DNA from: Eledone cirrhosa
Taxonomy: Eukaryota
Direction: 5' to 3'
DNA length: 64,000 nt
NCBI GenBank assembly: GCA_964016885.1
Contig: OZ024750.1
Location: 35,650,001-35,714,000, forward strand
Under the pieces are notes generated by a model, which was given only the letters and a program-made list of their open reading frames with translations, was not told the DNA's origin and ran no database searches. Made by a program: the position numbers and the translations under genes. Positions 1 through 64,000 of the stretch are shown here, one piece after another (positions within the stretch are counted from its first letter, which is position 1; each line of letters begins with the position of its first letter).

Positions 1-3000
1 TTTGTGTAAACATGACATCAAATGTGTTGATAGCTGTATATATGAGAGATGTTTGTGTAAACATGACATCAAATGTGTTGATAGCTGTTTATATGAGAGA
101 TGTTTGTGTAAACATGACATCAAATGTGTTGATAGCTGTTTATATGAGAGATGTTTGTGTAAACATGACATCAAATGTGTTGATAGCTGTTTATATGAGA
201 GATGTTTGTGTAAACATGACATCAAATGTGTTGATAGCTGTTTATATGAGAGATGCATGTGTAAACATGACATCAAATGTATTGATAGCTGTTTATATGA
301 GAGATGTTTGTGTAAACATGACATCAAATGTGTTGATAGCTGTATATATGAGAGATGTTTGTGTAAACATGACATCAAATGTGTTGATAGCTGTTTATAT
401 GAGAGATGAATGTGTAAACATGACATCAAATGTGTTGATAGCTGTATATATGAGAGATGAATGTGTAAACATGACATCAAATGTGTTGATAGCTGTTTAT
501 ATGAGAGATGAATGTGTAAACATGACATCAAATGTGTTGATAGCTGTATATATGAGAGATGTTTGTGTAAACATGACATCAAATGTGTTGATAGCTGTAT
601 ATATGAGAGATGAACGTGTAAACATGACATGAAATGTGTTGATAGCTGTTTATATGAGACATGAATGTGTAAACATGACATGAAATGTGTTGATAGCTGT
701 TTATATAAGAGATGTTTGTGTAAACAAGACGTCAAAGGTATTGATAGCTGTTTATATGAGAGATGTTTGTGTAAACATGACATCAAATGTGTTGATAGCT
801 GTTTATATGAGAGATGAATGTGTAAACATGACATCAAATGTATTGATAGCTGTTTATATGAGAGATGTTTGTGTAAACATGACACAAAATATGTTGATAG
901 CTGTTTATATGAGAGGTGAACGTGTAAACATGACATCAAATGTGTTGATAGCTGTTTATATGAGAGATGAATTTGTAAACATGACATCAAATGTGTTGAT
1001 AGCTGTTTATATGAGAGATGAATGTGTAAACATGACATCAAATGTGTTGATAGCTGTTTATATGAGAGATGTTTGTGTAAACATGACATCAAATGTGTTG
1101 ATAACTGTTTATATGAGAGATGTTTGTGTAAACATGACATCAAATGTGTTGATAGCTGTTTATATGAGAGATGCATGTGTAAACATAACATCAAATGTAT
1201 TGATAGCTGTTTATATGAGAGATGTTTGTGTAAACATGACATCAAATATGTTGATAGCTGTATATATGAGAGATGTTTGTGTAAACATGACATTAAATGT
1301 GTTGATAGCTGTATATATGAGAGATGAATGTGTAAACATGACATCAAATGTGTTGATAGCTGTTTATATGAGAGATGAATGTGTAAACATGACATCAAAT
1401 GTGTTGATAGCTGTATATATGAGAGATGTTTGTGTAAACATGACATCAAATTTGTTGATAACTGTTTATATGAGAGATGTTTGTGTAAACATGACATCAA
1501 ATGTGTTGATAGCTGTTTATATGAGAGATGTTTGTGTAAACATGACATCAAATGTGTTGATAGCTGTTTATATGAGAGATGAATTTGTAAACATGACATC
1601 AAATGTGTTGATAGCTGTTTATATGAGAGATGAATGTGTAAACATGACATCAAATGTGTTGATAGCTGTTTATATGAGAGATGTTTGTGTAAACATGACA
1701 TCAAATGTGTTGATAACTGTTTATATGAGAGATGTTTGTGTAAACATGACATCAAATATGTTGATAGCTGTTTATATGAGAGATGAATTTGTAAACATGA
1801 CATCAAATGTGTTGATAGCTGTTTATATGAGAGATATTTGTGTAAACATGACATCAAATGTGTTGATAGCTGTTTATATGAGAGATGAATGTGTAAACAT
1901 GACATGAAATGTATTGATAGCTGTTTATATGAGAGATGTTTGTGTAAACGTGACATCAAATGTGTTGATAGCTGTTTATATGAGAGATGAATGTGTAAAC
2001 ATGACATCAAATGTGTTGATACCTGTATATATGAGAGATGAATGTGTAAACATGACATCAAATGTGTGGATAGCTGTTTATATGAGAGATGTTTGTGTAA
2101 ACATGACATCAAATGTGTTGATAGCTGTTTATATGAGAGATGTTTGTGTAAACATGACATGAAATGTGTTGATAGCTGTGTATATGAGAGATGTTTGTGT
2201 AAACATGACATCAAATATGTTGATAGCTGTGTATATGAGAGAGGTTTGTGTAAACATGACATCAAATGTGTTGATAGCTGTATATATGAGAGATGAACGT
2301 ATAAACATGACATGAAATGTGTTGATAGCTGTTTATATGAGACATGAATGTGTAAACATGACATGAAATGTGTTGATAGCTGTTTATATAAGAGATGTTT
2401 GTGTAAACAAGACGTCAAAGGTATTGATAGCTGTTTATATGAGAGATGTTTGTGTAAACATGACATCAAATGTGTTGATAGCTGTTTATATGAGAGATGA
2501 ATGTGTAAACATGACATCAAATGTATTGATAGCTGTTTATATGAGAGATGTTTGTGTAAACATGACACAAAATATGTTGATAGCTGTTTATATGAGAGGT
2601 GAACGTGTAAACATGACATCAAATGTGTTGATAGCTGTTTATATGAGAGATGAATTTGTAAACATGACATCAAATGTGTTGATAGCTGTTTATATGAGAG
2701 ATGAATGTGTAAACATGACATCAAATGTGTTGATAGCTGTTTATATGAGAGATGTTTGTGTAAACATGACATCAAATGTGTTGATAACTGTTTATATGAG
2801 AGATGTTTGTGTAAACATGACATTAAATGTGTTGATAGCTGTTTATATGAGAGATGAATTTGTAAACATGACATCAAATGTGTTGATAGCTGTTTATATG
2901 AGAGATATTTGTGTAAACATGACTTCAAATGTGTTGATAGCTGTTTATATGAGAGATGAATGTGTAAACATGACATCAAATGTATTGATAGCTGTTTATA

Positions 3001-6000
3001 TGAGAGATGTTTGTGTAAACGTGACATCAAATGTGTTGATAGCTGTTTATATGAGAGATGAATGTGTAAACATGACATCAAATGTGTTGATACCTGTATA
3101 TATGAGAGATGTTTGTGTAAACATGACATCAAATGTGTTGATAGCTGTATATATGAGAGATGTTTGTGTAAACATGACATCAAATGTGTTGATAGCTGTT
3201 TATATGAGAGATGTTTGTGTAAACATGACATCAAATGTGTTGATAGCTGTTTATATGAGAGATGTTTGTGTAAACATGACATCAAATGTGTTGATAGCTG
3301 TTTATATGAGAGATGCATGTGTAAACATGACATCAAATGTATTGATAGCTGTTTATATGAGAGATGTTTGTGTAAACATGACATCAAATGTGTTGATAGC
3401 TGTATATATGAGAGATGTTTGTGTAAACATGACATCAAATGTGTTGATAGCTGTTTATATGAGAGATGTTTGTGTAAACATGACATCAAATGTGTTGATA
3501 GCTGTATATATGAGAGATGAATGTGTAAACATGACATCAAATGTGTTGATAGCTGTTTATATGAGAGATGAATGTGTAAACATGACATCAAATGTGTTGA
3601 TAGCTGTATATATGAGAGATGTTTGTGTAAACATGACATCAAATGTGTTGATAGCTGTATATATGAGAGATGAACGTGTAAACATGACATGAAATGTGTT
3701 GATAGCTGTTTATATGAGACATGAATGTGTAAACATGACATGAAATGTGTTGATAGCTGTTTATATAAGAGATGTTTGTGTAAACAAGACGTCAAAGGTA
3801 TTGATAGCTGTTTATATGAGAGATGTTTGTGTAAACATGACATCAAATGTGTTGATAGCTGTTTATATGAGAGATGAATGTGTAAACATGACATCAAATG
3901 TATTGATAGCTGTTTATATGAGAGATGTTTGTGTAAACATGACACAAAATATGTTGATAGCTGTTTATATGAGAGGTGAACGTGTAAACATGACATCAAA
4001 TGTGTTGATAGCTGTTTATATGAGAGATGAATTTGTAAACATGACATCAAATGTGTTGATAGCTGTTTATATGAGAGATGAATGTGTAAACATGACATCA
4101 AATGTGTTGATAGCTGTTTATATGAGAGATGTTTGTGTAAACATGACATCAAATGTGTTGATAACTGTTTATATGAGAGATGTTTGTGTAAACATGACAT
4201 CAAATGTGTTGATAGCTGTTTATATGAGAGATGAATTTGTAAACATGACATCAAATGTGTTGATAGCTGTTTATATGAGAGATATTTGTGTAAACATGAC
4301 TTCAAATGTGTTGATAGCTGTTTATATGAGAGATGAATGTGTAAACATGACATCAAATGTATTGATAGCTGTTTATATGAGAGATGTTTGTGTAAACGTG
4401 ACATCAAATGTGTTGATAGCTGTTTATATGAGAGATGAATGTGTAAACATGACATCAAATGTGTTGATACCTGTATATATGAGAGATGTTTGTGTAAACA
4501 TGACATCAAATGTGTTGATAGCTGTATATATGAGAGATGTTTGTGTAAACATGACATCAAATGTGTTGATAGCTGTTTATATGAGAGATGTTTGTGTAAA
4601 CATGACATCAAATGTGTTGATAGCTGTTTATATGAGAGATGTTTGTGTAAACATGACATCAAATGTGTTGATAGCTGTTTATATGAGAGATGTTTGTGTA
4701 AACATGACATCAAATGTGTTGATAGCTGTTTATATGAGAGATGCATGTGTAAACATGACATCAAATGTATTGATAGCTGTTTATATGAGAGATGTTTGTG
4801 TAAACATGACATCAAATGTGTTGATAGCTGTATATATGAGAGATGTTTGTGTAAACATGACATCAAATGTGTTGATAGCTGTTTATATGAGAGATGAATG
4901 TGTAAACATGACATCAAATGTGTTGATAGCTGTATATATGAGAGATGAATGTGTAAACATGACATCAAATGTGTTGATAGCTGTTTATATGAGAGATGAA
5001 TGTGTAAACATGACATCAAATGTGTTGATAGCTGTATATATGAGAGATGTTTGTTTAAACATGACATCAAATGTGTTGATAACTGTTTATATGGGAGATG
5101 TTTGTGTAAACATGACATCAAATGTGTTGATAGCTGTTTATATGAGAGATGTTTGTGTAAACATGACAACAAATGTGTTGATAGCTGTTTATATGAGAGA
5201 TGAATGTGTAAACATGACATCAAATGTATTGATAGCTGTTTATATGAGAGATGTTTGTGTAAACATGACATCAAATGTGTTGATAGCTGTATATATGAGA
5301 GATGTTTGTGTAAACATGACATCAAATGTGTTGATAGCTGTTTATATGAGAGATGTATGTGTAAACATGACATCAAATGTGTTGATAGCTGTATATATGA
5401 GAGATGAATGTGTAAACATGACATCAAATGTGTTGATAGCTGTTTATATGAGAGATGAATGTGTAAACATGACATCAAATGTGTTGATAGCTGTATATAT
5501 GAGAGATGTTTGTGTAAACATGACATCAAATGTGTTGATAACTGTTTATATGAGAGATGTTTGTGTAAACATGACATCAAATGTGTTGATAGCTGTTTAT
5601 ATGAGAGATGTTAGTGTAAACATGACATCAAATGTGTTGATAGCTGTTTATATGAGAGATGAATTTGTAAACATGACATCAAATGTGTTGATAGCTGTTT
5701 ATATGAGAGATGAATGTGTAAAGATGACATCAAATGTGTTGATAGCTGTTTATATGAGAGATGTTTGTGTAAACATGACATCAAATGTGTTGATAACTGT
5801 TTATATGAGAGATGTTTGTGTAAATATGACATCAAATGTGTTGATAGCTGTTTATATGAGAGATGAATTTGTAAACATGACATCAAATGTGTTGATAGCT
5901 GTTTATATGAGAGATATTTGTGTAAACATGACATCAAATGTGTTGATAGCTGTTTATATGAGAGATATTTGTGTAAACATGACTTCAAATGTGTTGATAG

Positions 6001-9000
6001 CTGTTTATATGAGAGATGAATGTGTAAACATGACATCAAATGTATTGATAGCTGTTTATATGAGAGATGTTTGTGTAAACGTGACATCAAATGTGTTGAT
6101 AGCTGTTTATATGAGAGATGAATGTGTAAACATGACATCAAATGTGTTGATACCTGTATATATGAGAGATGTTTGTGTAAACATGACATCAAATGTGTTG
6201 ATAGCTGTATATATGAGAGATGTTTGTGTAAACATGACATCAAATGTGTTGATAGCTGTTTATATGAGAGATGTTTGTGTAAACATGACATCAAATGTGT
6301 TGATAGCTGTTTATATGAGAGATGTTTGTGTAAACATGACATCAAATGTGTTGATAGCTGTTTATATGAGAGATGTTTGTGTAAACATGACATCAAATGT
6401 GTTGATAGCTGTTTATATGAGAGATGCATGTGTAAACATAACATCAAATGTATTGATAGCTGTTTATATGAGAGATGTTTGTGTAAACATGACATCAAAT
6501 GTGTTGATAGCTGTATATATGAGAGATGTTTGTGTAAACATGACATCAAATGTGTTGATAGCTGTTTATATGAGAGATGAATGTGTAAACATGACATCAA
6601 ATGTGTTGATAGCTGTATATATGAGAGATGAATGTGTAAACATGACATCAAATGTGTTGATAGCTGTTTATATGAGAGATGAATGTGTAAACATGACATC
6701 AAATGTGTTGATAGCTGTATATATGAGAGATGTTTGTGTAAACATGACATCAAATGTGTTGATAACTGTTTATATGAGAGATGTTTGTGTAAACATGACA
6801 TCAAATGTGTTGATAGCTGTTTATATGAGAGATGTTTGTGTAAACATGACATCAAATGTGTTGATAGCTGTTTATATGAGAGATGAATTTGTAAACATGA
6901 CATCAAATGTGTTGATAGCTGTTTATATGAGAGATGAATGTGTAAACATGACATCAAATGTGTTGATAGCTGTATATATGAGAGATGTTTGTGTAAACAT
7001 GACATCAAATGTGTTGATAACTGTTTATATGAGAGATGTTTGTGTAAACATGACATCAAATGTGTTGATAGCTGTTTATATGAGAGATGAATGTGTAAAC
7101 ATGACATCAAATGTGTTGATAGCTGTATATATGAGAGATGAATGTGTAAACATGACATCAAATGTGTTGATAGCTGTTTATATGAGAGATGTTTGTGTAA
7201 ACATGACATCAAATGTGTTGATAGCTGTTTATATGAGAGATGTTTGTGTAAACATGACATCAAATGTGTTGATAGCTGTTTATATGAGAGATGTTTGTGT
7301 AAACATGACATCAAATGTGTTGATAGCTGTTTATATGAGAGATGAATGTGTAAACATGACATCAAATGTATTGATAGCTGTTTATATGAGAGATGTTTGT
7401 GTAAACATGACATCAAATGTGTTGATAGCTGTATATATGAGAGATGTTTGTGTAAACATGACATCAAATGTGTTGATAGATGTTTATATGAGAGATGTAC
7501 GTGTAAACATGACATCAAATGTGTTGATAGCTGTATATATGAGAGATGAATGTGTAAACATGACATCAAATGTGTTGATAGCTGTTTATATGAGAGATGA
7601 ATGTGTAAACATGACATCAAGTGTGTTGATAGCTGTATATATGAGAGATGTTTGTGTAAACATGACATCAAATGTGTTGATAACTGTTTATATGAGAGAT
7701 GTTTGTGTAAACATGACATCAAATGTGTTGATAGCTGTTTATATGAGAGATGTTTGTGTAAACATGACATCAAATGTGTTGATAGCTGTTTATATGAGAG
7801 ATGCATGTGTAAACATGACATCAAATGTATTGATAGCTGTTTATATGAGAGATGTTTGTGTAAACATGACATCAAATGTGTTGATAGCTGTATATATGAG
7901 AGATGTTTGTGTAAACATGACATCAAATGTGTTGATAGCTGTTTATATGAGAGATGTTTGTGTAAACATGACATCAAATGTGTTGATAGCTGTATATATG
8001 AGAGATGAATGTGTAAACATGACATCAAATGTGTTGATAGCTGTTTATATGAGAGATGAATGTGTAAACATGACATCAAATGTGTTGATAGCTGTATATA
8101 TGAGAGATGTTTGTGTAAACATGACATCAAATGTGTTGATAGCTGTATATATGAGAGATGAACGTGTAAACATGACATGAAATGTGTTGATAGCTGTTTA
8201 TATGAGACATGAATGTGTAAACATGACATGAAATGTGTTGATAGCTGTTTATATAAGAGATGTTTGTGTAAACAAGACGTCAAAGGTATTGATAGCTGTT
8301 TATATGAGAGATGTTTGTGTAAACATGACATCAAATGTGTTGATAGCTGTTTATATGAGAGATGAATGTGTAAACATGACATCAAATGTATTGATAGCTG
8401 TTTATATGAGAGATGTTTGTGTAAACATGACACAAAATATGTTGATAGCTGTTTATATGAGAGGTGAACGTGTAAACATGACATCAAATGTGTTGATAGC
8501 TGTTTATATGAGAGATGAATTTGTAAACATGACATCAAATGTGTTGATAGCTGTTTATATGAGAGATGAATGTGTAAACATGACATCAAATGTGTTGATA
8601 GCTGTTTATATGAGAGATGTTTGTGTAAACATGACATCAAATGTGTTGATAACTGTTTATATGAGAGATGTTTGTGTAAACATGACATCAAATGTGTTGA
8701 TAGCTGTTTATATGAGAGATGAATTTGTAAACATGACATCAAATGTGTTGATAGCTGTTTATATGAGAGATATTTGTGTAAACATGACTTCAAATGTGTT
8801 GATAGCTGTTTATATGAGAGATGAATGTGTAAACATGACATCAAATGTATTGATAGCTGTTTATATGAGAGATGTTTGTGTAAACGTGACATCAAATGTG
8901 TTGATAGCTGTTTATATGAGAGATGAATGTGTAAACATGACATCAAATGTGTTGATACCTGTATATATGAGAGATGTTTGTGTAAACATGACATCAAATG

Positions 9001-12000
9001 TGTTGATAGCTGTATATATGAGAGATGTTTGTGTAAACATGACATCAAATGTGTTGATAGCTGTTTATATGAGAGATGTTTGTGTAAACATGACATCAAA
9101 TGTGTTGATAGCTGTTTATATGAGAGATGTTTGTGTAAACATGACATCAAATGTGTTGATAGCTGTTTATATGAGAGATGTTTGTGTAAACATGACATCA
9201 AATGTGTTGATAGCTGTTTATATGAGAGATGCATGTGTAAACATGACATCAAATGTATTGATAGCTGTTTATATGAGAGATGTTTGTGTAAACATGACAT
9301 CAAATGTGTTGATAGCTGTATATATGAGAGATGTTTGTGTAAACATGACATCAAATGTGTTGATAGCTGTTTATATGAGAGATGAATGTGTAAACATGAC
9401 ATCAAATGTGTTGATAGCTGTATATATGAGAGATGAATGTGTAAACATGACATCAAATGTGTTGATAGCTGTTTATATGAGAGATGAATGTGTAAACATG
9501 ACATCAAATGTGTTGATAGCTGTATATATGAGAGATGTTTGTTTAAACATGACATCAAATGTGTTGATAACTGTTTATATGGGAGATGTTTGTGTAAACA
9601 TGACATCAAATGTGTTGATAGCTGTTTATATGAGAGATGTTTGTGTAAACATGACAACAAATGTGTTGATAGCTGTTTATATGAGAGATGAATGTGTAAA
9701 CATGACATCAAATGTATTGATAGCTGTTTATATGAGAGATGTTTGTGTAAACATGACATCAAATGTGTTGATAGCTGTATATATGAGAGATGTTTGTGTA
9801 AACATGACATCAAATGTGTTGATAGCTGTTTATATGAGAGATGTATGTGTAAACATGACATCAAATGTGTTGATAGCTGTATATATGAGAGATGAATGTG
9901 TAAACATGACATCAAATGTGTTGATAGCTGTTTATATGAGAGATGAATGTGTAAACATGACATCAAATGTGTTGATAGCTGTATATATGAGAGATGTTTG
10001 TGTAAACATGACATCAAATGTGTTGATAACTGTTTATATGAGAGATGTTTGTGTAAACATGACATCAAATGTGTTGATAGCTGTTTATATGAGAGATGTT
10101 AGTGTAAACATGACATCAAATGTGTTGATAGCTGTTTATATGAGAGATGAATTTGTAAACATGACATCAAATGTGTTGATAGCTGTTTATATGAGAGATG
10201 AATGTGTAAAGATGACATCAAATGTGTTGATAGCTGTTTATATGAGAGATGTTTGTGTAAACATGACATCAAATGTGTTGATAACTGTTTATATGAGAGA
10301 TGTTTGTGTAAATATGACATCAAATGTGTTGATAGCTGTTTATATGAGAGATGAATTTGTAAACATGACATCAAATGTGTTGATAGCTGTTTATATGAGA
10401 GATATTTGTGTAAACATGACATCAAATGTGTTGATAGCTGTTTATATGAGAGATATTTGTGTAAACATGACTTCAAATGTGTTGATAGCTGTTTATATGA
10501 GAGATGAATGTGTAAACATGACATCAAATGTATTGATAGCTGTTTATATGAGAGATGTTTGTGTAAACGTGACATCAAATGTGTTGATAGCTGTTTATAT
10601 GAGAGATGAATGTGTAAACATGACATCAAATGTGTTGATACCTGTATATATGAGAGATGTTTGTGTAAACATGACATCAAATGTGTTGATAGCTGTATAT
10701 ATGAGAGATGTTTGTGTAAACATGACATCAAATGTGTTGATAGCTGTTTATATGAGAGATGTTTGTGTAAACATGACATCAAATGTGTTGATAGCTGTTT
10801 ATATGAGAGATGTTTGTGTAAACATGACATCAAATGTGTTGATAGCTGTTTATATGAGAGATGTTTGTGTAAACATGACATCAAATGTGTTGATAGCTGT
10901 TTATATGAGAGATGCATGTGTAAACATAACATCAAATGTATTGATAGCTGTTTATATGAGAGATGTTTGTGTAAACATGACATCAAATGTGTTGATAGCT
11001 GTATATATGAGAGATGTTTGTGTAAACATGACATCAAATGTGTTGATAGCTGTTTATATGAGAGATGAATGTGTAAACATGACATCAAATGTGTTGATAG
11101 CTGTATATATGAGAGATGAATGTGTAAACATGACATCAAATGTGTTGATAGCTGTTTATATGAGAGATGAATGTGTAAACATGACATCAAATGTGTTGAT
11201 AGCTGTATATATGAGAGATGTTTGTGTAAACATGACATCAAATGTGTTGATAACTGTTTATATGAGAGATGTTTGTGTAAACATGACATCAAATGTGTTG
11301 ATAGCTGTTTATATGAGAGATGTTTGTGTAAACATGACATCAAATGTGTTGATAGCTGTTTATATGAGAGATGAATTTGTAAACATGACATCAAATGTGT
11401 TGATAGCTGTTTATATGAGAGATGAATGTGTAAACATGACATCAAATGTGTTGATAGCTGTATATATGAGAGATGTTTGTGTAAACATGACATCAAATGT
11501 GTTGATAACTGTTTATATGAGAGATGTTTGTGTAAACATGACATCAAATGTGTTGATAGCTGTTTATATGAGAGATGAATGTGTAAACATGACATCAAAT
11601 GTGTTGATAGCTGTATATATGAGAGATGAATGTGTAAACATGACATCAAATGTGTTGATAGCTGTTTATATGAGAGATGTTTGTGTAAACATGACATCAA
11701 ATGTGTTGATAGCTGTTTATATGAGAGATGTTTGTGTAAACATGACATCAAATGTGTTGATAGCTGTTTATATGAGAGATGTTTGTGTAAACATGACATC
11801 AAATGTGTTGATAGCTGTTTATATGAGAGATGAATGTGTAAACATGACATCAAATGTATTGATAGCTGTTTATATGAGAGATGTTTGTGTAAACATGACA
11901 TCAAATGTGTTGATAGCTGTATATATGAGAGATGTTTGTGTAAACATGACATCAAATGTGTTGATAGATGTTTATATGAGAGATGTACGTGTAAACATGA

Positions 12001-15000
12001 CATCAAATGTGTTGATAGCTGTATATATGAGAGATGAATGTGTAAACATGACATCAAATGTGTTGATAGCTGTTTATATGAGAGATGAATGTGTAAACAT
12101 GACATCAAGTGTGTTGATAGCTGTATATATGAGAGATGTTTGTGTAAACATGACATCAAATGTGTTGATAACTGTTTATATGAGAGATGTTTGTGTAAAC
12201 ATGACATCAAATGTGTTGATAGCTGTTTATATGAGAGATGTTTGTGTAAACATGACATCAAATGTGTTGATAGCTGTTTATATGAGAGATGAATTTGTAA
12301 ACATGACATCAAATGTGTTGATAGCTGTTTATATGAGAGATGAATGTGTAAACATGACATCAAATGTGTTGATAGCTGTTTATATGAGAGATGTTTGTGT
12401 AAACATGACATCAAATGTGTTGATAACTGTTTATATGAGAGATGTTTGTGTAAATATGACATCAAATGTGTTGATAGCTGTTTATATGAGAGATGAATTT
12501 GTAAACATGACATCAAATGTGTTGATAGCTGTTTATATGAGAGATATTTGTGTAAACATGACATCAAATGTGTTGATAGCTGTTTATATGAGAGATATTT
12601 GTGTAAACATGACTTCAAATGTGTTGATAGCTGTTTATATGAGAGATGAATGTGTAAACATGACATCAAATGCATTGATAGCTGTTTATATGAGAGATGT
12701 TTGTGTAAACGTGACATCAAATGTGTTGATAGCTGTTTATATGAGAGATGAATGTGTAAACATGACATCAAATGTGTTGATACCTGTATATATGAGAGAT
12801 GTTTGTGTAAACATGACATCAAATGTGTTGATAGCTGTATATATGAGAGATGTTTGTGTAAACATGACATCAAATGTGTTGATAGCTGTTTATATGAGAG
12901 ATGTTTGTGTAAACATGACATCAAATGTGTTGATAGCTGTTTATATGAGAGATGTTTGTGTAAACATGACATCAAATGTGTTGATAGCTGTTTATATGAG
13001 AGATGTTTGTGTAAACATGACATCAAATGTGTTGATAGCTGTTTATATGAGAGATGCATGTGTAAACATAACATCAAATGTATTGATAGCTGTTTATATG
13101 AGAGATGTTTGTGTAAACATGACATCAAATGTGTTGATAGCTGTATATATGAGAGATGTTTGTGTAAACATGACATCAAATGTGTTGATAGCTGTTTATA
13201 TGAGAGATGAATGTGTAAACATGACATCAAATGTGTTGATAGCTGTTTATATGAGAGATGAATGTGTAAACATGACATCAAATGTGTTGATAGCTGTTTA
13301 TATGAGAGATATTTGTGTAAACATGACTTCAAATGTGTTGATAGCTGTTTATATGAGAGATGAATGTGTAAACATGACATCAAATGTATTGATAGCTGTT
13401 TATATGAGAGATGTTTGTGTAAACGTGACATCAAATGTGTTGATAGCTGTTTATATGAGAGATGAATGTGTAAACATGACATCAAATGTGTTGATACCTG
13501 TATATATGAGAGATGTTTGTGTAAACATGACATCAAATGTGTTGATAGCTGTATATATGAGAGATGTTTGTGTAAACATGACATCAAATGTGTTGATAGC
13601 TGTTTATATGAGAGATGTTTGTGTAAACATGACATCAAATGTGTTGATAGCTGTTTATATGAGAGATGTTTGTGTAAACATGACATCAAATGTGTTGATA
13701 GCTGTTTATATGAGAGATGTTTGTGTAAACATGACATCAAATGTGTTGATAGCTGTTTATATGAGAGATGCATGTGTAAACATAACATCAAATGTATTGA
13801 TAGCTGTTTATATGAGAGATGTTTGTGTAAACATGACATCAAATGTGTTGATAGCTGTATATATGAGAGATGTTTGTGTAAACATGACATCAAATGTGTT
13901 GATAGCTGTTTATATGAGAGATGAATGTGTAAACATGACATCAAATGTGTTGATAGCTGTATATATGAGAGATGAATGTGTAAACATGACATCAAATGTG
14001 TTGATAGCTGTTTATATGAGAGATGAATGTGTAAACATGACATCAAATGTGTTGATAGCTGTATATATGAGAGATGTTTGTGTAAACATGACATCAAATG
14101 TGTTGATAACTGTTTATATGAGAGATGTTTGTGTAAACATGACATCAAATGTGTTGATAGCTGTTTATATGAGAGATGTTTGTGTAAACATGACATCAAA
14201 TGTGTTGATAGCTGTTTATATGAGAGATGAATTTGTAAACATGACATCAAATGTGTTGATAGCTGTTTATATGAGAGATGAATGTGTAAACATGACATCA
14301 AATGTGTTGATAGCTGTATATATGAGAGATGTTTGTGTAAACATGACATCAAATGTGTTGATAACTGTTTATATGAGAGATGTTTGTGTAAACATGACAT
14401 CAAATGTGTTGATAGCTGTTTATATGAGAGATGAATGTGTAAACATGACATCAAATGTGTTGATAGCTGTATATATGAGAGATGAATGTGTAAACATGAC
14501 ATCAAATGTGTTGATAGCTGTTTATATGAGAGATGTTTGTGTAAACATGACATCAAATGTGTTGATAGCTGTTTATATGAGAGATGTTTGTGTAAACATG
14601 ACATCAAATGTGTTGATAGCTGTTTATATGAGAGATGTTTGTGTAAACATGACATCAAATGTGTTGATAGCTGTTTATATGAGAGATGAATGTGTAAACA
14701 TGACATCAAATGTATTGATAGCTGTTTATATGAGAGATGTTTGTGTAAACATGACATCAAATGTGTTGATAGCTGTATATATGAGAGATGTTTGTGTAAA
14801 CATGACATCAAATGTGTTGATAGCTGTTTATATGAGAGATGTACGTGTAAACATGATATCAAATGTGTTGATAGCTGTATATATGAGAGATGAATGTGTA
14901 AACATGACATCAAATGTGTTGATAGCTGTTTATATGAGAGATGAATGTGTAAACATGACATCAAGTGTGTTGATAGCTGTATATATGAGAGATGTTTGTG

Positions 15001-18000
15001 TAAACATGACATCAAATGTGTTGATAACTGTTTATATGAGAGATGTTTGTGTAAACATGACATCAAATGTGTTGATAGCTGTTTATATGAGAGATGTTTG
15101 TGTAAACATGACATCAAATGTGTTGATAGCTGTTTATATGAGAGATGAATTTGTAAACATGACATCAAATGTGTTGATAGCTGTTTATATGAGAGATGAA
15201 TGTGTAAACATGACATCAAATGTGTTGATAGCTGTTTATATGAGAGATGTTTGTGTAAACATGACATCAAATGTGTTGATAACTGTTTATATGAGAGATG
15301 TTTGTGTAAATATGACATCAAATGTGTTGATAGCTGTTTATATGAGAGATGAATTTGTAAACATGACATCAAATGTGTTGATAGCTGTTTATATGAGAGA
15401 TATTTGTGTAAACATGACATCAAATGTGTTGATAGCTGTTTATATGAGAGATATTTGTGTAAACATGACTTCAAATGTGTTGATAGCTGTTTATATGAGA
15501 GATGAATGTGTAAACATGACATCAAATGCATTGATAGCTGTTTATATGAGAGATGTTTGTGTAAACGTGACATCAAATGTGTTGATAGCTGTTTATATGA
15601 GAGATGAATGTGTAAACATGACATCAAATGTGTTGATACCTGTATATATGAGAGATGTTTGTGTAAACATGACATCAAATGTGTTGATAGCTGTATATAT
15701 GAGAGATGTTTGTGTAAACATGACATCAAATGTGTTGATAGCTGTTTATATGAGAGATGAATTTGTAAACATGACATCAAATGTGTTGATAGCTGTTTAT
15801 ATGAGAGATGTTTGTGTAAACATGACATCAAATGTGTTGATAGCTGTTTATATGAGAGATGTTTGTGTAAACATGACATCAAATGTGTTGATAGCTGTTT
15901 ATATGAGAGATGCATGTGTAAACATAACATCAAATGTATTGATAGCTGTTTATATGAGAGATGTTTGTGTAAACATGACATCAAATGTGTTGATAGCTGT
16001 ATATATGAGAGATGTTTGTGTAAACATGACATCAAATGTGTTGATAGCTGTTTATATGAGAGATGAATGTGTAAACATGACATCAAATGTGTTGATAGCT
16101 GTTTATATGAGAGATGAATGTGTAAACATGACATCAAATGTGTTGATAGCTGTATATATGAGAGATGTTTGTGTAAACATGACATCAAATGTGTTGATAA
16201 CTGTTTATATGAGAGATGTTTGTGTAAACATGACATCAAATGTGTTGATAACTGTTTATATGAGAGATGTTTGTGTAAACATGACATCAAATATGTTGAT
16301 AGCTGTTTATATGAGAGATGAATTTGTAAACATGACATCAAATGTGTTGATAGCTGTTTATATGAGAGATATTTGTGTAAACATGACATCAAATGTGTTG
16401 ATAGCTGTTTATATGAGAGATGAATGTGTAAACATGACATGAAATGTATTGATAGCTGTTTATATGAGAGATGTTTGTGTAAACGTGACATCAAATGTGT
16501 TGATAGCTGTTTATATGAGAGATGAATGTGTAAACATGACATCAAATGTGTTGATACCTGTATATATGAGAGATGAATGTGTAAACATGACATCAAATGT
16601 GTGGATAGCTGTTTATATGAGAGATGTTTGTGTAAACATGACATCAAATGTGTTGATAGCTGTTTATATGAGAGATGTTTGTGTAAACATGACATGAAAT
16701 GTGTTGATAGCTGTGTATATGAGAGATGTTTGTGTAAACATGACATCAAATATGTTGATAGCTGTGTATATGAGAGAGGTTTGTGTAAACATGACATCAA
16801 ATGTGTTGATAGCTGTATATATGAGAGATGAACGTATAAACATGACATGAAATGTGTTGATAGCTGTTTATATGAGACATGAATGTGTAAACATGACATG
16901 AAATGTGTTGATAGCTGTTTATATAAGAGATGTTTGTGTAAACAAGACGTCAAAGGTATTGATAGCTGTTTATATGAGAGATGTTTGTGTAAACATGACA
17001 TCAAATGTGTTGATAGCTGTTTATATGAGAGATGAATGTGTAAACATGACATCAAATGTATTGATAGCTGTTTATATGAGAGATGTTTGTGTAAACATGA
17101 CACAAAATATGTTGATAGCTGTTTATATGAGAGGTGAACGTGTAAACATGACATCAAATGTGTTGATAGCTGTTTATATGAGAGATGAATTTGTAAACAT
17201 GACATCAAATGTGTTGATAGCTGTTTATATGAGAGATGAATGTGTAAACATGACATCAAATGTGTTGATAGCTGTTTATATGAGAGATGTTTGTGTAAAC
17301 ATGACATCAAATGTGTTGATAACTGTTTATATGAGAGATGTTTGTGTAAACATGACATTAAATGTGTTGATAGCTGTTTATATGAGAGATGAATTTGTAA
17401 ACATGACATCAAATGTGTTGATAGCTGTTTATATGAGAGATATTTGTGTAAACATGACTTCAAATGTGTTGATAGCTGTTTATATGAGAGATGAATGTGT
17501 AAACATGACATCAAATGTATTGATAGCTGTTTATATGAGAGATGTTTGTGTAAACGTGACATCAAATGTGTTGATAGCTGTTTATATGAGAGATGAATGT
17601 GTAAACATGACATCAAATGTGTTGATACCTGTATATATGAGAGATGTTTGTGTAAACATGACATCAAATGTGTTGATAGCTGTATATATGAGAGATGTTT
17701 GTGTAAACATGACATCAAATGTGTTGATAGCTGTTTATATGAGAGATGTTTGTGTAAACATGACATCAAATGTGTTGATAGCTGTTTATATGAGAGATGT
17801 TTGTGTAAACATGACATCAAATGTGTTGATAGCTGTTTATATGAGAGATGCATGTGTAAACATGACATCAAATGTATTGATAGCTGTTTATATGAGAGAT
17901 GTTTGTGTAAACATGACATCAAATGTGTTGATAGCTGTATATATGAGAGATGTTTGTGTAAACATGACATCAAATGTGTTGATAGCTGTTTATATGAGAG

Positions 18001-21000
18001 ATGTTTGTGTAAACATGACATCAAATGTGTTGATAGCTGTATATATGAGAGATGAATTTGTAAACATGACATCAAATGTGTTGATAGCTGTTTATATGAG
18101 AGATGAATGTGTAAACATGACATCAAATGTGTTGATAGCTGTATATATGAGAGATGCTTGTGTAAACATGACATCAAATGTGTTGATAGCTGTATATATG
18201 AGAGATGAACGTGTAAACATGACATGAAATGTGTTGATAGCTGTTTATATGAGACATGAATGTGTAAACATGACATGAAATGTGTTGATAGCTGTTTATA
18301 TAAGAGATGTTTGTGTAAACAAGACGTCAAAGGTATTGATAGCTGTTTATATGAGAGATGTTTGTGTAAACATGACATCAAATGTGTTGATAGCTGTTTA
18401 TATGAGAGATGAATGTGTAAACATGACATCAAATGTATTGATAGCTGTTTATATGAGAGATGTTTGTGTAAACATGACACAAAATATGTTGATAGCTGTT
18501 TATATGAGAGGTGAACGTGTAAACATGACATCAAATGTGTTGATAGCTGTTTATATGAGAGATGAATTTGTAAACATGACATCAAATGTGTTGATAGCTG
18601 TTTATATGAGAGATGAATGTGTAAACATGACATCAAATGTGTTGATAGCTGTTTATATGAGAGATGTTTGTGTAAACATGACATCAAATGTGTTGATAAC
18701 TGTTTATATGAGAGATGTTTGTGTAAACATGACATCAAATGTGTTGATAGCTGTTTATATGAGAGATGAATTTGTAAACATGACATCAAATGTGTTGATA
18801 GCTGTTTATATGAGAGATATTTGTGTAAACATGACTTCAAATGTGTTGATAGCTGTTTATATGAGAGATGAATGTGTAAACATGACATCAAATGTATTGA
18901 TAGCTGTTTATATGAGAGATGTTTGTGTAAACGTGACATCAAATGTGTTGATAGCTGTTTATATGAGAGATGAATGTGTAAACATGACATCAAATGTGTT
19001 GATACCTGTATATATGAGAGATGTTTGTGTAAACATGACATCAAATGTGTTGATAGCTGTATATATGAGAGATGTTTGTGTAAACATGACATCAAATGTG
19101 TTGATAGCTGTTTATATGAGAGATGTTTGTGTAAACATGACATCAAATGTGTTGATAGCTGTTTATATGAGAGATGTTTGTGTAAACATGACATCAAATG
19201 TGTTGATAGCTGTTTATATGAGAGATGTTTGTGTAAACATGACATCAAATGTGTTGATAGCTGTTTATATGAGAGATGCATGTGTAAACATGACATCAAA
19301 TGTATTGATAGCTGTTTATATGAGAGATGTTTGTGTAAACATGACATCAAATGTGTTGATAGCTGTATATATGAGAGATGTTTGTGTAAACATGACATCA
19401 AATGTGTTGATAGCTGTTTATATGAGAGATGAATGTGTAAACATGACATCAAATGTGTTGATAGCTGTATATATGAGAGATGAATGTGTAAACATGACAT
19501 CAAATGTGTTGATAGCTGTTTATATGAGAGATGAATGTGTAAACATGACATCAAATGTGTTGATAGCTGTATATATGAGAGATGTTTGTTTAAACATGAC
19601 ATCAAATGTGTTGATAACTGTTTATATGGGAGATGTTTGTGTAAACATGACATCAAATGTGTTGATAGCTGTTTATATGAGAGATGTTTGTGTAAACATG
19701 ACAACAAATGTGTTGATAGCTGTTTATATGAGAGATGAATGTGTAAACATGACATCAAATGTATTGATAGCTGTTTATATGAGAGATGTTTGTGTAAACA
19801 TGACATCAAATGTGTTGATAGCTGTATATATGAGAGATGTTTGTGTAAACATGACATCAAATGTGTTGATAGCTGTTTATATGAGAGATGTATGTGTAAA
19901 CATGACATCAAATGTGTTGATAGCTGTATATATGAGAGATGAATGTGTAAACATGACATCAAATGTGTTGATAGCTGTTTATATGAGAGATGAATGTGTA
20001 AACATGACATCAAATGTGTTGATAGCTGTATATATGAGAGATGTTTGTGTAAACATGACATCAAATGTGTTGATAACTGTTTATATGAGAGATGTTTGTG
20101 TAAACATGACATCAAATGTGTTGATAGCTGTTTATATGAGAGATGTTTGTGTAAACATGACATCAAATGTGTTGATAGCTGTTTATATGAGAGATGAATT
20201 TGTAAACATGACATCAAATGTGTTGATAGCTGTTTATATGAGAGATGAATGTGTAAACATGACATCAAATGTGTTGATAGCTGTTTATATGAGAGATGTT
20301 TGTGTAAACATGACATCAAATGTGTTGATAACTGTTTATATGAGAGATGTTTGTGTAAATATGACATCAAATGTGTTGATAGCTGTTTATATGAGAGATG
20401 AATTTGTAAACATGACATCAAATGTGTTGATAGCTGTTTATATGAGAGATATTTGTGTAAACATGACATCAAATGTGTTGATAGCTGTTTATATGAGAGA
20501 TATTTGTGTAAACATGACTTCAAATGTGTTGATAGCTGTTTATATGAGAGATGAATGTGTAAACATGACATCAAATGTATTGATAGCTGTTTATATGAGA
20601 GATGTTTGTGTAAACGTGACATCAAATGTGTTGATAGCTGTTTATATGAGAGATGAATGTGTAAACATGACATCAAATGTGTTGATACCTGTATATATGA
20701 GAGATGTTTGTGTAAACATGACATCAAATGTGTTGATAGCTGTATATATGAGAGATGTTTGTGTAAACATGACATCAAATGTGTTGATAGCTGTTTATAT
20801 GAGAGATGTTTGTGTAAACATGACATCAAATGTGTTGATAGCTGTTTATATGAGAGATGTTTGTGTAAACATGACATCAAATGTGTTGATAGCTGTTTAT
20901 ATGAGAGATGTTTGTGTAAACATGACATCAAATGTGTTGATAGCTGTTTATATGAGAGATGCATGTGTAAACATAACATCAAATGTATTGATAGCTGTTT

Positions 21001-24000
21001 ATATGAGAGATGTTTGTGTAAACATGACATCAAATGTGTTGATAGCTGTATATATGAGAGATGTTTGTGTAAACATGACATCAAATGTGTTGATAGCTGT
21101 TTATATGAGAGATGAATGTGTAAACATGACATCAAATGTGTTGATAGCTGTATATATGAGAGATGAATGTGTAAACATGACATCAAATGTGTTGATAGCT
21201 GTTTATATGAGAGATGAATGTGTAAACATGACATCAAATGTGTTGATAGCTGTATATATGAGAGATGTTTGTGTAAACATGACATCAAATGTGTTGATAA
21301 CTGTTTATATGAGAGATGTTTGTGTAAACATGACATCAAATGTGTTGATAGCTGTTTATATGAGAGATGTTTGTGTAAACATGACATCAAATGTGTTGAT
21401 AGCTGTTTATATGAGAGATGAATTTGTAAACATGACATCAAATGTGTTGATAGCTGTTTATATGAGAGATGAATGTGTAAACATGACATCAAATGTGTTG
21501 ATAGCTGTATATATGAGAGATGTTTGTGTAAACATGACATCAAATGTGTTGATAACTGTTTATATGAGAGATGTTTGTGTAAACATGACATCAAATGTGT
21601 TGATAGCTGTTTATATGAGAGATGAATGTGTAAACATGACATCAAATGTGTTGATAGCTGTATATATGAGAGATGAATGTGTAAACATGACATCAAATGT
21701 GTTGATAGCTGTTTATATGAGAGATGTTTGTGTAAACATGACATCAAATGTGTTGATAGCTGTTTATATGAGAGATGTTTGTGTAAACATGACATCAAAT
21801 GTGTTGATAGCTGTTTATATGAGAGATGTTTGTGTAAACATGACATCAAATGTGTTGATAGCTGTTTATATGAGAGATGAATGTGTAAACATGACATCAA
21901 ATGTATTGATAGCTGTTTATATGAGAGATGTTTGTGTAAACATGACATCAAATGTGTTGATAGCTGTATATATGAGAGATGTTTGTGTAAACATGACATC
22001 AAATGTGTTGATAGCTGTTTATATGAGAGATGTACGTGTAAACATGACATCAAATGTGTTGATAGCTGTATATATGAGAGATGAATGTGTAAACATGACA
22101 TCAAATGTGTTGATAGCTGTTTATATGAGAGATGAATGTGTAAACATGACATCAAGTGTGTTGATAGCTGTATATATGAGAGATGTTTGTGTAAACATGA
22201 CATCAAATGTGTTGATAACTGTTTATATGAGAGATGTTTGTGTAAACATGACATCAAATGTGTTGATAGCTGTTTATATGAGAGATGTTTGTGTAAACAT
22301 GACATCAAATGTGTTGATAGCTGTTTATATGAGAGATGAATTTGTAAACATGACATCAAATGTGTTGATAGCTGTTTATATGAGAGATGAATGTGTAAAC
22401 ATGACATCAAATGTGTTGATAGCTGTTTATATGAGAGATGTTTGTGTAAACATGACATCAAATGTGTTGATAACTGTTTATATGAGAGATGTTTGTGTAA
22501 ATATGACATCAAATGTGTTGATAGCTGTTTATATGAGAGATGAATTTGTAAACATGACATCAAATGTGTTGATAGCTGTTTATATGAGAGATATTTGTGT
22601 AAACATGACATCAAATGTGTTGATAGCTGTTTATATGAGAGATATTTGTGTAAACATGACTTCAAATGTGTTGATAGCTGTTTATATGAGAGATGAATGT
22701 GTAAACATGACATCAAATGCATTGATAGCTGTTTATATGAGAGATGTTTGTGTAAACGTGACATCAAATGTGTTGATAGCTGTTTATATGAGAGATGAAT
22801 GTGTAAACATGACATCAAATGTGTTGATACCTGTATATATGAGAGATGTTTGTGTAAACATGACATCAAATGTGTTGATAGCTGTATATATGAGAGATGT
22901 TTGTGTAAACATGACATCAAATGTGTTGATAGCTGTTTATATGAGAGATGTTTGTGTAAACATGACATCAAATGTGTTGATAGCTGTTTATATGAGAGAT
23001 GTTTGTGTAAACATGACATCAAATGTGTTGATAGCTGTTTATATGAGAGATGTTTGTGTAAACATGACATCAAATGTGTTGATAGCTGTTTATATGAGAG
23101 ATGCATGTGTAAACATAACATCAAATGTATTGATAGCTGTTTATATGAGAGATGTTTGTGTAAACATGACATCAAATGTGTTGATAGCTGTATATATGAG
23201 AGATGTTTGTGTAAACATGACATCAAATGTGTTGATAGCTGTTTATATGAGAGATGAATGTGTAAACATGACATCAAATGTGTTGATAGCTGTTTATATG
23301 AGAGATGAATGTGTAAACATGACATCAAATGTGTTGATAGCTGTATATATGAGAGATGTTTGTGTAAACATGACATCAAATGTGTTGATAACTGTTTATA
23401 TGAGAGATGTTTGTGTAAACATGACATCAAATGTGTTGATAGCTGTTTATATGAGAGATGTTTGTGTAAACATGACATCAAATGTGTTGATAGCTGTTTA
23501 TATGAGAGATGAATTTGTAAACATGACATCAAATGTGTTGATAGCTGTTTATATGAGAGATGAATGTGTAAACATGACATCAAATGTGTTGATAGCTGTT
23601 TATATGAGAGATGTTTGTGTAAACATGACATCAAATGTGTTGATAACTGTTTATATGAGAGATGTTTGTGTAAACATGACATCAAATATGTTGATAGCTG
23701 TTTATATGAGAGATGAATTTGTAAACATGACATCAAATGTGTTGATAGCTGTTTATATGAGAGATGAATGTGTAAACATGACATCAAATGTGTTGATAGC
23801 TGTTTATATGAGAGATGTTTGTGTAAACATGACATCAAATGTGTTGATAGCTGTTTATATGAGAGATGTTTGTGTAAACATGACATCAAATGTGTTGATA
23901 GCTGTTTATATGAGAGATATTTGTGTAAACATGACTTCAAATGTGTTGATAGCTGTTTATATGAGAGATGAATGTGTAAACATGACATCAAATGTATTGA

Positions 24001-27000
24001 TAGCTGTTTATATGAGAGATATTTGTGTAAACGTGACATCAAATGTGTTGATAGCTGTTTATATGAGAGATGAATGTGTAAACATGACATCAAATGTGTT
24101 GATAGCTGTATATATGAGAGATGTTTGTGTAAACATGACATCAAATGTGTTGATAGCTGTATATATGAGAGATGTTTGTGTAAACATGACATCAAATGTG
24201 TTGATAGCTGTTTATATGAGAGATGTTTGTGTAAACATGACATCAAATGTGTTGATAGCTGTTTATATGAGAGATGTTTGTGTAAACATGACATCAAATG
24301 TGTTGATAGCTGTTTATATGAGAGATGTTTGTGTAAACATGACATCAAATGTGTTGATAGCTGTTTATATGAGAGATGCATGTGTAAACATAACATCAAA
24401 TGTATTGATAGCTGTTTATATGAGAGATGTTTGTGTAAACATGACATCAAATGTGTTGATAGCTGTATATATGAGAGATGTTTGTGTAAACATGACATCA
24501 AATGTGTTGATAGCTGTTTATATGAGAGATGAATGTGTAAACATGACATAAAATGTGTTGATAGCTGTTTATATGAGAGATGAATGTGTAAACATGACAT
24601 CAAATGTGTTGATAGCTGTATATATGAGAGATGTTTGTGTAAACATGACATCAAATGTGTTGATAACTGTTTATATGAGAGATGTTTGTGTAAACATGAC
24701 ATCAAATGTGTTGATAGCTGTTTATATGAGAGATGTTTGTGTAAACATGACATCAAATGTGTTGATAGCTGTTTATATGAGAGATGAATTTGTAAACATG
24801 ACATCAAATGTGTTGATAGCTGTTTATATGAGAGATGAATGTGTAAACATGACATCAAATGTGTTGATAGCTGTTTATATGAGAGATGTTTGTGTAAACA
24901 TGACATCAAATGTGTTGATAACTGTTTATATGAGAGATGTTTGTGTAAACATGACATCAAATATGTTGATAGCTGTTTATATGAGAGATGAATTTGTAAA
25001 CATGACATCAAATGTGTTGATAGCTGTTTATATGAGAGATATTTGTGTAAACATGACATCAAATGTGTTGATAGCTGTTTATATGAGAGATGAATGTGTA
25101 AACATGACATCAAATGTATTGATAGCTGTTTATATGAGAGATGTTTGTGTAAACGTGACATCAAATGTGTTGATAGCTGTTTATATGAGAGATGAACGTG
25201 TAAACATGACATCAAATGTGTTGATACCTGTATATATGAGAGATGAATGTGTAAACATGACATCAAATGTGTGGATAGCTGTTTATATGAGAGATGTTTG
25301 TGTAAACATGACATCAAATGTGTTGATAGCTGTGTATATGAGAGATGTTTGTGTAAACATGACATGAAATGTGTTGATAGCTGTGTATATGAGAGATGTT
25401 TGTGTAAACATGACATCAAATATGTTGATAGCTGTGTATATGAGAGAGGTTTGTGTAAACATGACATCAAATGTGTTGATAGCTGTATATATGAGAGATG
25501 AACGTGTAAACATGACATGAAATGTGTTGATAGCTGTTTATATGAGACATGAATGTGTAAACATGACATGAAATGTGTTGATAGCTGTTTATATAAGAGA
25601 TGTTTGTGTAAACAAAACGTCAAAGGTATTGATAGCTGTTTATATGAGAGATGTTTGTGTAAACATGACATCAAATGTGTTGATAGCTGTTTATATGAGA
25701 GATGAATGTGTAAACATGACATCAAATGTATTGATAGCTGTTTATATGAGAGATGTTTGTGTAAACATGACACAAAATATGTTGATAGCTGTTTATATGA
25801 GAGGTGAACGTGTAAACATGACATCAAATGTGTTGATAGCTGTTTATATGAGAGATGTTTCTGTAAACATGACATCAAATGTGTTGATAGCTGTTTATAT
25901 GAGAGATGTTTGTGTAAACATGACATCAAATGTGTTGATAGCTGTTTATATGAGAGATGTTTGTGTAAACAAGACATCAAATGTATTGATAGCTGTTTAT
26001 ATGAGAGATGAATGTGTAAACATGACATCAAATGTGTTGATAGCTGTATATATGAGAGATGAATGTGTAAACATGACATCAAATGTGTTGATAGCTGTTT
26101 ATATGAGAGATGTTTGTGTAAATATGACATCAAATGTGTTGATAGCTGTATATATGAGACATGTTTGTGTAAATATGACATCAAATGTGTTGATAGCTGT
26201 TTATATGAGAGATGAATGTGTAACCATGACATCAAATGTGTTGATACCTGTATATATTAGAGATGAATGTGTAAACATGACATCAAATGTGTGGATAGCT
26301 GTTTATATGAGAGATGTTTGTGTAAACATGACATGAAATGTGTTGATAGCTGTGTATATGAGAGATGTTTGTGTAAACATGACATGAAATATGTTGATAG
26401 CTGTGTATATGAGAGATGTTTGTGTAAACATGACATCAAATGTGTTGATAGCTGTGTATATGAGAGAGGTTTGTGTAAACATGACATCAAATGTGTTGAT
26501 AGCTGTATATATGAGAGATGAATGTGTAAACATGACATGAAATGTGTTGATAGCTGTTTATATGAGACATGAATGTGTAAACATGACATGAAATGTGTTG
26601 ATAGCTGTTTATGTGAGAGATGTTTGTGTAAACAAGACATCAAATGTATTGATAGCTGTTTATATGAGAGATGTTTGTGTAAACATGACATCAAATGTGT
26701 TGATAGCTGTTTATATGAGAGATGAATGTGTAAACATGACATCAAATGTGTTGATAGCTGTTTATATGAGAGATGTTTGTGTAAACATGACATCAAATGT
26801 GTTGATAGCTGTATATATGAGAGATGAATGTGTAAACATGACATCAAATGTGTTGATAGCTGTTTATATGATAGATGAATGTGTAAACATGACATCAAAT
26901 GTGTTGATAGCTGTATATATGAGAGATGAATGTGTAACCATGACATCAAATGTGTTGATACCTGTATATATTAGAGATGAATGTGTAAACATGACATCAA

Positions 27001-28025
27001 ATGTGTGGATAGCTGTTTATATGAGAGATGTTTGTGTAAACATGACATGAAATGTGTTGATAGCTGTGTATATGAGAGATGTTTGTGTAAACATGACATG
27101 AAATATGTTGATAGCTGTGTATATGAGAGATGTTTGTGTAAACATGACATCAAATGTGTTGATAGCTGTGTATATGAGAGAGGTTTGTGTAAACATGACA
27201 TCAAATGTGTTGATAGCTGTTTATATGAGAGATGTTTGTGTAAACATGACATCAAATGTGTTGATAGCTGTTTATATGAGAGATGTTTGTGTAAACATGA
27301 CATCAAATGTGTTGATAGCTGTTTATATGAGAGATGTTTGTGTAAACATGACATCAAATGTGTTGATAGCTGTTTATATGAGAGATGTTTGTGTAAACAT
27401 GACATCAAATGTGTTGATAGCTGTTTATATGAGAGATGTTTGTGTAAACATGACATCAAATGTGTTGATAGCTGTTTATATGAGAGATGAATGTGTAAAC
27501 ATGACATGAAATGTGTTGATAGCTGTTTATATGAGAGATGTTTGTGTAAACATGACTTCAAATGTGTTGATAGCTGTTTATATGAGAGATGTTTGTGTAA
27601 ACATGACATCAAATGTGTTGATAACTGTTTATATGAGAGATGAATGTGTAAACATGACATCATATGTGTTGATAGCTGTTTATATGAGAGATGTTTGTGT
27701 AAACATGACATCAAATATGTTGATAGCTGTTTATATGAGAGATGAATGTGTAAACATGACATCAAATGTGTTGATAGCTGTATATATGAGAGATGTTTGT
27801 GTAAACATGACACAAAATATGTTGATAGCTGTTTATATGAGAGGTGAACGTGTAAACATGACATCAAATGTGTTGATAGCTGTTTATATGAGACATGTTT
27901 GTGTAAACATGACATCAAATGTGTTGATAGCTGTTTATCTGAGAGATGAATGTGTTTGTGTAAACATGACATCAAATGTGTTGATAGCTGTTTATATGAG
28001 AGATGAATGTGTTTGTGTAAACATG
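1..28025. repeat. 51-bp satellite array, ~549 monomers, open at left edge; consensus TTTGTGTAAACATGACATCAAATGTGTTGATAGCTGTTTATATGAGAGATG
   Basis: Direct 51-bp periodicity; ORF track shows 17-aa repeats in several frames; first length change is a 6-bp insertion near 27950. Confidence 0.98.
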
Positions 28026-28246
28026 TAATTTGAATAGAAACGTGTTAATAACTTTGGTAGTTATTCACCTAATCAATAAGATGAGGTTAATAAAAGCGTC
28101 TTTTATGTTCTTTAGCTTAAGGTCAGCACTGATTAAATAAAATTTGATCAAAGCTATTCAAGTTGTTATCATTCTGGTTTTTTTTTAAAGTCATAATGTA
28201 ACCAAGACTGCATTATTCTGAAGTTATATGTATTTTTATCTTTTAA

Positions 28247-28405
28247 CCCTTTAAGCATTTACATTAGGCTTTACTTCGAGATTTTTATATTATTTATTTA
28301 GAGAACAATACTTTAACATCAGTATGAGTAGCTGGTTACAGCCGGTTTGAACAGAAATAGGTGAGAGAATTCTGGCTGGATATGACTGATTTAAATGGTA
28401 AAGGG
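28247..28405 (+). mobile_element. piggyBac-like TTAA MITE, degenerate copy 1 (internal repeat largely absent)
   Basis: TTAA|CCCTTT...AAAGGG|TCAA; body (aacaatactttaacatcag...agagaattctggc) matches the other copies. Confidence 0.75.
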
Positions 28406-28492
28406 TCAACTTATAATGTAACCATGACTACATTATTCGGAAGTTATGAATTTTTATCTTTTAAGCTTGTTAGAATCACATAGTTTTGGTCG

Positions 28493-28680
28493 GGGATCAT
28501 ATTGGTTTTTAGGGAGATGTTCCCTCTAATGTTAGCCAATTAACTATGAAGTTAGTAGGGATCATATTGCTTTTTAGGGAGATGTTACCTCTAATGCTAG
28601 CCAATTAACTATGAAGTTGGTAGGGATCACATTGCTTTTTAGGGAGATCTCTCTACTTTTAGTCAATCAACTGTGAAATT
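28493..28680. repeat. 65-bp tandem repeat, ~3 copies
   Basis: GGGATCA at 28493, 28558, 28623 followed by shared ttttagggagat...aattaactatgaa. Confidence 0.85.
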
Positions 28681-28905
28681 GAAATATATGTACATAGATG
28701 GAAATATTAATTTATAAACCTTTTGATATGAACCCAGCTGAAACTGTACCTGGTTCTATGATACAAAATGCCCATTTTAAAGTATGCAGACATATTAAAG
28801 CCTTTCGACATAATTTTATCTCAGACCTGTTTGTTAGGTTGTGTTTCAAACCCCAGCATAAACAAATACTGTTATTCCTTTTTTACCAAATTCTTGTAGA
28901 CTTAA

Positions 28906-29257
28906 CATTTTAGCATTCACATTACTCTCTATATACCATTATATTTTCATGGTAAAGGCTTTACCTCACATAATTATCTGACATAACATTCACATTACTC
29001 TATATATACTATTATATTTTCATGGTAAAGGCTTTACCCCACATAATATCTCACATAACATTCACATTACTCTATATATACCATTATATTTTCATGGTAA
29101 AGGCTTTACCTCACATAATACCGAATCTATGAGATTTTGAAAGTATTTATTTTGAGAACAATACCTTAACATCAGTTTGAGCAACCACTTACAGCCAGTT
29201 TCAACAGAAAGAGGTAGAGAATTCTGGCTGGTTTTGGCCGGTTTGAACATTAAAGGG
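28906..29257 (+). mobile_element. piggyBac-like TTAA MITE copy 2, ~3 internal ~72-bp units
   Basis: TTAA at 28902-05 and 29258-61; left end mutated (CATTTTAGCATTCA), right end TGAACATTAAAGGG. Confidence 0.85.
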
Positions 29258-29332
29258 TTAATTGACACACTTAGGAAATATATTTTGTTAGAAATATGGT
29301 AATGAATATGTTTACATTATTTATATAAAGGC

Positions 29333-29513
29333 GATGGATTAGCAGTATCGGTAGAGGGTCAGACCATGCTTTGCATCATAGAGTTACGGGCCTTTACAGT
29401 CTGAGTTCAAATCCTGCCCAGGTTAACTTTGCCTTTCATCCTTACAGGGTCGATAAAATAAAGCACCAGTAATACACTGGGGTAATTGTTGGCCTTGTGC
29501 CAAAAGTAGAAAC
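29333..29513 (+). mobile_element. tRNA-derived SINE, family A
   Basis: A-box-like TAGCAGTATCGG, B-box GAGTTCAAATC, core gcctttcatccttacagggtcgataaaat, tail ggccttgtgccaaaagtagaaac shared with other copies. Confidence 0.85.
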
Positions 29514-29689
29514 ACATATAATTTTACCCTAGCTTAATCCAGATTTCTAATATTTCATCTTTTTATTCAATAAAAGTAGTAATCTAGGCATTAATACTAT
29601 GGATAAGATCAGATTTTTGTGGAAGACAACAAATATATTTGGATGCCATTGGTAATTCATTGAAATATCAAATATTTTTTATTATTTAA

Positions 29690-30163
29690 CCCTTTAGCAT
29701 TCACATTACTCTATATATACTATCATATTTTCACGGTAAAGGCTTTATCTCACATAATTATCTCACATATCTCACATAACATTCACATTACTCTATATAT
29801 ACTATCATATGTTCACGGTAAAGGCTTTATCTCACATAATTATCTCACATAATATCTCACATAACATTCACATTACTCTATATATATACTATCATATTTT
29901 CACGGTAAAGGCTTTATCTCACATAATTATCTCACATAATATCTCACATAACATTCACATTACTCTATATATACTATCATATTTTCACGGTAAAGGCTTT
30001 ATCTCACATAATTATCTCACATAATATTGAATCTATGAGATTTTGAAAGTATTTATTTTGAAAACAATACCTTAACATCAGTTTGAGTGACCAGTTACAG
30101 CCAGTTTCAACAGAAAAAGGTAGAGAATTCTGGCCGGTTTTGGCCGGTTTGAACATTAAAGGG
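29690..30163 (+). mobile_element. piggyBac-like TTAA MITE copy 3, 4 internal ~84-bp units
   Basis: TTAA|CCCTTTAGCATTCA...TGAACATTAAAGGG|TTAA (11/14 TIR match). Confidence 0.9.
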
Positions 30164-30505
30164 TTAATCAGAGGAGGGGCAATACCCATGGTCTTTATTT
30201 GTTCAGGGTTTCAAAGACTGGTGGCAGAAAAGATGATTGATATCCTCAAGCTGATGACCTAGCCCAAATGCCTGCAATAGATTGAGTGCTGCTAATGGCA
30301 TCAAAGAACTTTGTGGCAGATTATGTCTACCACACAACTCATAACTATACAACAACTCATCTCATCTGATAACATTTCTGCCAATCCATTGCTCTGAATT
30401 TCTAGTTTATTTTATTAATCCTAAAAGGATGACAGTTAAGCATATCAGGATTTGAACTCAGAATGCAGAGATCTGGGACAAATACCCCAAAGCATTAAAG
30501 TTAAG

Positions 30506-30720
30506 TAAAAGTCTGTTCTAAGCTGAATGCTTATCAGGCTGGTGCTTATCTCCAGTTTCCTTGGTGTTAAGTAACTGAGAGTACAAGACTCTCCCTGAAT
30601 AGGATGTCAGTCTATTACAGATTTAACTCCAGCTACTGTTGGTACTCTCAGCAGTGTGTAGTTGAGCAATGGGAAATAAAGTGTTTTGCTCAAGAACACA
30701 ACAGCCTATCTATGAATCAA
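30506..30720 (-). mobile_element. Degenerate SINE, family B (CORE/V-like box)
   Basis: Reverse complement contains ttgtgttcttgagcaaaacactt; body similar to 41815-42110. Confidence 0.6.
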
Positions 30721-31848
30721 ATCAATGACATTATGATCCTATGTCAAGCATACAAAATATTATGACATATGCCTATTATAATGATATTAACAACTCCCCA
30801 GAAAATATGATTAACAAGAAGTTTGAAACAGAAATAAATGATAGAAGATATATGGTAGAAGTTGCTGCAAAACTTCCTGTCAGGAATTTGATCATATTAG
30901 ATTAACTTTGAACAAGTTGTAATAATTTAGTAGAAAATATCTAAAACAAGTTTGTTAATTCAAATGTTATAGTATATTTACTAATGAAGAAATTGGTGCG
31001 TCAATTTTTAATGTGATACTGTTACAGTGCTGTTTTGTTCTTTACAAGAGCGTCTTTATAATGTGGTTTCAGGAGGTACAGGATTTTTTTAGAGGAAGTC
31101 GTTTATTTAAACAAATTGAATTCCTGTATTGTTAGGGTTATACGTAATACATATTTTATTTTTTTATTTTCAGCAGTCTGAAGTAGGTGTTTTAAAAGTA
31201 TTATATTGAATTGTGTTGCAGCTCTAATTTGATTCTTGCATCTTTAATTCTACAGAATCTTCTGATTAATTTTCTTCTCTAGGTTTATATTCTCTTCTTC
31301 TTTAGTTTTATTTTGCTACTGTTTGCTGTTGAATTTAAGAATTGTCTGTGGAAGGGTTTTAACGTTGTCAGTAGGCTGAAAGCAAACACCAAAAGAATAA
31401 TATTGATTTCAAATCTATCATAATCAAACAAAATACAAATGAAAAAAATAATTTAAAAAATAGATAAATAAATAAAAAGAATAATGCTAGCATTGTTAAT
31501 AGAAATGAATGAAATGGTTTTATGTTCTTTATCATTTCATGATTGACAGGTGATATGTTTTCTTCACTGATTAAAGCCATTCATTATACAGCTTTTGTCT
31601 AGTCTTTTTTTTTAAATATATAATTTGCTGTTTTTTTTTTCATTTGTTCTTGCTTCATTGTTGGTCAATCTTGATTGAGTATATTTATGATGTAAAGGAT
31701 TCCAACCATGACCATCTCAATGTTTAGAAATGTTGTTTCAGACATCATGTATTTGATGCTACATTACATACGGAAACAAGACCACTATTGCTTCAATCTG
31801 TTCACAAAACAATGAGACAACACCGTCCATATGATGTGAAGACACTCC

Positions 31849-32335
31849 GCTTAGTGGTTAGAGCATTGGCTTCACAATCATGAGGTTGTGAGTTCGATTC
31901 CCAGACCATCTGGTTGTGTTCTTGAGCAAGACACTTAATTTCACTTTGCACCAGTTCACTCAGCTGTAGAAATGTGTTGTGACATCACTCGTCCCAAGCT
32001 GTATCATCCTTTGCCTTTCCCTTGGACAACATCTTTCATATTTTATATATAGTGTATATATAATGTATATTGTATATATATTGTGTATATAGTGTATATA
32101 TAATGTATATTGTATATATAGTGCATGTATATTGTATATATGTTGTGTATACTGTGTATCTAATGTATATGTAATTCATATATATTTTATGATGTCACTG
32201 GTGCCAAGCTGTATCAGCCTTTGTCTTTCCCTTTGACAACATCAGTGCTGTGGAGAGAAGGAATGGGTGACTGCTGATCTTCCATAAAAATACCTTGCCC
32301 AGTTTTTATGCCTGGAGGGGGAACTTTCCAGGTTG
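31849..32335 (+). mobile_element. tRNA-derived SINE with CORE/V-like domain, interrupted by an AT-rich insert
   Basis: A box TAGTGGTTAG, B box GAGTTCGATTC, then ttgtgttcttgagcaagacactt. Confidence 0.7.
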
Positions 32336-32415
32336 AGTAAAGGGGAGCTTGTTACCCTTTATATAATGCTATTTTAGGTATCATTTTAAAGGTAGTAATG
32401 TGTTTAACCCTTTAG

Positions 32416-33282
32416 CATTTACATTACTCTATATATACTATTATATTTTCATGGTAAAGGCTTTACCTCACATAATATCTCATATAACATTTACATTACT
32501 CTATATATACTATTGTATTTTCATGGTAAAGGCTTTACCTCACATAATATCTCATATAACATTTACATTACTCTATATATACTATTGTATTTTCATGGTA
32601 AAGGCTTTACCTCACATAATATCTCACATAACATTTACATTACTCTATATATACTATTATATTTTCGTGGTAAAGGCTTTACCTTACATAATATCTCACA
32701 TAACATTCACATTACTCTATATATACTATTATATTTTCATGGTAAAGGCTTTACCTCACATAATATCTCACATAACATTCACATTACTCTATATATACTA
32801 TTATATTTTCATGGTAAAGGCTTTACCTTACATAATATCTCACATAACATTCACATTACTCTATATATACTATTATATTTTCATGGTAAAGGCTTTAACT
32901 TACATAATATCTCACATAACATTCACATTACTCTATATATACTATTATATTTTCATGGTAAAGGCTTTAACTTACATAATATCTCACATAACATTCACAT
33001 TACTCTATATATACTATTATATTTTCATGGTAAAGGCTTTACCTCACATAATATCTCACATAACATTCACATTACTCTATATATACTATTATATTTTCAT
33101 GGTAAAGGCTTTACCTTACATAATATCTCACATAACATTTACATTACTCTATATATACTATTATATTTTCATGGTAAAGGCTTTACCTTACATAATATCT
33201 CACATAACATTTACATTACTCTATATATACTATTATATTTTCATGGTAAAGGCTTTACCTCACATAATATCTCACATAACAT
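32416..33282. repeat. 72-bp tandem repeat, 12 copies, internal to MITE copy 4
   Basis: Direct periodicity; 24-aa repeat in spurious ORFs 32400..33359 and 32513..33307. Confidence 0.95.
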
Positions 33283-33294
33283 CTCGTATACGAG

Positions 33295-33311
33295 AGACGT
33301 GTGTTGACGTG
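33295..33311 (+). promoter_or_regulatory. Candidate internal-promoter DPE-like motifs (GACGTG twice) of the LINE
   Basis: AGACGTG and TGACGTG within 30 nt of the 5' junction; similar motifs are known in Drosophila jockey/Doc/I LINE promoters; function inferred. Confidence 0.4.
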
Positions 33312-33492
33312 TGTGAACAAGCTCGGCTACCGAGTCGGATTTACTTACTCAAAAAGTGAGTTTTGATTAATTTTTTATACTGTAATATACGTTAACCCCT
33401 TGCCTTGGTCGTCAAACTTTGAGTTTATTTATTTTCGCCCCTTTTTGGGGCGAATTTTCCAGTTAAAAATTTATTACGGCAAACTAATAGAA

Positions 33493-35234
33493 ATGGACGG
33501 AATTTTCACATCTCATCCTAACGTGAAAGCCACGCCCCCTAAGAAAGGTGATACAGAGAAGCTAGAAGCACAAGGCTCTAAGTCTTCCCTCCTCACTTCT
33601 GCAAAAGAAACATGGAACACGAAATTAAAAGAAAAATTTGTAGAAATGGGTGAAAACCCAGAAAGTCACATAAACGCAGACAAAAACATCAACGACAATA
33701 ACAGCAATAGTCACAACACCAACCAAGGAAAAAATAACGATAACACCAAACAAAGTGAACCCACTACTGGTACCTCCTTTGCACAGGCGGTCCGGAAAAC
33801 ACAAACCTGCAAGCAACTGGACATTACAACTCTGAGAGAAAAGATGAAGGAAGCGAAACAGTATGTAACTTTCAAAGAAGGAGGAGACTTCACAATCACC
33901 TCCCCACAAGAAATCAAAAGAGACACGACGCTAAGAACGATATCTTTCAGAACAATTTCCAACATAACAAGGAAACCAACTCAATTATCCCAAAAAGAGA
34001 TTGAGCTGGTCCTAAAAAATGTGTGGAGTGATATATCGTTCATACAAAAAGGGCCACTCTATGGGAATATAACGGTCCTAATGAAGGATCAATTGACGGC
34101 CAGGAAATACTCTGTGGCACCAATTGTTTCCAAGATATATACATTTTTCCCCACATATTTAGGGAAAAGAACGCAGAAGATAAGGGTCTCCGGAATCCGG
34201 CCAAATGCATGCATTTCCTGGGTACTAACAGGATTTTTAGAAGACGAGGACGGAATCCTCTCAGTAGGAGAAGTCACCACAGACGTTTTCGGCGGTTTGA
34301 GCGTGGAGGTTCTGGTCCAAATGAGACCAGAACGAATCGCTAGAATACCACAGAGGGTGTCCCTCGATGGAGAAACATTTATATATATTTCAGCCGAGGG
34401 TAGGAGGCCCATATGTTACTACTGTTCAAGCAGGGGTCATCTAAGGGCTGCTTGTCCTCAATTGACAAAAAAAAGGCTCTTTTGCCTACACCCCACACAC
34501 CACCACCGCCACCACCACCACCACCACCACCTCCACCACCACCACCACAACAACAACAAAAACAACAGGGAAAAATAACACAAGACACGGCCCCACCCAA
34601 AACAACTCCCAAAACACACACAAATACAACAAAACCTCAAAATACACCACTACCCGACAGCACGGACGAGGACCCAGCGGAAACGGCACCTAGTGACGAA
34701 GAGGGGGAACCCTTCCAACCTGTAAAAAGGAAAAAAAGAAAGCACCACTCGAACATAAACGAAACAAACACACAACCACCAACAAAAACAAAACAAACAG
34801 AACAAACAAAATCCGCCCCACCCCAAAACATAACACATACAACAAAACGTAAGCACACACAAGAACAACAAACAAACACAACACAAATAAAACAGTATAC
34901 ATACATTAACACAAATAACAAAGAACTAGTAAAAACAATACACAAAGACCCTTTGGTGGAAACCGAAGGGCAATTCTTTGCAAGCGCGGCCAACAAACCG
35001 CATTTAAAAATGATAAGACTCCCAATGGACACCTATGCAAAACTAAGAGAGAACTTTCCTGAGGACGTGGGGAAAACATGTACTCGACCCTATAACCGCG
35101 TCCTCTTGAAACGTTTCCCCACCCACACCTCACCAAACACCCCCACTCCACCACAGAACAACACCCCACCAAACAACCCCTCCAATACGCCCATGGATAT
35201 TGTGCAACCTGCTCCTCAGGAGCCGAACAGGTAG
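33493..35234 (+). CDS. Tx1 LINE ORF1 (nucleic-acid-binding, zinc knuckle), -1 frameshift at A8 run 34467-34474
   Basis: ATG 33493; SFAQAV motif; CYYCSSRGHLRAAC = CX2CX4HX4C; -1 frame continues Pro/Thr-rich with FQPVKRKKRK to a stop 21 nt before ORF2. Confidence 0.8.
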
Positions 35235-35255
35235 GTCCTTCCTCTTTTAACCAAC

Positions 35256-38200
35256 ATGGCTGATATAAGAGTTGGGTTTCTGAATGTACGTGGCCTGGGA
35301 CTGTCTTGGAAACAAGGCAAACTTTTAAACGATCTCAGGTCACATAGAATGGATGTAATGGCTATTTGCGAGTCCAGGATCAGCAGCGAGCACCAACTGG
35401 CGCCCCTCTTCGACGACTTTGAGATCTTCGCATCTCTCTGTCAACCGGGGGGTGGGGGTGGAGTTGTCGTTCTGCTGCGAAAACACCTGGGCCTCGCCAT
35501 ACAGAAGGTGCACCTGGACCCGGAGGGTCGACTGGTGGTTTTAGACGTCGGCAGTAGTGAAAGTGGAGCCCTTAGACTAATAGCTGTGTACGCCCCTTTT
35601 TGGGCAGCGCGGCCGGAATACTTCCAACGTCTGGAAACTTTTCTGGGAACGTCCCGCTCCTTGCTTTTAGTGGGGGACTGGAATGGTATCCTGGATGCAC
35701 GTTGGGACTATGTAGGGGCATGTGCCAATAGAGGGGGGTGTAAAAGCCTCAAAAGGTTAATCGGCCGATTTGACCTGGCCGATAGATATCGACTAGATTT
35801 TCCGACTGTACCACTATGGACGTGGACCAATCGCAGTGGAACATCTAGGTCGTACCTAGATAGGGTCCTAGTTAGAGAGAACGATAGGGACACATTTAGC
35901 TGTCCAAAAATGTTCATGGTTGACTATTCGGATCACAAGTTAGTGACCTGCATAGCCAACCTTGATAGAACCCATAGACAGGGACCCGGTTACTGGAAGC
36001 TGAACTTGTCCTTACCGAGAAGCAAAGCTTACAGTAAACGGATTAGCACGTTAGTTAAGCAGAATTTGACAGGGGCAATTGTCAACAACAGGTGGTGGAG
36101 CTCTCTTAAGAGAGCAATTAGAATAGAATCGATAGGTTTTAGTCAGGAATTAGCAAGGGATAGGAACAAGACGGAAAGGGAATTAGTAGATAGAGTAGAA
36201 GAGGCGATTAGGAGTGGCAATGTAGCCGGCGTGCTGGCATCAAGAATGGCCTTAGACCAGTTCTTTGAGGTGAAGCATGAAGGCTGCGTTGTCAGGAGTA
36301 AAATACGTGCTCTGGGTAATGAGGGAGCCAAAGCTGTAAGCTGGGCCCGAGTGACAGAGGCAAAAAGTGGGAACAAGTCCACGATTCGGTCTTTGAAGGA
36401 CCAGGATGGGCGTGTGATCCTTGAACCTGGGCAGATGTGTGCGGCCTTTCAGCGGCACTTTGCACGACTGTTCGAGAGGGGCGGCGCGCCGGGTGAGACT
36501 ATGGATTTCAATCCATACCTCGACGGTCTGCCGCGCCTCTCGGACGCGGAGGCGAAGTCCTGCGAAAGGACGATTTCAGCTGCTGAGATAGGGGCGGCGC
36601 TGAGCCAATGCGGCAAACGCAAATCCCCGGGTCTCGATGGTCTACCATACGAGCTATATGTAGCGATGCCGGACTTGTTCTCCGATATCCTCGAAGCGGT
36701 CTACTGCAACTGGCAGCAGAACGGGAGAATTCCCAGTTCTGTGACCAAGGGCGTAGTTACGCTGGTGAGGAAGGATGAGAACAAGGGGGATGACATAAGT
36801 AACTTCAGGCCCATAACTCTGCTAAATACAGAGTTAAAGATTTTGGCCAAGGTGTTAGCGAAGAGGTTGGCGCTTGTCGTTGGAAACCTGGTGGGAGAAG
36901 CGCAGACATGCGCAATCCCGTCCAGGTCCATTCACGACAATCTCCACCTTATGCGATACATCATAGAGAGGGTAGGGAATGAACCCGGCTTTGGTGGGGC
37001 CCTGATCAACTTGGATCAATCTAAAGCTTTCGATAGGGTTGACCATCGTTACCTGGATGCGGTGCTCGCGGCGGCAGGCTTCGGACCCGTTTTCAGGGGT
37101 TGGATTGCTGCGATGCACAGCAGCAACGTCTGCTCAAGGGTCAAGGTGAACGGCCACCTCTCGGAGCCGTTCCAAATCATGCGATCCATCCGACAGGGAT
37201 GCCCTCTCTCCTCCCTACTGTATGTGCTGGCTCTTGAGCCACTACTGCGGAAGTTGGAGCGGTTGCAGGGCATCCCTTTGGAACCGGGATTGCAGAAAGC
37301 GGCGTCGGCCTACGCCGATGACGTGACAGTAATGGTGTCGAAAACCTCGCAAATCGGTGAGATCGGCACCTTACTGGAGGAATATGAAAGGTTTACAGGA
37401 GCCAAGCTGAACCGGGACAAGTCCGTCGGTTTGCAACTCGGAACATGGAGAGGCAAACCGATGCCCTCCAACGACGTCGTCGGACGCTGGACGGAGGGCC
37501 CGGTGAAGCTGCTTGGGGTCTGGTTCGGACCAGACCTCCAGGTGGAGAAAAACTGGAACGAGGTAACGGCCAGGGTGTTTGCACTCACCCAGAAGTGGGC
37601 CCAGTGCAAACTATCCCTGAAAGGTCGAGCGGAGGTGGCGAATACTTATATAGCATCCGTCATCTACTACCGCTTGACCGTCGTGCCTTGCCCAGTGAAA
37701 AGACTCGCCAAAATGGAGTGCGCGCTGTTCCAATTTCTTTGGAACAAGCGGACCCCTTTGGTGAGGAGATCCATCTGCTGTCAACACCCTTCGAAAGGAG
37801 GGCTGGGGATGCCGTGGCTACAGATGCGTAAACACGCATTAAGGCTACGGCACCTCCAGGTATTCCTCACCGGTCAACCGGTGTGGGCCCCGTTTGTGAG
37901 GCGAGCCTTTCCCAGACTCGTCTCGCTCACCGAGCTGCAATCCTGGGTCAAGCAAAGACCGAGAAAAGTGGGCGACTGGCACATTGAATGTGCCCAGGCG
38001 CTCACGGCCCTCTGGAAAGCGGACCCGGCAATCAGTGGAGACTCCACCTCGACATTCTATAGAGGGTTGGTACGCAGCAGGTGCGACGATGCTCTCGGAG
38101 AAGCTCTAGGCATGGAGGAAGATGAACTGGCCAGTCTGTTCGGTAGGACGTTTGGCCCTGGACCGATGGACAACTTCCAAAAGTCCCTGGCTTGGCAGTG

Positions 38201-38693
38201 CTACCGAGGGGCTCTACCCGTTCGAGACAAGCTCCACAGACATGGGAGCCTGGGTAGAGATCCTTTGAATAAGATCTGTCCGAGATGCGTGCATGATGAC
38301 GAAACCGTTGCGCACGCATTCGTACACTGCCCAGGCATTGCTGACCTGTGGGGCTATGTGGAACGACTACTGTCGAGGGTGGGACCAATCCGGTTGACCA
38401 CCGAGTCCATTGTCACGATCAAACCGCCTCCCCCTTTCAAAAACGAAGGAGAGGCGGTTTTTCTCTGTGTGGTAGCCATGGCTAAAGAAGTTGTATGGTG
38501 GACGAGGCTGAAAGGGCTGAGGTCAGACACCTTTCTCTCCGGCCAACAACTGGTCCCCTTTTTCAAATACCATTTTAAAAGAAGGATCAGAATGGAGAGA
38601 GAGGTGCTCTACCCCAGCAAGTTTTATGAAAGGTGGGTGAAAGTAGGGAGAATGGCCAGAGTGAATGGGTCTTCTCTCTATATCAGCCTGTAG
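35256..38693 (+). CDS. Tx1 LINE ORF2: APE endonuclease + reverse transcriptase + C-terminal zinc finger, 1145 aa, intact
   Basis: APE motifs NVRG, CES, GDWN, YLDR, SDH; GPGYWKLN; KSPGLDGLPYE; FRPITLLN; LDQSKAFDRVDH; RQGCPLS; YADD; CPRC-X8-H-X4-C. Confidence 0.97.
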   Translation: MADIRVGFLNVRGLGLSWKQGKLLNDLRSHRMDVMAICESRISSEHQLAPLFDDFEIFASLCQPGGGGGVVVLLRKHLGLAIQKVHLDPEGRLVVLDVGSSESGALRLIAVYAPFWAARPEYFQRLETFLGTSRSLLLVGDWNGILDARWDYVGACANRGGCKSLKRLIGRFDLADRYRLDFPTVPLWTWTNRSGTSRSYLDRVLVRENDRDTFSCPKMFMVDYSDHKLVTCIANLDRTHRQGPGYWKLNLSLPRSKAYSKRISTLVKQNLTGAIVNNRWWSSLKRAIRIESIGFSQELARDRNKTERELVDRVEEAIRSGNVAGVLASRMALDQFFEVKHEGCVVRSKIRALGNEGAKAVSWARVTEAKSGNKSTIRSLKDQDGRVILEPGQMCAAFQRHFARLFERGGAPGETMDFNPYLDGLPRLSDAEAKSCERTISAAEIGAALSQCGKRKSPGLDGLPYELYVAMPDLFSDILEAVYCNWQQNGRIPSSVTKGVVTLVRKDENKGDDISNFRPITLLNTELKILAKVLAKRLALVVGNLVGEAQTCAIPSRSIHDNLHLMRYIIERVGNEPGFGGALINLDQSKAFDRVDHRYLDAVLAAAGFGPVFRGWIAAMHSSNVCSRVKVNGHLSEPFQIMRSIRQGCPLSSLLYVLALEPLLRKLERLQGIPLEPGLQKAASAYADDVTVMVSKTSQIGEIGTLLEEYERFTGAKLNRDKSVGLQLGTWRGKPMPSNDVVGRWTEGPVKLLGVWFGPDLQVEKNWNEVTARVFALTQKWAQCKLSLKGRAEVANTYIASVIYYRLTVVPCPVKRLAKMECALFQFLWNKRTPLVRRSICCQHPSKGGLGMPWLQMRKHALRLRHLQVFLTGQPVWAPFVRRAFPRLVSLTELQSWVKQRPRKVGDWHIECAQALTALWKADPAISGDSTSTFYRGLVRSRCDDALGEALGMEEDELASLFGRTFGPGPMDNFQKSLAWQCYRGALPVRDKLHRHGSLGRDPLNKICPRCVHDDETVAHAFVHCPGIADLWGYVERLLSRVGPIRLTTESIVTIKPPPPFKNEGEAVFLCVVAMAKEVVWWTRLKGLRSDTFLSGQQLVPFFKYHFKRRIRMEREVLYPSKFYERWVKVGRMARVNGSSLYISL

Positions 38694-39160
38694 GTGAAAG
38701 AAGAGGAAAAAGCGGAGACGAGGGAAGCACCTACTCTTTGTGCTCCTGAGGAGAAGGGTTACACATTTTTTCCGGGGTGTGTGCGACCCATGTTAATGCC
38801 CCCTCCCTATTGAGGACTTCGTTTGTTGTTGTTATTTCATTGTTATATTTTTGTACTCGTTAATTATATGTAAACTTCCCCCCTTGTATCTGTCCCTACC
38901 TTTTGTGCCCTAGTGGCAAATAAAGAAACCACTCTATATATACTATTATAATTGCATGGTAAAGGTTTTACCTCACATAATTATCTCACATAATATTGAA
39001 TCTATGAGATTTTGAAAGTATTTATTTTGAGAACAATACCTTAACATCAGTTTGAGTGACCACTTACAGCCAGTTTCAACAGAAAAAGCTAGAGAATTCT
39101 GGCCAGTTTGAACATTAAAGGGTTAAATGAAGATTTAGTGACTTAAGTAACTGCATAAAG

Positions 39161-39325
39161 CAGTCATGGGTGAACTGCAGCCTGTTGGCTGCATGCAGCT
39201 CGTTCAGCTTTCTGAATGGCATGCTTAATTTCAAAACTACCTTGAATTTTTTAGTAGTGTGGCCCACCATAATGATGAGACACATCTTATGTGGCCCACT
39301 GCTCGAAAAAGGTTGACCATGCCTA
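39161..39325. mobile_element. hAT/Charlie-like MITE
   Basis: Imperfect TIRs CAGTCATGGGTGAAC / GGTTGACCATGCCTA, internal GTGGCCC motifs, 8-bp TSD GCATAAAG/ACATAAAG (7/8). Confidence 0.7.
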
Positions 39326-39654
39326 ACATAAAGGTTTTTGTTGTTGTTTAGCCCCAGACCAGGCTTCATAAAGCAGACCTGTAATCAGATACATTGCAGA
39401 AATGACCCTCCACATACATAAATAATCTCCAACAACATTTTATAATGTTTTCTTTCAGAAGTGAGTGACTGTGTGATTTGATAAAATTTGGCTGCCATTT
39501 TAACAGATCATGTGACCATGTAAACATTCTCTCATTGGCTCATCCCTTACTTGGCTGTTTCTATTGATAACAATACTAATATTAATGCTTTCTGTAAAAT
39601 TATAAGAACAGGTTCTCTGTTCTTTACAAAGATCTTCCATTTTCTTTCTTCTGC

Positions 39655-40591
39655 TCCTTCTTCTTCTTCTTCTTCTTCTTCTTTGCCTTCTTCTTCTTCT
39701 TCTTCTTCTTCTTTGCCTTCTTCTTCTTTGCCTTCTTCTTCTTTGCCTTCTTCTTCTTCTTCTTCTTCTTCTTCTTCTTCTTCTTCTTCTTTGCCTTCTT
39801 CTTCTTCTTCTTCTTCTTCTTCTTCTTCTTCTTCTTCTTCTTCTTCTTCTTTTTCTTCTTCTTCTTCTTCTTCTTCTTCTTTGCCTTCTTCTTCTTTGCC
39901 TTCTTCTTCTTCTTCTTCTTCTTCTTCTTCTTCTTCTTCTTTGCCTTCTTCTTTGCCTTCTTCTTCTTCTTCTTCTTCTTCTTCTTCTTCTTTGCCTTCT
40001 TCTTTGCCTTCTTCTTCTTCTTCTTCTTCTTCTTCTTCTTCTTCTTCTTCTTCTTCTTTGCCTTCTTCTTCTTTGCCTTCTTCTTCTTCTTCTTCTTCTT
40101 CTTCTTTTTCTTCTTCTTCTTCTTCTTCTTCTTCTTTGCCTTCTTCTTCTTTGCCTTCTTCTTCTTCTTCTTCTTCTTCTTCTTCTTCTTCTTCTTTGCC
40201 TTCTTCTTTGCCTTCTTCTTTGCCTTCTTCTTCTTCTTCTTCTTCTTCTTCTTCTTCTTTGCCTTCTTCTTTGCCTTCTTCTTCTTCTTCTTCTTCTTCT
40301 TCTTCTTCTTCTTCTTCTTTTTCTTCTTCTTCTTCTTCTTTGCCTTCTTCTTCTTCTTCTTCTTCTTCTTCTTCTTCTTCTTCTTTGCCTTCTTCTTTGC
40401 CTTCTTCTTCTTTGCCTTCTTCTTTGCCTTCTTCTTCTTCTTCTTCTTTGCCTTCTTCTTCTTTGCCTTCTTCTTCTCCTTCTTCTTCTTCTTCTTCTTC
40501 TTCTTCTTCTTCTTTGCCTTCTTCTTCTTCTTCTTCTTCTTTGCCTTCTTCTTTGCCTTCTTCTTCTTTGCCTTCTTCTTCTTCTTCTTCT
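39655..40591. repeat. (TTC)n tract punctuated by TTTGCC
   Basis: Direct reading, ~0.94 kb. Confidence 0.97.
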
Positions 40592-40724
40592 GTATATAAA
40601 TTTGAGCGACTTCCGTCCATCACACAATGTGTGTGTTTGTGTGAATACATGAGTGTGTAAAAGGACAGAAAGGGATGGTGAAAAAACTATAGCAAACCAG
40701 CAGCTGGTGTTCCATTTGCTACGC

Positions 40725-40930
40725 TGTGTGTAAATGTGTGTTTGTGTGAATGTATGTATGTGTTTGTGTGAATGTATGCATGTGTTTGTGTGAATGTATA
40801 TGTATTTGTGTTAATATATGTCTGTGAGTGTGTATTTTTGTAAGTGTGTCTGTGTTTGTGCATTTATATTTATACACTCATAGATATAAATATATGCATA
40901 TGCACATACACACATGCACACACATGCCAG
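40725..40930. repeat. Degenerate (TG)n/(CA)n low complexity
   Basis: Direct reading. Confidence 0.75.
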
Positions 40931-41444
40931 CATGTTGAAAAAATTCCTAATATATACAACTAAATGAATTGCAACAGAGGCCTTGATAAATTTCTGGGAA
41001 ACAAAAAAAAGACAACAAAAAAAGACGAGAAAAATCTTCTTTAATTTACTATTAAATATGAGTCACTGAATTATGAAAATATCGAGAAATTAACTTTACT
41101 TAATATTCTTTTTCCATTTCTATATTCTGAATATTTCTGGCAGTAATGTCATTTTACACAAATATATCTTATATATGAATCAATTCCATTTCTCGTACGA
41201 TAACAATGAATAGAAATTGAGTAAAATAAAAATAAATTTATAGCTTAGAAATATTTGCTGTTCTAATTGACTGGAAATATTTGCTATCATCTGTGAAAAA
41301 TTTTACTGAAAGATCTGCTCAATAAATGGAAATAACAATGGAGTTTATCAGGCAAAACTACATAATTTTTATCATAATTATAATTCAAGCAGAGAAATGC
41401 ATGAGCTGACTGCCAAAAAATAATAGTGACAATAATAATAATAA

Positions 41445-41638
41445 TTGTTTCTGATTTAGGCACAAGGCCAACAATTTTGGGGGGGAGGGGAAAGTCAATT
41501 AAATTGACTCCAGTGGTACTTTATTTTATCGACCCAGTAAGGAAGAAAGGCTAAGCTAACCTCGGTGGGATTTGAATTCAGAATGTAAAGGGTCGTGACT
41601 CTATGCTACAAAACATTTTGTCCGACACTCTACCGATA
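41445..41638 (-). mobile_element. SINE family A, diverged
   Basis: ggcacaaggcc...ggtactttattttatcgacc...gatttgaattc...ctctaccgat is the reverse of family A. Confidence 0.8.
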
Positions 41639-41814
41639 ATAGAAATAAGGATTTCTTTGTAGGCTACAGGTGATGAAAACATTAAGGACAATGCAATCAT
41701 AAAGAGATTCTGAGGATTTATATGAAATGAGTTAACAGAAAAAAAACAAGCAACAAGATAACAATACATTAATAACAACAGAATTGATAGTGGAGATCAC
41801 CTAAAGACTAAGTC

Positions 41815-42110
41815 TAAAGTCTGCCTCGAGCCTTAGGGCTTGTCAAGCCGGTACTTACCCAAGTTCCCATGGCTTTAATTGACAGAGTACGAGAATTCCC
41901 ACTGGACAGGACACCAGTCTATCACAAGGTTAAAGTCTGTCTTGAGGCTAGAGGATCATCAGTCAGCTACTTATTCCAGTTTCCATGGCATGAAGCAACT
42001 GAGAGTACACAACTCCCTCCTTGACAGGACGCCAACCATCGCAGAGTTAAACTCCCAGATATTGGTGGTACTCATTTTCAGCTGATTATACTGGAGCAAT
42101 GTGAAATGAT
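41815..42110 (-). mobile_element. SINE family B remnant with tandemly duplicated ~118-bp tail
   Basis: taaagtctg...gagtac...gacaggac occurs twice; similar to 30506-30720. Confidence 0.6.
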
Positions 42111-42135
42111 TGATAACATTCTGTTGTAAATATGA

Positions 42136-42235
42136 TAATTGTTTCTACTTTAGGCACAAGGCCAGCACATAAACAGTGCATTACTGGTACTTTATTTTAT
42201 CGACCACGTAAGGATGAAAGGCAAAGTCAACCTCG
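42136..42235 (-). mobile_element. SINE family A, partial
   Basis: tgtttctactttaggcacaaggcc...aaggatgaaaggcaaagtcaacctcg. Confidence 0.8.
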
Positions 42236-42338
42236 ATGATAATAAACAGACAATGTGCTGATGTATACAGCAAATGATATACTTTTAACTGTATAAAGTC
42301 TGGTGTTTATTTTTGTGGCTTATTAATATATGCAGTGA

Positions 42339-42521
42339 TAGTGGATTGGCAGTATCGGTAGAGGGTCGGACGCCATGCTTTCCAGCATAGTTACGTCCCT
42401 TTACGATCTGAGTTCAAATCCCACTGAGGTTGACTTTGCCTTTCATCTTTACGGGGTCGATAAAATAAAGTACCAGTAATGCGCTGGGTAATTTGCTGGC
42501 CTTGTGCCTAAAGTAGAAACA
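42339..42521 (+). mobile_element. SINE family A, full length with 17-bp TSD
   Basis: TGGCAGTATCGG A box, GAGTTCAAATC B box; ATTAATATATGCAGTGA at 42322-38 and 42522-38. Confidence 0.92.
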
Positions 42522-43002
42522 ATTAATATATGCAGTGAGTTTCTCTGCCCTTAGGTGTCGGGAAGGCTCTCAGCAAGAAATGGAAACAGAACTAAAGGAT
42601 GAAGAAAAACACTAATAATTAAAAAATGTCTTTTAATTGATAGATTTTATCCCCACTGATGAAAATATATATATCAAGGAGAAATTACCCAAATTTAAAG
42701 ATCTAGGAGATAGAACTACTGTCCATGTAACTCCAAAACAATCTCTATTGACATGTTATCAAAAGTACTTTTAAAAGTACATAACAAATACTCTCGACTC
42801 CCAAATATTAGAAGGGGTTGGAATAAGCAGGTTTGTGTGTGTGTGTGTGTGTGGAAAATTGGTAAGTTTTCTTAGTTGTAATTGTTGATTTATTTAAAAC
42901 CAAAAATTAGTCGTTTAGTTTACATATTGAGACACCCAACCCATCCTATTTATTTTATAACATATGGGATTTCTAGTAATGTTCTTTTTTTTGTCATGTA
43001 TA

Positions 43003-44830
43003 TCATCATCATCATCATCTTCGTTTAACGTCCATTTTCCACGCTAGCATGGGTTAGACGGGAGTTGTCCCAATTTGAGTCAAGGTTGGTCGGGTGACCG
43101 TGTCTCGCTCATATAGGACTATCTGGCAGGTTTTCTACGGCTGGATGCCCTTCCTAACACCAACCACATTTACAGTGTGGAACTGGGAACTTTTTACCGT
43201 GTTACCTACACCGCCACATTACAGTGTGGACTGTGTTTTTTTTGTTGTGTCACCTACACAATCTCAATCTCATTATCTCATTTATTTGGACTGGATGTTG
43301 TGGTACCAACTTTACAGAGAGAGAGTGGTGTTGGTGGGAGTGGGAGGATAGGGTAGGGGTAGTGGATTGTGGTGTATATTTGGTTAAGAGGTGCCTACTG
43401 ACTGTAGGTTTCACTTTGTACATAGGCAAGGCAGGTCTTCCGTATTACTGCGTAGCGCCAAAGATCTCGGTCCAGTGACATTGTCTTAGAGAGGTGCAAG
43501 TGTGTAAGGTCGGAATTCATTAGATCATCCCAGGTTTTTCTGGGTTTACCTACTCCGTAACTACCATCAATTTTGATCGCCCTGCACGTTTTTATACAGC
43601 TGTCGTCTTTCATGCTCATCACGTGGCCATACCAACATAGTCTTCTCTCAAGTAAACAGCATCTGATCCCTCTTATTCCTAATTTCTCACTTAATTCATT
43701 TATGCTTTGCCGTTCACGTATATTACTATTACACATCCAACGGAGCATTCATGCTTCATTCCTTTCCAGTCTGCGCAGGTCCTCTGCACGTAATGCCCCA
43801 TGACTCACTGCCATGTAGCATTGCTTTCCGTATACAAGCATCATATAATCTGCCTTTCATTTTTAGAGAGAAACATTTTGTGGCCAACAGCGGCATAAGC
43901 TCTCTGAACTTTTTCTATCCCGTTCTGACTCTGGCTACTGTACTTTCAGAACACCCTCCTCCACTGCTGATTTTGTAACCCAGGTAACGGAAAGTGCCTA
44001 CTATTTCTATAGAACCATCTGGGCAATAGAAGGAGCTAGTATCCTGTGGACACTTGCTACTTATTGCACCTGAGCATCGGCCACATATAAAGTCTACGTT
44101 CTTAGATAGTTTACCTGTGATCCCACTACATCTTTTATGTACCCATACTTTGCATTTGGGACATAAAATTGAATTTCTGCCTACTCCTTTCCTACACACT
44201 GAGCATGGCTATTTCCCTGAGGGCACCTGTGACCTATTTTCCTTTCTACAAACTAGAACTTTAGTCTTAGACAAGTTAAATTTAAGGCCTTTTGATTCTA
44301 GGCCATGCTTCCATGTTTCGAATTTCTTCTCTAGTTCAGCCATTGATTCAGCTATGAGCGTTAGATCATCTGCGTATAGGAGTTCCCATGGGCAGCCGGT
44401 CTTGAACTCCTCTGTTATAGCCTGAAGGACAATAATAAATAGGAGGGGGCTAAGGACAGAGCCTTGATGAACGCCAACTTTTACACTAAATTCTTCACAA
44501 TATTCATTGTTAATTCTAACCTTACTGACTGTTTCATTATACATAGCTTGTATAGCTCTCACAAGCCATTCATCTACACCTAGTTTTCTAAGAGCCCACC
44601 AGATAATGAAGCGGGGGACTCTGTCAAAGGCTTTCTCCAGGTCTACAAAAGCTAAGTAGAGGGGTTTACTTTTAGCTAGGTACTTCTCTTGTAGTTGTCG
44701 TACAAGGAAAAGAGTGTCTGTGGTACTTTTACCTGACACAAACCCAAACTGCATTTCATCTAGATCAATTCGCTCTCTGATTAGTTGTGCTATAACTCTT
44801 TCTGTGACCTTCATGACCTGGTCAACTAAC
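43003..44830 (-). mobile_element. 5'-truncated RTE-clade LINE with 3'UTR and (GAT)n tail
   Basis: RT motifs QFGF, FVDLEKAFDRV, GVHQGSVLSP, LLYADD, FRYLG, RLCWYGHV, GKPRKTW; (CAT)n at 43004-19. Confidence 0.9.
43395..44814 (-). pseudogene. Disrupted RTE RT ORF with embedded PHD-type finger
   Basis: Stops at 44209, 43915 and ~43749 plus a frameshift near 43797. Confidence 0.88.
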
Positions 44831-45076
44831 TAATATAATGTTTTTTAATGTATAAAGAAATTAATTGTTGCAGGAATGTTACCACTTAAAATAAAATTTT
44901 GCTGGAAATAGATTAACAAAATTTTAAGCAATCAGGATGGAATAAATACTGGAGATGCAGGGAGCTGAAACATTTATGGGGAGGAGAGGAGGGGGGGGGG
45001 GGGCTATTCGAAACCCGAGGGTACCTTTTATCATTATTTTATTATCATACTATGACTTTTAAACAATTAATTTTAA

Positions 45077-45166
45077 CCTTAAATGCGCTGTTGTCACCAT
45101 AGAGCTATCTCCCCTTAATAAATGTAGTGTCAAAGGAAATAACTCATAACACTAGTGTGCTTAAGG
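45077..45166. mobile_element. Possible 90-bp TTAA-flanked mini-MITE
   Basis: TTAA|CCTTAA...TTAAGG|TTAA; only 6 bp of TIR plus TTAA are exact. Confidence 0.4.
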
Positions 45167-46088
45167 TTAAAGATCTTTATTATTTTCTTCTGTTTTGACA
45201 AACAATTTCTAGAACAATACATCTTTCAAACCGAAGGCTCTCAGTTAAAACACAGATTCTTATCACTTTACTACATTCCTTCCCCCAAAACATGGCAGTT
45301 ACCAACCATTTTACTAACATAATGTCTGCTTGAGTATATAACTGGCTGCTTGATGTCTCTTGGGATCTCTGGGTGGGATTTGGAGTCAGCACGTACAAAC
45401 ACAAAGCAAAATCCGAACAATAAAATAATAATAATAATATTAATAATATTGATACTAATTGTAAGCTTATAACCTGTTTTCATTTTTGAATAAATTATGT
45501 GAATGAAAGCAGGTGTTATGTTAAATTGTATTTCAATCTTATTGGGAAAGAGTTTAAAATATTTTTATAATTTTATTACATCACTTTTTCTTAATAATGA
45601 TGAATAATGTTTAAAATTTTTTGAAATCTAGATTTCAAATTTAGATTCTAGAAATCTACTCAAGGAGTAATAGATGCTGAAATGGTCATCTGGGTGGTAA
45701 GAAACTCTCAGCGGAGCTGGACAGCAGAAGGTCTTCAAATAAGAACCTCCGCCCCAACTCAAGCTGGCGTTTCAGCCATAATATACATACATACATACAT
45801 ATACTCTACGCCAATGATCAATTCTTAAACAAAAATTCTGAGGCAATTTTGGCTTGTAAACACAAATTGCATAAAACTTTCCTGTATTACAACCCGACAT
45901 TATAACCTAACAGATAATACAGACAATATGCAGATAATATACATCATGATGTGCCAGCTAGGTATATTTTATGTTTATACAATTATTTATTTGTATAGGT
46001 AAGTACACCTTATCCGTATGTTCATGCAGGTACATATACGTTTTCGTATGTATATATGCTCGTATGTGTTATAGGTGTATATATGTGT

Positions 46089-46300
46089 ATCATCATCGTC
46101 ATTTTACGTCCACTTTTCCCTGCTTGCAAGGGTGGGACGGGAACTGAATGTGGCTTGATTTCTACAGCTGGATGCCCTTCCTAACACCAACCTCATTTAC
46201 AGTGAGTGGTGGGTGCTTTTTTTTCCGTGGCGCCTACACGTCCACTTTACAGTGTGGGCTGGGCGTTTTTTTGCTGTGGCACCTCCACGACCCCTTTGCA
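46089..46300 (-). mobile_element. RTE 3'-end fragment or RTE-tailed SINE
   Basis: catcatc...acgtcc...ctggatgcccttcctaacaccaacc matches 43003-43260. Confidence 0.75.
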
Positions 46301-46329
46301 GTGGAATGATAGGGACCCCAGTCCTATCA

Positions 46330-46432
46330 TCTCATTTCTACAGCGGAGTAAACTGGATCAATGTGAAATAAAGTGTCTTGCTCAAGGAAACAACACATCA
46401 CCCGGTCCGAGAATTGAAATCACAACCTTTCG
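46330..46432 (-). mobile_element. SINE head/core fragment (family B-like)
   Basis: aaagtgtcttgctcaaggaaacaac is the reverse of the CORE/V-like box. Confidence 0.55.
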
Positions 46433-46481
<49 letters not shown>

Positions 46482-46870
46482 GTGTGCATGTGTATGTATG
46501 GGGTATGTGTGTATGCGTATATATGTATATGCTTATATATGTGTGTGTATATATATATATTTATATATGTATGTGTGTGTGTGTGTATGTATGTATATAT
46601 GTATATGATTATATATGTGTGTGTGTATATATATATATATTTATATATGTGTATGTATATGTATATGTGCGTGTGTATATATATATATATATACACATAT
46701 ATATATGTGTATTTAGGTGTATACGCTCGTATGTGCGTGGGTATATGTGTATATATTTGTCTGGTATACGTACGTGTGCGCGTATTTATGCGTATAAGTA
46801 TGTATGGCGTGCATATTCACGTATACACGAGTGTGTACGTATATATGTGAGTGTATATATGTATATGTAC
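46433..46870. repeat. (TA)n/(TG)n compound microsatellite
   Basis: Direct reading. Confidence 0.9.
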
Positions 46871-47022
46871 TGGCCTAAATTTTAACTATTATTACCTACT
46901 TTTACGATTTTAATAACCTCTGTCATTTTCGTTCAACAAATTCATTTATATTATTTTTAAACTCCGGAGCTGAGAATCATTTGGTTTCGTAAATAGAATA
47001 TTAGTCTAATGAAACCATTTAT

Positions 47023-47737
47023 ATGCAATGCAGATCTTGGGTACACAAGAGATGTAGTGGGATAGCAGGCAAACTAACAGGTAGGGAAAACTACGTATGC
47101 AGTAGATGTACAGGGAAAGTTGGCAGTAGTAATCACAGTGATAGACACATTTTTCAAATGCAGGTGCGTTCTATAGAAGTGGTTGATAGCTTCCGGTACC
47201 TAGGTGATCAGATTAGCATGAGAGGGGGGTACTCCAGGGACATAGTATCTAGAATAAGGACAGGATGGAAGATGTTTAGGGAGCTGCTTCCTCTGTTGAC
47301 AAAGAAGGGTTTCTCCCTGCGTACAAAAGGCCGGTTATATGATGCCTGTGTGAGATGCATGATGCTGCATGGTAGTGAGTCATGGGAAGCAACTACAGAG
47401 GATATGCAATGGCTGAAGAGAAATGAAGCAAGCATGCTCCGTTGGATGTGCAATGTCAATGTGCGTGAACGACCAAGCATAGATGTGTTGAGAGAGAAAC
47501 TGGGTATAAGAGGGATAAGTTGTGGTGTGCAGGAGAGGCGACTGCGATGGTATGGACATGTGATGCGCATGGTGGATGACCGCTGGGTAAAGAAGTGCCA
47601 AGAAATCCCAGTAGAAGGAAGATACAGTAGAGGAAGACCACAAAAAACTTGTGTGGAGGTGGTGAGAGCAGACCTCAGATTGCTGAAGCTCATGGAGGAG
47701 ATAACGAAGGACCGTGACAAGTGGAGAGATGCTGTGC
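47023..47737 (+). pseudogene. Second RTE LINE fragment (PHD remnant + C-terminal RT region), ending in (AG)n
   Basis: WVHKRCSG...VCSRC, FRYLG, KGRLYDAC, MLHGSESW, RLRWYGHV, GRPQKT; homologous to but diverged from 43395-44200. Confidence 0.88.
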
Positions 47738-48295
47738 TGAGAGAGAGAGATAGAGAGAGAGTTTATGTGAGTGAGAGACGGACAGCCAGTCAGACATTTG
47801 TATGTATTTCATCATCATTCTCTGAAAAATTCTTCAATTTTCTAATGAATAAATTATCCTTATATTATCAATGGAGTTGGGGTTTATAGCAGTGATTCTC
47901 AATTGGGAGTCACTTGACTCTCAAGGGAGGAATATAACCAAAGATGGAATCCAAACTGGGAAATAATAGTTGACATGCTGTAACTATCAAATGAAATAGA
48001 AATATAGGGAACTATAAAGTTCATCCCAAATTAACAGCTCACCAATAAAAATCTGCCTCAGACTTAATCCCACCTGGGACTATGTAATTATTGGGGTTTG
48101 AAAAGCTTCTCCATTTTAATATGATGCTTCAGTGAAAGACTTCTAGATGACAATTCAAAATGGGTAAGAAATTGAGGAAACTTGAAATTGCAAAGCCAAA
48201 AATATAACTTGAATCTCTGAGCTAACACATCTTGGATTACAGTTATTAAAGTTCAAATAAAGACTATATTTTCTTACTATATCGTCATCATTTAA

Positions 48296-48513
48296 CCCTT
48301 TAGCATTTACATTACTCTATATATACTATTGTATTTTCATGGTAAAATCTTTACCTCACATAATTATCTCACATAATATCGAATCTATGAGATTTTCATA
48401 TTATTTATTTTGATAACAATACCTTAACATCAGTATGAGTGGCCCGTTACAACCAGTTTGAACAGAAAGAGTTGAAAGAATTCTGGCTAATTATGGCCAG
48501 TTTTTATTTGAAT
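48296..48513 (+). mobile_element. piggyBac-like TTAA MITE copy 5, single internal unit, right TIR lost
   Basis: TTAA|CCCTTTAGCATTTACATTACTC... matching body, runs into a CA-rich tract. Confidence 0.85.
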
Positions 48514-48840
48514 ATACACACACACCACACACATACACACACCACCACTCCAAACACAACACACACACACCACACTACACCACACATCACTACACCACAC
48601 CACACACCACACACTACACTACCCAACACCACACACACCACAACACACTACACCACATTTCACCACACCACACACACCACACCACACCACACCACACCAC
48701 ACCACACTACACCACACCACTCCACACTACACCACACCACCCACACCACTCCACACCACCCACACCACTCCACACCACACTACACCACACCACACCACAC
48801 CACGCCATGCCACGCCGCGCCGCGCAGCTCCGCTCCGCCG
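48514..48840. repeat. (CA)/(CACCA)n low-complexity tract grading into CGCCG units
   Basis: Direct reading. Confidence 0.85.
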
Positions 48841-50170
48841 CGTGTCTTTACACATTTAAACTGTCTCTTTACACATCTAAACTGTCTTTACACATCTCAA
48901 CTGTGTCTTTACACATCTAAACTGTGTCTTTACACATCTAAACTGTGTCTTTACACATCTAAACTGTCTTTACACATCTAAACTGTCTTTACACATCTAA
49001 ACTGTGTCTTTACACATCTAAACTGTGTCTTTACACATCTAAACTGTGTCTTTACACATCTAAACTGTGTCTTTACACATCTAAACTGTGTCTTTACACA
49101 CCTAAACTGTCTTTACACATCTAAACTGTCTCTTTACACATATAAACTGTGTCTTTACACATCTAAATTGTTTCTTTACACATCTAAACTGTGTCTTTAC
49201 ACATCTAAACTGTGTCTTTACACATCTAAACTGTGTCTTTACACATCTAAACTGTGTCTTTACACACCTAAACTGTCTTTACACATCTAAACTGTCTCTT
49301 TACACATATAAACTGTGTCTTTACACATCTAAACTGTGTCTTTACACACCTAAACTGTGTCTTTACACATCTAAACTGTGTCTTTACACATCTAAACTGT
49401 GTCTTTACACATCTCAACTGTGTCTTTACACATCTAAACTGTGTCTTTACACATCTAAACTGTGTCTTTACACATCTAAACTGTGTCTTTACACATCTAA
49501 ACTGTGTCTTTACACATCTAAACTGTGTCTTTACACACCTAAACTGTCTTTACACATCTAAACTGTCTCTTTACACATATAAACTGTGTCTTTACACATC
49601 TAAATTGTTTCTTTACACATCTAAACTGTCTCTTTACACATCTAAACTGTGTCTTTACACACCTAAACTGTGTCTTTACACATCTAAACTGTGTCTTTAC
49701 ACATCTAAACTGTCTTTACACATCTAAACTGTGTCTTTACACACCTAAACTGTGTCTTTACACATCTAAACTGTCTTTACACATCTAAACTGTGTCTTTA
49801 CACATCTAAACTGTCTTTACACATCTAAACTGTCTTTACACATCTAAACTGTCTCTTTACACATCTAAACTGTCTTTACACATCTAAACTGTCTTTACAC
49901 ATCTAAACTGTCTCTTTACACATCTAAACTGTGTCTTTACACATCTAAACTGTCTTTACACATCTAAACTGTCTTTACACATCTAAACTGTCTCTTTACA
50001 CATCTAAACTGTCTTTACACATCTAAACTGTGTCTTTACACATCTAAACTGTCTTTACACATCTAAACTGTCTCTTTACACATCTAAACTGTCTTTACAC
50101 ATCTAAACTGTCTCTTTACACATCTAAACTGTCTTTACACATCTAAACTGTGTCTTTACACATCTAAACT
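48841..50170. repeat. 21/19-bp minisatellite ACACATCTAAACTG(TG)TCTTT
   Basis: Direct periodicity; 19-bp variant is enriched toward the right end. Confidence 0.95.
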
Positions 50171-50251
50171 CACAGATCTAACGAAATGTCTAATAAGAGT
50201 CGGGCTGCGACATTTTCATTGTATGATGCCACCTTTTGAGTTATTATTTTA

Positions 50252-50432
50252 GATTGGCAGTATCGGTAGAGGGTCGGACGCCATGCTTTGACGCATAGAG
50301 TTACCGCCCTTGCCATTCTGAGTTCAAATCCCGCCGAGGTTAACTTTGCCTGTCATCCTTACGGGGTCGATAAAATAAAGTACCAGTAATGTACTGGGTA
50401 ATTGCTGGCCTTGTGCCAAAAGTAGAAACAAT
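50252..50432 (+). mobile_element. SINE family A, full length; tail repeated at 50570-50602
   Basis: A and B boxes, shared core and tail, (ATT)n end. Confidence 0.9.
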
Positions 50433-51106
50433 TATTATTATTATACTCTGCTTAGTACAACCACAAAATACATATTGGAGACTATGTATCGAGTGCTTTC
50501 TTTGGTGAACCTACAGTAACTTGATGTTACAATAATGAAAATATAAATATATATATATAATCATCATCATTGCTGGCCTTGTGCCAAAAGTAGAAACAAT
50601 TATTTATCATAGCATATAATGAGGATTATATGCTAAGGTAACTGTCTGTATACAGGAGCTGAGAGAGGGAGAGGGAGACAAAGGGAGTGTGAGAAAGAGG
50701 GAGATTGAGAGAGGGAGGGGGAGAGTGTGTGTGAGAAAGACAGAGAGAGCATGTGAGAAAAAGAGTGTGTGAGAGAGAGAGGGAGTGTGGGGGAATGAGT
50801 ATGAGGGAGAGTGTATGAGAGGAAGACATATATTTGATTCTATAATCCTCAAGTTTAAATCCCAACAAATACATAACTAATAAAATGGCAAGTCAGTCAA
50901 TCATATCGGTGGCCTCCCCACAGCACCGGCGGACAGGATAGAGAAGGTGTTTCCCCGGAGGACAGCAAGGGAGACGCGCGGGAAACGCCATAGTTGCGCT
51001 AAAAGTAGGAAATCATTGAACAAAGTGGAGAATAAGATTAGTTTTGTTGGGTACAAAACATAAAACTGAAGGAATTCTTATATAAACGACATCTTAATTA
51101 TCGTAT

Positions 51107-51797
51107 GCATATGTACACACATATATATACACACACACACACATATATATACATATACATATGTACACACATATATACACACACACACACACATATATAT
51201 ATATACATATACATATGTACACACATATATATACACACACACACACACACATATACATATACATATGTACACACATATATATACACACATACACACATAC
51301 ATATATATATACATATGTACACACATATATATACACACACACACACATATATATACATATACATATGTACACACATATATATACATACACACACATATAT
51401 ATACATATACATATGTACACACATATATATACACACACACATATATATACATATACATATGTACACACATATATATACACACACACACATATATATATAT
51501 ACATATACATATGTACACACATATATATACACACACACACACATATATATATACATATGTACACACATATATATACACACACACATATATATACATATGT
51601 ACACACATATATATACACACACACACACATATATATACATATATATATGTACACACATATATATATACACACACACATACATATACATATGTACACACAT
51701 ATATATACACACACACACATATATATACATATACATATGTACACACATATATACACACACACACACACATATATATACATATACATATGTACATATG
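51107..51797. repeat. Compound (AT)/(AC) minisatellite built on CATATGTACACAC units
   Basis: catatgtacacacatatat recurs every ~40-50 bp. Confidence 0.9.
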
Positions 51798-51819
51798 AGT
51801 TATATCGAATATTAATAAT

Positions 51820-52183
51820 TGTTTCTACTTTAGGCACAAGGCCAGCAATTACCCAGTGCATTACTGGTACTTTATTTTATCGACCCCGTAAGGATGAAAG
51901 GCAAAGTCAACCTCGACGGGATTTGAACTCAGATCATAAAGGGACGTAACTATGCTAGAAAGCATGGCGTCCGACCCTCTACCGATACTGCCAATCCACC
52001 GAATAATAATAATTGTTTCTACTTTTGGCACAAGGCCAGAAATTATTCCAGTGTATTACTGGTACTTTATTTTATCGACCCCGTAAGGATGAAAGGCAAA
52101 GTTAACCTCGACGGGATTTGAACTCAGATCGTAAAGGGACATAACTATGCTGGAAAGCATGGCATCTGACCCTCTACCAATCC
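51820..52183 (-). mobile_element. Two head-to-tail SINE family A copies
   Basis: Copies at ~51820-51999 and ~52014-52183; ATCGAATATTAATAAT at 51804-19 and 52184-99. Confidence 0.9.
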
Positions 52184-52429
52184 ATCGAATATTAATAATA
52201 ATACTTGATTCGTTTGTCAACAAACAGCCCGATTAAAGCTGTGCCGTGCCAATGATAAATCATCATCCATTTGTTCAACACTGGCATTGTGGAACAATCA
52301 ACATGTTTTGGGGTCATTACCCTTCATTTATGTATCAGCTGTGCTAGGGCAAGAAATAAAATTCTAATTTTATCTTAATTATCATCTTGGTCACAATGAC
52401 CTTCCCCTCTTTCTAGTCCTCACTTGCTT

Positions 52430-52835
52430 GTCTCGTCTTCTTCATCTTCTACTTCTTCTTCTTTTTCTTCACCGTCTCTGTCGTCATCATCATGATAATC
52501 ATCATCATCATCACCATCATCACCAGTGTCTAATTTTATATTGTAAGTCACTTTTGGTTTCTTCTTCTTCTTCATCATGCCCCAACTCCTCCCACGTCAT
52601 CCTCTTCCACATCCTCCTCTTCCTCCACTTCTTCATCTTCGCCTCCTCCTCCTCCCTCTTCATCATCATCATCATCATTGCGCTCATCGTCCACCTCCTC
52701 TCTCTTCTCCTCCACCTCCTCCCTCTTCTCCTCCATCTCCTCCCTCTCCTCCTCCATCCTGTCATTCTCCTCCTCCCCTTCTTTCTCTTCATCTGCCTTC
52801 ACCCCCCCCCTCATCATCATCATCAACAACATCTT
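52430..52835. repeat. (CAT)n/(CTC)n/(CTT)n low complexity
   Basis: Direct reading. Confidence 0.8.
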
Positions 52836-52937
52836 CAATCACATGTATATGCTTTATTATTTTTTTTTATTTCCATTTCCATATTTATGAGATGTACAGA
52901 TTTTTGCTCTTTGTGGGGTGGGTTGTTTTTCTTTATG

Positions 52938-53064
52938 TGCCAGGAAGGGCATCCAGCTGTCGAAACCAAGCCAAAATCAGTTTTTTGCCCACAACAGGAC
53001 ACCTTGTCTAACCCATGCTAGCGTGGAAAATTATTGACATAAAATGGTGATGATGATGATGATA
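52938..53064 (+). mobile_element. RTE 3'-end fragment or RTE-tailed SINE with (GAT)n tail
   Basis: ggaagggcatccagc...tctaacccatgctagcgtggaaaa...gatgatgat is the reverse complement of 43003-43155. Confidence 0.8.
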
Positions 53065-53835
53065 ATGCCAATTTTTGTATATTCTTTTATCTCTATAACG
53101 ATTGACTCAATTTTCACTTGATCAAGTGTGAATTTTCCGACAGTTTACCAAAAATATTGCTAAATCTTTTCAATGCATCAGTTGTATTGCAATACGGATT
53201 ATTGAATGTCAACTTTCTGTTGTTGTTGTTTTTATACGCTTGTTGCTATCCACATTTCATCTTACTATCTCACTTCAAATCATTTTAACAATACTATTCA
53301 TTATCTTTTGCACAAATAACTCTCTTTTTATACAATTAATATTGAACACAGAAGTATTTCTAGTTCTTATGGTTGAAATATTAATTTGGTTCTTAATTCT
53401 TCCTAAATTATTCATTTTCTATCTTACTCTCTCAGTTTTACCTTTTTACCTTAATAATCTGTTATTGTATTGATATAACAACTGTGAGAATTGTAAATTG
53501 AATTCAACTCTAATACAAATATTTTTAATGATTTTAAATAACTTGCATTTTTATAGATTTTAAGAAGCTTTAGAAAAGTACAAGAAGCTTGTATAGCTTA
53601 TCATAGGTAACATTTTTGATATTTCATAAGAAAATCTTTCCCGTCTTTCTTTAATTTCATTACCTGGAAGCATATTTTAATGTTTTGAAAGAAATATTTT
53701 ATTAATTTTCATTTTATATTATTTAAAAGTTTCCAGTTACTGATATGAAATCTTTCTCATCAGATCAGTTCATCTTATATAGTAACTGTATAGTACAGTT
53801 ATTATAGTATACAGTATACAGTAACTGTTTTATAT

Positions 53836-56800
53836 AGTTATTATATTATACTGTTACTATATTATACTGTTACTATATTATACAGTTACTATATTATACA
53901 GTTACTATATTATACAGTTACTATAATATACTGTTACTATATTATACAGTTACTATATTATACTGTTACTATATTATACTGTTACTATATTATGTAGTTA
54001 CTATATTATACTGTTACTATATTATGTAGTTACTATATTATACTGTTACTATATTATACAGTTACTATATTATACTGTTACTATATTATACTGTTACTAT
54101 ATTATGTAGTTACTATATTATACAGTTACTATATTATACAGTTACTATATTATACTGTTACTATAATATGTAGTTACTATATTATACAGTTACTATATTA
54201 TGTAGTTACTATATTATGTAGTTACTATATTATACTGTTACTATATTATGTAGTTACTATATTATACTGTTACTATATTATGTAGTTACTATATTATACT
54301 GTTACTATATTATACTGTTACTATATTATACTGTTACTATATTATACAGTTACTATATTATGTAGTTACTATATTATACAGTTACTATATTATACAGTTA
54401 CTATATTATACTGTTACTATATTATACTGTTACTATGTTATACAGTTACTATATTATACTGTTACGATATTATATTGTTACTATATTATACTGTTACTAT
54501 ATTATACAGTTACTATATTATACTGTTACTATATTATGTAGTTACTATATTATACTGTTACTATATTATACAGTTACTATATTATACAGTTACTATATTA
54601 TACTGTTACTATATTATACAGTTACTATATTATACAGTTACTATATTATACAGTTACTATATTATACAGTTACTATATTATACTGTTACTATATTATACA
54701 GTTACTATATTATACAGTTACTATATTATGTAGTTACTATATTATACAGTTACTATATTATGTAGTTACTATATTATACTGTTACTATATTATACTGTTA
54801 CTATATTATACAGTTACTATATTATACTGTTACAATATTATGTAGTTACTATATTATACTGTTACTATATTATACAGTTACTATATTATACAGTTACTAT
54901 ATTATACTGTTACTATATTATACAGTTACTATATTATACAGTTACTCTATTATACAGTTACTATATTATACAGTTACTATATTATACTGTTACTATATTA
55001 TACAGTTACTATATTATACAGTTACTATATTATACTGTTACTATATTATACTATTACTATATTATACAGTTACTATATTATACTGTTACTATATTATACT
55101 GTTACTATATTATGTAGTTACTATATTATACTGTTACTATATTATGTAGTTACTATATTATGTAGTTACTATATTATACTGTTACTATATTATGTAGTTA
55201 CTATATTATACTGTTACTATATTATGTAGTTACTATATTATACTGTTACTATATTATACTGTTACTATATTATACTGTTACTATATTATACAGTTACTAT
55301 ATTATGTAGTTACTATATTATACAGTTACTATATTATACAGTTACTATATTATACAGTTACTATATTATACTGTTACTATATTATGTAGTTACTATATTA
55401 TACTGTTACTATATTATACTGTTACTATATTATACTGTTACTATATTATACAGTTACTATATTATGTAGTTACTATATTATACAGTTACTATATTATGTA
55501 GTTACTATATTATGTAGTTACTATATTATACTGTTACTATATTATGTAGTTACTATATTATACTGTTACTATATTATACAGTTACTATATTATGTAGTTA
55601 CTATATTATGTAGTTACTATATTATACTTTTACTATATTATGTAGTTACTATATTATACTGTTACTATATTATACAGTTACTATATTATACTGTTACTAT
55701 ATTATACTGTTACTATATTATGTAGTTACTATATTATACAGTTACTATATTATACAGTTACTATATTATACTGTTACTATAATATGTAGTTACTATATTA
55801 TACAGTTACTATATTATACAGTTACTATATTATACTGTTACTATATTATACAGTTACTATATTATACAGTTACTATGTTATACAGTTACTATATTATACT
55901 GTTACTATATTATACGGTTACTATATTATACAGTTACTATATTATACAGTTACTATATTATACTGTTACTATATTATACAGTTACTATATTATACTGTAA
56001 CTATATTATACAGTTACTATATTATACTGTTACTATATTATACTGTTACTATGTTATACAGTTACTATATTATGCTGTTACTATATTATACTGTTACTAT
56101 ATTATACTGTTACTATATTATACAGTTACTATATTATACTGTTACTATATTATGTAGTTACTATATTATACTGTTACTATATTATACAGTTACTATATTA
56201 TACAGTTACTATATTATACTGTTACTATATTATACAGTTACTATATTGTACAGTTACTATATTATACAGTTACTATATTATACTGTTACTACATTATACA
56301 GTTACTATATTATACAGTTACTATATTATGTAGTTAATATATTATACAGTTACTATATTATGTAGTTACTATATTATACTGTTACTATATTATACTGTTA
56401 CTATATTATACTGTTACTATATTATACAGTTACTATATTATATTGTTACTATATTATGTAGTTACTATATTATACTGTTACTATATTATACAGTTACTAT
56501 ATTATACAGTTACTATATTATACAGTTACTATATTATATAGTTACTATATTATACAGTTAGTATATTATGTAGTTACTATATTATGTAGTTACTATATTA
56601 TACTGTTACTATATTATGTAGTTACTATATTATACTGTTACTATATTATGTAGTTACTATATTATACTGTTACTATATTATACTGTTACTATATTATACT
56701 GTTACTATATTATACAGTTACTATATTATGTAGTTACTATATTATACAGTTACTATATTATACTGTTACTATATTATGTAGTTACTATATTATGCTGTTA

Positions 56801-59800
56801 CTATATTATACTGTTACTATATTATACTGTTACTATATTATACAGTTACTATATTATGTAGTTACTATATTATACAGTTACTATATTATGTAGTTACTAT
56901 ATTATGTAGTTACTATATTATACTGTTACTATATTATGTAATTACTATATTATACTGTTTCTATATTATACAGTTACTATATTATGTAGTTACTATATTA
57001 TACTGTTACTATATTATACTGTTACTATATTATACTGTTACTATATTATACAGTTACTATATTATACTGTTACTATATTATACTGTTACTATATTATGTA
57101 GTTACTATATTATACAGTTACTATATTATACAGTTACTATATTATACAGTTACTATAATATACTGTTACTATATTATACAGTTACTATATTATACTGTTA
57201 CTATATTATACTGTTACTATATTATGTAGTTACTATATTATACTGTTACTATATTATGTAGTTACTATATTATACTGTTACTATATTATACAGTTACTAT
57301 ATTATACTGTTACTATATTATACTGTTACTATATTATGTAGTTACTATATTATACAGTTACTATATTATACAGTTACTATATTATACTGTTACTATAATA
57401 TGTAGTTACTATATTATACAGTTACTATATTATGTAGTTACTATATTATGTAGTTACTATATTATACTGTTACTATATTATGTAGTTACTATATTATACT
57501 GTTACTATATTATGTAGTTACTATATTATACTGTTACTATATTATACTGTTACTATATTATACTGTTACTATATTATACAGTTACTATATTATGTAGTTA
57601 CTATATTATACAGTTACTATATTATACAGTTACTATATTATACTGTTACTATATTATACTGTTACTATGTTATACAGTTACTATATTATACTGTTACGAT
57701 ATTATATTGTTACTATATTATACTGTTACTATATTATACAGTTACTATATTATACTGTTACTATATTATGTAGTTACTATATTATACTGTTACTATATTA
57801 TACAGTTACTATATTATACAGTTACTATATTATACTGTTACTATATTATACAGTTACTATATTATACAGTTACTATATTATACAGTTACTATATTATACA
57901 GTTACTATATTATACTGTTACTATATTATACAGTTACTATATTATACAGTTACTATATTATGTAGTTACTATATTATACAGTTACTATATTATGTAGTTA
58001 CTATATTATACTGTTACTATATTATACTGTTACTATATTATACAGTTACTATATTATACTGTTACAATATTATGTAGTTACTATATTATACTGTTACTAT
58101 ATTATACAGTTACTATATTATACAGTTACTATATTATACTGTTACTATATTATACAGTTACTATATTATACAGTTACTCTATTATACAGTTACTATATTA
58201 TACAGTTACTATATTATACTGTTACTATATTATACAGTTACTATATTATACAGTTACTATATTATACTGTTACTATATTATACTATTACTATATTATACA
58301 GTTACTATATTATACTGTTACTATATTATACTGTTACTATATTATGTAGTTACTATATTATACTGTTACTATATTATGTAGTTACTATATTATGTAGTTA
58401 CTATATTATACTGTTACTATATTATGTAGTTACTATATTATACTGTTACTATATTATGTAGTTACTATATTATACTGTTACTATATTATACTGTTACTAT
58501 ATTATACTGTTACTATATTATACAGTTACTATATTATGTAGTTACTATATTATACAGTTACTATATTATACAGTTACTATATTATACAGTTACTATATTA
58601 TACTGTTACTATATTATGTAGTTACTATATTATACTGTTACTATATTATACTGTTACTATATTATACTGTTACTATATTATACAGTTACTATATTATGTA
58701 GTTACTATATTATACAGTTACTATATTATGTAGTTACTATATTATGTAGTTACTATATTATACTGTTACTATATTATGTAGTTACTATATTATACTGTTA
58801 CTATATTATACAGTTACTATATTATGTAGTTACTATATTATGTAGTTACTATATTATACTTTTACTATATTATGTAGTTACTATATTATACTGTTACTAT
58901 ATTATACAGTTACTATATTATACTGTTACTATATTATACTGTTACTATATTATGTAGTTACTATATTATACAGTTACTATATTATACAGTTACTATATTA
59001 TACTGTTACTATAATATGTAGTTACTATATTATACAGTTACTATATTATACAGTTACTATATTATACTGTTACTATATTATACAGTTACTATATTATACA
59101 GTTACTATGTTATACAGTTACTATATTATACTGTTACTATATTATACGGTTACTATATTATACAGTTACTATATTATACAGTTACTATATTATACTGTTA
59201 CTATATTATACAGTTACTATATTATACTGTAACTATATTATACAGTTACTATATTATACTGTTACTATATTATACTGTTACTATGTTATACAGTTACTAT
59301 ATTATGCTGTTACTATATTATACTGTTACTATATTATACTGTTACTATATTATACAGTTACTATATTATACTGTTACTATATTATGTAGTTACTATATTA
59401 TACTGTTACTATATTATACAGTTACTATATTATACAGTTACTATATTATACTGTTACTATATTATACAGTTACTATATTGTACAGTTACTATATTATACA
59501 GTTACTATATTATACTGTTACTACATTATACAGTTACTATATTATACAGTTACTATATTATGTAGTTAATATATTATACAGTTACTATATTATGTAGTTA
59601 CTATATTATACTGTTACTATATTATACTGTTACTATATTATACTGTTACTATATTATACAGTTACTATATTATATTGTTACTATATTATGTAGTTACTAT
59701 ATTATACTGTTACTATATTATACAGTTACTATATTATACAGTTACTATATTATACAGTTACTATATTATATAGTTACTATATTGTACAGTTAGTATATTA

Positions 59801-62800
59801 TGTAGTTACTATATTATGTAGTTACTATATTATACTGTTACTATATTATGTAGTTACTATATTATACTGTTACTATATTATGTAGTTACTATATTATACT
59901 GTTACTATATTATACTGTTACTATATTATACTGTTACTATATTATACAGTTACTATATTATGTAGTTACTATATTATACAGTTACTATATTATACTGTTA
60001 CTATATTATGTAGTTACTATATTATGCTGTTACTATATTATACTGTTACTATATTATACTGTTACTATATTATACAGTTACTATATTATGTAGTTACTAT
60101 ATTATACAGTTACTATATTATGTAGTTACTATATTATGTAGTTACTATATTATACTGTTACTATATTATGTAATTACTATATTATACTGTTTCTATATTA
60201 TACAGTTACTATATTATGTAGTTACTATATTATACTGTTACTATATTATACTGTTACTATATTATACAGTTACTATATTATGTAGTTATTTTATTATACA
60301 GTTACTATATTATACAGTTACTATATTATACAGTTACTATATTATACAGTTACTATATTATACAGTTACTATATTATGTAGTTACTATGTTATACAGTTA
60401 CTATATTATGTAGTTACTATATTATACAGTTACTATATTATACTGTTACTATATTATACAGTTACTATATTATACAGTTACTATATTATACTGTTACTAT
60501 ATTATGTAGTTACTATATTATACTGTTACTATATTATACTGTTACTATATTATACTGTTACTATGTTATACAGTTACTATATTATACTGTTACTATATTA
60601 TACAGTTACTATATTATACTGTTACTATATTATACAGTTACTATATTATACTGTTACTATATTATACTGTTACTATATTATACTGTTACTATGTTATACA
60701 GTTACTATATTATACTGTTACTATATTATACAGTAACTATATTATACAGTTAGTATATCATACTGTTACTATATTATGTAGTTACTATATTATACTGTTA
60801 CTATATTATACTGTTACTATATTATACTGTTACTATATTATACAGTTACTATATTATACTGTTACTATATTATACAGTTACTATATTATACAGTATAATA
60901 TAGTAACAGTATAATATAGTAACAGTATATTATACAGTTACTATATTGTGTAGTTACTATATTATACAGTTACTATATTATGTAGTTACTATATTATACA
61001 GTTACTATATTATAGTGTTACTATATTATACAGTTACTATATTATACTGTTACTATATTAAACTGTTACTATATTATACTGTTACTATATTATACTGTTA
61101 CTATATTATACTGTTACTATATTATGTAGTTACTATATTATACAGTTACTATATTATACAGTTACTATATTATACAGTTACTATATTATACAGTTACTAT
61201 ATTATACTGTTACTATATTATACAGTTACTATATTATACAGTTACTATATTATACGGTTACTATATTATACTGTTACTATATTATACAGTTACTATATTA
61301 TACTGTTACTATATTATACTGTTACTATATTATACAGTTACTATATTATACTGTTACTATATTATACAGTTACTATATTATACAGTTACTATATTATACG
61401 GTTACTATATTATACTGTTACTATATTATACAGTTACTATATTATACTGTTACTATATTATACAGTTACTATATTATACTGTTACTATATTATACTGTTA
61501 CTATATTATGTAGTTACTATATTATACAGTTACTATATTATACAGTTACTATATTATACAGTTACTATATTATACAGTTACTATATTATACTGTTACTAT
61601 ATTATACAGTTACTATATTATACAGTTACTATATTATACGGTTACTATATTATACTGTTACTATATTATACAGTTACTATATTATACTGTTACTATATTA
61701 TACTGTTACTATATTATACAGTTACTATATTATACTGTTACTATATTATACAGTTACTATATTATACAGTTACTATATTATACGGTTACTATATTATACT
61801 GTTACTATATTATACAGTTACTATATTATACTGTTACTATATTATACAGTTACTATATTATACTGTTACTATATTATACAGTTACTATAATATACTGTTA
61901 CGATATTATACAGTTACTATATTATACAGTTACTATATTATACTGTTACTATATTATACAGTTACTATATTATACTGTTACTATATTATACTGTTACTAT
62001 ATTATACAGTTACTATATTATACTGTTACTATATTATACTGTTACTATATTATACAGTTACTATATTATACAGTTACTATATTATACTGTTACTATATTA
62101 TACTGTTACTATATTATACTGTTAATATATTATACTGTTACTATATTATACAGTTACTATATTATACTGTTACTATATTATACAGTTACTATATTATACT
62201 GTTACTATATTATGTAGTTACTATATTATACTGTTACTATATTATGTAGTTACTATATTATACAGTTACTATATTGTAAAGTTACTATATTATACAGTTA
62301 CTATATTATACTGTTACTATATTATACAGTTACTATATTATACAGTTACTATACTATACTGTTACTATATTATACAGTTACTATATTATACAGTTACTAT
62401 ATTATACTGTTACTATATTATACAGTTACTATATTATACAGTTACTATATTATACAGTTACTATATTATACAGTTACTATATTATACTGTTACTATATTA
62501 TACAGTTACTATATTATACAGTTGCTATATTATACTGTTACTATATTATGTAGTTACTATATTATACAGTTACTATATTATACTGTTACTATATTATACT
62601 GTTACTATATTATACTGTTACTATATTATACAGTTACTATATTATACTGTTACTATATTATACTGTTACTATATTATACTGTTACTATATTATACTGTTA
62701 CTATATTATGTAGTTACTATATTATACTGTTACTATATTATGTAGTTACTATATTATACTATTACTATATTAAACTGTTACTATATTATACTGTTACTAT

Positions 62801-64000
62801 ATTATACAGTTACTATAATATGTAGTTACTATATTATAAAGTTACTATATTATACAGTTACTATATTATACAGTTACTATATTATACTGTTACTATATTA
62901 TGTAGTTACTATATTATACTGTTACTATATTATACTGTTACTATATTATACTGTTACTATATTATACAGTTACTATATTATGTAGTTACTATATTATACA
63001 GTTACTATATTATGTAGTTACTATATTATGTAGTTACTATATTATACTGTTACTATATTATGTAGTTACTATATTATACTGTTACTATATTATACAGTTA
63101 CTATATTATGTAGTTACTATATTATACTGTTACTATATTATACAGTTACTATATTATACTGTTACTATGTTATACAGTTACTATGTTATACTGTTACTAT
63201 ATTATACAGTTACTATATTATACTGTTACTATATTATACAGTTACTATATTATACTGTTACTATATTATAATGTTACTATATTATGTAGTTACTATATTA
63301 TACTGTTACTATATTATGTAGTTACTATATTATACAGTTACTATATTATACAGTTACTATATTATACAGTTACTATATTATACTGTTACTATATTATACA
63401 GTTACTATATTATACTGTTACTATATTATACAGTTACTATATTATACTGTTACTATATTATACTGTTACTATATTATACATTTACTATATTATACTGTTA
63501 CTATATTATACAGTTACTATATTATACAGTTACTATATTATACTGTTACTATATTATACAGTTACTATATTATACTGTTACTATATTATGTAGTTACTAT
63601 ATTATACTGTTACTATATTATGTAGTTACTATATTATACTATTACTATATTATGTAGTTACTATATTATACAGTTACTATATTATACAGTTACTATATTA
63701 TACTGTTACTATATTATACTGTTACTATATTATACTGTTACTATATTATGTAGTTACTATATTATACAGTTACTATATTATACTGTTACTATATTATGTA
63801 GTTACTATATTATACTGTTACTATATTATGTAGTTACTATATTATACAGTTACTATATTATACAGTTACTATATTATACAGTTACTATATTATACAGTTA
63901 CTATATTATACTGTTACTATATTATACAGTTACTATATTATACTGTTACTATATTATACTGTTACTATATTATACTGTTACTATATTATACTGTTACTAT
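53836..64000. repeat. 16-bp satellite GTTACTATATTA(TACT/TACA/TGTA), ~635 monomers, open at right edge
   Basis: Direct periodicity with three dominant monomer variants. Confidence 0.97.

Follow-up and report, generated by a model that had tools for sequence, protein, structure and literature searches.

An APE-type LINE family that probably targets the internal tandem repeat of a TTAA-flanked MITE in the octopod Eledone cirrhosa

Nucleotide-exact APE-type retrotransposons are few, and LINEs that target transposons are already known from frogs and crocodiles. The frog element Tx1L inserts into the internal tandem repeat of the TTAA-flanked element Tx1D, forming the composite Tx1C, with a 23-bp target duplication. 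Tx1L of Xenopus laevis is described as an APE-type non-LTR element at a specific site of a non-autonomous piggyBac-type DNA transposon (PMC4494074, PMC1950540, PMC6719617). Among the Tx1 families of crocodilians, Tx1-Mar, Tx1-9_AMi, and SINEU-3 are found preferentially in non-autonomous DNA transposons (Mariner-N4_AMi, Harbinger); 313 of 347 SINEU-3 copies lie in the preferred target, a preference for an old target, and SINEU-2B carries a 5′ extension derived from its target transposon (PMC4494074). Outside APE-type elements, the R2 elements of a springtail, an earwig, and Bombyx, in which upstream 28S sequence is kept on the RNA, have uniform 5′ junctions, one of them with an inherited and uniform 7-bp target deletion, which have been explained by annealing between cDNA and target (PMC3774820). 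In R2Ol, pairing of read-through RNA with the target helps priming (PMC6530143). No cephalopod LINE with a transposon as its target turned up in the literature searched, which excluded Repbase and subscription papers. A repeat library of O. vulgaris lists 13 recently active L1-Tx1 families (PMC13282606), and the family described below may be among them with its target unremarked.

The window analyzed here, a 64-kb stretch of the Eledone cirrhosa genome, contains between two large satellites a composite (32404..39126) in which a LINE interrupts the tandem units inside a non-autonomous element that is flanked by TTAA and has kept both its ends, the same layout as Tx1C. Its parts are as follows:

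32404..32407, + strand, left TTAA target site of the MITE
32408..32419, + strand, left terminal inverted repeat, 7 bp perfect and 9 of 12 positions matching the right end, first letters CCC
32416..33282, + strand, 12 tandem 72-bp units and the first 3 nt (CAT) of a 13th, 98% matches
33283..38930, + strand, LINE, 5,648 bp
33283..33492, + strand, LINE 5′ UTR, beginning in a 12-bp palindrome
33493..35234, + strand, ORF1, about 580 codons if read through, with one CCHC knuckle and split by a −1 frameshift
35256..38693, + strand, ORF2, an open frame of 1,145 aa with APE endonuclease (10-227), RT (512-756), and a C-terminal zinc finger, zf-RVT
38694..38930, + strand, LINE 3′ UTR, with AATAAA at 38919-38924, 6 nt before the junction
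38931..38997, + strand, rest of the target unit, preceded by a loss of 7 nt
38998..39122, + strand, MITE body and right terminal inverted repeat
39123..39126, + strand, right TTAA target site

An earlier note on this DNA had described such a composite, from one TTAA and inverted repeat to the other, and had likened it to Tx1L in Tx1D. All the parts were located as described and the likeness is apt, both LINEs being APE-type non-LTR elements at a specific site of a non-autonomous piggyBac-type element (PMC4494074). The note had also called ORF2 intact, which it is, but had not mentioned that ORF1 is interrupted: a −1 frameshift falls in or close to the A8 run at 34467-34474. Unlike Tx1L, the Eledone LINE has an octopod host and shows a uniform 7-nt truncation of its target instead of a short duplication. 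A search of the composite flanks found no short target site duplication around the LINE; the insertion site lacks 7 nt of the unit, and reading the flanks as a 65-nt duplication requires three substitutions and an indel. The composite sequence has no poly(A) tail at the LINE 3′ end.

Elements of the piggyBac type have a TTAA target site and inverted termini starting with CCY, and we take the CCC start of the left inverted repeat to be piggyBac-like. Both TTAA-terminus ends are present in two of the five MITE copies of the window, in different flanks, as in piggyBac-derived MITEs. The empty versions that the note had reported nearby are four in number (at 28243, 28902, 29686, and 48292), with differing flanks and 0–4 units; only the 29686 copy retains both ends. 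Outside the composite, unit DNA makes up 613 of the 19,066 non-satellite bases of the window (3.2%), so that one insertion alone proves little, as the note had cautioned, and it is the read data that exceed chance.

The catalytic motifs of ORF2 are present, and the protein combines an N-terminal APE, an RT, and a C-terminal CCHC finger; it scores 184 bits to human L1 ORF2p versus 85 to R2. Judged by these sequence features, the LINE is an APE-type non-LTR retrotransposon of the L1 group (L1/Tx1). Members of the Tx1 clade have a CCHC knuckle in ORF1 rather than the coiled-coil type of vertebrate L1. ORF1 of the Eledone LINE, for which no significant Pfam match was found, carries such a knuckle (CX2CX4HX4C, 34414-34455; atlas matches of 0.91-0.92 to zf-CCHC clusters), and a placement in the Tx1 clade is likely, although Tx1 and L1 are not separated by any of our three trees (89 rows with FastTree, 37 of those rows for the RT, and 26 rows at full length). 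These trees contain no rows named Tx1L, Keno, or Kibi, none of which appeared among the 79, 23, and 47 matches of the protein searches. The lineage of the LINE forms its own 100/100 clade, outside the U2-flanked group and in an open fork with U2-flanked, 5S-flanked, and L1-like rows. Outside this lineage, the best pairwise scores are to U2-flanked ORF2s (372-462 bits), followed by 5S-flanked ORF2s (311-335 bits) and L1-like proteins (235-239 bits). The 5S-flanked ORF2s are presumably of the Mutsu type. For the U2-flanked ones the label Keno follows PMC4494074. Although these two types are the closest by pairwise score, the Eledone LINE falls inside neither clade and, unlike theirs, its site has no RNA gene, no Rfam match being found in 28000-54000. 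It resembles the crocodilian Tx1 families in having non-autonomous DNA transposons as targets, but those families show preferences and group with Keno, whereas the Eledone LINE looks young and nucleotide-exact and keeps to its separate clade. Among 80 metagenome loci no close relative with flanks was found, the best segments being mostly 24-33% identical (one 44%); an Rfam scan of 40 of them, which served as anchors only, detected U2 in five, 5S in two, and U1 in one.

Specificity was tested on public sequencing runs, of which 5 of the 21 listed were compared, those with a small word share being left out. Contigs crossing the 5′ junction occur in three of four runs (X1, X2, and X5), and in all three the last 21-30 nt of the left array (32416..33282) are the flank common to the LINE copies. 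Record 1 of X1 (33262-33354, 0 differences, depth 1,951.6) joins the LINE start to the same 21-nt flank and begins just past a C/T site that varies among units; the identical flank letters number 28 in X2 record 9 and 30 in X5 record 23. Of the 63 31-mers in X1 record 1 (k = 31 assumed), 21 cross the junction, and a single-copy junction would need an interior depth of about 2,900; the 5′ UTR interior depth in X1 is about 1,830, matching that of the junction contig, which indicates that nearly all 5′-complete copies share that junction. At the 3′ end, X5 record 13 (38615-38947, 2 differences in 333) has 17 aligned letters past the junction and then departs from the flank seen in the window copy, and an X1 contig has a 12-letter loose end of another MITE variant behind 38947, with the LINE letters presumably included. 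Thus the same 3′ nucleotide enters MITE sequence unlike that of the window copy in X5 and, by inference, in X1, which points to independent insertions. Among the pieces listed, the 3′ evidence amounts to one piece in four runs and this second inferred one, with no 3′ crossing among those listed for X19 and X6.

All these crossings, with 21, 28, and 30 letters at the 5′ end and 17 at the 3′ end, are shorter than the rule of 31 letters on each side, and contigs drop rare variants, so that a minority of off-target copies would not show. The X5 contigs are identical to the majority form of organism A, so that this run may stem from a sister species or contain carry-over from A; the X6 pieces, at depth 2-4, may also be carry-over. 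The 3′ UTR contig of X1 (38793-38917, 0 differences) has a depth of 2,487, giving a 5′/3′ depth ratio of 0.78, contig depth not being copy number. On these near-identical sequences the LINE family is young and multi-copy. Independent copies sit at the same target nucleotide, and the central proposal of the note, that the repeat inside a TTAA MITE is the target of a retrotransposon, is supported by the uniform 5′ junction at family-wide depth together with the shared 3′ nucleotide and different downstream MITE sequence. In the loose-end rows listed for X19 at the unit end, 232 of 644 reads continue into another unit and 412 into the MITE body, an array share of 36% that is biased by the RAD library, cut at AATT as judged from the read ends. 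Many targets should then have the terminal inverted repeat upstream, yet the 5′ junction in X1 is of the array type at full depth, which speaks for a flank that is carried by the LINE.

The right-hand unit, beyond the LINE, is unlike every one of the 12 on the left, with three private substitutions and one extra T; it carries three of the four singleton substitutions among the 13 units (p 0.002 for this unit and 0.02 for any one of them), whereas in one of the empty relatives, MITE C, all four units have their variants in common. The mismatch suggests that some left units may have come in with the LINE, and puts in doubt the assumption of the note that the 12 units are the MITE's own array. 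Terminal units of arrays are often less homogenized, which could also explain the odd right unit.

We consider it probable that this young multi-copy APE-type family inserts site-specifically at the CATT/ACTC step of the 72-bp unit and that its 5′ end is finished by pairing of target sequence carried on the RNA with the upstream DNA. The APE domain would nick the bottom strand at the 3′ junction or just inside it, and transcription would start upstream within the units, yielding an RNA that bears unit sequence ahead of the LINE. The cDNA would then anneal to the upstream half of the target, in which case the 7-nt gap would be a scar inherited from the founder and not the product of a fresh cut at every insertion. 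With AATAAA only 6 nt from the junction, the RNA is likely to continue for a few bases of downstream target as well, and to pair with the primer. Some of the 12 left units may have arrived with the LINE, for which the abundant MITE would be a low-cost landing site. Being young, with an intact ORF2 and numerous copies that are almost identical, the family offers a system for separating the shares of the APE domain and the template RNA in target choice.

The uniform 5′ junctions and the 7-nt target loss recall R2 elements with upstream 28S on their RNA, but R2 targets rDNA, has a single ORF and a restriction-like endonuclease, and possesses an HDV-like ribozyme, whereas the Eledone LINE has an APE, two ORFs, and a MITE target. 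No HDV-like ribozyme, which would set where the RNA begins, was found at its 5′ end (0 matches with a purpose-made descriptor versus 2 in 40 shuffles), where an Rfam scan gave chance matches only, and no RNA run was among those listed as containing the LINE. The flank and the first 34 nt of the LINE are predicted to form a hairpin (z −2.5 in one of four folded windows; −0.4, −1.2, and −2.0 in the others), but at least 8 of 103 LINE sites would pair better with the flank, and we keep this pairing only as a lead.

If the 5′ flank is carried on the RNA, an element of the L1/Tx1 group whose target is a transposon would be using R2-style homology-primed completion, and insertion of the LINE may contribute to the growth of minisatellites in octopod genomes. 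A bolder version, which we put forward tentatively and consider less likely to be right than wrong, is that whole 72-bp units travel on the RNA, each insertion lengthening the left array and multiplying landing sites, so that the LINE would itself build its target minisatellite, and its APE lineage would have come to target MITE repeats independently of the frog Tx1L.

Recognition of DNA alone seems unlikely to us; here the endonuclease would accept no junctions other than those of the 72-bp type within an array, 7 nt would be lost at each fixed staggered cut, and the RNA would carry nothing. This reading accounts for the uniformity of both the 5′ and the 3′ junction, staggered cuts of fixed form with loss of target bases are known (2 bp in R2Bm; PMC6895275), and in vitro the nicking by the Tx1L endonuclease is almost confined to its target (PMC1950540). 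However, the reading leaves the difference between the right unit and all 12 left units unexplained, and elements without upstream target on their RNA have variable 5′ junctions (less than 40% canonical in Drosophila R2; PMC3774820).

Quite improbable is multiplication of the composite after one or a few LINE insertions, by a piggyBac-type transposase acting on the surviving ends or by segmental duplication. This reading predicts uniform junctions and mostly full-length copies, in keeping with the depth ratio and the intact TTAA-TIR ends. It is also compatible with the residual X1 depth at the private right-half letters of the window copy (about 1,855 at 39089 and 5,000 at 38951), which is of the same order as the LINE depth and allows for many copies with the right half of the window copy. 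Nevertheless, between the window copy, X5 record 13, and the X1 loose end the downstream flanks diverge 18 nt past the junction, whereas their LINE ends show 0-2 differences in 125-333 letters. Two or three separate insertions at a single nucleotide are the least that this requires. The suggestion in the note that the composite could be carried by cut-and-paste is unsupported, the differing 3′ flanks arguing against that mechanism as the sole route.

We doubt strongly that the left/right mismatch arose by ectopic recombination between LINE copies in different MITEs or by misassembly across near-identical copies, even though the copies are nearly identical over the UTRs and the locus lies between two large satellites; the intact outer TTAA sites are no test here, TTAA being identical at every site. 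Either event would be neutral as to mechanism and would leave the family-wide junction evidence untouched. Finally, it is highly improbable that a non-specific L1-like element landed by chance in an abundant AT-rich repeat. The share of unit DNA in the non-satellite part of the window and the failure of the trees to separate the LINE from L1-like proteins could be cited for this reading, but it is largely refuted by the family-wide depth of the 5′ junction, since it can yield neither that single junction nor the same 3′ nucleotide in other copies.

The composite claimed in the earlier note, a LINE inserted in the 72-bp tandem units of a TTAA-flanked, piggyBac-like MITE, is borne out, and all its parts were found in the window:

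From 32404: left TTAA and short inverted repeat, start of the MITE
Ending at 33282: 72-bp units, 12 copies plus CAT
Up to 38930: LINE, 5,648 bp
35256-38693: ORF2, 1,145 aa, with APE, RT and zf-RVT domains
From 38931: rest of the target unit, then the MITE body
39123-39126: right MITE end with TTAA

Every catalytic motif looked for in ORF2 is present. ORF1 starts at 33493 and encodes a single CCHC knuckle, its frame being split by a -1 frameshift near an A8 run at 34467. The LINE has no poly(A) tail and the insertion site lacks 7 nt of the 72-bp unit; unlike Tx1L, which makes a short target duplication, we found none around the LINE. Four empty relatives of the MITE in the window carry 0 to 4 units.

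By its sequence ORF2 is a member of the L1 group, and its nearest named relative is from Argonauta hians (64%), which makes an octopod the probable host. It groups with its relatives in a 100/100 clade, one branch of a polytomy that also contains U2-flanked, 5S-flanked and L1-like proteins. Membership of the Tx1 clade is likely, since in pairwise comparison ORF2 scores higher with the U2-flanked proteins (372-462 bits) than with the L1-like ones (235-239), and ORF1 has a CCHC knuckle. Among metagenome loci holding distant ORF2 relatives, U2 snRNA adjoins L001, L002, L009, L012 and L015, and 5S rRNA adjoins L016 and L020; L036 has a U1 snRNA sequence at 9079-9233, ~1.7 kb past ORF2, and may represent a candidate U1-associated family.

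We queried public sequencing runs with 35256-38930. Part of the query occurs in 15 of the 21 runs listed and 70-74% of its words in four, all from one organism (A) and one study; the junctions were examined in five of the 21. No crossing contig meets the 31-letter rule of the search tool, because the graph breaks in so abundant a repeat. In run X1, read as contigs, a 93-bp contig (33262-33354, 0 differences, depth 1,951.6) provides the whole depth over 33293-33322, in line with that of the 5' UTR interior (1,656 + 174). If its words are 31-mers, the contig holds 63, of which 21 span the junction, and single-copy crossing words would demand an interior depth of ~2,900. This match therefore indicates that one 21-letter flank is common to nearly all 5'-complete LINE copies. 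The contig opens directly past a C/T position variable among units. Contigs of two further runs, X2 (28 identical flank letters) and X5 (30), also cross the 5' junction, and no alternative 5' flank appears among the listed rows of X19, a RAD library whose raw reads are thin there (depth <10). One X2 contig (depth 41, about half the local depth) omits 166 nt of 5' UTR (33312-33479) with non-canonical ends; this form, not found in X1, X5 or X19, may be a deletion derivative or an RNA form.

Evidence for the 3' junction is thinner than for the 5' one. X5 record 13 covers 38615-38947 with 2 differences, continuing 17 letters past the junction before departing from the flank of the window. The source of X5 could be a sister species, or organism A through carry-over; under both readings there is a copy, or a majority form, in which the junction is unchanged but the flank is another one, and we do not take this as a sign of conservation across species. 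The loose end of an X1 contig behind 38947 is another MITE variant, and this contig presumably includes the LINE end, because 17 letters alone would be shorter than any piece listed. The listed X19 and X6 rows contain no 3' crossing, and no listed row has a loose end at 38930. The X1 3' UTR contig (38793-38917, 0 differences) has a depth of 2,487 and low-depth X1 contigs one of 6-12; depth suggests ~150-300 LINE copies, a rough figure, as depth is not copy number. At a 5'/3' depth ratio of 0.78, the majority of copies appear to be full length. Copies vary in homopolymer length at 33351 and 33370, an extra T relative to the window at 33370 being found in X5 and in the majority of X1 depth; the ORF1 frameshift in the A run could thus reflect variation among copies or a mistake in the assembly.

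Three observations suggest that the LINE RNA carries target sequence; upstream unit sequence on it would anneal to the target during 5' completion. The first is that nearly every copy lacks the same 7 nt, as in 28S-retaining R2: a 7-bp deletion is uniform in springtail R2, R2 elements keeping upstream 28S on the template have uniform junctions, and Drosophila R2, devoid of this upstream piece, has variable ones (PMC3774820). The second is that the array-type junction reaches full depth although in many MITEs the TIR, not another unit, lies upstream of the site (in the listed X19 rows, from a biased RAD library, a second unit follows the unit end in 232 of 644 reads). The third is the unit right of the LINE, with three of the four singleton substitutions among 13 units plus an extra T; in the empty MITE C, by comparison, variants are common to all units. 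Together with an apparently young LINE, this odd unit suggests that the two MITE halves probably differ in history. Uniform junctions would also result if array-internal sites received a fixed staggered cut, but this leaves the odd right unit unexplained, and we regard it as unlikely, if the best of the alternatives. Hitchhiking of the composite by cut-and-paste agrees with uniform junctions and full-length copies, and is compatible with the residual X1 depth at the private letters of the window copy; the differing 3' flanks, however, need separate insertions, making it rather improbable. Recombination or misassembly, which we rate lower again, could account for the left/right mismatch but reaches only this one locus. 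Chance insertion cannot yield a 5' junction shared at family-wide depth and is highly improbable.

All RNA-level steps of the carried-target model are what we infer. An AATAAA terminates 6 nt before the 3' junction, which suggests that the RNA likely extends slightly into the downstream target and pairs there; according to the accessible part of PMC6530143, RNA-target pairing aids priming in R2Ol. No ribozyme was found at the LINE 5' end. RNA over the 5' junction (33260-33316) is predicted, with weak statistical support, to form one interrupted hairpin in which the two CACAT repeats of the flank pair with the two GTGTG tracts of the LINE.

That this is a genuine site-specific LINE is well supported. 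Transposon-targeting Tx1 elements are already known, and it works in the same manner as Tx1L in Tx1D and crocodilian Tx1-Mar, as far as these are described in the portions available of PMC4494074, PMC1950540 and PMC6719617. We found no cephalopod transposon-targeting LINE in the literature searched; the accessible text of two octopus repeat papers (PMC13282606; PMC8967140) goes no further on L1-Tx1 than to call the class abundant or active.

A strong splice donor (CAG/GTAGGT, 35230/35231) opens the ORF2 stretch 35231-38693, and a pyrimidine tract and an AG that doubles as the ORF2 stop lie on its 3' side; removal of ORF2 as an intron would restore the same ORF1 C-terminus and stop. The ORF1 end/ORF2 start (35190-35281) is complementary to the ORF2 end/3' UTR start (38662-38778), with a predicted duplex of -95.8 kcal/mol, the best of 263 windows scanned (-83.8 versus a mean of -40.7, sd 11.0). 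Another abundant element carries a ~86% identical version of the 66-bp tail (38863-38928), with one upstream sequence in common among 1,767 X19 reads; also present in X5 and X6, this element could be a partner SINE or belong to a sister family. Five copies of the MITE occupy a 26-kb island between two satellites, one of at least 28 kb with a 51-bp unit (1-28012) and one of at least 10 kb with a 16/32/48-bp unit (53815-64000). MITE C (29686-30167) has units of 82-87 bp, formed through an additional 13-bp subrepeat; arrays that differ in unit length have thus grown from one and the same MITE segment.
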